Notes: generated by a model from the letters alone, not told the origin. Numbered from the stretch's first letter, positions 1 through 64,000 are shown. The stretch: DNA of 64,000 nt from Lama glama (GCA_028534125.1 CM052816.1:45572001-45636000), one strand, 5' to 3'. Translations and numbers: made by a program.

Positions 1-3000
1 GTAACATGAACTTAACATCTGAAGCCAACAAAACCCAAATCCCAAACATGCAATTGAAGCACCTTTTCCAAAAACATTAGAAAGGCGTTCCGTTTGCAAT
101 TGTCTAGAAGCTTTATACATGCTTACCGTTTATTAACACATTATTGTTTAACCCACTTCTAAATATTTCCACTTAGTAGAACATCAGGAAGTTCAACATG
201 TAAAAGCTACAAAGGCACATGCTAAAATGGAAAACACAAACATACACTCCAAAACATGCACCAGAACATAAATGTTCTGTAAAGTAAAGAAAATTATTAA
301 GTCCTCATGGTCAAAACTAGTAATGACATAAGTAAATTCTTCCTTCACTTCTTAAAAGGATACAAATTCCTTACACTGGTATGCAATGTGATTTTACACA
401 ATGCATGCATAAAAATGCTTGCAAATACCTGAAAATCACATTTCTTTAAATTGTAACTTACATATATCATCAATGATTTTGTTTTATAAAAAGAAATACA
501 AAGGAAAGGTGTCAAATCTGTACATCAACCTCTGTAACTTTCCCAAAGTTACAGTTATCCTTCCTGGATAATTGAGGTATTTTAGATACTTTCCATTCCT
601 GGCTTTTATCCTCATGTAATACTTTGTAAAAGTGAAGAAAATCTTAGTAGTCATTTCTTCTAAATGGCTGAAAGTGGAAAGTAAGCTCCTAGAGAGTACT
701 GCTGTAGCCATCTAGCTTGCTGAAAAGATGCTGAATTCAAAAGTTTTACAATGAGGAGCACAAGTTAAGGTATACTAATAAACTGTATCACTAAAAATAA
801 TAATTATTATAAAAAGATAAATGAATTGATGCTTAAAAGGCTGAAAAGAACACATCCTTATTCAAATTTTAGAGCATAGACATATAGTTGAAATCCATGC
901 ATAGTCATTAAAAATACCACTTTTACTTAGTTATCCAAATAAGTAAACACTTCTGACACTTTTTAAACAAGGAGAGTAGAAACAAAATGAAATATTAAAA
1001 CCCTTTCCAAGTATTTTTAACTGCTAGAACTTTCTTTATTCTTGAAGAAAATAAAATTAAATAATTATTTCTAATAAAAAGGTTTCTTAAATTAAAATAC
1101 CATAAATTAATTAATTTGGAGATTATCTTAATTTCAATTACTAAAAAACAAAATAAAATTTTCATACTAAATTAAAGCACATATAATTTTAATGCAATAA
1201 ATTATCTGGGGACAGCAGAAAATATAAGAAAGCAAAAACATCAGAAAGATTTCTAAATAAGATTTCCTCAAATACTTCAATGTTTAATGTACACATTTTT
1301 AAATGCTTCAATTCAAAAAAAATTTTTTTAATTGTCATTACATTAGTAGACTGGGACTTGGATGATGGTTTTTTGAAACATACAGGAATTGCTAATAGGA
1401 ATCAGAGTGTCCAAAAGTTAGGATTTAACCGAAAGATGGGTAGAAGCAGCCATAATCGCCAGACCATTTCAAGTTTTTATACTTGTACAGCTCACATGAA
1501 CAAAGGCAAAGGCACGACAGGAAAACCCTGGCGTCTCTATTGTACACCATGCAGAATTCCTCAAGCGTTTATTACTGAAAGGCACAGACAGAGCCTTGGC
1601 GTCATTAAGCTGTTTCACCTACTTTACTATCTGGTGACACAAATAAAAAGGTATACAGAGTCATGGTTTTCGAATTTTAAAAAAAGTCACAAAACAAAAG
1701 TATACTTCAAAAAGAAAATCATGGAAGTTTTATCAAGTGCTAAAAATGCAATGAGGATACAAGTGGCAAAAAAAAGTGTAGGTCAATAAGAATCCATGTT
1801 GAAGGGGAACCTGTAAACATCGCAATAAAAAATGTGGCTGTAAGGTGGTACAGAGATTTGGGAAAAATACACCATTAAAGGTGAGACTAAAAGTAAAATG
1901 CCAAAGAGAGAAAAAAGTAAAATCCTTCTAAAAACTTATTACATGTAAAAATACTCAGTCTAATACTACCAAATTAGTATCACCTGTGAAAATTTAACAA
2001 GTTACCATGCAAGTAACTTGCATGAATATACTGCGAGAAGCACAGTTTGAAACACAACACACACACATAAAAGGTACAGCACGTATTCCTTAAACACATA
2101 AATCTTGTAAGCCCACTGCAAATCAGGTCAACAGTGGGGACAGCGTGAAGACTTTCCGAACAGTCAAAACAGAGTATTGACTTTGCCCCTTTAAGGCCGA
2201 CTGCCAAGAAGCAGGTCTATTTAAAATGCTTCCCAGGAAAAATTACCAGAAAGCTACCTTCTACCTAGAGGAGGAGTAAAAGAACAAAGAAAAAGAAAAA
2301 ATTAGAAACAAATGTTTAGTTTTCTAAATATAAGGAAAGGACAGAAGGTAGGTCCTAGAGAGGGAAGGTAAAATTTTCAGGTAACAAACACTTTTACTGA
2401 CCTGCCTTCTAGTTTTCACCCAGGATGAAGGCCTAAGGAGAACCCTCCTCTACCAGAGGGTCTGACTAACTCCTGGATGATTACCTTGATATGAAATCTA
2501 GAGCTCACTGAAAGGTGGTGGCACATTTTAACTCAAAGCAGAAGATCTACCATGTGGGCTCTAAGCCTAGCCTAACACAAATAAGAAATATGAATATCAA
2601 ATTCATTCTAATAACCCAGAGTGTTTCATCTATTTGTTTCTAAAACAAATCAGGATTCTTTTTACAAAGATAAACATCAACTATGATGTGTATAAAAATA
2701 ATGGAAAATAAACACAGGACACATATTATAACAGATTCATGTATACATGGTAGACAGGTACCATCCAAATGGACTGTGCTCTACAATAGAAAATAATTTA
2801 AAACAATTACAGAGATATGAATTAGGTGAAGCACAAACTGTCAATATGAACAGTTAACAAAAAAAGGTATTTCTAATACAACACTTTGATATATTTTATT
2901 AAAGAATCACAATTGTTCAAATCTTTGCCTAGAAAAGAATCATGCTGCCTCCAAAAAAAGGAAAATTTTTAAACCCACTGAACATGACATAATGATTATG

Positions 3001-5179
3001 ATGCTGCAGAGCTGTGTGGAGTGAAACATCCAACACAGATTTAGAAATAGCACATCTATACATAGTTTGTAACCACAGTAAAAATCTACTGTCCCATATT
3101 TCTAAATTCTTCCCATTACATTTGGAAGAAAGTGATATTTACCACTGGGCATCTATCCAGTTTCTTTTGGACAAAAATGTAGAAATAGGATTCTAGAGAA
3201 CTCAATACATTATTAAACATTAAGGCAATTTCTCCCCATGAACTGAAAATGCATTCTAGAGCCAGAAGTTCAGCAGAGTCCACATTTCAAATCTAATCAC
3301 ATGAATGAAACTCCAACACTAGGCCAAAAGCAATGTTAACATTGTTAAAATGCGACATGGCATGAACTTTTCCACCCCATTTGTTTAGCAGTTATCTGTG
3401 AAGAATCACCATGAAGTTTTCATTAATTCATTTTTGTAAACACGTGCTTGATAGACATTTCTCTGGGCAATGTTGCAACAACATAAAAGAATACACACAC
3501 AAAATACTGAATTCTTAAGTTCAACATCACATTTTTGAAAAAAGAAAATTAATTTAGACTTTAGGAAAAGGTTTAGGAGGAAAGGGAAAGAAAAGTGAGT
3601 AAAAAAATAGAAATTCTTCTCAGTTTTTATTTAGAAGAAGTAAAAAGTCTAGGGAGTACTAATTAATGAAAGCAATTCACTGTTTTATTTCCTTTACCAA
3701 ACTCATGCTCATAGACTGATACGATAAAGCAGATTTTTAACCATGTGTTTTAATGACTCATCATTTGCCCTCCTTACACTTCCTACAGATTACTTCACTG
3801 TTGGAAACTAAAGACCACAATCTGATTTGCAGGTTAAATTCGTTCAGGGGAAGAACACAGGTACCCCTGCCTGCAGTTTCTCCAAGATGACGTGGTGCTC
3901 AACAGAAGAGCCTCCAACCCACCACCACCATCACCACCCAGACTCTCACAAGATCCACTTTATGACACTAGCTGTTTTACAGTTAAAATCTCTTTAAAGT
4001 AATCCTGGACATTCAAATATTTTTGTATTTAAAAAAAATCCCATCATATTGCTGAAAATTACATACCTAGTCTAGCTCTCAAGTCCTTCCTTAAATCTAA
4101 TCCTTTCTGCTCCCTGAATTTATTTATACCCTCCATGGCGCTAACACTTTTGTTGTCTTCTTCTACGTTACTTTTTTCCCTGTATCTCTTCAAGAAAACA
4201 AGTCCAAAGTTCTCTACGCTTTAATCTGTCTTCTCCAGTTTTTCTTCTTTCCTTGCTCTCGTAGCCAATAAGCAGAATATCCCCTAAGGCAGTGCCTCCC
4301 ACATTTAATGCAGTGAAGGACAAGGGGTTTTTGTTTGTTTTTTTGTTTTCTTGATCTATTATAGACTGACATTTTTGTAAAACACAATAAAATAAATTAC
4401 TACATAATTTAAATGGCAAAAAGAACTCATACAAAATATAAGCCCATATAGATCACTTTTGGATATCACAACAAAATGCGATCGTTATACAAGTCTCTAG
4501 AAAAGATTCTTTCGTTGTTGAGCTCAACTTGTCACCAACCAGGAGCAGACACTTAGTATGCAGATGTCAGTTTGAGGACGGTACTCTGAGGAGCACTGCC
4601 CCAAAGGCCTCGAGGTCCTGTATTTTGTTATCCTTAGTTATTTGCTCTCCATCCCAAGTCCTCCTTTAAAACTCCTCTGCGTTAGCACTGTTCCCTCTAG
4701 CCCATTGGGGAATCTAATCTCCCTTGTTGCCTATATTAGTACGAGATGCACTAGTTAATTTTCTCTTCTGATAACTAATGAAGACACTCTCTTACTCTGG
4801 TCTCTTCCCACCTCTCTGGCAGAGCCTCCTCTCCTCGCTCCTCTCTCCTTCGCCTTCTGCCCTTCCCAGCACCTTAGTCTGGTGTTCCACACAGCTCCAC
4901 CCTTGACAACTTGCTTTGCTTCCTCTCTCCACTTAGATCTTTTTAATTTCCCTGATTTCAACTATGATCTCCAAAAATCCAGTTTCTAACCTCTAGCTGA
5001 AGATAGGGTCAGGTTCTCTCACCAATGCTCTCCTCTCACATGGACACTGTTACACAAATTCAGTATTCTTCCAACTCAGATCCTGAAATATTTACCCAAA
5101 CTTTCTGCATTGTCAGGTGCTGCAGTTGACAAGCTAAGGCAAAACAAAGTTTCTTCTCACAAGGTGCCCTAGCGCATAA

Positions 5180-5390
5180 GCTTCGAGTTCAGGCAGCACT
5201 AGGTTTAAACTCTACCATGAATAACTACATGCTAGGTCGTCCCTCTAAAATTCAGTTTCCTTATGTGAAAATCCGGTGTGTATCATCATACCTACTTGAT
5301 AGCTCTGCTGTTAAAATGAAGTGAAATAATGGATGTGAAATGTCTGGCACACAGAAAACACTCAATAAATGTTATTGCTGTTGTCATTAT
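5180..5390 (+). mobile_element. MIR SINE
   Basis: tcagtttccttatgtgaaaat core and tgtctggcacacag...ctcaataaatgtt tail. Confidence 0.75.
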
Positions 5391-5639
5391 TATTAAGATT
5401 AACCTCTCCGGCAGCGACTTTTTACTTGTATTAAACTACAAATAATTTTCTCAGAGTTGCTGATCTGTCTTTAGATTGGACTTAGGGCAATTTGTTAGTC
5501 ACTTTTACTCACTATTGCTATGACAACATGAAATTTGAAATCATTAATAAAGAGCATTGGAAAATGGCTCAGACATTACATTAAGTTAAATAAACTTGCA
5601 AGTTGGAAGTACGTAAGGTAAGAGCTGATGCACACTAAA

Positions 5640-5735
5640 ATGCATTCAGTTTCCAGCACAGCCACTAACTAGCTATATGATTTTGTCCAGTCACTTAATC
5701 TCTCTGTGTCTCAGTTTTCTCATCTGTAAAATCAA
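5640..5735 (+). mobile_element. MIR core fragment
   Basis: agtcacttaatctctctgtgtctcagttttctcatctgtaaaat. Confidence 0.75.
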
Positions 5736-6124
5736 AAACCAAATGCAGGATTTATGTCCTTTTCATCTATTACCTCTTTGAGGTATAATTATCTTTTTAA
5801 ACAGAAATTATAATGAAACACAGACTCTAAATATGAGTTTTATCTCAAACTGACTTATTCAAAGACAAAAACACTGCTATAATGTTTTAAACAAAAAGTA
5901 GCCTAAAAAATGTAAACCCAAATATGATGCAAAATATTAAGAGCCAAAGAAATTATTGTTTCTTTAAGGGAAAAAAAGGAGATTTTATAATTTTTTCTAG
6001 TTTGGCACTTTGTTCATAAAGTACACAAACAAATAAACATAAAATCCAGGCTAATATATTCACTGATTACAAACTACTGTTTGTTTTGTACAGAGGGCCA
6101 ATGTTTCACCATTTAATGTCAACA

Positions 6125-6350
6125 GTTACCACTGAGCACACACACACTATGTGATCAGAACTATGCTAAGCATGTCACACTTACTAGCTCACTTAATCCA
6201 CACACAGAAACCTATGAAGGAAGTTGTATTTCCCGTCATCTGACAGATGAGAAAGCTGAGCATCCCAGGTTTGACTAATTTCCTCAAAATCACACTAATG
6301 GGGAGTGGCAAGCTAGAACACAATATCAATCTGCAAGGCTCCTAAATCTA
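6125..6350 (-). mobile_element. MIR SINE
   Basis: Antisense core acagatgagaaagctgag; ctcacttaatccacacac. Confidence 0.6.
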
Positions 6351-6521
6351 GTTAAACAGTTCACCATACAGCCCCAGCCCAAATAAGCTCCATGCACATT
6401 AACAAACCCAGCTGTACAAAATAATGAAAGAATTTTTAAAATGGGAAACTTTAAAAGACTAGACAAAAAATGGCATCCATGGAAAAGAGAATGAATGTGC
6501 ACAACAAAAAAAGGAACCCAC

Positions 6522-6731
6522 CTTCATGACCTATGACAGATCTGGAAGCTGTCTGAAAGCTAACAATGCCCGCCACATTGTCATTGGCCAAAATGTTCAC
6601 TGTGACGGTGTCGGAGCTGGGCGAAATCCGACTTCCGCCTTCAGTGTACACCAAACCGACGATGATGCTCTCATCATCCTCGGGCTCAGTATCATCCAAA
6701 ATGGTTAAAATGGCTGTCTTTTTGGTTTCAC
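6522..6731 (-). CDS. ADGRV1: ADGRV1 exon (~34), 210 nt: (G)[17 protein letters not shown]...RSVIGHE
   Basis: tttatag|GT acceptor, AAG|gtgggt donor; the next constitutive exon appears to lie beyond position 1. Confidence 0.95.
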
Positions 6732-9700
6732 CTATAAAGAGTTAATGGAATAAAACCTAAGTAAGAAAAATCATCAACAGAGAACTTATAAAGGCCCAAA
6801 ACAACTTCTTTCAAAAAAAAGTTAAGCAAAAATACGTGAGTGAATTACAACAGTTCAGTATCACAAGCAATATAGTTGCCACCATAAGCAAATGTTATAT
6901 GTTAATCTCTATCCTCTTTCACATATAAGACACTAAAATTTCATTAATATGGACAGATTGTGGAAAAGGACATTTTGAATTATATAAAGTTAAAGGGTAG
7001 AATTATTTCAAAGAATCATGGTTTTACTTCCTGGTCTTTAGCCCAGAACAATGACCTAGGTAGGGGAAGAGGTTCTAAAGCATCTTCTGTTTAGAAACAG
7101 CTCCCTTTAGGAGAATGGAGTCTCATTCTCATTCTGGTGTTAAAACTGAGAACGATTTTCAGGTAATCAAGCTGATACTTCCCTGAAAGACCAGGAATGC
7201 TTAGGGAATAGCAGTCAAAATGGGAAACAGAAACAGGATGATTAATTCTGAGCTAAAGAACCCGCCTAAATGAGGTAAGTCTTCCAGAAGCCAGATGAGA
7301 TGACACCATCAGATACCAGTTTGCAGGCTGTGGACCTTAAAGAAAAGAGGCAGGACCAAGAGTGCCTCCAGAGAGCATGGATTATCTAAGAATTTAGGTT
7401 GGCTATAAACTACAGGCCATTTTGTGTGAGACTAAAGTTACAACTCACGGTAACACTAATTTGTATAATGCTATTATTTTACATGATAACTTCTTTGTAA
7501 TTACCAAAGTCAGTAAAAAAACCTAACTTAAAATTTTCATCTCCACTCCCTCCTCATTAAATTTTCATTATTTCCTTTGAAATAGGGAGAAATGTTACCA
7601 ATCACCAATCTGTGGACCCCTCCCCCACAAGAAGCATATCATTATTCCACTGTTCCCAAAACCAATTACTAGAAAATAACCATTATAGAAAAGTTTTATA
7701 GTATTTTTAAATTTTTCTGTAAAATATAATGCTTATTAGATGTTTCAAAAAGTATAATCTATATCCATCATGACCCCAATTACTGTTTCCAAAAAAGTAT
7801 ATGCATTAAAAAGTTAAATGATAAAAGAGGCCATGAATTGCTCTAAGATATAAAATTGTGAATGACATTTACTTCCTCATTTTGTTGAATAACCTTAAGT
7901 TTCTATGAGTATACATTACTTTTCAATCAGAAAAACAGTATGTTAAAAAAATATATAAAACTTATAATTGCCCAAATCAGGATTTAAACAATGATTTCAG
8001 TAAAAATACGTTTCTCCTACTCAAAGAAAACTATATTAAATATATGAAATTCTGAAATTTTCAAGAATTAGATGACTGAAACAGCCTTGGAAAAGAATCA
8101 GTGAATCTGACCCTAATTCTAACTATTGTCAAGTTCTCTGTAATTTAATTGTTCACGAAAATTTAAAACAGTGTTCCCATCCAAATCTAAGGACAGTATT
8201 GTAAGTTGATCTATCACTAGGCCTAATTTAACATGAATGAAGTCAGCAAGGTTTATACTATTTATACTTACAAATGATTCTCTTTGGAGGTTTATCCTGA
8301 TTTGTCTAGTGCATATGAAAAAGCTTCCCAAATAATACTCATTTTCCTAGCTACCAATACTTCTTACCCACATGTCTGGTTGTAGATACATGGCTCATTC
8401 TTGTAACTTGCTTTTCAAAAGTAAAACTTGCTTTACAGATGGCCTCTACATTTCCTTAAAGCCTCTCTACCACAAATAAAAAGGATAAAATTCACACATT
8501 CCCTAAAAATCTTCTCTTTTTAATAAACTACAAAATACACATGGCGGGCCCTATCAGTCTACATATATCAGTCTACATATATCAGACTACATATTAACAA
8601 GCAAATTAACTTCCATTTTTTTTCAAAACTATCATGCACTTTTACGTATCAGCAAGAGTGTACACAGTTAGAATTCATATGAACATTGTCATAAAAACGG
8701 ACTATAATGACTTTGTCAGGGAGAACTGAAATTCATTTAGAACATCACTCACCTTCAGCAAAAGTCAGAATGTCTCCAGCACCTATAAAATCTAAACCTT
8801 CAGTAGCTGTTCCACCAACAATACGCCATTCAACTGTCACCTGACCCAAGCTGCCCCCTGTCCTGTGGATCATCATCTCCACTGTGGCTTGGGGCTGCTC
8901 TTGAACTTCGACATATAAGCCATCTTCTGAGGTATTGGGGCTAATACTGTAGATCACAAACACTCCGAAGGCATCACCATTTAATGCTATGACAACTGTA
9001 GAAGTATTTGGCTGTCCTATGGTTGGCTGGTTTTTAAAACTGGCTGTGATGTTCATGAGATGAACTTCAAGGAGAGAAATTAGGAAACCCTCATCCATCT
9101 CTGGGAAATCGTCGGGAAGAACAGAAACTGTGAGATTTGCAAATTCATCACCTTCCAGCATTATGGCCCACTGCCTTGTCACGGGCTCATAGTCACTACC
9201 AGCCACAGCCTGACCGCTAAAAAGAGATGCTACCCTGGTCATGTTTTTCTTGTAGGTCCAAAAGTCTGAGCCGTTAACAGTTGGGGTGATCCATGATGTC
9301 ACCCAAAAACACCGGGGGCCTTCAGAAGCACTAAAAAAGGAAAACGCTGAGCATGCATGTTCTTTGAGGCACAAAGTGGCACAGGTATACTGGGGTTCCC
9401 CCACTGCAGAGACATTCACCCACGTCCTCCAATGTAGATCAGGCACCCCTTGAATTGGCGATTCATAGTAGGACAGTAAATCTTGACCTTCCTCAACCGC
9501 AAGGGCCACTACATCAATGTCGGAAGTACTGTAGAACAACAGCAGCCGACCAAAGTGCCCTCCGCTAAAACGTGGAGCGACAATTAAAAGACAGGTTAAG
9601 CACTCAAAGCAATCTAGGGATTACATATAGCGAAGAGAATGCTGATGGCGGTTTTCACTCTTTTTTTGTAAATGTATCAAGTACTAGGACAAGCATAACT

Positions 9701-12700
9701 ATGCGTCTTAATCACATTTGTCTTTCACATTATTTTCTCTCATGTAAGGATACCTGGCTAGTTTCTGATCAAACAATGCTTATTTTTAACCAAGAAGTAT
9801 CCTGGAAGATACGCAAATCATAACCATTAGAGAATCTTCAAACAGAATTAGAAAACGGATCTTCATTGCCAGATTTCACTGGAACAAGTAACAATGATAA
9901 CAACAGGAGTACATTTTAAGGAAATGTAATTATTTGCCACCAGGTCACAAGACCACATATTTTCTATTTCTGAAGGAGGTCAGTGAACTGTATGCTGCCT
10001 CAGAAAAGAAATGCAGAAAAAACAGAACCTGAAAATCAACCACTTTATATGGCACCTGAATGTTCTTTAACTTAGAAGCTAGTTGCAGTTAAGCTCTAAT
10101 TCAAACAAATCACAGATTAAAGCAATGAATTTCTGGGGTTGGAAAGCCCTATGATGTATAATCCATTTCACTAATAATAGGCATGATAAACACAATGAGC
10201 TTCTTGTATTAAGAGGCATGATTCAATTAACAAACTATAATAACCTATAAAAAATTCGCATTACATAAAAACTACCAAACTTAAATTACTTAACTGATCC
10301 TTTCCCACCACCCCACAATTCCCATCATCCCCACAGACACAAGTAGCCATCTCATATACCTTCTCCTGACAGTTATGTTAGCACAGGAACTTCTCTCCAG
10401 AGGCTCTTGAACACGATAAACCGACTGAACAAAGGCTACCGTACCGTAAGGATTATCATTGGCAGGAATAATAATATTTGCCACTCGATCTAACCCAACA
10501 GTACCTCCACCAGAGGCATCAGTTAGTTGCACTTGGATAACCTAAAAATACAGTGAAAACTTCCTTAACAGAATCTTGGCTCTGAAATTAGAATAAAAAC
10601 GATGCAGGAAAAAAATCAATAATATCCATTCAAGTACAGAACAAAATGGAGTGCAATATAAAGAAACCTCTACATTACATTTACAAACCCAGCATGTAAC
10701 AGAATAATCCACCACCAACTTTAGTAACAGAGCATGATTACACATAAGAAATATAGGCTGTTCAAGTTTCTTAATATGCTGTTATATAATCTTGTCAATC
10801 AATTTTAAGATGCTGTTTATGTTTATCACTTCAATAATACACTTTTATATCCTATACCTTCTTTCACTTAGGGAAAATACTGCATGCGTGTTTTGTGAAT
10901 AGTTAATTTATTATGCTTTATTTCCCACATTCTCATAAATGGAAATTCTCTGATAAAATTTAAAACAAAAAAATATGATTCACCTAAATTTAGAGAAAAG
11001 AAAATGTTTTATATGTATTAACTAATATCTAATATTTTAGAAGTGAATGACACAATTAGCATTCAAATGAAATTTTATGGACTTATCTTCTATGAGAATC
11101 TGACACTCTTAAAAAATAAATGCTATTAAGTGTAATTTTATGAGATCTAGGTTTTAATAATACTTGAATTTCATAAAATAAAATGATCTTCAGCCAATAT
11201 ATGCTAGTGATGAATCAATTTTCCCACTAAGACTCTATCTGCCACCTTGCTTCTTCAACTTGAAAAGCAAGTATCAGGAAGATAAATCTAGCATGGTATT
11301 TGTCACATAGTTAATTCTCAAAATTGTTGAAGAATAAATGAGTGGAAAATCAAAATCTATACTTAAGACCGACTGGCCCACACTCAAGCCAAAAGGGAGT
11401 CTGAATATAAACAAATTAAGAGTTTATATGGAACAATACAGCAAAACTTATGACAGATTATATATATATTGAATCATTAAAGCAAAATATTGAAAAATAT
11501 GTAATTGTATCCAAAAAAATTCTTATACTAGTAAACTGGTATGTGTACAAGATCTATTTCTAGAATATTCTTGCATTTGTTGTCTGTAAGGATCACTTTC
11601 ACAGTACCAAACTTGAACATTCTTGCAAAAATAATTTACTGGACACCTCTATAAATGTCACAGTAACAGTCATCTGTTCTAGTCACTATAAGACAAGATA
11701 TAATTCACAGTGTCATTCTAGACTAGCCATTCCTCTCACCTCTTCAATCTCCGGAACGTCGTCAGCCAGGACCTCTAACAACAAGGTTTGAATGGTTTCC
11801 CCAGGGGCAAAGGTCACATTACCTGAGACAACTCGCAGGTCGCCAGTAGCAAGCTGTCCATTAATGGTGGCAACCCACTGAACAGTAACATTGCCGAGTG
11901 TCCCAGAATTTCGAATTATTGGCAGGTTTACCTTCACTGAGTTAAACTCAGGTTCCTCAACAATAAGTTTAGTAGTCTGAAAACCTAAAGGGCAAAGCAG
12001 AGTTAATTTCAATTACAAAGTGAAACCAAGTCAAGGGAGAGCTAACCAATTGCCATCCTATAGTCGATTCTTTTTTCCCCTGAGCAATCTAGGAAGCTGA
12101 ACTCCACAAAATCAGGGAAACATGCTGTGACACAAGTTGGTCAGGCCTGCCAAATCTTCCAAATTATTTTTCATTATGACAGAAGCAGAAATCATAAACT
12201 CAGATGCCCGCAGGGGTCAGGCATATACCAGTCAATGTGAAGTGGGTCTAGTGAGCTCTGTGGCTAACTGCATAGTACAAGCCTGGCAGTTGGCATTTTG
12301 TTCCCATGACTGATGGTATGCAGGAAAGGGGGCTTGATGTTGCCAGATTACTCTATTATGAAGAAAGCCCAGAAATTAAGAAAGTTCTGTGAATTAAATT
12401 AGTTTTTTAAAGATTCACCAAATACACCTAGGAGCCAGATCTGACCTAAAAGCCTAAAAGTGTGTGATTTCCAGATTTTTCCTAGGAGGTTGGTTTCTTT
12501 TTTTAATGGCAACTAACCACTGCTAGTACACAAGTGTTCTATGTGTCAGTGACAACAGGTTAAAAGGAAACATGATCAAATCAATTGAGTCACTAAAGAT
12601 AAAGAAATGTACACAGACAAGTGTACATTGTCTGAATCTATGCAAACAAGTAAAAGACACAGACTAGTCTCATTACCAAATAATCCATAGGGGTCATCAG

Positions 12701-15700
12701 AGGCCTCAATGATAATGACCGCCTCTGTTAACGCCCCTAGTTTGGCTCCTCCTGTTGTCTCATTAAGCAGTTGCACAAGAAAAGATTCTTCCAACTCAGG
12801 GTAGATGTCATTAATGATATATATTGGCACGGCTTTACTGGTTTCCCCTTCTAGCAAGACCACATCTGATGAAGCTATACTATAATCTTCACCTACAAAG
12901 ACAAAAAGCAAAATGCTAAGACTTATTTTAACATATGACAATAAACATCCCATATATGAGGGAAATACTATGACATACTACATTTCATGGACATACTTCA
13001 AAAGACTTTTTTGAAGATACTGACTAGAGTTATTCTAAACAATATTTTATCTCTCTTGCAAGAAAAAATAGGTTTGATACGACAAAAATAATGAAAAAGA
13101 CATCCTGAGTATTCAAGTTCATGCCTTCATTTCTTTTTTTTTAATATTTTTAATTTGTTTTAATTAATTTATTTTTATTGTAGTCAGTTACAAGGTGTCA
13201 ATTTCTGGTGTACAGCACAATGTCCCAGTCATGCATAGATACACATACATTTTCATATTTTCATTAAAGATTATCACAAGATACTGAACATAGTTCCCTG
13301 TGCTATACAGAAGAAATTTGAGGGGGTTTAAAGTCTGTTTTTATATATAGTCATGCCTTCATTTTTAGAAAGATGTTTACATAATCTGTTCTATCTGCTA
13401 CATACACATGTAAATGATACAAATATAGACACAGACACATAGACAAAGATACAGATATGCACAAAGTGTCATTCATTACCACAAAATGGCCCATTATCTA
13501 CAGAATTCTAAAAAAATGTATGCAATACTTTAAAAACAAAGAACAGAACTAGAATTCTGATCTCATTAAGGAGATAAATCACACTGTTGCACAGAGATGG
13601 GCCTGTTAGCATCATCAATCCTATTAACTGGAAACTACGGACTTTTCAACAAAGTTGGATTAAAAGCTGCTACTACACCACTCAGGGTGGTCTTGCCTCT
13701 GGCCAAACAGTGAAATGAAATGGAAAGAGGCATCTTAAGGAGCTTGGGGGCTAATTTCCTAAAACACAGTTCAATCCTCACCATCTATCAGTGTGTAAAG
13801 CCCCCTATAGATAGGTATTCCTCTGGGCTTCCAACCCCAAATGCATTTGCATGTGCGTGCACACACACACACACACACACACAACTTAGAGACTAGGTGA
13901 GTCTGGTTTATTGTGTTTTCAAGCAAGTATCATATGCAGATGATTTATTTCAAAAAACCAAGTATATTACCCCATCCATTCACACTTATGTCCTTTGAGT
14001 ACATACTAGAAAGATTCTAACTGAACAGCTCCTAGGCAAATCTCCCTCTACATACTGTAACTGCACCACCAAAGAAGGCAGTCTCCTAATGTTTGCATTA
14101 GGCAATGAAATCCTTCTGTTTAAAGGTAAAATAGTTAATGCTAATCATTACCTCTACCACATCCTTCATAAATAATCCAGATAAATGGGCTGAGAGACAC
14201 GACTGTTGCCAAGCACTGAAATCATGGCTGCACATTTTATCCTGCATTCCCTGGTATAGTTTACACATGAATTCCTTCCAAAAAAACTTGAAAGTACACA
14301 CAGAGAAAGCCTAACAATGCTTTAAATTTCACTGGTTTGTGCATATCCGGGTCATCATAGCTTTTAATTTGCCAACAGCTTTCACAAATTCTACAAAAAC
14401 AATGTCAAATATACAAAACAAAACTCTAGATTTGTGCCTTTAAAAAGATGCAAGAGTATTATTGTTTTCTGGTTGACTTCTCTAACTACATCTTTGAGTG
14501 GCTTTGTTAATCAAGGATATAATTTCCCTCTTAAACACTCCACTGCTCCTTAGCTGTCCTTTCTCACCAGCTATCGCAGTTACTGGCACGGCTTTAAACT
14601 TCACAGAAACATCTGCAAATGTTCCTCCTGTTCTAGTCACATTGATAATGGGTCCAACATGATTTTCTGCCACTCGAACCACTGGTACGGAGAGCTGAAG
14701 AATTCCAAACGCATCATCATTGGCAGTGATAATTAGATGAGCAATAGTTTCGACCTTGGGCCCAAGGCGTGGAGAATCTGGAACTGAAAGACAGAAGAAA
14801 AGCTAATACATCAAAATTCTAAGAACTGGCCAAAAGTCATCAAGAAGCCTCAGCAAGATCCAGAAGCCAAATGGGATCATCATTTTGTGCTTTCTCTCTA
14901 CTATTTACATTAAAAAATAGCCATCCATTTCTAAGAGCCAGCACTAATCTAGACACTAGGGGTACAGAAATAGATTAAAGAGAAAGTCTCAACTCTCTGG
15001 TAGCTTCTACGGAGATTTTTATCACAGAATCCTTAGCAAAAGATTATTTGTTTGTTTGTTTGTTTGTTTAAAACAAGTATTTATTACCCTACAAAGATAT
15101 TAAATTTTAATAAGCACTGAAAATTTGTCAAAAGGTAAAAAATGATTAGAGTAGAATTCGTCATCACTGCATAATATTACAATAGGTAATGATGAAACCT
15201 ACAAAATTATGCTCTTCTAATTAGTTACCAGCATGCTATAAATTTTTAAAACAGCATTTCAGTTTCAAAGGTGAGTAGGAAAGTAATTTAGTTCCTCAAA
15301 GGCCAGCTGCAAATCACCACACTCTAATTCGATCACTGCCTCTCCCTGCTTCAAGGCCCTCCCTCAATAACCTGCTCTCCCTGCCCGACTTGGGTTAAAA
15401 GTCACTCAGCTACCTTGTCCAGAAAGCAGAATGGGCTTCAGTGCGACCTCAACACTGCCAAAATAGAATGCGCTCCCTTAAGCTTGTGAGGGCATGCATT
15501 GAAGCCTGTGCAAGGAAAGTGGAGTCGGTCAAACTCCGCCGTCGAACGTCCAGAGCCCAGTGACGCAGCAATATTATACCGCATGCGCAGGCCCCATGTA
15601 TTGGTACGGAATCACTTGTGCTGCGCAAGCGCGGTGGATGGTCCACGTGGCTCACGTAGCTGGCTAGGCGCCGGCTTTGGCGGGCGGGACTTTCCACCTG

Positions 15701-18700
15701 CGCTGCCGCCACTGCAGCCTGTGTACTCTCCGCAATAAAGACACGTCAGAGGCACCTACGGCTCCGCCAGTGTTCCTCGCCCGCCAAGTCTGTGAACCAG
15801 CCAGGACTCGAGTACCTGCAACACAGCCTACTTTTAAGACTCCCTTCTTACTTTCCACTGATCTTAGAGAAAGCAGAACTTATTTTGAAGTCATTTCACA
15901 AGACCTTTCACAAACTCTCCCTGACTTATTCTCAAGACTCATTTCCAACCAGCACCCTTGTCAAAACAATATAAAAAGTAAACTTTCAACACAAATGAAG
16001 CATCAACAAACTCTTATTACAAGTACACAATTCTGAGTTCATATTTAGAACATCTCTAACAATGTTGGTATGTGGAAGTATGTGATAATGAATAAAATTT
16101 AACATTTTTCAGACAATTTAATCTAAATACAAGCAATGACACCATTTACTTTCAGTGATAGAGGCCCCGACTGTGCTAAATTATATCACAGTTAAAACCA
16201 TAAACTATAAATCAATATAACATAATTAAATTCAACTAAATTAGAAAAAAGGAGCAGCAACACAGAGCAAGCAGATGACATTTTGTGAGTGTGCACCATC
16301 TGACAGGCATTATTCTCAGTACTTTCTTGCATCAAGTCATTTGCTTCCCACAGCATCTCTATGTGGTAGGTAACACTGTCCACATTTCACAGATTAGGAA
16401 TCAGAGGCACAAAGGTGTTGATGAGGTCAGCTAAGGCATTATACTAGGACCTGGTGGACACAACTGAGATGCGTTCTGTAAGGGTTTGTCTAATCCTTGC
16501 TCCCAATATGCAATTCCTCATCAAACCAGGGATAAAGCCATCTATCCACGACTGCTCCTCCTGCCCCATGCCTGCTCATCACCAGTCTTCTCACACTGCT
16601 CTCCTGAAAGCTGGTGATGACAGAATACAGAGACCCTATCAGCCCTACACTGATTTGCCTTTTAAAGTGTGAAATGGTATCACCCAAATTTGCACGTAAT
16701 TTTTCTTTTTTTTTATTTTTAACATTGATTATTTTCTTTCTAATGCTTTTAATTGTTTTTTAATTATGTCACGTCATAGCTTATGCCTATTCTGAACTCC
16801 ACCAAGCATGCTGCCTGGTTCAAGAAACGTATCAAGCATAAAATACACATGGACTGTTTCTCCCATCCCACAGCGCATTGATATTCTGCATATACCACTT
16901 TATTAATAATACTTGTTCACATTTATTGAATGCTTACCACATGTAGGACACTGTTCATTTTCACACATAATTATCGTATTTAAGCCCCATTAATTCTGTA
17001 TTATAGATAAGGAAACTGGGGCTTTAAAAGTTTATGTGCAACAGCTTATGACTATACCTGTGAACATAAGTTATCTGACACCAGCACCCACAGCCCTCAG
17101 ACACTGCTCTATGTGATCCTCACTTTCAGTTTTATTTCTAGCTCACTCAGTAAACTGTGAGTTCCCTGAAAACTAGGCTATATTTTATGATTTTTTACTT
17201 AATAGGACTAATTACTGGGTTTTATTTCAATCTATTTATTATTATAACTGATCCTAAATCTTGCTAACAAAAAAATGGATGGGTTATTGTGTAAGAATTT
17301 TAATCTGGACTATAACCTGAAAATTTAATGTTAGCAATTGTCTTAAAAAGTAAATTTCCTTCTATAACCATGGACTACAATTACATTGAGGCAAGAACGT
17401 TACTCACTATACAATATATTCATCCAGCAGTTACAGTAAGGTGAAGAAATTTACTTGTAAGAAACCTTAATCTATATGGCAGAACACAGAACACATACAG
17501 ATCTTAAAATCTAACTCTTTGGACTATTTAATTCCAATTTCTTTAAGAAGGTTTTATTACATGTTCAATATATAAAACTCATTTAATATATTTTATTTAT
17601 AAATATTATCCTAAAACTGATATTAAATTGATATTAAATTAATATCACCAATCTTTTTTCCTTTTCTTGTCTCATTCCAGTAAATCTAAATTTTTCTCTT
17701 TATTTAAAAACTCCTTTCTAAAGTTCTATGTCTTCTTAGAGAGATGTGACTAATGAACAAACTATGGAGCAATCACTGCTTTCATTTTCACGAGCTCAGG
17801 CCCTGCTCTCTCCTATTAGCCCCCGAGTCTCTACAATGCTACTGGGCCACAACCCCAGTGGAAGTGGCTGCTACTTTCCCCATCCCTCATCCTTATCCCC
17901 AACCAGTGCCTTCTTCTCAGCTGTCACAGTGACCAACAAAATTTCCAGGACTTCTTACTACTGCATGGCCCTGGCCCCCTTCCTTTATCAGCTGCCAGAT
18001 CTAGTGCTCCTCACCCATAGAAAGAGACTGTTGGTTAAGGAATCTTCCAGAGTGGATTAGCACAAGAGAGACTCAGGATCTTGCTACCAGGACTGTCCTT
18101 GGAATCACCAGGTTGATTCCAGAATGTTTTGGAAGCTACGATATATAGTATATAGTACTAGAGGTCAGTGACACTGGATTACATAGACACTTCTAAAAAT
18201 TTAGTCTGGGAATGCAACAGACTTTTCAACATGATTTCATGTCTTCAACTGCCCCACTGCCATTTGCCTTATACATACACTTTAATAAGAGGATGCTTTC
18301 CAAGTTAGAGCTTACTATTTTTATGTAATTTTCTACCATACCAAATTCTTAATTTATTGTTTCAGGATTCTTACCCCTAATAATAATAGCAACACTAATG
18401 GTTACTTACTTGGGCGATTCTGTACTTTCTCTATTAAAGCAGAGTTGAGTAGTTCAATAAACAAAGACTCCGACCTTTCTGGTTCATCGTCATCCAAAAT
18501 TGAAATAGTTATTGTTGCCTCACTCTGATTGGCTCTGAAAAGAGCAAATCCAGAAGCTGGTATATAGTCTTTGCCTTGAGTTGCTCTGGCTAAATTAGGT
18601 GGAAAATAAGGCAGTTTTTCCATATCATCCAGTGTTGCATACGTGACCATGACTTTTCCCAGGAGGCCTTTTAACCTTACTATTAACAACGTGATGTTCT

Positions 18701-21700
18701 GTGCGGCTTCCTCCACTTTAATAGGTCTATTTTTCTCAGAAAAGATGAAGACCCCACACGGATCATCACTAGCCAAAACTGTTAATGTGGCATTAATACG
18801 AAGTCCCAAAGTGCCACTGGAGACACTGAGGATGGACACAGAGAATGCCTTATCCAGCTCTGGGTCTTCATCAGGCAGTATTTCCACTGTGATGTTGGCG
18901 CTCTTCTGCCCCATCTCAAATGTGACGTTGCCAGAGGTGACGGCCAGATCACCATCAGGATCAGAGTCTATGCTCCAAAGCAAAGTCACCCGAGACAGGG
19001 CTCCATGACTTCTCATGATCTTTAAAATATTTAATATTAAAATATGTTAAAGGAAGAGGTTTGCACATATAGAATGATAACAGGATATTAAATTTTTATT
19101 GTTTTATATAAGCTGTTGTCGAGAATCCAACATTCTTAAAGACAATGTACTACCCATCTTTGAAGACCCTTAAAAAGTGATTACTTAAAAAGTGATTACT
19201 ACATGGACTATTTTTAGCTTCTAACTAAACTACAGCTGTATCATTTCTGCAACTATGACATACATTAGTAACAAAACAAATATAATTAACAACATACTAT
19301 ATTTAAGCACATTCATGAATATGTCTACATTTACTGCAAAGAGGGTATATACTTTATTGCAAGGAATAGACGAATGATAGTTTTCTGAAAAGTTAGCCAT
19401 AAAACTCACTTTTAAAACAAATTATATTTAATAGTATGTAAAATATAATATGAAAAACAAATTCACCAAAAAATGTAACCTCACCCAAGATTATATAAAA
19501 TATATTTAAGAAGGAAAAATGCTTTCAACAACAGTATATTAAAGGATGAAAAGCCTAAAAAAAAAAAATCACTTCAAGTTAAGTCCACACTCAAAGTAAT
19601 TTTTATTTATACTTAAAATGTGAGTGTTGGCTAAAAATAAAATTCAAGATAGGAATTTTACAAAACTTGATGCTTTCCCTTAATCCTTCTTTTTTCTTTC
19701 TTGAGTAATTAGTTATCCTTTCTAAAGGTGTTGAATTTACTCCACAACAGTTTACAGAAGATCTGCCATAGGAGTACAGAAAGGATATATTTTGAGTTAT
19801 TTGTCTTCATCATTTGTAGAAAATCTGAGGAAGCTGAGCAAACTTCTAGCTCCTCTGAATTATTTAACAATCGACTCCTACTTAACTTCCACTGGAATAA
19901 AGCAGAGTAGACACACACACACACACACCACAAAGGGGTGTCATTATTGCTGTTAACAAATTTTGGAGATTTTCTTTCCCTCTGAGAGAGATGTAAGACA
20001 GGATTGCACCTCTCTTCCCAGTTATATCAGCATGGTCATGTGACTTGATTTGACCAAAGAAGGTAGATGGAAATGCTATGAATCACTTCCACAAAGAAGC
20101 TGAAGAGCCAATGTGCAGTTCCCACATCCACGTCTCCCTGCTCCATGAAGCCAGAAGCACCAGTTGAGATGTAGTCTCTGCAATCTTCAGCCCTGAGTAA
20201 TGGATGACTGCCACCTTAAGGTGGACGTATACCATGAGTGAAAAATCAATCTCTGTTGCAGTAAGCCAATGAGATTTTGGAGATGTTTCTTCCCATCACC
20301 TATCTGAATTACTATATAAATCTATGCAGTACATCTCCACTGTATTCCTAAGAGTCAGGAACCCTCAAAATCATAAAATGAGTTTGTATGCAAAACAAAA
20401 CAAAGACAAATGTCAAATCACTGTTCAATTATCAATGAACTGTCTGTGCCACTGGACTCATTCCCCTCCACTTACACAGAAAAAATCTACCCCAACACAA
20501 CACAATAATACAATGTTCAAAGAACAGAAAGTGTCTAGGACTGGAGGAAAAAAAAATGTACTCACATTTAATACAACAGTGCTGTACCCATCTTCTGGTT
20601 CAGTTCCATTGACGAAGAGTGACTCAGGACTAAATTCAAATACACCGTGAGCGTGGTCAGAGGCCGCAATGGTGACAATAATTTGGGAAGCCACTCCTAA
20701 ACTGGCTGCATGAGTAAGTTCCAACAGATAGCAAATAAATGTTAATCAGTAATTTACAAACCAAAGGAAAAAGCAAGGAACAACTTATTGAAAAGAGTTG
20801 TACCATTCACTGGGTAAGGTTCTAATTTGTTTTAGAAAGAAAGGCGGACACAAATGGCTGTCACACGTATTCATGCTTTTATGACCTTTCTCTGTTTTTG
20901 GCACCAACGTGATACACAAGTGCTGCATAAGCAGTGGACATGAATAAGGAAAACTTGTTTTTCTTTTTCTTCTCTATGAAAGAGAACATTCTCCCACATA
21001 GAGTCTATGAGGAAAGTCTCCCACGACCTTTACTGACCTCAGAAGAACATGAGCCAAAATGACTCTTACCTTTAGGAAACAGTAGTTTCCCTATGATTTC
21101 CGTTAACCTGACTGTACAGACTCTTGGTTTCCAAGCATGCATTAATTCTAGGCCTATTTTTCATCATATTATATTATAGATCTACATCTCCCGGTCTCAA
21201 AGAGTCCAAGTCCTCTAACTAAAAAGATGCCAAGACTTAAAGAAGTATTTTATTTTTTCCTAAGAAGTATGTTCAACTTTTCCATTGTATTAATGGATGC
21301 AGACAAGAAAATAAACAATCCCAAAAGTAGGAGAGTAATTAAATATCGAAGTTAAAAGAGGCACTGATGGAAGTCAGGAATGAGAGGGGTAGGAACATGA
21401 GTTCTGAAACTAGAGTATCAAACCTGACATTGAGAAAGAGGAATTCTCTTAGGGAATCTTTTTAGAGAATCTTTTTGAGAGTCTGAAAGAGTTCTCCCTA
21501 AAGAGAATAAGTATTCTATGTATTCCCCCTTAATATGAAAAAATACTTGCGATAAAAAGCTGAATCAGGTTTGTATACAAATCTAATTCAAAAGGGATCC
21601 TTTTTTTTTACTATTTCCTCCCATTAATTGGCAACTTATTCTCCCCATTTATTTTCTAATTTCCCTTCCCATTTGTTTTGATTAAAAGCTACATATAAAG

Positions 21701-24700
21701 ACCCATTTGTGTTTTTTGGGTTTTGGGGGGTTTTTTAACTTTTTTTTATTGAGTTAAAGTCATTGTACAATGATGTGTCAAGTTCCAGTGTAGAGCACAA
21801 TTTTTCAGTTATACATGAAAATGCATATTTTTATTGTCACATTTTTTTCGCTGTGAGCTACCACAAGATCTTGTATATATTTCCCTGTGCTATACAGTAT
21901 AATCTCGTTTATCTATTCTACATACGCCTGTCAGTATCTACAAATTTTGAAATCCCAGTCTGTCCCTTCCCACCCGACCCATTTGTTTTTGTAAAGAAAA
22001 TCAGTATGATACATTATATACCAACATATAAATGTTCTATTTATCTCCTTCTCAGGTATTCAAAACTATGTAAAATGTTTTTCAATAATCACTTTTGTAA
22101 ATGATACCAAGCAAAATTTCTGTTACAATTGGGATCAGGAAACTGCATTAGATTCATACAAAGAAGAGTCTGGGCTTTGGAGGCAGGCAAGGACTTCATT
22201 CTGACTTGATCACTTTCTAGCTGGGTGACGATAACATGGAACAAATAATACTTCATAAAGTTGTTGTACTGGTTAATGAGATAAAATATATCACGGACCT
22301 TCACATAGTAGGTATCAATAAATGGTTAGTATCATTGTCTCTAAAAAGAAAAGTTAAAATGCAAAATAGTAAAGGACCTTGGAACAGCTGCTTACCATGT
22401 TTGTGAATAGTTGGAAGGAAGAATTCCATGTCCCCATCACCACTACCACTGCCATCAGCCCTAAAGAGATCAGTCCCTTCACAAGGAAAAATAGACAGAG
22501 ACACAACCCACACAACACACATTGACACAAAGAGAAAATTGAGAGCTCTTAAAACATATCCAGCAAAGAGCAAATACAGTAATATTCACCGAATGACATG
22601 CATTGTTCCATAAAAACCAGATTAAGTGGTGATAGTACAGTATTAGTCAAGTTACCAATTTAGGAAACTTTCATTCAGAGCTTCAGGAAATACTCCAGGT
22701 AGGCTGTAACTGGCATTTCCGATTTCTGCCAATTTATCTGGTTTTATTTTTAGATTTTCACTTATAACAATGTAAATTTTATTAACACTTTTAGTATTTT
22801 TGTGCATATAACAGCTTATACTCAGGCCTATACACATGTGACAGTCACCTTAACACTGACAACAACCAATGAAAACTTTGTTTCCCTCCAGCCACACATT
22901 TAAATCCCCACAATGTTTACCATTCTCAGATCTCATCACCCTTTTGCCACTGACATTTTGGAAAGAACCCTAGACAAGTAGTCTGAAAACCCTGCTTCAG
23001 CCCTGGCTGCAAGAGATACCAGCTATAAAACCTTCAGCACATCACTAAACCTCTTGGTGCCTCACTCTTCTCACCTATAAAAGGCGCTTGCTGCCTTGTA
23101 CAGAACTTCTCTAAAGATCAAATAAATAATAATGTAGAAAATTAAGTACCCTGGCAATACATAAAGACTATAATAAAGAGAAAGTGGTTTTAACTTCACT
23201 TCCAATACATCTCATATGCCAACCATTATTTCACCAAGCGTTTGCAAACAAAGAAGATAGGGAGGGCAGCAAAGGCCACAGTGGAAAAGAAGAGCTACGA
23301 GAAGAGAGACCACATCCACACCTTCTACGGGATCTCTGATTGACATGCTTGTTTAAGATCTGCCCTGCTCTCCCCTCAAAAGGACTGTGATACACCAGAC
23401 TTGAGAATTTGTGGCACCCAAAACCTGAAATTATCTTAGCGACTTACAAGAGGGAAAATGGATTTCAGGGACTGTCCAGTGCATGGCTTTGCTTCCATAT
23501 TAACCGCAAGTTATGAGAAAGAGAGGTGAGGTCTAACACCAAAGTGCTCTGGTTAGCATAAAACATCTACTCAGACTGCTGTCATATGTAAAATCAGTTT
23601 TATAGACACAACAGTGTGGAATAAGGGTTTCTCCCCTGACCCGCAAAAGAATTTAGCTCTACAAGCCATTTCACGTCTTAGGCAGGCCCAGCTATGACTC
23701 GAGGAGCAGAGGCCAGCGTCTGGATTCCTTTACCTCCAGTCCCCACTCAAGGTGGGCAGGATCAGATTCTCTGCCAGTATTGCCCACTTAAGAAACTGCA
23801 AAATTGGTTTTCAAATGAGCAGTCATGCCCAATTAACAATGCGTATTCTAGAGATATGGGAAGAAGTTTCTTCACAAAATCACAAGTATCACCATGATCA
23901 CAAATATCACTCTGGGACAATATTTGATGTTCCTTATTAATCAATAGTAGATACTGATCACTAACATGTTATTTATTACACAGGTATTTTTAGCTATAAG
24001 TGATACAAAGAACAACTTTTCATATATTTTATAGTGACCTTTGATTCATGAAATCTTGTCATGAAAATAATGATTTGGAGATGTGAGGACTTGTCTCCGG
24101 AAGACAAGCAAGGCTGGTTTTTTGACATGCCACCTGCCAGACAGGTTGTCCAGCATGTTTCTACTGTTTTATGCAGTCACCATACTGAGGTGCTATATAA
24201 TCACTTCTCTGGCTTGGCCTCCTTTTCCTTCTCCTGGGCTGTGGGAACACAGGGAAGGGAAATGTGGAGAAATTTTGCCGTGCTTACTCCAAAGTCTCAC
24301 TACATACCAGAAGACAGTGTTTCTGTCCTATCCAATTTCTCCCTCTGGATGGCTTATACAGTATTATGATTTTCTTCACCAAAACATGAAAATAATAATA
24401 AGATAACAATATCAGGTTTTGTAATGGAAGAGACTGCCCTAATGAATACCACACCAATGCTCAATTTCTTGTATTTATAAAGGCAGCATGGCACACATCT
24501 CATGTAGCACCTGATAATCAAACACAGTAATACTTCAGCAAAAATATATATATAATAGTTAACCTAAGAGTGATAAATAAATATTATAAATAACTATTCT
24601 TCAATGCAGGTGAGTTTTGCCACAAAACGGATTTTTGACTCCAAAAATCTTTGATAATCGAAGCTTTCTGAATATCAGAATTGAGGATAAGGTATTGTTA

Positions 24701-27700
24701 ACTGTTTTATTGACAATCACCTCATAAAAGATTATCCAAAGGGATGAATAATTTCACCTGTCTGTACCTGTGCTACACCTGGAGCTAGCTCTAGAGGAGC
24801 TACCATGAAATTGAAATAAGAGAGAAGGGAGAGAGGTGAATTTCAGGGCACCTGCTCTGAACAACAACTATAATTTGGTGATTCAGCATATTTAAACTGT
24901 TTCACTGTAAAAGCACATCTACTTTATGAAAAGACCAATGGGTAATAAAAGAGGGGAAACCAGAACAATAGGTTAAATCAAAGGAACATATTTTTAATAG
25001 AATCTACTACTATCATGATGAATGGACAAGCAAATATTTGATATTTTTGAGTCACTGGTCTTACCTCCTCCCTCCAAGTTTAACAACTCAACTTTAAAAG
25101 ATTTCTCCAATTCCGGAATAGAATTATCAGTGATGTTAACAGAAATGTACTTATATCTTTCTCCTGGTTGAAATTCTAAGGTGCCAGCAACACTCTGAAA
25201 TATAAATAGAAGATTTATCCATTAGATTATAATTATTCTATATATGAATGTGTAAAATGAGAATGTTTACTATGTCCTAAATTGTATACATACTGAAACA
25301 GATGAACATAAGCAAAATATAAAATGGAAAACACTTAAGTGGATATGAATCATGTTCAATATAATTCTAAATAAATATTCTTCAATGAAATAAAGTAGGT
25401 GGATTTTTATCTCTCTTATTTGCCTATTCATCAAAAAAGCAGTCAAGGAAAATGAGAAACCTGAATAGGTGACATCCACAAATTTCTAATGAATTGATTG
25501 AATGAGATGCACAGAATTCTCTTGACCAAGTTTACTTAGAACTATTCAAATTATATCACTGACAAACTTAAATACTCAATGCACAATAATAACGGCATTT
25601 TCATTCTAAAAATTTCTCCTAGCGATAAATATCAATCTATTGGGCATTAATCTTTCCTTGATTATACATGCAATCACAATTCACAATATAGATTCCTCAT
25701 CAGAAAAGTTCACAACTCTAAGGAAAACAAAACGTTATTTAAATTCAAAGTCTTAAGGCCCTTTTTTTCTCCCATTATTGAATGTAAGCATTTTGCCCTC
25801 AAGTGATGAGAATGAAATTTAAAGCTGTTTAAATGTTTCTAGGGTTAGCTTGTGTGGACAACTTTATTTCATCTTGTAGAGCAATTAATGATCCTACAGC
25901 TAAATTGAGGAACCCAAGTACCAATCACTAATCACTCATTTATTAACTTTTTTCAGTATCTTCACACAGCATGTGCATGGCACCATTTTAGACACTTGGG
26001 ATTCAAAATCAGCCAAGACAAATCTCTAGTTTCATGAAAACATTCCAGAAGGAGTATTCAGCATGGAATAGAAAACAACTGCTATTAAAGGCACACAGTT
26101 AGCTCATGAAAAATGAGTGGTTAACTTTGCCTAGAGTATAGTCATCAGGGAAGTAATTCCACAAGTCTTAACGACAGAAATAATAGCACTTCTGTTGACA
26201 TGGTTTACTGAATATTTTAAGCCTACTGTCGAGAACTACTTCTCAGGAAAAAAAAAGATTCCTTTCAAAACATTACTGCTCATTGACAAGGCACCTGGTC
26301 ACCCAAGAGCACTGATGGAGATGTACAGTGAGATTCATGTTGTTTCCATGCTGCTAACACAATGTCCATTCTGCAGCTCACAGATCAAGAAGCAATTTTC
26401 ACTTTCAAGTCTTATTATTTAAGAAATACATTTTGCAAGGATATAGCTGTCATAGATAGTGATTGCTCTGATGGAGTCACCATTCTAGATGTCATTAAGA
26501 TTCACGACTCGTTGGAGGAGGTCCAAATTTCAACAGTAGCAGAAGTCTGGAAGAAGTTGATTCTAACCCTCGCAGATGACTTTGAAGGGTTCAAGACTTC
26601 AAGGAAGTTACTACAGATGTGGTGGAAGTAGCAAGAGCAGTAGTATTAGAAGTGGAGCCTGAAGATGTGGACTGAATCGCTGCAACCTCAGCGTAAAACT
26701 TTAGTGGATGCGAAGTCACTTCTTAAGGATAAGCAAAGAAAAGCAGTTTATTGAGATAGATTCTACTCCTGGTGAAGATGCTGAGAAGACTGTGGAAATG
26801 ACAATAAAAGGACTTAGAATACTATATAAACTTAACTGATAAAGCAGCAGCAGGGTGTGAAAGGACTGACTCCAATTTTGGAAAAGTTCTACTATTGGTA
26901 AAACGCTATCAAACAACACTGCATACTATAGAGAAATCACTTATGAAAGGAAGAGTCAGTTGATGTGGCAAATTTCATTGTTGTCGTATTCTAAGAAATC
27001 CCCACAGCCATCCCAACCTGCAACCACCACCATCCTGATGAGTTAGCAGCCATTAACACTGAGACAAGACCCACCATCAGGAAAAGGATTATGGCTTGCT
27101 GAAAGCTAGGATGACAGCTAGCATTTTTCAACAATAAAGGATTTTTAATTAAGCTATGTACATTGTCTGTTTAGACACAATGCTATTGCACGCTTAACAG
27201 ACTACGGTATAGAGTAAATAAAACTGATACACACTGGGCAACCAAAAAATTCATGTGACTCTCTTTACTGCGATATTTCCTTTACTGAATCTGAAGTATC
27301 TCTGAGGTCTGATTGTATCTCCAACCACTGATAGCCAAACTTAAATCTTAATGTCTATTTCAAAGTTCTGCCAGAATTTTTCATTTATGATCTTCCCTTA
27401 AAATCTACGTCTTATCCAACCCTCTCCACAGCACTAAATTGTAGAGTAGCAAGTTTCTTATGCCAGGAACAACGAAGTCACTTTTGACACCCTCTTCTGC
27501 TTTATCCTCCACCCTAAATCATCCTCAAATCCTGCCATTTTAACTCTTAAATATTTCCTGAGCCCACCTACTTGTTTTTAATCTACACCGTTAGCTGCCT
27601 AGTCCAAGACATTATCACCTCTTGCCTTGCTCCACAAAATGGACTCTTTACTGGTCTTTCTGCATCCAGTGTCTTCTAATCCGTTCTCCACAGTTCAGTC

Positions 27701-30700
27701 TAATGATTTTTTATAAATGCATAATACCTTTCAATTGCTTCTTTCTACTTTTAAAAGAAAAGTTACAACATGCAGCATGACCCATAAGGCCTAGAATGAT
27801 CTACGCCCTGCATACTTTATGTTTTATCATCACATCCAGCTTACCACATTCTAGAAACACTGGTCTTCTTTCAGTTCCTCTGACAGCCTGTGCTTTTCCG
27901 TACTTTAGGGCCATTTTACCATTTATTCATGCTATTTTACCAGTCTCAAGGAATTCTTCCCTACTTCATCTAGTCTGCTAGTTTCTCCTCCTTCAATTTC
28001 AGAACTCAGCCTAGATATCACTTTCCCAGAAAAGCCTTTCTTGACTACCCAGACTAAGTGAACACTCACCTTTCTCCAAGAATATCAACCTGAAAATTTC
28101 CTGTAACTGTGATTTAGTCATTACTTAGTTGTTTAATATCACTCTCAAGAGCTAGAAATGAACACCTGGTAGGTGAGGACCACCTCTTGGTATACAGAAT
28201 AAGGTTAAGAACAGTGATGTCTGATACTCAGCTGTCTCCTCTTCCATCTCTTCCATACATGATCACTCCTAGCATGTGTCCTCCCCTCTCCAGCATACCC
28301 ATACACACAGACTCACATATACAGCCTAAGAAATCTTATTCATGCTATCACAGATCACAGAGAGTGGAAGCATCATAGAGAAATGGTAAAGGCGAAAGCT
28401 ACCAGGGTTTCAGTGATAAGCAAAGACAATGGTTCAAAGAGGTAATAATTGTCAAACAAGACATTGAAGCACCCCTGAAAATTTTCAGCAATGTCCCCAA
28501 GGGTATTAGCTTTCTGATAGCCACAAAGAATAAGAACAAAGGTTTTGTTTCATTTTGTTTTAGTTATTAAAGAAAATGATAATCCAGCTGGATATGAGGG
28601 ATAACCATATATGACAAACCCACAGCTAACATCATACTCATACTCCATCAAAGGTGGAAAGCTGGAAGTATTTCCTCTAAGATTAGGAACATGACAAGGA
28701 GGCCCTCTCTTCACCACTTTTATTCAACATAGCTATGTTAAGTCTTACCCAGAGCAATCAAAGAAAAAGAAATAAAAAGAATACAAGTTGGAAAGGAAGA
28801 AGTAAAACTGTCACTGGTTGCAGGTGACATGACACACAAAAAAAACCTAAATAAGTCACCAGAGAACCACTAGAGCTCATCAATGCATTCGGTAAAGTTG
28901 CAGGATACAAAATTAATATACAGAAATCTGTTGCATTTCTATACACTAAAAACAAAGTATTAGAAAGAGAAACTAAGGAAACAATCCCATTTACCATCAC
29001 ATCAAAAAAAATAAGAAGAAGAAAACACCTAGGAATAAATCTACCTAAGGAGGCAAAAGACCTGTAATCCAAAAACTGTAAGACAATAATGAAAGACACT
29101 GAAGACAATACAAACATAAAAAGATATACTGTGCTCCTAGACTGGAAGAATCAATATTGTTAAAATGACCATATTACCCAAGGCAATATACAGATTCAGT
29201 GCAATCCCTATCAAAATACCAATGGCATTTTTCATAGAACTAGAACAATGTTAAAATTTATATAGAAACACAAAAATCCTCAAATAGCCAAAACAATCTT
29301 GATAAGGGAGAACAGTCATGCTCCCTGACTACAGACTATACTCCAAAGCTACAGTAGGGGACTAGCACAAAAACAGACACTTAGATCAATGGCACAGAGA
29401 GCCCAGAAATAAACCCACACACTTATGGTCAGTTAATCTACGACAAAGGAGGCAAGAATATAAATGGAGAAAAGACAGCCTCTTCAATAAGTGATGCTAG
29501 GAAAACTGGATAGTTACATGTAAAAGAAGCAAATTAGAACATTCTCTAACACTATACACAAAAATAAATTCAAAATGGATTAAAGACCTAAATGTAAGAC
29601 CAGATACTATAAACCCCCAGAGGAAAACATAGGCTGAACATTCTTTAACATAAATTGCAGCAGTTTTTTTTTTAATCTATCTCCTGAAGTAAAGGAAATA
29701 ATAGCAAAAATAAACAAATGGGACCTAATTAAATTTAAAAGCTTTGGTACAGCAAAGGAAACCATCAACAAAACAAAAAGACAACATACTGAATGGGAGA
29801 AAATAATTGCAAATGGTATGGTTAATAAAGGGATTAACATCCAACATACATAATTAGCTCATACATCTCAACATCAAAAAAACAGAAACTCAATTAAAAA
29901 ATGGGCAGAAGAACTGACTACACATTTCTCCAAAAAGAAAATGCAGATGGCCAACAGGCACAAGAAAAGATGCTCCACATTGCTAACCATCAGGAAAATG
30001 CAAATTAAAACCACAATGTGATACTACCACACGCTTGTCAGAATGGCTATCATCAAAAAGAGCAGAAATAACAAATGTTGGCGAGGATGTGGAGAAACGG
30101 GAACCCTTGTACACAGGAAATGTAAATTAGTGCAGCCACGGTGAAAAACAGTATGGAGGCTTAGCAAAAAACTAAAGATATAACTACCATATGATCTGCA
30201 ATTCCACTTCTGGGTATATATCCAAAACACACAAAAACTACTTTGGAAAGATACGTGCACCCCAATATTCATAGCAGCATTATTTACAATTGCCAAGAAA
30301 TGGAAGCAACCTAAGAGTCCATCAACAGATGAACAGATAAAGACAATATGGTGCATATATCTACCATGGAATACTACTCGGCCATTAAAAAGAATGAAAT
30401 TTTGCCATTTGCTGCAACATGAATGGACTTGGAGGTTATTAAGTTAAGTGAAGTAAGTCAGACAGAGAACGATAAATAACATACGATATCACTTAAATGT
30501 AGAATCTAAAAAACTACAACTAGTGAATCTAACAAAAAAGAAGCAGACTCACAGATACAGAGAACAAACTAGTGGTTACTGTTGAGACGGAGCAATACAG
30601 GGACTGAAGGAGTAGGAGGTACAAACTAATGGGTGTAAGATAGGTTCAAGGGTGTACTGTACAACATGGGGAATATAGTCAACATTTTATAATAATTGTA

Positions 30701-33700
30701 AATGGAAAGTAACCTTTAAAAATCGTATAAAAATTTTTAAATAGATGAAGGACCTGAATAGTTATTTCTCAAAAGAAGACATACAAATAGTCTACAGCTA
30801 TATGAAAAGACACAAATCATCACTAATTATCAGGGAAACGCAAATCAAAAGCACAATGAGACAGCACCTCACACCAGTCAGAATGGGTATTATTAAAAAG
30901 ACAAGAGATGACAAGTATTGGAAAGGATGTGGAGAAAAGAGTTTGAGAAAGGAGAAATCTGAGAAAATTTTTCTCACTGAAATTCAGCCAAAATTAATTG
31001 AATTCAATTAGCCAAGGTTTCTGGGCTTTAGGAGAAAAAATACAAATTACTGAACACTACACCTTTGTACAGTTCTTATTAGGAAGAAGAGGAAAAACAA
31101 GAAAAACTGAATTTAAAGAAAAAGATTCTTGGGGGGAGGGTATAGCTCAAGTGGTAGAGTGCATGCTTAGCATGCATGAGGTCCTGGGTTCAATCCCCAG
31201 TACCGCCTCTAAAATTAAATAAATCTAATTACCTCCCCCAAAATAAAATAATTAAGTAATACAATAATAAATAAATAAACATTTTTTTTAAAAAAGAAAG
31301 AGAAAGATTCTTTGGGAAAACAAATGTTGAAGGACATAAAATAATTCTTGAGAAGTGTAGCAGAGAAGAAATTATGAGCATTCATTTAATTTGAGTACTA
31401 GTTTTAATATGATGAGGTGACACTTGCTGAGTGTTACTGCATGTGTGCATGCACAGTACATGACATTTACAAAGCTGCCATCAATCCTCAGAGTGATCCT
31501 GCCCAGCAGATATTAGCTCTCTCTTACAGATAAGGAAACTGAGGTTGGGAAAGACTGAGTCTACCAAAACCACACATTTAAAAGACGACTTTAAACCCAG
31601 TTCTTTCCAGTTCCAAATCCCAGGCTTTTTTTTTTTTTTTTTTTTTTTGTCGGTATCATACTGGTTTTCACTTGAAGGGAAAACAAGTTAAAACTGAAAT
31701 GACATGGACATATAATTTTTTTACAATTATGGTTTTGCTTGATGGATACAGACAAAAGGATTTAAATTGTGTAAGAAACATAATTTTAAATATATCTGAT
31801 CAAAACCTGTAACATTAAAATAAATAATACAAACGAAGCCTATGACAAAAATTAGGTATAAGAGGAATCCGTAGGAGAGCTACTTAAGTGTCAGGCTTCA
31901 ATGGACTGAAATACTTTAATTTATGTAAATTTAAAGGCTGAAACGCCCTCAGTGCTTCTTTTCCTTGTGTAGCATGTTCTAGGTACAGTGCCAAGTCCCT
32001 TCCAGTCCTCCAAGAGGATTGTGTCTCTTTTACAAGTGTAAACACCACTTCAAAAGGATTAAGTGATTTACCTGGTAGTCCTCAGGACTGAATGCTGTCA
32101 ATGACACTGTTCTAAATTCCGCTGTAACCCTCCCCAGGAGTCCTTGTGCACGGATGACCAATAACCTGACTTCTCCATCCTCCTCCAGCACAGTGACGTG
32201 TGGAACACTGTTTGCAGGTAGCGTCATTGTGTCCTCAGGCTGGGGAGGCAGGTCTGTGGAGAACTGGAGCAAGCCTGGCCGATACAAAGAGAAGAGGGCA
32301 TTTTTGCCCCCGTTATCCGTGGAAGAATTTCCTACTCACTTGAAACAATCCTGCACAATTATTTTGATCACCGGGATAAAATTCTAAGGACTCTCATTTA
32401 GAAAAGACTTCAGTGAAGATTTGATTAACATGCGTTTGACATGGAATATGTTAGTAAGTTTTCAGGATGTTAAAAATTAAAATGGTAATTTTTCTTGTCT
32501 CTGTCCCAAGAAAGCTTTTTAAAATGGAAGCGTCAATAAAAAGAAAATGGATGACATTTAGAAATACATATTGTTAAACATTTACTTATATCTGAGTCTC
32601 CAGAATTCATTCTTTTTAAAAAATATTGTATTTATTTATCATCATATTATTTAATTATTTTTTATTTTGATGGGGGTCGGGGAGGTAATCAGGTTTATGT
32701 ATTTTTAGAGGAGGTACCAGGACCTCATATATGCTAAGCATGTGCTCTACCATTTGAGCTATGTCCTCCCCCGATTCTTAAACTAGAAGCAGAATAAAAT
32801 TAACACCACCCTGAAGGACTTGGCAACACACATTGTGAAAACTTAACTATGAAAATCATTATCTGAAGAACCTCTCAAGTTTCCTACACAGAGCTTTTAC
32901 TGGGTGTTCTTGCTTCATTCCTACAAAAGAACTATTACTTTTCAATGCAGAAAACAGTCTTGACTTATTAGGACAGACATCTATGATAGTTCCCCAATTA
33001 AGAAAATTATCACTTTCCAGCATAAGATAAAAAAGAAATTAATATAAACAGACAGTGATAACTCTACTTCTTGAAATTTAATAAAACATAAATTACAAAG
33101 TACTTCACTTAGGTGTTAACCTATCACAGAAGGATAATTTTTAAAATTAAAAAAAATGATATCCATGAATAAAAATACTCTTTTTTATTTAAAATAACCC
33201 TGCTTATACTTTTCAAAATATATTATTAAACTTTAGAAATGGCTCTTTACATTTTTTTCATAAACATTCCCTCAACAAGGCAGCTTAGAAGTTCAAGAGC
33301 CAGGAAGTTAGAGGGTCTGAAGGAGTTCTACTTCGATCACTTGCAAAAAGTCCCTTAAGTTCCTGAAAGGATCAAGTACACCCAGAGAAGGGAGGCTTAT
33401 TCTTGCAAAAGGGCGTGGTTACCATATGGATGATCACTAGCTTTGACGGTGATATCTGTCGTTTCCTTCTCAGGATCTATGCTTGCACCACTGGTGGGAG
33501 TAGAACCTAGTTTTCCATCTCCAGGAATTGCAGAAATCAGTGTCACACGAAAATATTCATTAAGTTCAGGAACATCATCATCAAGAACATAAATATTCAA
33601 GACCTATAAATACAAAACGCAGAGGCATTAAGCTATGAGGCATGTGGAAATTGTTTACCACCTACCAGAAGAAAACAAAACAGACAATTATTTCTCATTG

Positions 33701-36700
33701 AGGTTAATATTTAACATGACAGATTTCTACACAAACTGAAGCATTAAAACAGAGAGTGAGGGAGAAAGAGAGGTAGAGAGAGAGAGATCTGAGAAATTAA
33801 TTCTTTAAATAATGGGTGCTGAGCAGTAATATTTTCTGTCTAAAAATATCCTGTTCATGTATAAATAGCACATATGACATACCGATATATCAATATCATA
33901 TCATATATCCTTTGTACCAAAGACAGTGGTATCAGCAACCTCAGGGTGCAGAGTTCCTATTTAAGGAACTGCAGGGTATCTGATAGGACGTGGCAGGATA
34001 GTAGCAAAGGACAGAACATCTATGTCTAGCTCCTACCTAAGGGAAGCCTGACACACTTAGCAGCGGTATTCTAGAAAACAGATTCACAATGGGCCCTAGA
34101 AGTCTGGCATAAACAGTCTGTAAAAAAAAAATTATGAAAAGAAGAAGCAGTAACTCAGTCATGCTCTCCAAATTTAAGTCAAAATCTGAAGTGGAAAAAC
34201 ATCCTCCCTTCTTTTATTAACTGAACAAGCATGCTTTCACACCTACAATCTGCCAGGGTTAGAAATACCCAGTCTCAAAAAGGTTCACAGTCTTCCACGG
34301 AGAGAGACCTATGGGAAAACATTAAAATGCAATGTAAAAATGTCATAATAGAGTGACATACAAAGTGGAGAAAGAAACAATCAACTCTATCTGGTAAAGG
34401 TTTTACAGCAGACATGGTTGAAGCAAGCCTTAAGGGATTAGTTGCAGTTGTAACTAATAATGAGGAAGAACATTCGGAATAAAAGAAACCACAGCATGAA
34501 AGAACAGGACATCTGAGCAACCACACACAGACCACTAAGGCTGGAGTGGGAGAGAAAGCTGGACAGATAATCAGGAGTCAAGATCACAGGGATCTTTTAT
34601 GCTATGATTTTTAAAATGAACTTCATTCCACAGGGAGTAGAGTAAAACTTGAAGAATCATAAGCAGGAGACTGACAAAATGAGAATTCTGTTTTAGAACA
34701 AATACAGCGGCAGAATGTAAACGGAGTGGACACAGGAAGTACAGATGCAAGGGGTTGAGGTAGGAGGTGACTGACCAGAAATAATGAGATTCTGAACTAA
34801 TGCAGTGACAATGGAGATGAAGAAAGATGGATGGACTCGAGACTTGTTCTGAAGACAGAATACCCGGGCCTAATGACTCAACACAGGGAGTGAGGGACAG
34901 GATGGAATGACGTATGATTTCCCAGTTTCTCCCAGAAAGGAGGGTGACAATAGTCTGAAAACAAATTGTAACTGCAAACTCAGTCTCCAAAACACTAGTC
35001 ATTGGACCTAAAAGCATTTGAAGAGCTTCGTTTCAATGAAGTTTTTCCAGAGATTTTGATTCAAATAGGCATAAGGTAGAATCTGAATTTGGTTTTAATG
35101 TTCATTTTTATCAAAATTTTAATTAATAAAGTAATACATGGCACAGCCAATTTGCTCAGAAGAAATGTATAAAAATGACACTATCCAAATTATGTCGTTA
35201 CTGAATTAAAGTGAACAATAATAAGCAGTCTGAAGATTTAAAGTGTCTTCCCCTAGAAAGTAAACTGACAAATGTTGCTATGAAAAGTAACACCAAAACA
35301 TCAAGATGTACTTTAAAAATGAAGCAATTAATATTTGTAAAGCATTGAAAAATACCAAAGTAATGACTCTTTCAGTGAAATGAAGAATTTGAAACTGAAG
35401 ACCCTATCAAGGTACAAATATATTTTACATGGTGACTTAGTACACAAGACAATATTTACCTTAACCATATTACATTCTGCTATTTTTCACTCTATTTTTA
35501 AAATCTTGATCATAACTCACTAAATTGATTTAATAACTAAGGGGCCATTTAAAAACACTTGAGAAACACATTTCCAGTGTAGGTTCCTGTGCTGCACCAA
35601 CACACACACCACACACACACACACACTTTCCAGACTCTCTTACAGCTAGGTTTCTATATGTGATTTAAGTCTATTTAATTAAATGCACTCCCTGGATAAG
35701 TGGAAGGCAGAAGCAAAGTGGAGGCCACCTTGCAGCTGTTTGTGTTATAAAGAAGTCAGGGAACATTGGCAGACATCTCTGTATCCAGCCCCTGGCTTAA
35801 TAAGACTGAGAGGCTGGCACAGATCCAGCTGGCAACGTGTTATAATCCAACCCCAATATTCATGTCATTGTTGTTGCTTTAAAAGTCAATTATTCATGAT
35901 GAAGAAAATTATTTTAAATAAATCTTGGGAGGAGTATACACAACTATTTTCCTGACCAAAATTTTATTAACTCATACCGCTTCCAAAATTTGTATGAATC
36001 CACTTTATAAAACAGTAGTTCCCAGTTATATTTTTATTTCACAGTTGGTACATTTTCCAAGAGAAATTTTTAAAAATCAACTCCATTTCCCAAACAGGAA
36101 CATTAAAAAATTACCACACACTATCATTATTACTTGATAAAAGAAAGAGCACTTTAAATCCAAAAAAGAAGTGAAAAAGACAGCATCAGTATAAAATATA
36201 GTCCTTTAAATTAAATAATTTCAGCCTCACAAAAACTCACTAGTTGTCCTAATTGTCCTCATTTTACCAAACACCAGTAGAACATTTATCATGGCTCTAT
36301 CTGCAGACTGCTAATAAGGAAATTCTGTTATAAATTAACTTGTTTCCTTCTTTCCCCAAACTATAGAGATTTGATCACACTACTTTAGCTTTAACTCTTT
36401 AAATCTTAAGAATATTTTAAATCTTCCCTCAGTTTTATCTTTTTCATCCAATTAACTAAATCCCTTAGAAATTTCTTCAAAGATTGTATTTGTAATCTTA
36501 TGTTATTTTAGTATTTATCCCTGATGATCTATAAGCTATTTATATTTTGATAAAAATTATATTGACATGAATATTCCAACATGATAGACTAAAAGGATGT
36601 TTAAAAAAAATCTGATACAGGAGGAGGGCTCATCTCGATTTCACTTATAAGAACTATCATTTTTTTCCTGGAGCATCTATTCAGAAATCAACTAAGGTTC

Positions 36701-39700
36701 CCAGAAAGTTTTTGATAAAACTAGTTATCACTTGTACTTTCAAAAGAAAGAAAAATTACCTCATTTTTCCAAATTTGAAAGTAAAATGAGATTATAGTTA
36801 TAAGAATTTCTCTTGGCTGATTGCAAGAGTATCATTAAGAATTCTGCAGTTTCTCCTATCAGTAATAACAAAAAAGCCCATAATGACAAATGTTCACACT
36901 ATACCATTTTTATTACATTGAGGTTAAAGAACAGATAAAACTATAACACACATTATTCAACATTCTTAATTTTGCATAAGTAAATACAAAAATATTTAAT
37001 ATGATATATACCTAATCGCCTAAAAATTTTAAATTGCTTAAAAAGCAAGAAGCTGCAAATGAATTACAGAATAAACAGACCAGGAAAAGCTTTCCAGGAT
37101 GCTTTCAAAGAAACAAAGAAGATAAGGGTTTACCTCTGATCTTTGCCAAGGGAGGAATGTGATAGTTCCACTGGCATTAGCAAAATCATCGACGAGGTAA
37201 TTAACGCCATCAGATTCGATCTGTGAGATGGTGTAAAAAACATGCACGTACCCCAGAGCTCCTCTGGTTCGCTCCACCACACATGAAATGGTGGATCCCT
37301 CCTCTGCAATCTGAAATTGAACATAAATTATGTATAAGTATGTACCGATTCAAATCCGTGATAATACTACAATGCTTTCATGAAATTCTTTTATCATAAA
37401 CTTAATTCTGTAACTTTTCTAACTCTCTAAGGAGACCTCTGTATTTCTCCAGATATATCTCTGACTGCTGAGAAGTATTTACAATCATTTGTTTTCCCAC
37501 TCATTCCTTTAGAGGGATAAATAAAGCAAGAACAATAATAATTAACTATACATGGAATTCATTTATTGAAACATCCTGTGTGTCAGGCACTGTGCTAGAT
37601 ATTAAGGTTACAAAAGATTTTTTAACAAGCATAATCCTTCCTCTGGATAAGTCAAAAGAGAAAAACAAACTCATAATTTTACGATGAGTTCAGCAGAGAA
37701 GTGGGAAGAAGAAAGTGGAACATGACATCAGGGAGAACTTTCTAGGCATGGACATAAGAAGTAATAGAGTGGATTTGGTGAAATCATTCCGAGGCTGGTA
37801 TAAAGTGTCCAGCAGGAGAGCCTTGAGGAATTCCTGGTGGGGAAACAATAGTCAGGTAAAGGAGGGCACTGCTGTCATGCTTAATATCTTTTTGGTATTT
37901 GTCCTATATACGTAAGTATACATACATGTGTGCATTCCTTCACGTGGAAAACGTTTTTATCTACACTTTAAGATACTGTTTAAAAGTTATATGGAGCAAG
38001 AAGCTGGAAAATCTTTTAGAATAGGTCTTTACATTCTCAGTCTCTCAATTCAACTTTCCCTCTGATTTCAGATAACCCTCCTTTCATCACTTCACAATAA
38101 CATACAAGCTGCCCTTCCTCTGATGCCCACTTCTACAAGCAAATGATTTTTTCAAGGTATATCCATAGTTATTATCATATTTAAGAATCAAACACTTATT
38201 GTGTAAAACTGTTATTATGCCCCTATTTTTATTCTTCTCTATCACCGACCAATTTTTTGACTTCCTGTGTTTTTCATTATGCAATTTGGCATAATGTGGT
38301 GACTTTCAGGAGCCCATCTTTCACATTACAGCAGAATGGACTGTTCTGAAGGTGGGGCCTGCCAACCCTAAGAGGCTGGAGAGAAGAGGGAGCAGCAAAG
38401 AGACACAGGTGCTCAATACAGCACCTAATTTAGTTTCCACCTAGACATCTACATCAGCATTTTCATCATAGCCGTGGTGGGGTGAAAGGAGTATGGCTTT
38501 AAGATCAAATAGTCCTTAGCACCTTCACTCTACCACTTACCAAGCATTCTCAGTCTCAGTGATCTCTTCTTCAAGTGAAGATCACAACGTCTGACGGATT
38601 TTGGTGGAGATTAAATAAGTATTTACATGATACCTACTAACACAGTAAGTGCTTTAAAAAAATTTAATTTCTTCCCCTTAAAATACAGACACATATACAT
38701 GATAACCAAAAAATGCTACATAAAACATTCCCTCATCTTAGCAAAAATTTATATGCTTGCATATTAAAAACACAAACTAATTCCCATGTATTTAGATTCC
38801 TATCACAATGGGGAAAAATCTGCTCTACTTTCCTATCCCAAATTTTAATCAGAATATTTTCCATGAGTTACATTATAAACCATTAATCCCAACATGTGAG
38901 TGTTCAACCTTTCCCTTTATGCAAGAGGCATAGCTTAAACAGATCCAAAGATACACTGAGGAATGTGATGCTTCCTTACAGCTGTTTACCAAGTCAACGA
39001 CATTACCAGGCAGCATCTGGGGCTAAGCATTTCGCTTGCAGGAATCATATGAGAAGTTATCTCACCACACTTTCATTTAGTAAAGCCTTCACTAAAATTA
39101 TCACCTTCTAACTAGTTTCAGTTTTAAAAAGAAGTGGGAGAAAACTACCCATATCCAATACAAGTGTGTGCAGATACAGGCTATATTATCGAAATTTCAT
39201 AGAAAATTTAACAAATTATTAATTTATACAATAAAGTATATTCTACAAAGTTTTCACTAGAGAAGATGCTTCAAGTATCAAGGGTCCATAAAAAAAGTCA
39301 CATAGGATGCTTGGAAAATCTGCCTTTCATACTTATCAACTTTGGACACAATGCCTGTGATTTGCTTTAAAAATTACTTCAGCCCAAAAAGAAGAAACAA
39401 GATTGGTGAAAGGCTGACAAACGTTGAAGCTAGGCACATGGGTCACTGGGCTCCACTATTCTATTTATTTGTTTTGTGTACATATGATATTTTCCACTTT
39501 AAAAGATTTTTTAAAGGCAGCATTTTGCCTCTCATCCCATCCCAGTCAGAGGTACTGACTCAGAAATGGGTTCTTGATTCAGCAATGGTGTTCAGGAACA
39601 CGCACTAGACATTTCTAACCAAGGCTGTCTACGCACAGCACTTAGAGAAACAGAAGACCAGAGGATGGAATTCGTAATGACCAGAAGATGATTAAGACAG

Positions 39701-42700
39701 AGAGAATAAATAATTAAAAGATGCTTTTCTACTATGAAAATATGTATCTAATTGACTTTAGAATCATAATACAATCAAAAGTTTAGGCCAGTGTATGAAG
39801 GAGCATAACATCAAGTAATAATCATCGGAACCATCCTCACTCAGTTTTTCACAACAAACAGCAGCAGCCACGACTGTTTTCTCTTTTGAGTCAGGAATGT
39901 GACGACCCCCTGATCATCAGAAAAGTAATTATAAGGTTAACAATTTCCCCAGGAAAAATAATGGATTATTCCAAGCCATGAACTGGCTTTCTCTACCAAA
40001 ATAGAAGATTAAAGTCGAACAGTTACATACCTAATTAATTTTTTATTTGGTTTCATGCTTGGGTGATGATCTGTGATATCAGATTACATCAATATCGCTT
40101 ATATCTAAAGGAATCTATTCACACAGCATATGGCAGGCACTTAAAAATAAACATTGCCCAAGTTAAATAATATTCTCATTTTTAAAAATATCCTCTCAAA
40201 ATATCTCTAGATTTATTCCTAAGCAATGAGTTTATAAAACATAACCTAAGTATTATTTGTGAAAGTAAAATAGTTAAGACTAGCAAGTTCTATGAATTAT
40301 TATGAAAAGCAATCTCACTACTTAATTATGTGATATACAAGGAGTAGACTATGTATTTCTGCATATTTTCATTATTTAAGATGTGATATGCCTTCATTTT
40401 AACCTTAATATTAACATCACACGAATCTATGAAAATGTAAAAGCATAACAAAGCTCATAGAGAAGTCTTTAAAGAATCTCCATTGCCTTCTGTATTTTTG
40501 AAAGGATTTAAAAAAGTTAACTTTTCAATGTCACTGCAACAACACAATGGAGAAGAATCTACAGAAGTAACAGTGGTTTTATTTCTGAAAATGAATCAAA
40601 TAATCATATATTTTAAACTCTGAAGATAATTCCAGGCATAAAGTAAACCACCAGTTCTCAAATATTTTAGTTTCAGGACTCCTAAACACTCATAAAAACT
40701 ATGGAGAACCCCAAGGAGCTTTTGCTTTGTTGGTGAAATCTGTTGATATTTCATTCATTTTATGAATGAAAATTGAAAAAAATTAAATATTGATACATTA
40801 ACTCATTTTAAAACTGCAGTAATAAACTCATTACATGTTAACATAAGCAACATATTTTATGAAAAATAATTACATTTTCTAAAACAAAAAAATAGTGATG
40901 GGAGCATTGTTTTACATTTTTGCATCCTCTTTAATGCTTAGCTTAACAGAAGACAGCTAGACTCTCCTATCTCCTTTGTAATCAGTTTGTCTGCTGCTAT
41001 TTGTTATTTTAAGTATATAAAGAATATCCAGCCTCACGCAGACATTTAACTAGAAAAGGAGGAGGACGATAGCCGTCTTTTCAGATAGCTGTGGGTACTC
41101 TTCCTCAATATAATATCAAAATTTGACAAGTGGTAGTTTCTTAGGGTTTAGTTGCAATGTGACATCATACTCTGGTCCACCTCACGCTGTGAATCATTCT
41201 GTCCCCCATGCATGATTTTGTAACAATATGCATTGATTATACGGACAGTATTGGTTCACTGAGTTATACAGATCTTCCAAATGCTGACACAGGTCATTAC
41301 ACTAAATAAATCAATCAATCACACTTGCTAACATCACTATCAGTCTTACCTGAAAAGTCTTTAAGTATTAGGAAACAGACAAGCTCACTTTGACAGGTAA
41401 AATGTACCCAAAATTCCAACTTTGTTTGAAAGCTCAATTTTTATCACTGGCAACAAATACTACTAGTCGTTTTCCTTGTAGTCACTGGCCCGCTTCGTTT
41501 CCATGAACACGTCTGCAGGGCACCCAAGTCCAAAGAAACAAACTTCACTGCTCATGTTTCTACTAAAAATGGTGTTCCATGAAAAAGCACCTAGTTCCCT
41601 CACAACTTAGTAACTGCACAAGCACTTTTCCTCATGATAACTACCGTGTTTTGTTATCTTAGCGAAGTGCTTTATTTGTGCTTCTCATTTCATGATATGG
41701 AATGTTAGAAAGACGGGTATTCAAGAGTCAAGATTTTATCGAACTGATGTTTTGTACTGCTTCATCACAGATACTCTGAAGTGAAATTGTCACCTTTTAA
41801 ACTATGGGTGTGCCGTGATAAACAAAACAATGACAACTGGTACAGTTTGGTGCCACCACTTTGAATCGTACAAAGGCACCAGCAGCTAGCAGTTTTGGCA
41901 ACCACTGCTTTTACAGTGCAAATGTCAATAAAAGGACAAAGACATCACAGTATTTTATAAAATTAGTTTTGACCTTTGTAGATCTACTGAGAGATCTCAG
42001 GAACCCCTTGGAGTTTTTGGGCTACACTTTGAGAATGACTTCACTAAGCAGTTAATAAATATTGACGATGGTCATCATGACACAACTGTCTCTTATTACT
42101 CCTGTCTTCAAATCACACCAAGATGAAAGTAAAAGTTCTATACTTCTATTCTTGACACTTTCAGGAATGAAAATTCTGTAATCTTCCTGACAATTAAATT
42201 CCAATGTTTGATCTTCTAGACATAGTACTTTTCCCATATTAACCATCTCAACTTTACTCTTTTCAATATAAACGTATTTTATTTTTCTCTCATGTGGGCT
42301 TGGAGAATAGCCAACCATGTTTTCTTTCATCTTCCAGCAGTTCTACTAGTATTGGTACTGTGGCTTTCACAAGGAAGCTCTCTTCTGCAATCAAAGGCTT
42401 GACTGGCTCTGTTCTAATTCCAAGATTTCTGGAACAAAGTTGCATATCTAGGTGAAGCTAAATCAACACCAACACAATCTACCAACGGAATTTACGAGAC
42501 AAGTCAGCACTGAACTTACTAGAATGGCTCAAAAATCCAGAGAAACACTTTGATACTATTCCTCATTTTAGGCAAGTTCTAAAACTTTATGTATTGTTCT
42601 GTTTTGTTTTCAGTTGAGTTGTTCATGCAGCTTAGCTGAATAACGTTTTTGTTATCTGAACTATGAGCCTTTTCATGTCTCAATATTAAAATACATTCAC

Positions 42701-45700
42701 AAGCTCAGTAAAGATTTATTGAGTAACTTCTATGTTGCATTCTAGGTGCCAGAGATAAAATAATGAACAATAATAAAATCTTCTTATACTCAGAGCTCTT
42801 TCATTTTTGTGGTGGAAGGGACAGACAGTATGTAAGTAGGCTTATAAATAACATAGGAAATTTAAGAGTGGGAACAATGCTACTAAAAATGTAAAACTAG
42901 GAGAAGGTATGGAGAGTGACCAGTTGGGAGAAGTAGGGGGATTACTTTAAACAAAAAGTCTTCACTGAGAAGATGTCTTTGGAGCTGAGACTTGAATGAC
43001 TGATTCTGAAGATCTGGAGTAAGAGAGGCTAAGAAGTGCTGACGGCCTGAGATTGGAACTGAAGGCAAATCTGCTTGAAAGATACCAACCAAAGAGGAGA
43101 ATTACACAGGAAGTCAGAGCCATAGGCAAGTGCCAGGTCGTGAAGGGAGAAGAAGGGAACCTGATTTTACATGGCACCAGAATGGGTTCTCACAACCTGA
43201 TGGAAGCCACCTGTCTCTTTAAGGGAAAAAAAGAGACGATAATATTAAATGTATAGGGGGGAAAGACAGCAGGTTAGAAGTCACAGGACGTAAGTTCAAA
43301 TTCCAGTTCTTCCCATTGTATCTTAGGAGCAAAAAAGGTTGAGTGGGGGGGCTGGAATTAGAATTTATTAAGTACTAGGAACTGCCATGCTTTGAAACAG
43401 GTATTTGATCCTATCTCATTTAATTCCACTAGGGTTAGTTATTTTCTTAGGTCTCTAAGCTGCCATTTCTAACCCTATGAAGTAGAAAGATTAAATATTA
43501 ATATTAGTTGCAACTATATTATGAATTGTCAGAAAGGTGCATTAAAAATTTAACATGTAAAGTTCTTTGATGACTGAACAGCTGAAAGTACCATATAGAT
43601 AAACATATTTCTTTTTTAAGTCATAGATTTGTATAATAGTTTTCTGCCTTGTCTAAGATATTCTATTTCTGGTATACAAAAGAACACTATCTGAAGATCT
43701 CTTATGATTGTCACCAGAGAGCTAAGAGGGACAATAAGACACTTGAGAGAGCCAAGCACCCCAATACGAACAAAATGAGGCCTATGACCTAGGTATTTTT
43801 TTCAAGCTCTACTCATTAACGTTTTTCTTAATCCCTTCAATTTGCTTCAATATACACACAGACCTGTCCAAACCTACAAGAATCAACATGCAAAGGGAAA
43901 GCCTCTCTGGTTGCTTGGCATCCTTTCATGGACACTGAGCTCTTACTGTCACACACAACACCTGTGAAGTCGTTCATGAGCTCTCACATTACTGAACAGG
44001 AAACCAAGATGATTATGAAAACTTGGAAAGAACTGATAAGGACAGTAAAACCACTTAATGAATTAAGCTGGCCAAGAAGGGTGATAAGAAAGGCATTTGC
44101 ACCCAACACGGAAGAATGTTGTAACTAACTACTAAGGACGTTCCACATGTGGGGTAAAAAAATAACTCAAAAAGTATTATTTTAATAGAGTTGCAATTAA
44201 AATTATTCACAGAAGCTTTCAATATATATTCTTTCATTTCCTTATGCTGTTAGCCCAAAAGTAAATTACATGTGGAATATAATTATGCATTCTGTGAAAT
44301 GCATTAACTTTCAAGATAATTGCTAAAGTTTCATTTGCTAACTTGTCATTACTTCTTTCAGCTCATTCAGCTTCTGATTCAAACTGTGAACTTATAAGAG
44401 CAAAGACCTTACATTTGCAACCACTGGCTGTCGCATACTTCTGAGCCGAGAGTCAACACTCAAGCAACCTTACCAAATGAAAGAAAGCCCACTCCCAAAC
44501 AAATACCCCTACGATGAATTTTTTAACTCTGAAATTCAGCAAGCTCACTACCTACCTCTGGTATACAGGCTCCCGTGAAACCAAACAAGCCATTGGCATT
44601 GTCACTTTTTTGTATCACCAATCTTGCTGTAGTATTCTCTCCAGAAATGCGAGCTCCTCCTTGTACAGAGACTAGTTTAAGAATGAATAATTCTTCTCCT
44701 TCCTCTTCATTGTCATCTCTTGCAGAAATAATGAATGATTTGTTAGTTTCTCCCTGTCTGAACTCCAGATATCCAGAAACAGGGTGTAAATCACTCTTTG
44801 CCGGCATGGCATGAAGTTCGTAAATTTCTTCAAGGGTCAATTTCCGCTCATAGAACCTCACGTCTTGCATCAGACCTGTAAATCTGTCATTGCCATTCAT
44901 TCCGGCCCCAATTCTCAGAGTTCCTGGACCTGAAATTAGAAATGAGTTTAAATGCTACAATATCCGCAACTAGCTTGTACTAAACTACAACTGTGATTAA
45001 GAAAGTGACTTTATTGAAAGATTTTATTAGGTAAGTACAACTTTTACATAACTAGAACACAATCAAATAAAGGCTATTTTCTATTATGATGAAAACTGAA
45101 TCAGTAATCACTGGGATTTAAGATATTTTGTACCAAAGGATATTTTGTCCATGTGTACGTATTGTGTATATGCATGTATGTGTTCATATTTGGATAGACA
45201 TTTCTTCCAGGAAATTTAAAAATTTCCCTCCACATCTACAGATAGAATAATTCAATTCACTCACAATTTTAAAACTTTAGTATTACTATTCTTTGAGAAC
45301 TTCAAGTCTTGATCTGCTACAAATTCATCTTGAGTTACATAAAGTTGTGAGAAGCTTTTGTGGACCAAGTGTAAATGTTTACCTAAACAACTACTGTAAT
45401 ACACGTAGGAAAAGAAGAATCCCTTCCCAGGAACGTTGTATGAGTCTTAGGGACTTTTTCATGATAATCACAACATGCAGCTCAAACATATTGCTCCATT
45501 ACTATTATAATAACCCTTTTCAGGAATTCCCCAATTCTTGTTTCTTTACTTTCTCCTTCTCCAATAACTCAACTAAGATATTTATGTAAGATGGGTGTTT
45601 GGCAGTGATTTGGGATAGCTTCCATGCCTTCTACAGTGGTTTTTGACTGACTATATAGCAATGAGAGTGAAATATCTAAAAATGTGGATGAATCTCATAA

Positions 45701-48700
45701 ACAGTACCAAGCAAAATCCAGACACTCCAGGGTACACCCTGCTCAATTTTACTTACATAAAATTTTAAAAACATTAAAAGCTAGTCTTACGCTCTTAGAA
45801 CTGGCAATAGTAGTTCGGCATGGTGGTGAGTGAGTGACTGGGGAAGAGCCAGGGGGCCTCTGGAACACTGTCTCTTGATCTGGAAGCTGATTTAATGGAA
45901 TGCTGAAAAATGGTTAATTTTTTTTAAATTCACCTATCGGTACACTTTCATATATTTTATAATAAAATAACCTTTATTTCACTAATAACCTAAATAAACA
46001 TATATACTTTTTCAATTTTATTTCCAAGTAACAAATGACAAAAACATATAAGCTCCTTGCAGTAGGCCAGAGAAAAGAAACACCAGCTCTCACTTTCCCC
46101 AGTCTTTCCCATTCTCATTCTACCACCATGTCATCACCAAAGGAATCAATGTTAACAGACATATGTATATATTCACACAATGAAAAGGTGAATAACTTAA
46201 TGCCACACAATGCTATAAGCACAGTTCTTGAGGTTGCAATCAGTAGTATGTGTATGCTGTTCCTTTGCCTGTATTTTTTCCTACTCGAAAGAAATACAAC
46301 CAGACATCTAATGCAGGAGGTTCAGAAGGAAAATATTCTGTTAAGCTATAACAATAAAAGCTCTGCTCTACTTTCCTACTAAATAAAAAGCAATCATTTC
46401 ATAGATGGAGGAGCTGGGAGGGAACTGGCGATCATAATAGAGATGACTGAGATTTGTGTATAAACATGCCTACAGTGTGTTTCTCAAGGAAACAGCACAT
46501 GATATGGCCTGAAGACAACAAAGATTCTTCAAAGCACACCATAGAATTCACCAGTTTAACTCCTGAAACTATAAATCCCTTTTAATTGTTAGGTTTTTTA
46601 ATGTAATTTTCTTTTCTGATTCCTCTTTAACAGGATCTTCACCGCCCTCCACCCTCCGTAATCCTGAGCTAGCAATTCCCCAGATACAATGCTCTTCTCT
46701 ATCTGGAGTATCATGTCCATCTCTCCTACTACCACAAGAAGCATAAACGTTCCTCCTTCACCATTTTTTTCCTTCTTCCTACAATGTGCTGAAGTGATCC
46801 ACAGCCTATTTCAGATACTTCAAGGGCAGAGACTTTGCCTGATCCATTTCTGCAACACTCAGCACAGAACTTACGGTCTGGTAGCCACAGTTTTACTTAA
46901 AGAAATTAAACCAATACACAAGCAAATTTTTAAATACCTGTTAGCCTTGTTAAGAAGTCACTATACTTCAATTTAAAAAATGGGTGAAAAAGAAAAAAGA
47001 ATGTGTGAGATAACAGAGGTAAATAAATTTTAAAATGATATTATTAAAAAAAGTCAAAAATTTTTAAAACTCAAAATGCAGGGTCCTAATTGTAAAGATG
47101 ACACTCACCATCAGTAATGGCTTCTCCTTTCAGACTCTTGATTCCTCTGGGCATTGCATTTCCATCAAGGTAGAATTCAATAATTCCATCATCCAGGATA
47201 ATTAGAAGATGAAGCCAAACATTTTCTTCTAAATATTTCATGACTGTTGCCTTGGCAATATATGTAGCATTGGAACCCAGAGTTTTGCAGTGAAGGGAAA
47301 GTGTCACATGGGATTCATTTGTTTGAATTTTTATCCCATAGTAGATGCTTCCATTACTGTCATCCTTTGCTATAACAAATCCATTAGTATTGGCATTGGG
47401 CATCACCCAAGCTGAAAATGTAAAGTTGGCAATGGAGTTGTTCCTAGAGGGATAATATTTTGGATTAACAGTTCCAAATGCACCATCTACTCCACTGAAG
47501 TACAAAGCATCTGTTCCACTATGGTGACGTCTCATGTGTGGCTGTAAATGCACAGTGCTGGGAAAGATTCCAACAAGCAAAAAGTCTATCATTGGAGGCA
47601 AACCAGCAGTGAACTCACTGGACAGTATTTCCCAGCCTACTCGTACATCACCAAAGACACCCTGCTGCCTCAAAACAGTAAAGTTGGTGATGTAAGACAT
47701 ATCATCTTCTGAGAGGACATCTTCTGCCACTTCTCTGTCTAGGCACTCTGGATCCAAGACGAAGACCCCAAAGGGATCATCATTGAATGGAATCATTACT
47801 GTGACCTGGAGGTTGGTTCCTGCTAGTTGGCCTCCAGGACCTGGGGACCCACCTGTAGTAAGGTAATTTATAAGGAATGAGAAACCAGAACTTGAAATAC
47901 TTTCCAGTGTAAGGTGAAGACAAAGGGAATTTGTTTAGCAAATTTCTCATTAAATAATTTACTCATTGATCAATGAACAATAGTGTCACTACATGGTTTT
48001 CACCACATTTTCAGAGGTATTCTGGTTCAGCCTAAATTCATTAATAACCAGTAGAGCCTGAAAAAAGGATTATTAACTAGAAAGGTTTAATCTCCGTGCT
48101 TAAAAACCAAAAGTGACAGGAAAATTGATTGTTTAAATTACGGTACAAAGACCAAGCTTTAAGCTACCATGAATCTGTATTTGCTAACTTCCATTAATGT
48201 TCTGTTTGTTTGTCTCCCCACTCTATTTGGAGTGGAAAAATCTATTTACAAATTTGCGGATGGGTGTAAGTCTCCGTCCATAAATCTATTTCATTAACTG
48301 CATTTTCTATACAGTCTAATTATTTAAGCACAAAATGTTAAACTTTGGTGGTAAAATAGAATAGATGGGAAAACACAGCACCTGAAATGTTTACAAGCTT
48401 TAGAATATAAAACTCGTTGAATTCAGGAATTTTATCCAGAAAAGCATGGAGGATTACTGGTTTGGCTCCTTCTCCATCCATAAAGTTAACAGTCCCTGAA
48501 GTTTCATAGAACTCTTGCCCAGGGTGCAAAGCAGAGTCATTCTGAAACAGCTGCCAGGCCACAGAAACATTGCCAAAGTGTCCTCGGTGCCTCAAAATCC
48601 TATGTAACAAATTAGAGAAAATTACTTTTTATGAAAAATGTATAAGTAGTGCATCCAACTCTAATGAGAATTTACTGTACTATCTCAGAGATATAATTTT

Positions 48701-51700
48701 TCTATTTATCATCTTTAATATAAACCAGCCAGCCGGTTCTTACTGAGCAACCATGAAGGATCTCATGGAAAAGGAAGAATGAAGTGCAACTTTAAATAAT
48801 AAAGAGAAGCAAATTTTAAAAAACCATAGTCTTCAAAGTCCAAAATGAAAGATAAAGCTTAAGACAAATTCAATTGAAAAATATTTAGATGAAAACTGGC
48901 AAAAGTTCTTCAAAAGCAAAGCACAGGGGAGGGCAGTCACACATCATTTAAGAGAAGAGGTCCAGAAGACCCTGGATAATTCAAGTCTCTCAGTCCTGAC
49001 AAGGAATGGAAGTTGGAGTAAGGAGAGTGGAGAGAATAATTTCTGCTTAACATCTAAAGTGTCAGGATTTTTAACAAGTGGTAATAGCATTAAAAAAGTT
49101 TACAATTCATTCACTCTACCACTTTGAAAGTATTCAATTCTTAACCAATTTTTTTAATTTTGAAAGATCAACAAAATTTCAAATTTTTGCCTACGTAAAG
49201 GTTTTATTTTATCCAGTTTTGAATTTGCCTTATTCAGCTATGCTTACCAAAATGAATTAGTCTTTCCCTCTTCTACTGCTTTGTCTATAGGCTCCAAAGA
49301 AAAAATACCATTTGGGTCATCATTCGCTTCAATTATCACTGTAGCTATTCCATACTGATAGACTACTGTGTCACCTAAATTAAAAATGGAAAAGTCAAAA
49401 TAACAAAAAAGCACTTAACTTACTGTTAAACTTGTACTTTGAAATTAAGAAACAATTTATAATAAAGTTCAAATTCCAGCAAGAATCTCCTCACTGAAGG
49501 TTATCAATAGATGAGAGCAAGAGAGAGATGTCTAAATATGGTTAATGTGAGTTGTCTCTGAGGAACTGTTTAATTACAGAAGAATTATTTTACTGAAAAA
49601 TGTACAAGGTATTTTTCTTTGCAATAGTAATATCACTTCAATAATTTAATTAGAAATTTAAAACACAGCTTTATCAAATTTCAAATTTTTGAGGTAGATT
49701 CCTTCATTTCATTAAAAAGTAATGAAAGAATTGCTCCATAAGATATATTAACTAGAACCACCGGCTTGAAATATTCCCTTTAGATCTCTGCCTTCGCACA
49801 GCAGAGTTTGATCTGGTCATAGAACACGGCAATCTTGATGGTTTGAACTTGATTCCTTTCCACTCCAATTCTTTCCAGAGCATGTTAGCACCATCACAGC
49901 CTGTAAATGAGGTGTCTTCTCATCACTCCTCTGAGGTCCACAACTCTTCCTCTTTGCTGCAGCTGCTCCGTCTGCGAGCCAGTCTTCCCCATCTTTTCTC
50001 ACCTCTTACCACTCTTCAGGAACCAGCTTAAGCACCAGCTCTTCCGGGAATCTTTCCTTGAATTCCCAAGTTAAGTGCATCTCCACTGCGTCCCTACAGC
50101 ACTTCACACTTTGTCAGTCTAGCACAGCGATCACATTACATTAGTACACACACACACACACACACACACAACCAGTAAGTAACTGGTACACAGAAATTAT
50201 TTATGAATGTTAACTGAACTGATACAAATAAAACTTTCAAAATTAGATGAGGACAGCACCTAAAACTAAAATTGTAGAAACAGAACTATGTGGCAAACCA
50301 GCATATTAAAAACAATTTATGTAAATATACAGTTGTACTCAACCTTATTTGATAATTAGCCAGTGGAATGAGGGAAAAAAACACAAAATACAGACAGTAA
50401 ATCGCTGTATAGAAAATGCCAACAATATAAAGTAAGAAAATAACTTAAAATATATCACAAATCTAATAAAAACAAGAAAGCCTAATTCTGGTAGGGTTCT
50501 GCTATCATGTGCATTTGTTATGCAGCATGTCATAGGTGGTCCTAAAAACTGATTCTGCTTTTCTACAGGAAGAACCGACAGTATTTACAAGGGCTCTAGG
50601 GATGACCACATCCTGGGATCCAGTAACTCAGTCTCAGGGCACAGACTGTGACAATAACTACCAGGCGCAAACACCAATGGCAGCACCAGGTCACACAGAG
50701 ACGCGGGCCCTCCGGCTCTCCCATGGTTGATCCCCTCAAGCCCTCAGTGTTTTGACATCATAGAAGAGGAAGAGAAAGAACTAAGAAAGGATGTTAAATG
50801 CACAAATTCTAGAGATTTTTGTCAGCCACGCCTTCATAGCTAAAGTCATTAAATCCTCACAGGCCACTATTTCTGGAAGAATATTGGAGTCAAAAGCAGC
50901 AGCAGTATATATACACACATACCGCTCTCTCTCTCTCATTCTCCCTCAAAACCAAATACATATTTCCTCAGTGATGCCTCTTACAAAATAAACTCACTAA
51001 ACCTCTCCTTGCAGTCATTTTCCATTCTCTTTACAAGGGGTTCAGGATATTTTGATCCACTATTTTAATCATAGTGACATTTTGTTATCAACAATAGTTT
51101 AACTCCAGTGACATTTTGACCCCAAAGATTATCACCATAATTATCACCATAATTATATCAAAGTAATAAACCACATCAGGAATTTATTTCTAGAGTAAAC
51201 GATTCTAAGACAGTGTTATTTCTTCATCAACTTCCTATACCTCACAGCAGAACTTTCTCTTTTCCAATTTCACTTCACCAAAGTTATTTTTATCAGTAAC
51301 AATTTCTTTCACCCCAGTGGGGGCCAGAGCATCACAGGGACCCAGTGCAAGGCTAGTGCTCACGCAGGGTGAGAGGGTATCTCATCTGAGGGTAACGGTG
51401 ATGGATGCTGGAGTGGAAGGGCATCCACACAGGGGAAGAGGGTTGGCCTAGAGCAGGAAGTGAGAACCCTAGTGCAGTATTGAAGACAGTTCCAATGTGG
51501 GAAGAAGGTAAAGGAAACAATGAGAAAGTGGTCACGTAAATGGCGAACTGACCAAGTAAGTAAACATATTAAAGCTAATGGGAGCTGGATTTCCCATTAC
51601 TAGAGGAGGAAGGGACAAATACAGAAAGGGAGAAAACTAGAATGAACCCTGTGATACTGGATAGAAACAGAGACATTGTTATGAAATTATCGTCCTCAGT

Positions 51701-54700
51701 ATATACACCTGGATAGAGAACTACAGATGTTAAAAGAGTGTGTGTGTGTGTACATAATGCCTACATACGTACATACAGTCCCTATCCCTGTAAGAGGGTC
51801 TTGGAGGGTCACAACCTCAGTAACAATTAGCACACCTAGTGCCAAGGTCCTGGTTTCCAACGAACATTCTTCACTAAAAGGAACCAGGGCTCCTTGAAGA
51901 AATGGCTGATTTCAGGGTTGTGCCAGGAGAAGTACAGGACGAGTATGGAACAGCTTGCTGCGTCAGGAATAAGGCAATGCTCAAAGAATAACAGGGGCAT
52001 GTCAAAAAGATGAAGAGATCATCCTGAACAGGCTACCACAAGCCAAATTCGGGACAATCTGACCATCAAAGTAAATAATGATAAAAATATGCACTGCATT
52101 AAACAGAAATCACGAGTCCATTCTGGAAAAGATATCAGTGAAAAACTTGAAAGTTTGATGAGTAATAGGATATTCAGATAGTTTTAAAGCATCTCCCCCA
52201 CAAAATATTAATTATAAAGGAACAAAAAGTACAATAGAGAAGCCTGGCAGTCACCACCTAAATTGTGATCAAAGTGAACACAGCAGGAAAGGGACAAAAC
52301 AAACTCATGTGCCAACCGAAGGGATGTGATGAGAACACAGAATTGCTTCTGTGAAACTCCTGCCAAGGATGCAAGACCTGAATCTAATAATAAGAGACAT
52401 CAAACAAACCAAAATGAGGGACATTCTACAAAATAACTGCCCTGTAATCATCTATATTATGAAGGTCATGAAAGTCAAGGAAAGATTGAGGAACTAGTCC
52501 AGATTGAAGCGATTAAAAGAGATGTAGCAAATAAATGCAATTCATAATTTGAGGGAAAAAATCATTTTGCTAGAAAGGACACTGTTCATAAAACTGGAGA
52601 AATTTGAACGGGGCCTGAGGCAATGATGGTATTAATGTTAACTTCCTGATTTTAATGGTTATGTTGTCGTTATGTAGGAGAATGTCACTCGTATTGAGGG
52701 GTGACAGAATATCATGTCTTCAACTCACTCGCAAAAGAATAAGGAAAAAATAGCTCTTTGTACTCTTAAAAGAATAAAACAAATATCAAAAGAAGCCACA
52801 GCCCCTCCAATTTCACTACAGATGGGGTCAAAACATTCTCAGGGCCCATTTATTGGAGTCAAAACATCCTGCTTCTTTTGTAGTAGGAGAAGAAGGAGGA
52901 GTGGATCTTTGCCCCCTTGCAAACTGTCATTCACTGTGGCTGTGGCTTCAGAGAACTATCAAACAGCCGGGTGGGATCAGCCACCTATTTAGGCTGGCAG
53001 CTTCCCAGCCCCTCTGGCCAGCACCCTGCCAGGAGGAAAGAGACTACAGAATGCGAATGCCCTAAGCCCTTGGGTGCCTGGAAAAGCCTTAGGGTACCTT
53101 TAGCTAAAAGATTTTTATTCTTCATATAATATTGTAATTTTCTATGTGTGCTACCTTATAAAAAAGACTAAAAATGATGACACAATGCATACCAGGTACA
53201 TGAAGTTTCAACACATATATTCTTCACCCCTTCACTTCAGAAAGCAATGAAACAAACAGTCTTGCCCTTGAATAATCACAGATGACAGTAAAGTATTTAA
53301 TATCATCTTTTAAGCACTGAAACAGAGCTGCCATAAATACATTTACCTGTTGAGTTAAAGAGGATTATATAAAAGGGCTCATCTGTTTCTGGGATATCAT
53401 CTTCATTAACGAGGACAGATATGTTCTGTTCTCTACTTCCAACTGCAAAAACAAGCATTTCTCCTTTTTCAATGGGAACAAAGTCTCCCTCTCCTGCAGT
53501 TGCCTCCCCATCCAGGGTAGCATAGTGAACGGCGCAGGCAACATCAACAGATCCATTTCTGAGAACTGTGAAGTCAGCAGTCTCACCTTCTTGAACCCTC
53601 ACTACACGAGGTTCTGAAATAGTCACAAAGAAAAGAAGGAACGTGTAAGCTTTTCTGATTCCATCTACGTATTTTCAGATCACATACGTTTCTCTCTACA
53701 CATCCCCCCCCAAGAAATGCCCTCCACTGTGTCTCTGCTTAAACACTCAGCTCCGTTCCTAACACCTCCATGAGGTCTCCTCTGATTACTTCCAGTCAAT
53801 GGCCTTCCTCCTGCCTTGATTCCCACAGAATCCATTGTTTTCAACATTCAGTTTGTCAGTGAATTACATACTATCTGGAATCCTCTACCTATTGTTTCAT
53901 ACACCTCATTTCCAAATTTAGACCATGAATTCTTTGAGAATAGGATATCTTAGGTTTTATTTTTGCCACAGCAGTTAGCAGAAAGTTGAACACCGGAGTA
54001 AGTCACTAAGTATGTGTCAGCTGAAGGTTAAGAATATAAATCAGTAAAAATTCAAGAGGTTTAAAAGATTCCTTCTACGATTGTAAATTGAATAGCTTGC
54101 AAAAATGGTTTAAGAAAGAATTAGAGACCAATTAAGTCTCCCAAATAAAACTAAAAGGTGTCTCAGGTGGCAAAAGACAGTTTTAAAGAAAGCATTAAAG
54201 TGGCAAAAATGGGGAAAACTTAATTACATGTCCATTAAATATTAGTTGTTATAGGACCATTCACTAAGTATAATACCCAGACTTCCACTGTGTCCTGGAA
54301 GAGGTTATGTGGAAGAGTATTCCTTTTTGCACAAAGGAAAGAAAATACATTGGAATTTAAAGGTAGGAGGAGAATAAAGCTAACAAAATAGTACTTATCT
54401 TTTTTTTCCTTTAGAAGACCCTTAAAAATATTTGTTAAGTTATCAAAGAGATTGAATAATGACCACCCAAATTATGAAATCATATTTAAACAAGCATCAA
54501 TTGTGGTTTGTAGAACATGTTCACTTAAAACAACTATTGAAAAAATATATTTTATACTGTTCAACTCACTTAAATAAGATAGCAATACCACCTGCAAAAT
54601 AAATGGGGTCATCATTTCTTCTAATCCTCAGAGTTGCAGTACTTTTATTTCCTATTTTAGCTCCTCCAGTGGCATTAAGTAAGGTAACGGTAAATTCCTC

Positions 54701-57700
54701 CATTTCCTCTGGAATCTTTTGGAAAATGTTACACGTTTTAGTCAGGTGATTTGTACAAATAATTCCATTACATATTCCTAAATTAGTTTTCTCTTTTAAA
54801 AGAATGGCTTTATTAATAATAGTACTAATATTCATTTCCATTACCAAGGCAATAACCATGCTAAACTATTTCTGTAGGACTCAGATCCCCTCAAAATTTT
54901 AATGTGCATTCATCCAAACAGCTACTTTATTTTTTTTATTTCAGTATAGTCAGCTACAATGTGTCAATTTCTGGTGTACAGCCTAGTGTCCTAGTCACGT
55001 ATATACATACATATATTTGTTTTCACATTCTTTTTCATTAAAGGCCATCACAAGATACTGAATATAGCTCCCTGCACTACACAGAAGAAACTTATTTTTT
55101 TATCTATTTTTATATATAGTGGTTATCATTTGCAAATCTCAAACTCTCAAATTTATCCCTTCTCACCCTCTTCCCCTCAGTAACCATAAGACTGTTTACT
55201 ATGTCTGCGGGTCCCAAACAGCTACTTTATTTTGACTCACTACAAAATTTAATGGAAATAGATATTTTGTCTTATATAAGTTAAAAACAGAAACACTACA
55301 TGGCTCATATTATTTCTGTAAAAAAAATGGGATATATGTTGTTTTCAAGGAAAAAAACGGAACAGAAAAAGAACTTTTGACATATTTAGAACAGAATTTG
55401 TAATAGTAACGAAAGCTCAGCTAGCTCTCAAAGGCCCCTTACAAACCCTAATTTAAGTGTTACCCAAGTACATCATAAAGACCTCATTCCCATGTCCTAA
55501 TAAGGTGAGATTCCCCATATCTCTGAGTCTATATGAATCCCCATGGACACTTTCTCTTTTACTTCATTCATGTAAGCTCCTCTTCTCCACATCCTAAAAT
55601 GGAAGAGTGTTGTCCTTTCTCGAGGCAAGAGTCTGAGGGAAAGGAGACAGGTTTCCACACCTGTTCAAAGTGCAGTTCCCTTTGTTACTTAGAACTGTTA
55701 CTTAGTTACCTTTCTTTATTGCCCTGAACCCATCATCCCTCTGATCCAACGTCCTGACTCTGAGAGTGCACCATATGATATCTGGTAGGTGGTGCCTTAT
55801 TCTTAGAGAGCCTAAGTACAAGCCAAGCACTTAACCTCTCTCCCCACTGAATCCCTGATATTTGACACCTACACAGTGTCACCAGCGACTGTTGGTTCTA
55901 AGAGAAAAAAATGCCTTCAAGGAAACCAAAAATAATATTTCTCTTTTGTCTCATAGTCAGACATTATTACACCTGAATTCTTCATCATATACTCACATAA
56001 CAAAATAAATTACCAGATGTTTCATGATTTAATAAAAAATAATTATTAAACAACAAGAGAGAGTTATACATGTAACATTTACCTCATCTGGAAGCGAGTA
56101 AATGGTGATATTTTTTGAAAATTCCTGATCTCCAAAGAAAATAGTCCCTTGGACAGGAAATACATCTTGTGTGAAGTCTGGACTAACCACCCATGACACA
56201 TTAACATCACCAAAGTTGCCTTGATTTCTTATTATATTATAAATAGCTGTGAAACACAAAAGCATATAACATGTATGAATATATATTAAATAATTTTAAA
56301 ATGATAATTAAAGAAATTGCTCAAATAAAAGTAAAAATAAGGGTTTTTTTCTAGTAAAAGCCAATTATTTGCTTAGCCCAGCCTCAAGGTGTATATATAT
56401 ATAAATGTAATAACCTAGTCTTCCCTCTGTAGGTATACAACTGACAGGAAAGATCAAGTCCATTTATTTTATCACAATTTGCGATTTTAAAAGTCATTTA
56501 GCATTGGGAACATGGTGGTGACTAACTAGGTACACTCATCACAAAGTCCTATAAGGATATTTGCTAGAGAAAACTGCACACTCGAAAATGATTTCTTTAC
56601 CCAGACAGAAATGGCTCTAAAAAAGAAGCTATTCTCATTTCATGCCACTGCAAGAGTTCCCAAGCAGTAACTCTTAGTTTTAAAGTTTTTTCTATTAGAC
56701 TAAATTCATTCTTTTGAGTGTTTGAGTTCCACTGCATATATTTAATTGAAATCAAAATATAACTGAAGTATCATCACAATACTACATAAGAAATAAAAAT
56801 AGCAATCTTAAATATGATTTTTTAAAAACACCGATTTCTGCACTACATGTAATCCCTAAAGCAGATGGACAAATAAAAATAACTATTTACTAAAGAAATT
56901 AAAAAATGACTAATTTCTTCTTTTAGTAAACAGTAACAGAATATAAGAATTAGAATAAATTACCACGATAGGTATCATCCCCTTTACTTTCATTTATCGT
57001 AACAATTAGATCATCAGAAATGAATTCTATAATCCCATGGGGATCATCATTTTTCAGAATCGTTATGTTGACAACTGTAGCACTTCCCAACTTGCTCTCC
57101 CGCTCACCATGGCTGCTGAGGACCACCCAATAATGTTCATCCAACTAAAAAGAACATGTCAAATTAGGAAAAAGGAAAAGTTGACATTTTCAGGGCAAAT
57201 AAAAATATATATATTCAAGAATATTAATACTGCCAATTTTCTACAAATATACCACTTACTAAAAGGACAAAAGAGCTGATATTATCATTTTTTTAATTTT
57301 TAACATTCTCCCATCAATTAAGAGAGATATCAGATATAAGTACACACTATACATAAAAGGAAAGGTAAACAATGATTCTACACTAAAATAGAAAGACTGG
57401 AACTTGTCATGATGATCTAGTCATTTTACCTAAGAAAAGTAAATAAAATAATAAAATTAATTTAAAAGTTATATATGATCTTATATACCTTCTCCATTCT
57501 GGGAAACTAATTTTAAAAAAAGCTGTATATGCATTGGTGTGTTAAAAAAAATGAGTATCTAGTTTCATTAATATAAAACTTAAAATTTATTGTCTTTAAA
57601 AGAGTAGTATTACAGAAATACTTCTTTAACTCAAAACCATTATCATTAAAAGTTCAGTCAACACATAAAATAAGGTTTTAACACAAATAAAGCTGAAAGG

Positions 57701-60700
57701 AGAGGAAAACTGATTACACACTGAAAGTTTCAGATTGTTTAGTATTGCTTTATGTAGGACAAACATGGACCATTCAAATTAGAATGAGTCTTACTTTGTT
57801 TCTTAAGTTTTTTTTTTTAATTTTCCAAACATACATACTTCTCAACCCTTTCTTGCCCTCTTCCTTCCCTATATCTCCTTGCCAATCTTCAAAATATTTA
57901 TATCTATAATATACTAGGTACTATCAACTTTCCACAAAACACAAGGGAAAAATAAAATCCCGTACCTCTGGTATCCCATCCAATCTTGTTAGCAAGGTGA
58001 TTATGATCTCCCTTTCCCCAGGTTTAAATTCTAGTACCCCCATGTTTCCGTAGAATTCATTGCTGTTTCTTGGCTCTACTCGGTAGCGTAGAAACTGCTT
58101 AACCAGAGCACCCCTGGAGCGGATGATGTGGAGCTCCACAGAATCTCCTTCCTTAAAAAAAATACACCAAAGTTCAAATTCTTCAAGACTGTTCTAAAGT
58201 TGTGAGTACAAACAGATTGAAGTCTCTCTCATACGTACTTTTATAACATAGGGACCTCTGAAAGCAGGAGAAAACTCAAAAATTCCCCCAGGATCGTCAT
58301 TTTCCAAAATAATTAGGTCACGGCTGGTGTATCCAGATTTCAGCACTTGGTTTTCCACATTGACCCTGAAGAAGTCAGAAGGAAAAAAGGCACCAGCTAC
58401 CTATAGTTTTCTGAATTCTGAAGCCTTATTTACAATATTTATAACACCTCCAGATAATGAATATGAAAGTTGTGAGGAGTTGAAACTTTAACTGAATTTA
58501 AGTGTATTAAAACCACTGAAGATCAAAACAGTTTTACTCACAACATTTATGGAAGAACTACTATATCTGAATTCATTGTATCTTTTATATTTGACTGAAA
58601 CCAAACAGTACATACGTAGATCAAAAATACAATAATCCAAGATTTCAATATATTTTATAAAGTAGCATCAAATTTATAGATCTATTTCCAGTTTTAAAAA
58701 ATTTTAATTTGAAACATGTAGTTTAAAAATATATTTAAATAAAAAATTTTTAACTTTGCATACACTTGAATTTCTTTTAAAAACTCATTACATGAGATTA
58801 CACTAACTGAATAAAAGTTGGAAAACTGCTTGGACTAACAATGACTGAAAATAAACAAAATTGTGACTAGATTTTAGAAATATTTTGTAATCTTTAATAT
58901 GATTCTATTCACCTTGATTTTAACTGCATGCATATAAAAGAAAATGCGGGACATACACAGACAGAAAAAAAAAATGGAAAAGAATGGACTTGAGACACAT
59001 GACCTGCTATAGCAACTCCCATAAACATCTCAAAAGAACATATTAAAACAAGATGTTTTTGTATTTCTGGTTTTTATGTTCAGTGTATAATTAGAATGAT
59101 CAAAGGGACTGGGACTGTAAGGCTCTGAGGGTTTAAAAGCCAGCATACTCTGAGAATTCTCAATCCTGAAAGCTGCTCTAAACCTTTCCAAATGTCACTT
59201 TCTATTGAATCAAGAAGTACCCCTGGTCAGACCTCAAAACTACAATGTAGCCACAATTAATATGTAGAAAGAACAGCACACATCCTGTGTAATAAAGAAT
59301 CTGAATTAACACCCTTCCCCAGCTTTTAGAATTCCAATAATCAATACCTAACACACTAGTGGCCACAGAAGTTATAGTCCAAGTAATAAGATGGTTATCT
59401 TTTTTACATACAACTGCAATCATATGATTTTCATAGCAAGTTTGCCCATATTTTATTTACAACCATATTTTCATTAACTAAAATGTCCTATGTCCATATA
59501 AACTAGGAGACAAAACAGGATCAAAATGTGAAATATAAAAATCCATTCTGAGCATTAAACTAATGAATTTGTTGTTAAAATTTCTTAAAATAAGCCACCC
59601 TTTTGAAAAAAAGCATATTTTTAGTAAGTTCTTTATACAAAAACTGAGAGAATATAGACAAGAAATTGCTTAGATGAACTCAAAAACCAATGGAAAAGAT
59701 GAGAGCACTGGTTCTGAATTCTCTGTTAAGCTACAAAATTGATAAAAGACATTAAGAATCTCACAAGCAAAGTACACTAATTGTTATCTTGCTTATATGT
59801 ACACTATAATGAAAGTTCAAACTTTTTAGTTCTTCAAAACATGTAATTACATAAATTCTGAAAAATTTTATCAAATACTTAAATGTATTCATAATTTAAA
59901 GCTCTTAATACAAAAAACCCTTCAGATAAGCTACCCTTATCATTAGAAAATAAAAGGATACAAAAAAGCATGCACAGGCAGGTGGACAAGCAAAATTAAT
60001 CAAGACCAGTGGGCATGCAGAAAGGCAGCCTTGTCCAAAACAATGGCTTGCAAAGCAAAATGTTGGATCATCAAAAACAAGGCACTCTTTAGGACACTTA
60101 CCCAAAATACACGACAAACCTTTCGGTTTCTACCCTGTCAACAGAGAAAGAAGTATGGGAGGGGGGGAAGAGGCAGAGACACTATTCGCCAAAATCTCAC
60201 CAATACTGCTGGAAAGTGAATGGCAGGGTAAAAATAAAGCTAAAGAAAGCCTTCCCCACCCCCAACCCCCTACGAGCTAGTCATGTTCACTTTAAGGGAA
60301 CTCTGCACACTGGGTTCTTTGCTATTGACAAATGCTAGCAAGAGGTTTGGCAGTTCCCACTTAGGGAAGATGACCCCATGGCTAGCCAGCATGTCAAGCC
60401 CCGTTGCAGACATTCCTTTCCAGGCCTGCCTCAAGGCGCTGGAGCCTGCCAAGCACTGTGCAGGCTTACAAAACCGCAGCAGCTGAGCAAATTTCATTCA
60501 GCCCGACTTATAATTACTTAGCAGCTTTAATTAGGTTTCAAAAAAATAAAAAACCTACATCCTCAGATCTAAAGCCAGTTATTCTTTGAAAAACTAAAAC
60601 CTCTATCAACAGAGAAACATACATCTTTCATCGTTTGTGTACGAATATACTCAAGAAGCCAAATATCATGGTATCTTTTAATTATGACAAATCTTACTTA

Positions 60701-63180
60701 AATATAACTTTATATCAGGAAATTCAAGCACTTTTCCAAATTCGCACTGTGTTGCATTTTCAAGTAGCCTCGAGAAATACATCAGCATGTATAGTTCTAG
60801 TACTTCATTTCTAAAGTCAAATAATACTATAAATAAGGAGTTATTCTCTACATACATACATCACAAATTTTTCTGAAATAAATTGGCATCGTGAAATTGT
60901 TTCTGATCTGGGAAAAATGAAACAAAAATATTTTTAACTAGTATGGCATCATAAACTGTTTCGTACCAGGGCAACTTTTAGCTATATTTAATTGAAATAC
61001 AGGGAATTTTCATTCGAATTTGACATTAAAAGAAAAATGTACATGGTACCACAATAAAGTGTTAATTTTTTATTGTTGCAATATTTTACTGTTACTTTTG
61101 TTAATCACACTAGCATTCATTCATCCGTTCCTTTAGTTTTGTTAAAAATTTGCAAAATTGAGATGGAGTTTTTATAAAATATGTTATTTTAAACCATACA
61201 TTTGATTCTCACATTTATTTAATTAAACATGCCTTAGAACACTTTAATGTAATTTGTTCAGGCACAACTGAGATAATCCAAGTTTGCACTAGTTACTAAT
61301 TGAACTGAAACATTTTAGTATAAATTTGAACTAATTTCCTCTATTTGAAAAGAGAGGAACCGATAATTTCTGAAATTCTCTACCCCATGGTTTGTACTTG
61401 TGTACAGCTTTTACCCATAGTAAAGAAAGAGAAATTAAAAACACTTAAAAATTATATTTAGTTAATTTCAAAGGTTTACATAAGGTTAAAAAATGATTAT
61501 TTTGAAAGAATAAGAATAGTCATTACGAACTTGCAGAGGTATAATTTAAATCATTCTTTAAACATTTAGTTCAGAACAGAAACTCTCAGCTGAGCAACAA
61601 AGTTTCTATAGATTGCTGTATTTTTGGTTTATAATTGCTGTTCCTTTTTCTTAAGTTTTTTTAATATTGCCCATTGATTTATTAAGTACTCTAATCTAAT
61701 TTAAAGGAAAAAATCATATAAGTGAAAAAATAATAATTTTCAGTTTATCTTACATTGTATTTCACAAATTTTTTCAACACATGAAATATTTTTTCTTAAG
61801 ATTTAATGCAAAATATATATTAAAACCGTAAGTCATTTAAACTGTATGTGTGTGTCGTATTTGGGTTTTGCTTTTTGATTTTTTGCCTGTTTTGTTGTTG
61901 TTGTGCTTTGTTTTAATTTTTATGTTGAAAAAAGGAAGAAAACACAATGTGGTTCTGAAAGAAAACAAAACAAACAGCAGACATTCAACAGATTTGTTCC
62001 CTACATTCTGTATTTTTCTTTCACATAAAAATAAAAACTACTTATAAGGTTTATAAAATGTGTTTACACAATACACCTTTATAGAAAAACCTGCAAGAGT
62101 AAAATCTGGAGAGGACCGGGAGTTATAAAACAGAATTATTACTACTTCCATCCTAATTAATATGATACAAAATAGCACCTATTAAATTCATCTACGAATT
62201 TTACCATTTCTAAAGTAAGAGTTCTGCAGAGCCCTCAAGTCACACTGACCTTTACTAATACGTATCTGTAGTAGACAATCTTGGTTTCGATTTTTTAAAT
62301 TAATTAATATCAATTAAACACAGTATTTTTTTCATTTTTGGAAAGAATTCTCTGAATTATTGAAAAAATTTCTCTTTGAGAGACTGTGATATTTTCTCAA
62401 TATAAATTACCTACTGAGAAATGTTAAGTAAATCCTTATTATTACTTAAAAATACCCCTTAAGTTTGCATTATTTTTCATTCTCTGGAAAGTAAGTATTA
62501 TTTAATGTTTAAATTCCATGTAAAGCGCGAATTTCATTATATGAAGATTAACGCTTTCTTTCTACTCACACAAAAAAGCTCTAATCCTCTCCCCTGTTGA
62601 AAATGAAACCAGCAGAGCTGTTTGCCTAACCTAACATTTTAGATTTTTTGCTGCCTACTTTTTGAATATAGCAAAATATAAGCTATGGTTAAGATTTATC
62701 TAATACCTTCCATAAATTCTCTATGTAATGTTTCTTCACAATAAATACCAGGTTAAAGTTAACTATGTCATAATATTCACGGTCTAACCAGAAGCCATCA
62801 ACAAACAGCAGAAAAGTCAGAAGGTCAACGTAACATTACCTACTTAGTTTTTTGTTTTTACTTTATATGGAAGAAAGAATTAAGACAAAAAAGAAAATTA
62901 TTTAAGAGAACTTGAAGACATAAACATCACTAAACATTACCTAAATGGGCTATTACCTGTCTAAAGAAAGTGTTACCGTCTCATTCATTTCTGGAATGTC
63001 ATCAGCTTTGACAGTAATGTTGATTGTTGTGTTACTTTGCCCAGATAAAAACACAACAGAGCCATTAAAGGGTCCTATGTCGTCCAGGGTCACTGCTTTC
63101 GAATTAAAGCCAGAGGGCTTCAAACTCCAATGGACAGTAGCCTGCCCATCAGTTCCATCCCGATGTAAGGGAATGCATAT
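6522..63180 (-). CDS. ADGRV1: ADGRV1 (VLGR1/GPR98) internal portion: 24 exons, 6139 coding nt, Calx-beta repeats + LamG/pentraxin domain; incomplete at both ends
   Basis: Minus-strand ORF fragments carry repeated Calx-beta signatures (DDxxPExxExFxVxL, I.ANDDPxGxxxF) and peptides recognisable as ADGRV1 (e.g. [32 protein letters not shown]). All 24 exons are bounded by AG/GT and join in phase. Confidence 0.98.
8552..8593. repeat. 14-bp unit x3 tandem repeat (tatcagtctacata)
   Basis: Two identical copies and a third with one substitution. Confidence 0.9.
8753..9564 (-). CDS. ADGRV1: ADGRV1 exon (~33), 812 nt: [15 protein letters not shown]...ILTFAE
   Basis: gttttag|C acceptor, AAG|gtgagt donor; matches ORF 8745..9539. 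Confidence 0.96.
10360..10541 (-). CDS. ADGRV1: ADGRV1 exon (~32), 182 nt: [13 protein letters not shown]...NITVRR
   Basis: tttttag|GTT acceptor, AG|gtatat donor. Confidence 0.95.
11740..11984 (-). CDS. ADGRV1: ADGRV1 exon (~31), 245 nt: (G)[12 protein letters not shown]...DDVPEIEE
   Basis: ctttag|GT acceptor, GAG|gtgaga donor; internal alternative donor at 11823. Confidence 0.95.
12187..12473. mobile_element. Short hAT-Charlie-type non-autonomous element
   Basis: Starts cagaaatcataaactcagatgcccgcaggggtcaggca, internal gatgttgccagat, degenerate inverted end. Confidence 0.5.
12677..12892 (-). CDS. ADGRV1: ADGRV1 exon (~30), 216 nt: (G)[11 protein letters not shown]...DDPYGLF
   Basis: tttgtag|GT acceptor, TTG|gtaatg donor. 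Confidence 0.95.
13133..13350 (-). mobile_element. 5'-truncated L1 3' end with poly(A)
   Basis: Poly-T on + strand, L1 3'UTR motif (tagttccctgtgctatacag), perfect 14-bp TSD tcatgccttcattt (13119-13132 / 13351-13364). Confidence 0.85.
13860..13882. repeat. (CA)n microsatellite
   Basis: About 11 CA units. Confidence 0.9.
14568..14783 (-). CDS. ADGRV1: ADGRV1 exon (~29), 216 nt: (I)[12 protein letters not shown]...PVTAIA
   Basis: ctttcag|TT acceptor, CTG|gtgaga donor. Confidence 0.95.
15047..15069. repeat. (TTTG)n microsatellite
   Basis: About 5-6 units. Confidence 0.85.
15485..15823 (+). mobile_element. CpG-rich element, probable young ERV solo LTR (5' boundary uncertain, 15416-15507)
   Basis: ~27 CpGs in ~330 bp in an otherwise CpG-poor window; AATAAA at 15734-15739; ends TGCAACA; flanks look like a split L2 remnant; no clean TSD found. 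Confidence 0.55.
16900..17110 (-). mobile_element. MIR SINE
   Basis: acatttattgaatgcttacc ... atagataaggaaactggggct. Confidence 0.6.
18410..19019 (-). CDS. ADGRV1: ADGRV1 exon (~28), 610 nt: [11 protein letters not shown]...EKVQNRP
   Basis: attttaaag|ATC acceptor, CAA|gtaagt donor; spans parts of two Calx-beta units. Confidence 0.95.
20005..20310 (+). mobile_element. MaLR LTR fragment (MLT1-type)
   Basis: ggtcatgtgacttgatttgacc...catgagtgaaaaatcaatctctgttgcagtaagccaatgagattttgg resembles MLT1 LTRs. Confidence 0.7.
20566..20705 (-). CDS. ADGRV1: ADGRV1 exon (~27), 140 nt: (A)[16 protein letters not shown]...STVVLN
   Basis: catgcag|CC acceptor, AAT|gtgagt donor. Confidence 0.95.
21711..21975 (-). 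mobile_element. 5'-truncated L1 3' end
   Basis: Same L1 3'UTR motif (ttccctgtgctatacag), T-rich tail, 11-bp TSD gacccatttgt (21700-21710 / 21976-21986). Confidence 0.85.
22160..22330 (+). mobile_element. MIR SINE, internally deleted
   Basis: tgggctttggaggcaggc...cactttctagctgggtgac...cacatagtaggtatcaataaatgg. Confidence 0.6.
22396..22476 (-). CDS. ADGRV1: ADGRV1 exon (~26), 81 nt, phase 1-1: (G)[26 protein letters not shown]
   Basis: tttttccttgtgaag|GG acceptor, ATG|gtaagc donor. Confidence 0.9.
22970..23150 (+). mobile_element. MIR SINE
   Basis: catcactaaacctcttggtgcctcactcttctcacctataaaa. Confidence 0.55.
25065..25194 (-). CDS. ADGRV1: ADGRV1 exon (~25), 130 nt: [43 protein letters not shown]
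   Basis: tttcag|AGT acceptor, GAG|gtaaga donor; not in the ORF track, translated by hand. Confidence 0.95.
26182..27315 (+). mobile_element. Tigger1 (TcMar-Tigger) DNA transposon, 3' half, degenerate transposase
   Basis: Peptides [11 protein letters not shown]...[11 protein letters not shown] and [22 protein letters not shown] match the Tigger/pogo DDE transposase; ends tatctctgaggtctgattg|ta, resembling the Tigger1 terminal repeat plus TA. Confidence 0.88.
27460..28170 (+). mobile_element. L2 LINE fragment
   Basis: Pyrimidine-rich L2 motifs (tagtccaag...atcacctcttgc, tactggtct...tgcatcc, tcactttcccagaaaagccttt). Confidence 0.7.
28606..30737 (+). mobile_element. LINE-1 fragment: degenerate ORF2 (RT to C-terminus) and 3'UTR
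   Basis: Typical L1 ORF2 sequence (tatgacaaacccacagctaacatcatactca, agaatcaatattgttaaaatg, atggattaaagacctaaatgtaagacc) with stops and indels; antisense ORFs 28758..30356 derive from it. Confidence 0.93.
30738..30940 (+). mobile_element. Second, diverged L1 ORF2 C-terminal fragment
   Basis: Peptide [13 protein letters not shown]...[28 protein letters not shown] is L1 ORF2; homologous to 29896-30100. Confidence 0.85.
31131..31296 (+). mobile_element. tRNA-Ala(AGC)-derived SINE, vic-1-like (camelid)
   Basis: Head GGGGAGGGTATAGCTCAAGTGGTAGAG...GGTTCAATCCCCAGTACC with A and B boxes, AT-rich tail, 16-bp TSD with one mismatch (31115-31130 / 31297-31312). Confidence 0.9.
31420..31625 (-). mobile_element. 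MIR SINE
   Basis: ttacagataaggaaactgagg core on the antisense strand. Confidence 0.6.
31626..31648. repeat. Poly-T tract
   Basis: 23 consecutive T. Confidence 0.9.
32072..32274 (-). CDS. ADGRV1: ADGRV1 exon (~24), 203 nt: (G)[14 protein letters not shown]...SPEDYQ
   Basis: cggccag|GC acceptor, CAG|gtaaat donor. Confidence 0.95.
32615..32772 (-). mobile_element. Second vic-1-like SINE with B-box deletion
   Basis: Reverse-complement match to the 31131 copy (gctaagcatgtgctctaccatttgagcta...ccccc) but lacking the ~13-nt tggggattgaacc segment. Confidence 0.85.
33423..33603 (-). CDS. ADGRV1: ADGRV1 exon (~23), 181 nt: [13 protein letters not shown]...ASDHPY
   Basis: tttatag|GTC acceptor, ATG|gtaacc donor. 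Confidence 0.95.
34380..34930 (-). mobile_element. L2 LINE fragment
   Basis: Purine-rich antisense L2 motifs (aggctggagtgggag, ctgaactaatgcagtgacaatggagatg). Confidence 0.6.
37134..37310 (-). CDS. ADGRV1: ADGRV1 exon (~22), 177 nt: [17 protein letters not shown]...PWQRSE
   Basis: tttcag|ATT acceptor, GAG|gtaaac donor. Confidence 0.95.
40649..42041. mobile_element. hAT-Charlie DNA transposon, Charlie1a-like (~1.4 kb)
   Basis: Degenerate terminal inverted repeats (caccagttctcaaa ... tttgagaatgactt), subterminal motifs and length recalled for Charlie1a, TA-centred 8-bp flanks. Confidence 0.75.
42700..43150 (-). mobile_element. L2 LINE 3' fragment
   Basis: atttattgagtaacttctatgt...ctaggtgccagagata and tttggagctgagacttgaatga motifs. 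Confidence 0.6.
44556..44929 (-). CDS. ADGRV1: ADGRV1 exon (~21), 374 nt: end of LamG (LRIGAG...[11 protein letters not shown]) and Calx-beta
   Basis: tttcag|GT acceptor, GAG|gtaggt donor. Confidence 0.96.
45655..45968 (+). mobile_element. Ancient L1 (L1M) 3' end fragment
   Basis: atgtggatgaatctcataaac ... tcttgatctgg ... aataaaa pattern. Confidence 0.6.
47109..47852 (-). CDS. ADGRV1: ADGRV1 exon (~20), 744 nt: Calx-beta part plus most of the LamG/pentraxin domain
   Basis: tactacag|GT acceptor, ATG|gtgagt donor; ALYFSG...FTFSAWV...WLHL...FYLDG is a LamG/pentraxin pattern. Confidence 0.96.
48382..48599 (-). CDS. ADGRV1: ADGRV1 exon (~19), 218 nt: [13 protein letters not shown]...LKLVNIS
   Basis: ttacatag|G acceptor, CAG|gtgctg donor. 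Confidence 0.93.
49248..49374 (-). CDS. ADGRV1: ADGRV1 exon (~18), 127 nt: (G)[41 protein letters not shown](W)
   Basis: atttag|GT acceptor, TG|gtaagc donor; not in the ORF track, translated by hand. Confidence 0.95.
50146..50168. repeat. (AC)n microsatellite
   Basis: About 11 AC units. Confidence 0.9.
51320..52750 (+). mobile_element. Ancient L1 3' region (L1MC-type)
   Basis: Motifs aaaactagaatgaaccctgtg, aggaaccagggctccttg, gacattctacaaaataact, aatgttaacttcctgatttt recalled from L1MC 3' ends. Confidence 0.7.
53347..53613 (-). CDS. ADGRV1: ADGRV1 exon (~17), 267 nt: (E)[11 protein letters not shown]...IILFNST
   Basis: atttcag|AA acceptor, CAG|gtaaat donor; Calx-beta repeat. Confidence 0.95.
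54592..54715 (-). CDS. ADGRV1: ADGRV1 exon (~16), 124 nt: [13 protein letters not shown]...NDDPIYFA
   Basis: ttttccaaaag|ATT acceptor, CAG|gtggta donor. Confidence 0.93.
54934..55213 (-). mobile_element. 5'-truncated L1 3' end
   Basis: Closely similar to the 13133 copy; TSD ccaaacagctactttatttt (54914-54933 / 55214-55233). Confidence 0.85.
56083..56246 (-). CDS. ADGRV1: ADGRV1 exon (~15), 164 nt: (A)[12 protein letters not shown]...YSLPDE
   Basis: tttcacag|CT acceptor, GAG|gtaaat donor. Confidence 0.95.
56964..57144 (-). CDS. ADGRV1: ADGRV1 exon (~14), 181 nt: [11 protein letters not shown]...KGDDTYR
   Basis: tttttag|TTG acceptor, G|gtaatt donor. Confidence 0.95.
57966..58151 (-). CDS. ADGRV1: ADGRV1 exon (~13), 186 nt: [14 protein letters not shown]...LDGIPE
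   Basis: ttttaag|GAA acceptor, GAG|gtacg donor; preceded by an 87-nt intron. Confidence 0.95.
58239..58365 (-). CDS. ADGRV1: ADGRV1 exon (~12), 127 nt: [42 protein letters not shown]
   Basis: ttcag|G acceptor, AAA|gtacgt donor; not in the ORF track, translated by hand. Confidence 0.95.
60102..60134 (-). CDS. ADGRV1: Candidate 33-nt alternative microexon of ADGRV1 (adds [11 protein letters not shown])
   Basis: ~45-nt pyrimidine tract ending ttgacag|, GG|gtaagt donor, frame-preserving in the phase-2 intron, no stop, two downstream TGCATG. Confidence 0.55.
62957..63180 (-). CDS. ADGRV1: ADGRV1 exon (~11), 224 nt: [20 protein letters not shown]...[16 protein letters not shown](R)
   Basis: Acceptor tttttatgag|ATA, donor AG|gtaata; open Calx-beta frame, ends in phase 2. 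Confidence 0.9.
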
Positions 63181-63689
63181 CTCATAAAAAGAGAAAAAAA
63201 CAGAACAATTTCTTCTGAACTATATGCTCACAAATTATATAAGCTTTTCAGTTAGTGCATACACGTTACATGAATTCGTTTATGTACTGTGTGCACAGAG
63301 AAGTGAACAAGGTTCTCTTTAAGCATGACAATAATTTTAAAGTATTTTATATTAGTTTTTGCTAATCAAATTTATTTACAAAATTTCCCCCAACCAAAAA
63401 TATGACTAACCTGGGATTGTCTTAAAGAAAAAGACTTAATTTTAAAAGCCAAGGAACTGTGAAAAACATAGAACAATTTGGGTAAAGAGTAAATTTCCAT
63501 CAGAGGTTGTCTGAAAAAAGAATTAATTTAATATGAACTGAAAAATAAACTTCTGTGATTAAATCTGGAAAAGGATAGTTACGTAAAATGTATCCTAAAG
63601 AGGCAAAATAAGAAAATAATTTAAATAAGAATAAGAAATGTTTCTAACCAATACAGTAAATGCAGCAGAAACAAAATCAGATACTCACA

Positions 63690-63830
63690 TCACGGCTCTG
63701 TGTTACCTTGGGCAAGTTACTTAACCTGTCTGACCTCAATTTCCACATGTGAAGTGAAGCTAGTAGTTGCCTATTTTACAAGTTTGTGGTGAAGATAAAA
63801 GTGTCTCTCCATAGTATGAGCTAAATAAAT
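63690..63830 (+). mobile_element. MIR SINE
   Basis: ccttgggcaagttacttaacctgtctgacctcaatttcc core. Confidence 0.7.
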
Positions 63831-64000
63831 GGAAGCTTTTATAGTAATTTTGAAACAAACTGTATTCGGTAGTTTTATTAAAGTGCAGCACATTTTAAAT
63901 ATATATAATTCAAGGATCACTGTAAATCATAATGAAGTTTTTTCAAACAAATATTTAATAGTAGGTAATGCTATTCTTTTTAAGCTCTTAAAAAGGGAAT

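Follow-up and report, generated by a model that had tools for sequence, protein, structure and literature searches.

A segment of 33 nucleotides (nt) within an intron of the llama ADGRV1 gene is, in our judgement, very probably a genuine and very old coding exon that is included alternatively in the transcript. ADGRV1 (VLGR1/GPR98), a very large adhesion receptor, is the product of the Usher syndrome 2C gene. The segment lies on the minus strand of the window, by which we mean the whole stretch of 64,000 nt of Lama glama DNA that was analysed. In the protein models compared here, the 11-residue peptide that it encodes is kept from frog to placental mammals, with two conservative changes in teleosts, and shows higher conservation than the constitutive exons beside it. 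Inclusion of the exon would place this peptide at the beginning of the F-G loop of a Calx-beta domain, directly after strand F, and skipping would give the canonical protein.

Host gene

The stop-to-stop frames of the minus strand of the window encode Calx-beta and laminin-G-like sequence. A full-length ADGRV1 protein (P0087) can be mapped exon by exon across the window from residue 665 to residue 2724; the window opens inside the gene, near residue 665. The ADGRV1 exons of the window are 84–87% identical to those of bats, aye-aye, galago, sloth and elephant shrew, 82% to those of night monkey, 81% to those of tenrec, 79% to those of two marsupials and 75% to a platypus model.

Anatomy of the exon and its splice sites

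The features of the exon and its surroundings are listed in Table 1. On the minus strand, the region reads tctctgcctcttccccccctcccatacttctttctctgttgacag/GGTAGAAACCGAAAGGTTTGTCGTGTATTTTGG/gtaagt, where slashes mark splice boundaries and the exon, in capitals, runs from 60134 down to 60102; with its immediate splice-site bases it is cag/GGTAGAAACCGAAAGGTTTGTCGTGTATTTTGG/gtaagt. The acceptor is CAG/G with an AG-exclusion zone of 45 nt, and the donor is GG/GTAAGT. Pyrimidines occupy 36 of the 41 positions from -45 to -5 and 13 of the 16 positions from -20 to -5. The segment thus has an AG acceptor with a pyrimidine tract and a GT donor, as canonical exons do, and the same sites are present in a fish-like contig, L002, described below.

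Table 1 Features of the candidate exon and its surroundings, in window coordinates
Feature	Position	Strand	Basis
Candidate 33-nt cassette microexon of ADGRV1	60102..60134	-	sequence; peptide shared across species; orthologue in contig L002
3' splice region: CAG acceptor (AG at 60136-60135) and pyrimidine-rich tract with UCUU/CUCU motifs	60135..60181	-	
5' splice site GTAAGT of the microexon; GTAAGTG common to the fish-like contig L002	60096..60101	-	
Upstream constitutive exon, 224 nt, ICIPLHRDG...NETVTLSLD + AG	62957..63180	-	
Downstream constitutive exon, 127 nt, G + 42 residues	58239..58365	-	sequence and protein alignments
UGCAUG, RBFOX-type motif, +83 from the donor	60014..60019	-	
Second UGCAUG, +128 from the donor	59969..59974	-	

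The upstream exon ends with TTA GAC AG/ (TLSLD + AG) at 62957, and G GTC AAT GTG GAA AAC CAA opens the downstream exon at 58365. These junction sequences place both introns flanking the segment in phase 2. The first base of the segment finishes an arginine codon (AG/G), ten whole codons follow, and the final GG forms a codon with the G that opens the next exon, so that inclusion amounts to 11 extra residues. Skipping produces R-VNVENQ, and inclusion produces the 11 residues between this arginine and VNVENQ with no stop codon and with the remainder of the protein unchanged. The exon is therefore symmetric: its length is a multiple of three, it is flanked by phase 2 on both sides, and the reading frame is kept either way. 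It contains two CpG dinucleotides, compared with 31 in the 4591 nt of the host intron (observed/expected ratio, 0.29); the Poisson probability of at least two in 33 nt is about 0.02. All of this agrees with what a sequence-only reading of the window had claimed, namely 33 nt enclosed between a CAG acceptor preceded by about 45 nt of AG-free pyrimidine tract and a GTAAGT donor, a host intron in phase 2 whose additional exon introduces neither a stop nor a frameshift, and two CpGs in a CpG-poor intron.

The insert in protein models of other species

Three protein searches provided 143 ADGRV1 models. The first two covered proteins of at most 2000 and at most 5000 residues, and full-length proteins came from the third alone, which drew on the best 120 of 398 matches. 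Because the query of the third search was a bird protein, its listed matches are mostly avian; mammals are under-sampled. The end of the upstream exon was placed in each model by BLASTP and the residues that follow were inspected. Four models (P0008, P0012, P0014 and P0015) are truncated or wrongly spliced at this point and hence uninformative, leaving 139. Among the matches listed, 26 of these 139 carry an insert of 11 residues exactly at the junction, and 113 pass directly from LDR to the next exon. Microexons are frequently overlooked by gene annotation, and the 113 models are therefore no measure of how often the exon is used.

The insert-bearing models come, among the matches listed, from 18 named species, ranging from a teleost to placental mammals, and from one cluster without a species name. 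They include black rhinoceros (P0002), elephant shrew (P0087), bilby (P0127), gecko (P0007), túngara frog (P0097), large yellow croaker (P0018) and 13 bird species. The peptide is identical to that of the window in 24 of the 26, which comprise the rhinoceros, elephant shrew, bilby, gecko and frog, twelve of the bird species and the unnamed cluster. The swallow insert, VETERFIVYFG, differs by V>I, and the croaker insert, VETARFIVYFG, by E>A and V>I. The upstream exon of the insert-bearing proteins has an identity of 61–96% to that of the window. The constancy of the peptide from frog to mammals, under stronger constraint than its constitutive neighbours, argues that this optional exon almost certainly has a function.

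Both forms are modelled within the same crow species. Of nine crow isoforms aligned with MAFFT, six contain the 11 residues and the other three do not, and the exon is thus modelled as optional. Insert-bearing database isoforms include X9 and X10 of Corvus moneduloides, X8 of Corvus cornix, X2 of Coturnix japonica, X2 of Macrotis lagotis, X3 of Engystomops pustulosus and a model of Rhynchocyon petersi. They share with the window the same 11 residues at the same junction, with skipped isoforms alongside, but they are database models of other species. Some of them may lean on protein homology, and the 26 models are thus not 26 independent observations of splicing. Each of them is nevertheless, at the level of sequence, an independent observation that the DNA of the species still encodes the peptide with usable splice sites.

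A constitutive exon, always included and missing from the canonical cDNA and most annotations by oversight, is an improbable alternative. Gene predictors often overlook microexons, and several species are represented by a with-insert model alone (e.g. P0087, P0106 and P0054). However, the crow species have separate isoforms with and without the insert, and the insert is absent from the human fragment P0001 and from the zebrafish Swiss-Prot entry P0067. Furthermore, a study of adult human neural retina that covers ADGRV1 exons 3–77 at about 818 long reads reports nothing at this junction in its available text (PMC12047242).

An orthologous exon in a metagenomic contig

A metagenome search with a degenerate pattern made of the peptide and the splice-site bases returned one contig, L002 (positions 1–1367; 1.4 kb), which is an unannotated part of a fish-like ADGRV1 gene and presumably represents host DNA in an animal-associated sample. 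Its exon reads ctcccctgcag/GGTGGAGACTGCACGCTTTATAGTGTACTTTGG/gtaagtg, and the next ADGRV1 exon follows 759 nt downstream. Nine of the 33 nt differ from the exon of the window; six of these differences fall in five synonymous codons, and the other three produce two conservative amino-acid changes (E>A and V>I). The intron flanks, compared without gaps, agree at 16 positions out of 60 on one side and 19 out of 60 on the other, which is the random level. The length of the exon, its frame, the CAG and the GTAAGT are all retained. Differences that are mostly synonymous, together with the retained length, frame and splice sites, point to selection on a translated exon rather than on a nucleotide element. 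As a side remark, metagenomic contigs such as L002 can serve as stray vertebrate orthologues where a collection of vertebrate genomes is not at hand.

The comparison with L002 also bears on whether the segment is a conserved non-coding element, a regulator of splicing or transcription that gene predictors have mistranslated. Deeply conserved intronic islands do exist, but nine changes in 33 nt, mostly synonymous, with the peptide, the length and both splice sites kept, make this explanation very improbable. The inference of a cassette exon drawn earlier from the llama DNA is supported: 26 of the 139 models carry the insert, crows have both forms, and the models and L002 together reveal an orthologous exon with synonymous-biased substitution.

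Chance level of the pattern

The chance level was estimated with thresholds chosen post hoc near the values of the candidate: a YAG acceptor with at least 12 pyrimidines in 16 positions and at least 30 nt free of AG, and a GTRAGT donor, 3–60 nt apart. The minus strand of the window has 68 such acceptors and 36 such donors, giving 68 × 36 × 58/64000 = 2.2 expected pairs; one was observed, the candidate itself. On the plus strand, 1.4 pairs were expected and none was observed with the same thresholds. With a factor of 1/3 for frame and of about 0.43 for 11 codons being free of stops at the composition of the window, chance should yield about 0.3 open, in-frame pairs on each strand of the window. 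Taken by itself, the sequence pattern therefore does not exceed chance, and it is the cross-species evidence that decides. A pseudo-exon, whose acceptor and donor lie 33 nt apart by accident and are never used, would suit the counts expected on each strand, roughly two pairs of which about 0.3 keep the frame and have no stop, but it has a negligible probability and is excluded by the coding-type conservation of L002, where length, frame, CAG and GTAAGT persist amid randomised flanks and differences are mostly synonymous, and it leaves the same insert at the same junction in the 18 named species among the matches listed, from teleost to placental, without explanation.

A repeat origin was considered as well. 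A search of the 2.35-Gb genome with the 251 nt that surround the exon found no second copy, so the exon is not obviously derived from a repeat.

Position in the Calx-beta domain and predicted structure

Searched against the Pfam Calx-beta profile (PF03160), the rhinoceros protein P0002 scores 189.5 bits over eight stretches. By itself, the upstream exon reaches 20.2 bits, which is under the cut-off of 27, and its residues 33–74 correspond to profile positions 54–95 of 119. Because the exon ends at profile position 95, the insert falls at about position 96, after strand F. The upstream exon thus encodes the Calx-beta strands up to F, and the downstream exon encodes the remaining F-G loop, strand G and the linker.

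AlphaFold models were built for two segments, one from P0087 (167 residues, with the insert) and one from P0116 (156 residues, without it). The alignment behind both has 25 rows, 12 of them drawn from the 26 with-insert proteins and 13 from the 113 that lack the insert. The P0116 model has a mean pLDDT of 82.0, with strand F at residues 99–108, strand G at 121–127 and a loop pLDDT of about 86. The P0087 model has a mean pLDDT of 75.9, with strand F at residues 99–110, extending into the V-E-T of the insert, and strand G at 132–138. Residues 113–122, which belong to the insert, have a pLDDT below 50, and the model therefore does not give the conformation of the insert itself. The top Foldseek matches are 3gin, 2dpk, 2qvm and 3fq4, with a target-normalised TM score of about 0.8; the modelled fold is that of CBD1 and CBD2 of NCX1 and of the Calx-beta domain of integrin beta4. 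In these predicted structures, the insert lengthens the F-G loop and the beta-sandwich stays intact.

The ERFVVYF stretch of the insert fits the motif E.F.[VIL].[LFIVM], which has 22 matches in P0087. One is the microexon itself; the other 21 recur at roughly the spacing of the repeats, consistent with their being F strands. The F strand of the host repeat itself, ETVTLSL, lacks the Phe of the motif. Because the peptide bears E-x-F-x-V-x-F, the signature of Calx-beta F strands, it may add a strand or replace one.

Regulatory motifs

Microexons are defined strictly as exons of 3–27 nt or, more widely, of up to 51 nt. At 33 nt, the exon fits the wide limit and exceeds the strict one. Two UGCAUG elements lie in the window within the range of about 300 nt downstream in which (U)GCAUG is expected for RBFOX-type regulation. 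In a post hoc look, 0.14% of 135-nt windows of the minus strand contained at least two UGCAUG. The two elements hint that RBFOX proteins enhance inclusion in neurons or sensory cells. In L002, UGCAUG was not found within 700 nt downstream of the exon, the sole one being at +746.

SRRM4-type targets typically have UGC close upstream of the 3' splice site. Near the acceptor of the llama exon no UGC was found, the only one within 90 nt upstream being at -41, and an SRRM4-type signature was therefore rejected for the window. The acceptor of L002, ctgcag, contains UGC at -5 to -3. The lack of UGC near the llama acceptor, together with the lack of UGCAUG near the L002 exon, makes any guess at the regulation a weak one. 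We consider that inclusion is probably regulated by cell type, with RBFOX proteins as candidate enhancers acting through the two downstream elements.

Sequencing runs were also sampled by words. Four RNA-seq runs (X9–X12) hold 0.10–0.14 of the sampled words, approximately the exon share of a 10-kb stretch. The word shares of runs X1–X8 and X13 fit low-coverage DNA.

Relation to published splicing systems

The comparisons in this section draw on the available portions of the papers cited. No description of a microexon at this junction was found in the searched literature on the splicing of ADGRV1/Gpr98/Vlgr1, and no paper matching the 11-residue peptide itself was found there. The exon is not mentioned in the available text of PMC10018040, PMC7917623, PMC6667449 or a 2026 review of ADGRV1 (PMC13729602). 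In the microexon supplements of two further papers, covering 12 files out of 18 for PMC9303857 and all 12 for PMC12626424, ADGRV1/GPR98 was not found. This, like the lack of a report from the human retina long reads, counts against the cassette-exon reading.

A close parallel is found in ADGRV1 itself. The retina long-read study describes a new in-frame exon of 33 bp, exon 39A in intron 39, in about half of the human retina long reads (PMC12047242). Exon 39A and the microexon share the gene, the length and the preservation of frame, but exon 39A is located in another intron, beyond the window and roughly 2200 residues later in the protein. A second optional mini-insert, VTELIRYRLK, is seen in birds at about residue 2942 of crow ADGRV1 (P0037), also outside the window. 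Within another Calx-beta repeat, it follows the F-strand signature EFFLVNL...SSLPRL and precedes the G strand DVEGLASQIIIDAN, and it has weaker relatives in frogs, a gar and a stickleback, being far less conserved than the peptide of the microexon. This bird insert is probably the counterpart of human exon 39A.

A precedent for splicing at the same place in the fold is provided by NCX1 and Drosophila CALX. The cassette exons C–F of NCX1 (SLC8A1) and the five-residue splice segment of CALX1.1/1.2 lie in the FG loop of CBD2, which adjoins the inter-domain linker and the Ca2+ sites of CBD1, and splicing there tunes Ca2+ affinity and the rigidity of the linker (PMC9820601). NCX1/CALX and ADGRV1 thus have in common two successive Calx-beta domains, the latter of which takes up a cassette sequence in its F-G loop. 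However, the Calx-beta domains of NCX1/CALX are cytosolic regulators of an ion exchanger, and the likeness to the ADGRV1 insert is one of loop position. By this analogy, inclusion of the exon would probably tune the Ca2+-dependent rigidity, or a binding surface, locally within the long ectodomain.

The vertebrate programme of neuronal and sensory microexons is driven by SRRM3 and SRRM4 (PMC12626424, PMC9303857). The ADGRV1 exon resembles its members in being short, in frame, symmetric and highly conserved and in affecting a surface loop of a folded domain. It differs from them in exceeding the 27-nt limit and in having no UGC near the 3' splice site in the window.

Significance

The sequence-only reading had described the exon as hidden and had left it undecided whether predicted isoforms already include it. 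They do in other species, as the 26 models attest, and the exon is therefore already present in public databases; the word hidden holds for the canonical models and fails for the predicted isoforms of other species. The exon is not a new kind of thing: database isoforms contain it, and the literature searched does not describe it.

If the human ear, eye or brain uses the exon, diagnostic pipelines based on the canonical 90-exon transcript may miss a piece of coding sequence. A comparable 33-bp exon of ADGRV1 was treated as new as late as 2025, according to the available text of the long-read study (PMC12047242). The location in the same loop as the NCX1 splicing that tunes Ca2+ sensing (PMC9820601, available portions) leads to a concrete testable hypothesis. 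A more extended reading would make the insert a cell-type-specific switch in neurons or in sensory hair and photoreceptor cells, placed under RBFOX-type control, which gives an F-strand signature to a repeat whose own strand lacks the Phe, remodels Ca2+-dependent stiffness or a ligand surface, and is a coding exon missed in variant screening for Usher 2C and epilepsy, as exon 39A was until 2025; taken as a whole, this reading is speculative and rather unlikely.

Other features of the window

A small exon on the minus strand at 22400-22471 corresponds to residues 1818–1841 of P0087 and matches a block of 27 residues that is missing from one of the nine crow isoforms (P0071). It is modelled in the databases as another cassette exon of ADGRV1. 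At about 28700-31000, long open frames occur on both strands, e.g. at 30024-30443 on the minus strand; we take these frames to resemble LINE-1 ORF2-type sequence, and they probably belong to an old intronic retrotransposon. At about 15400-16050, a patch richer in G+C (0.416 in the 14–16 kb bin) with overlapping long open frames on both strands is possibly a SINE or another repeat.
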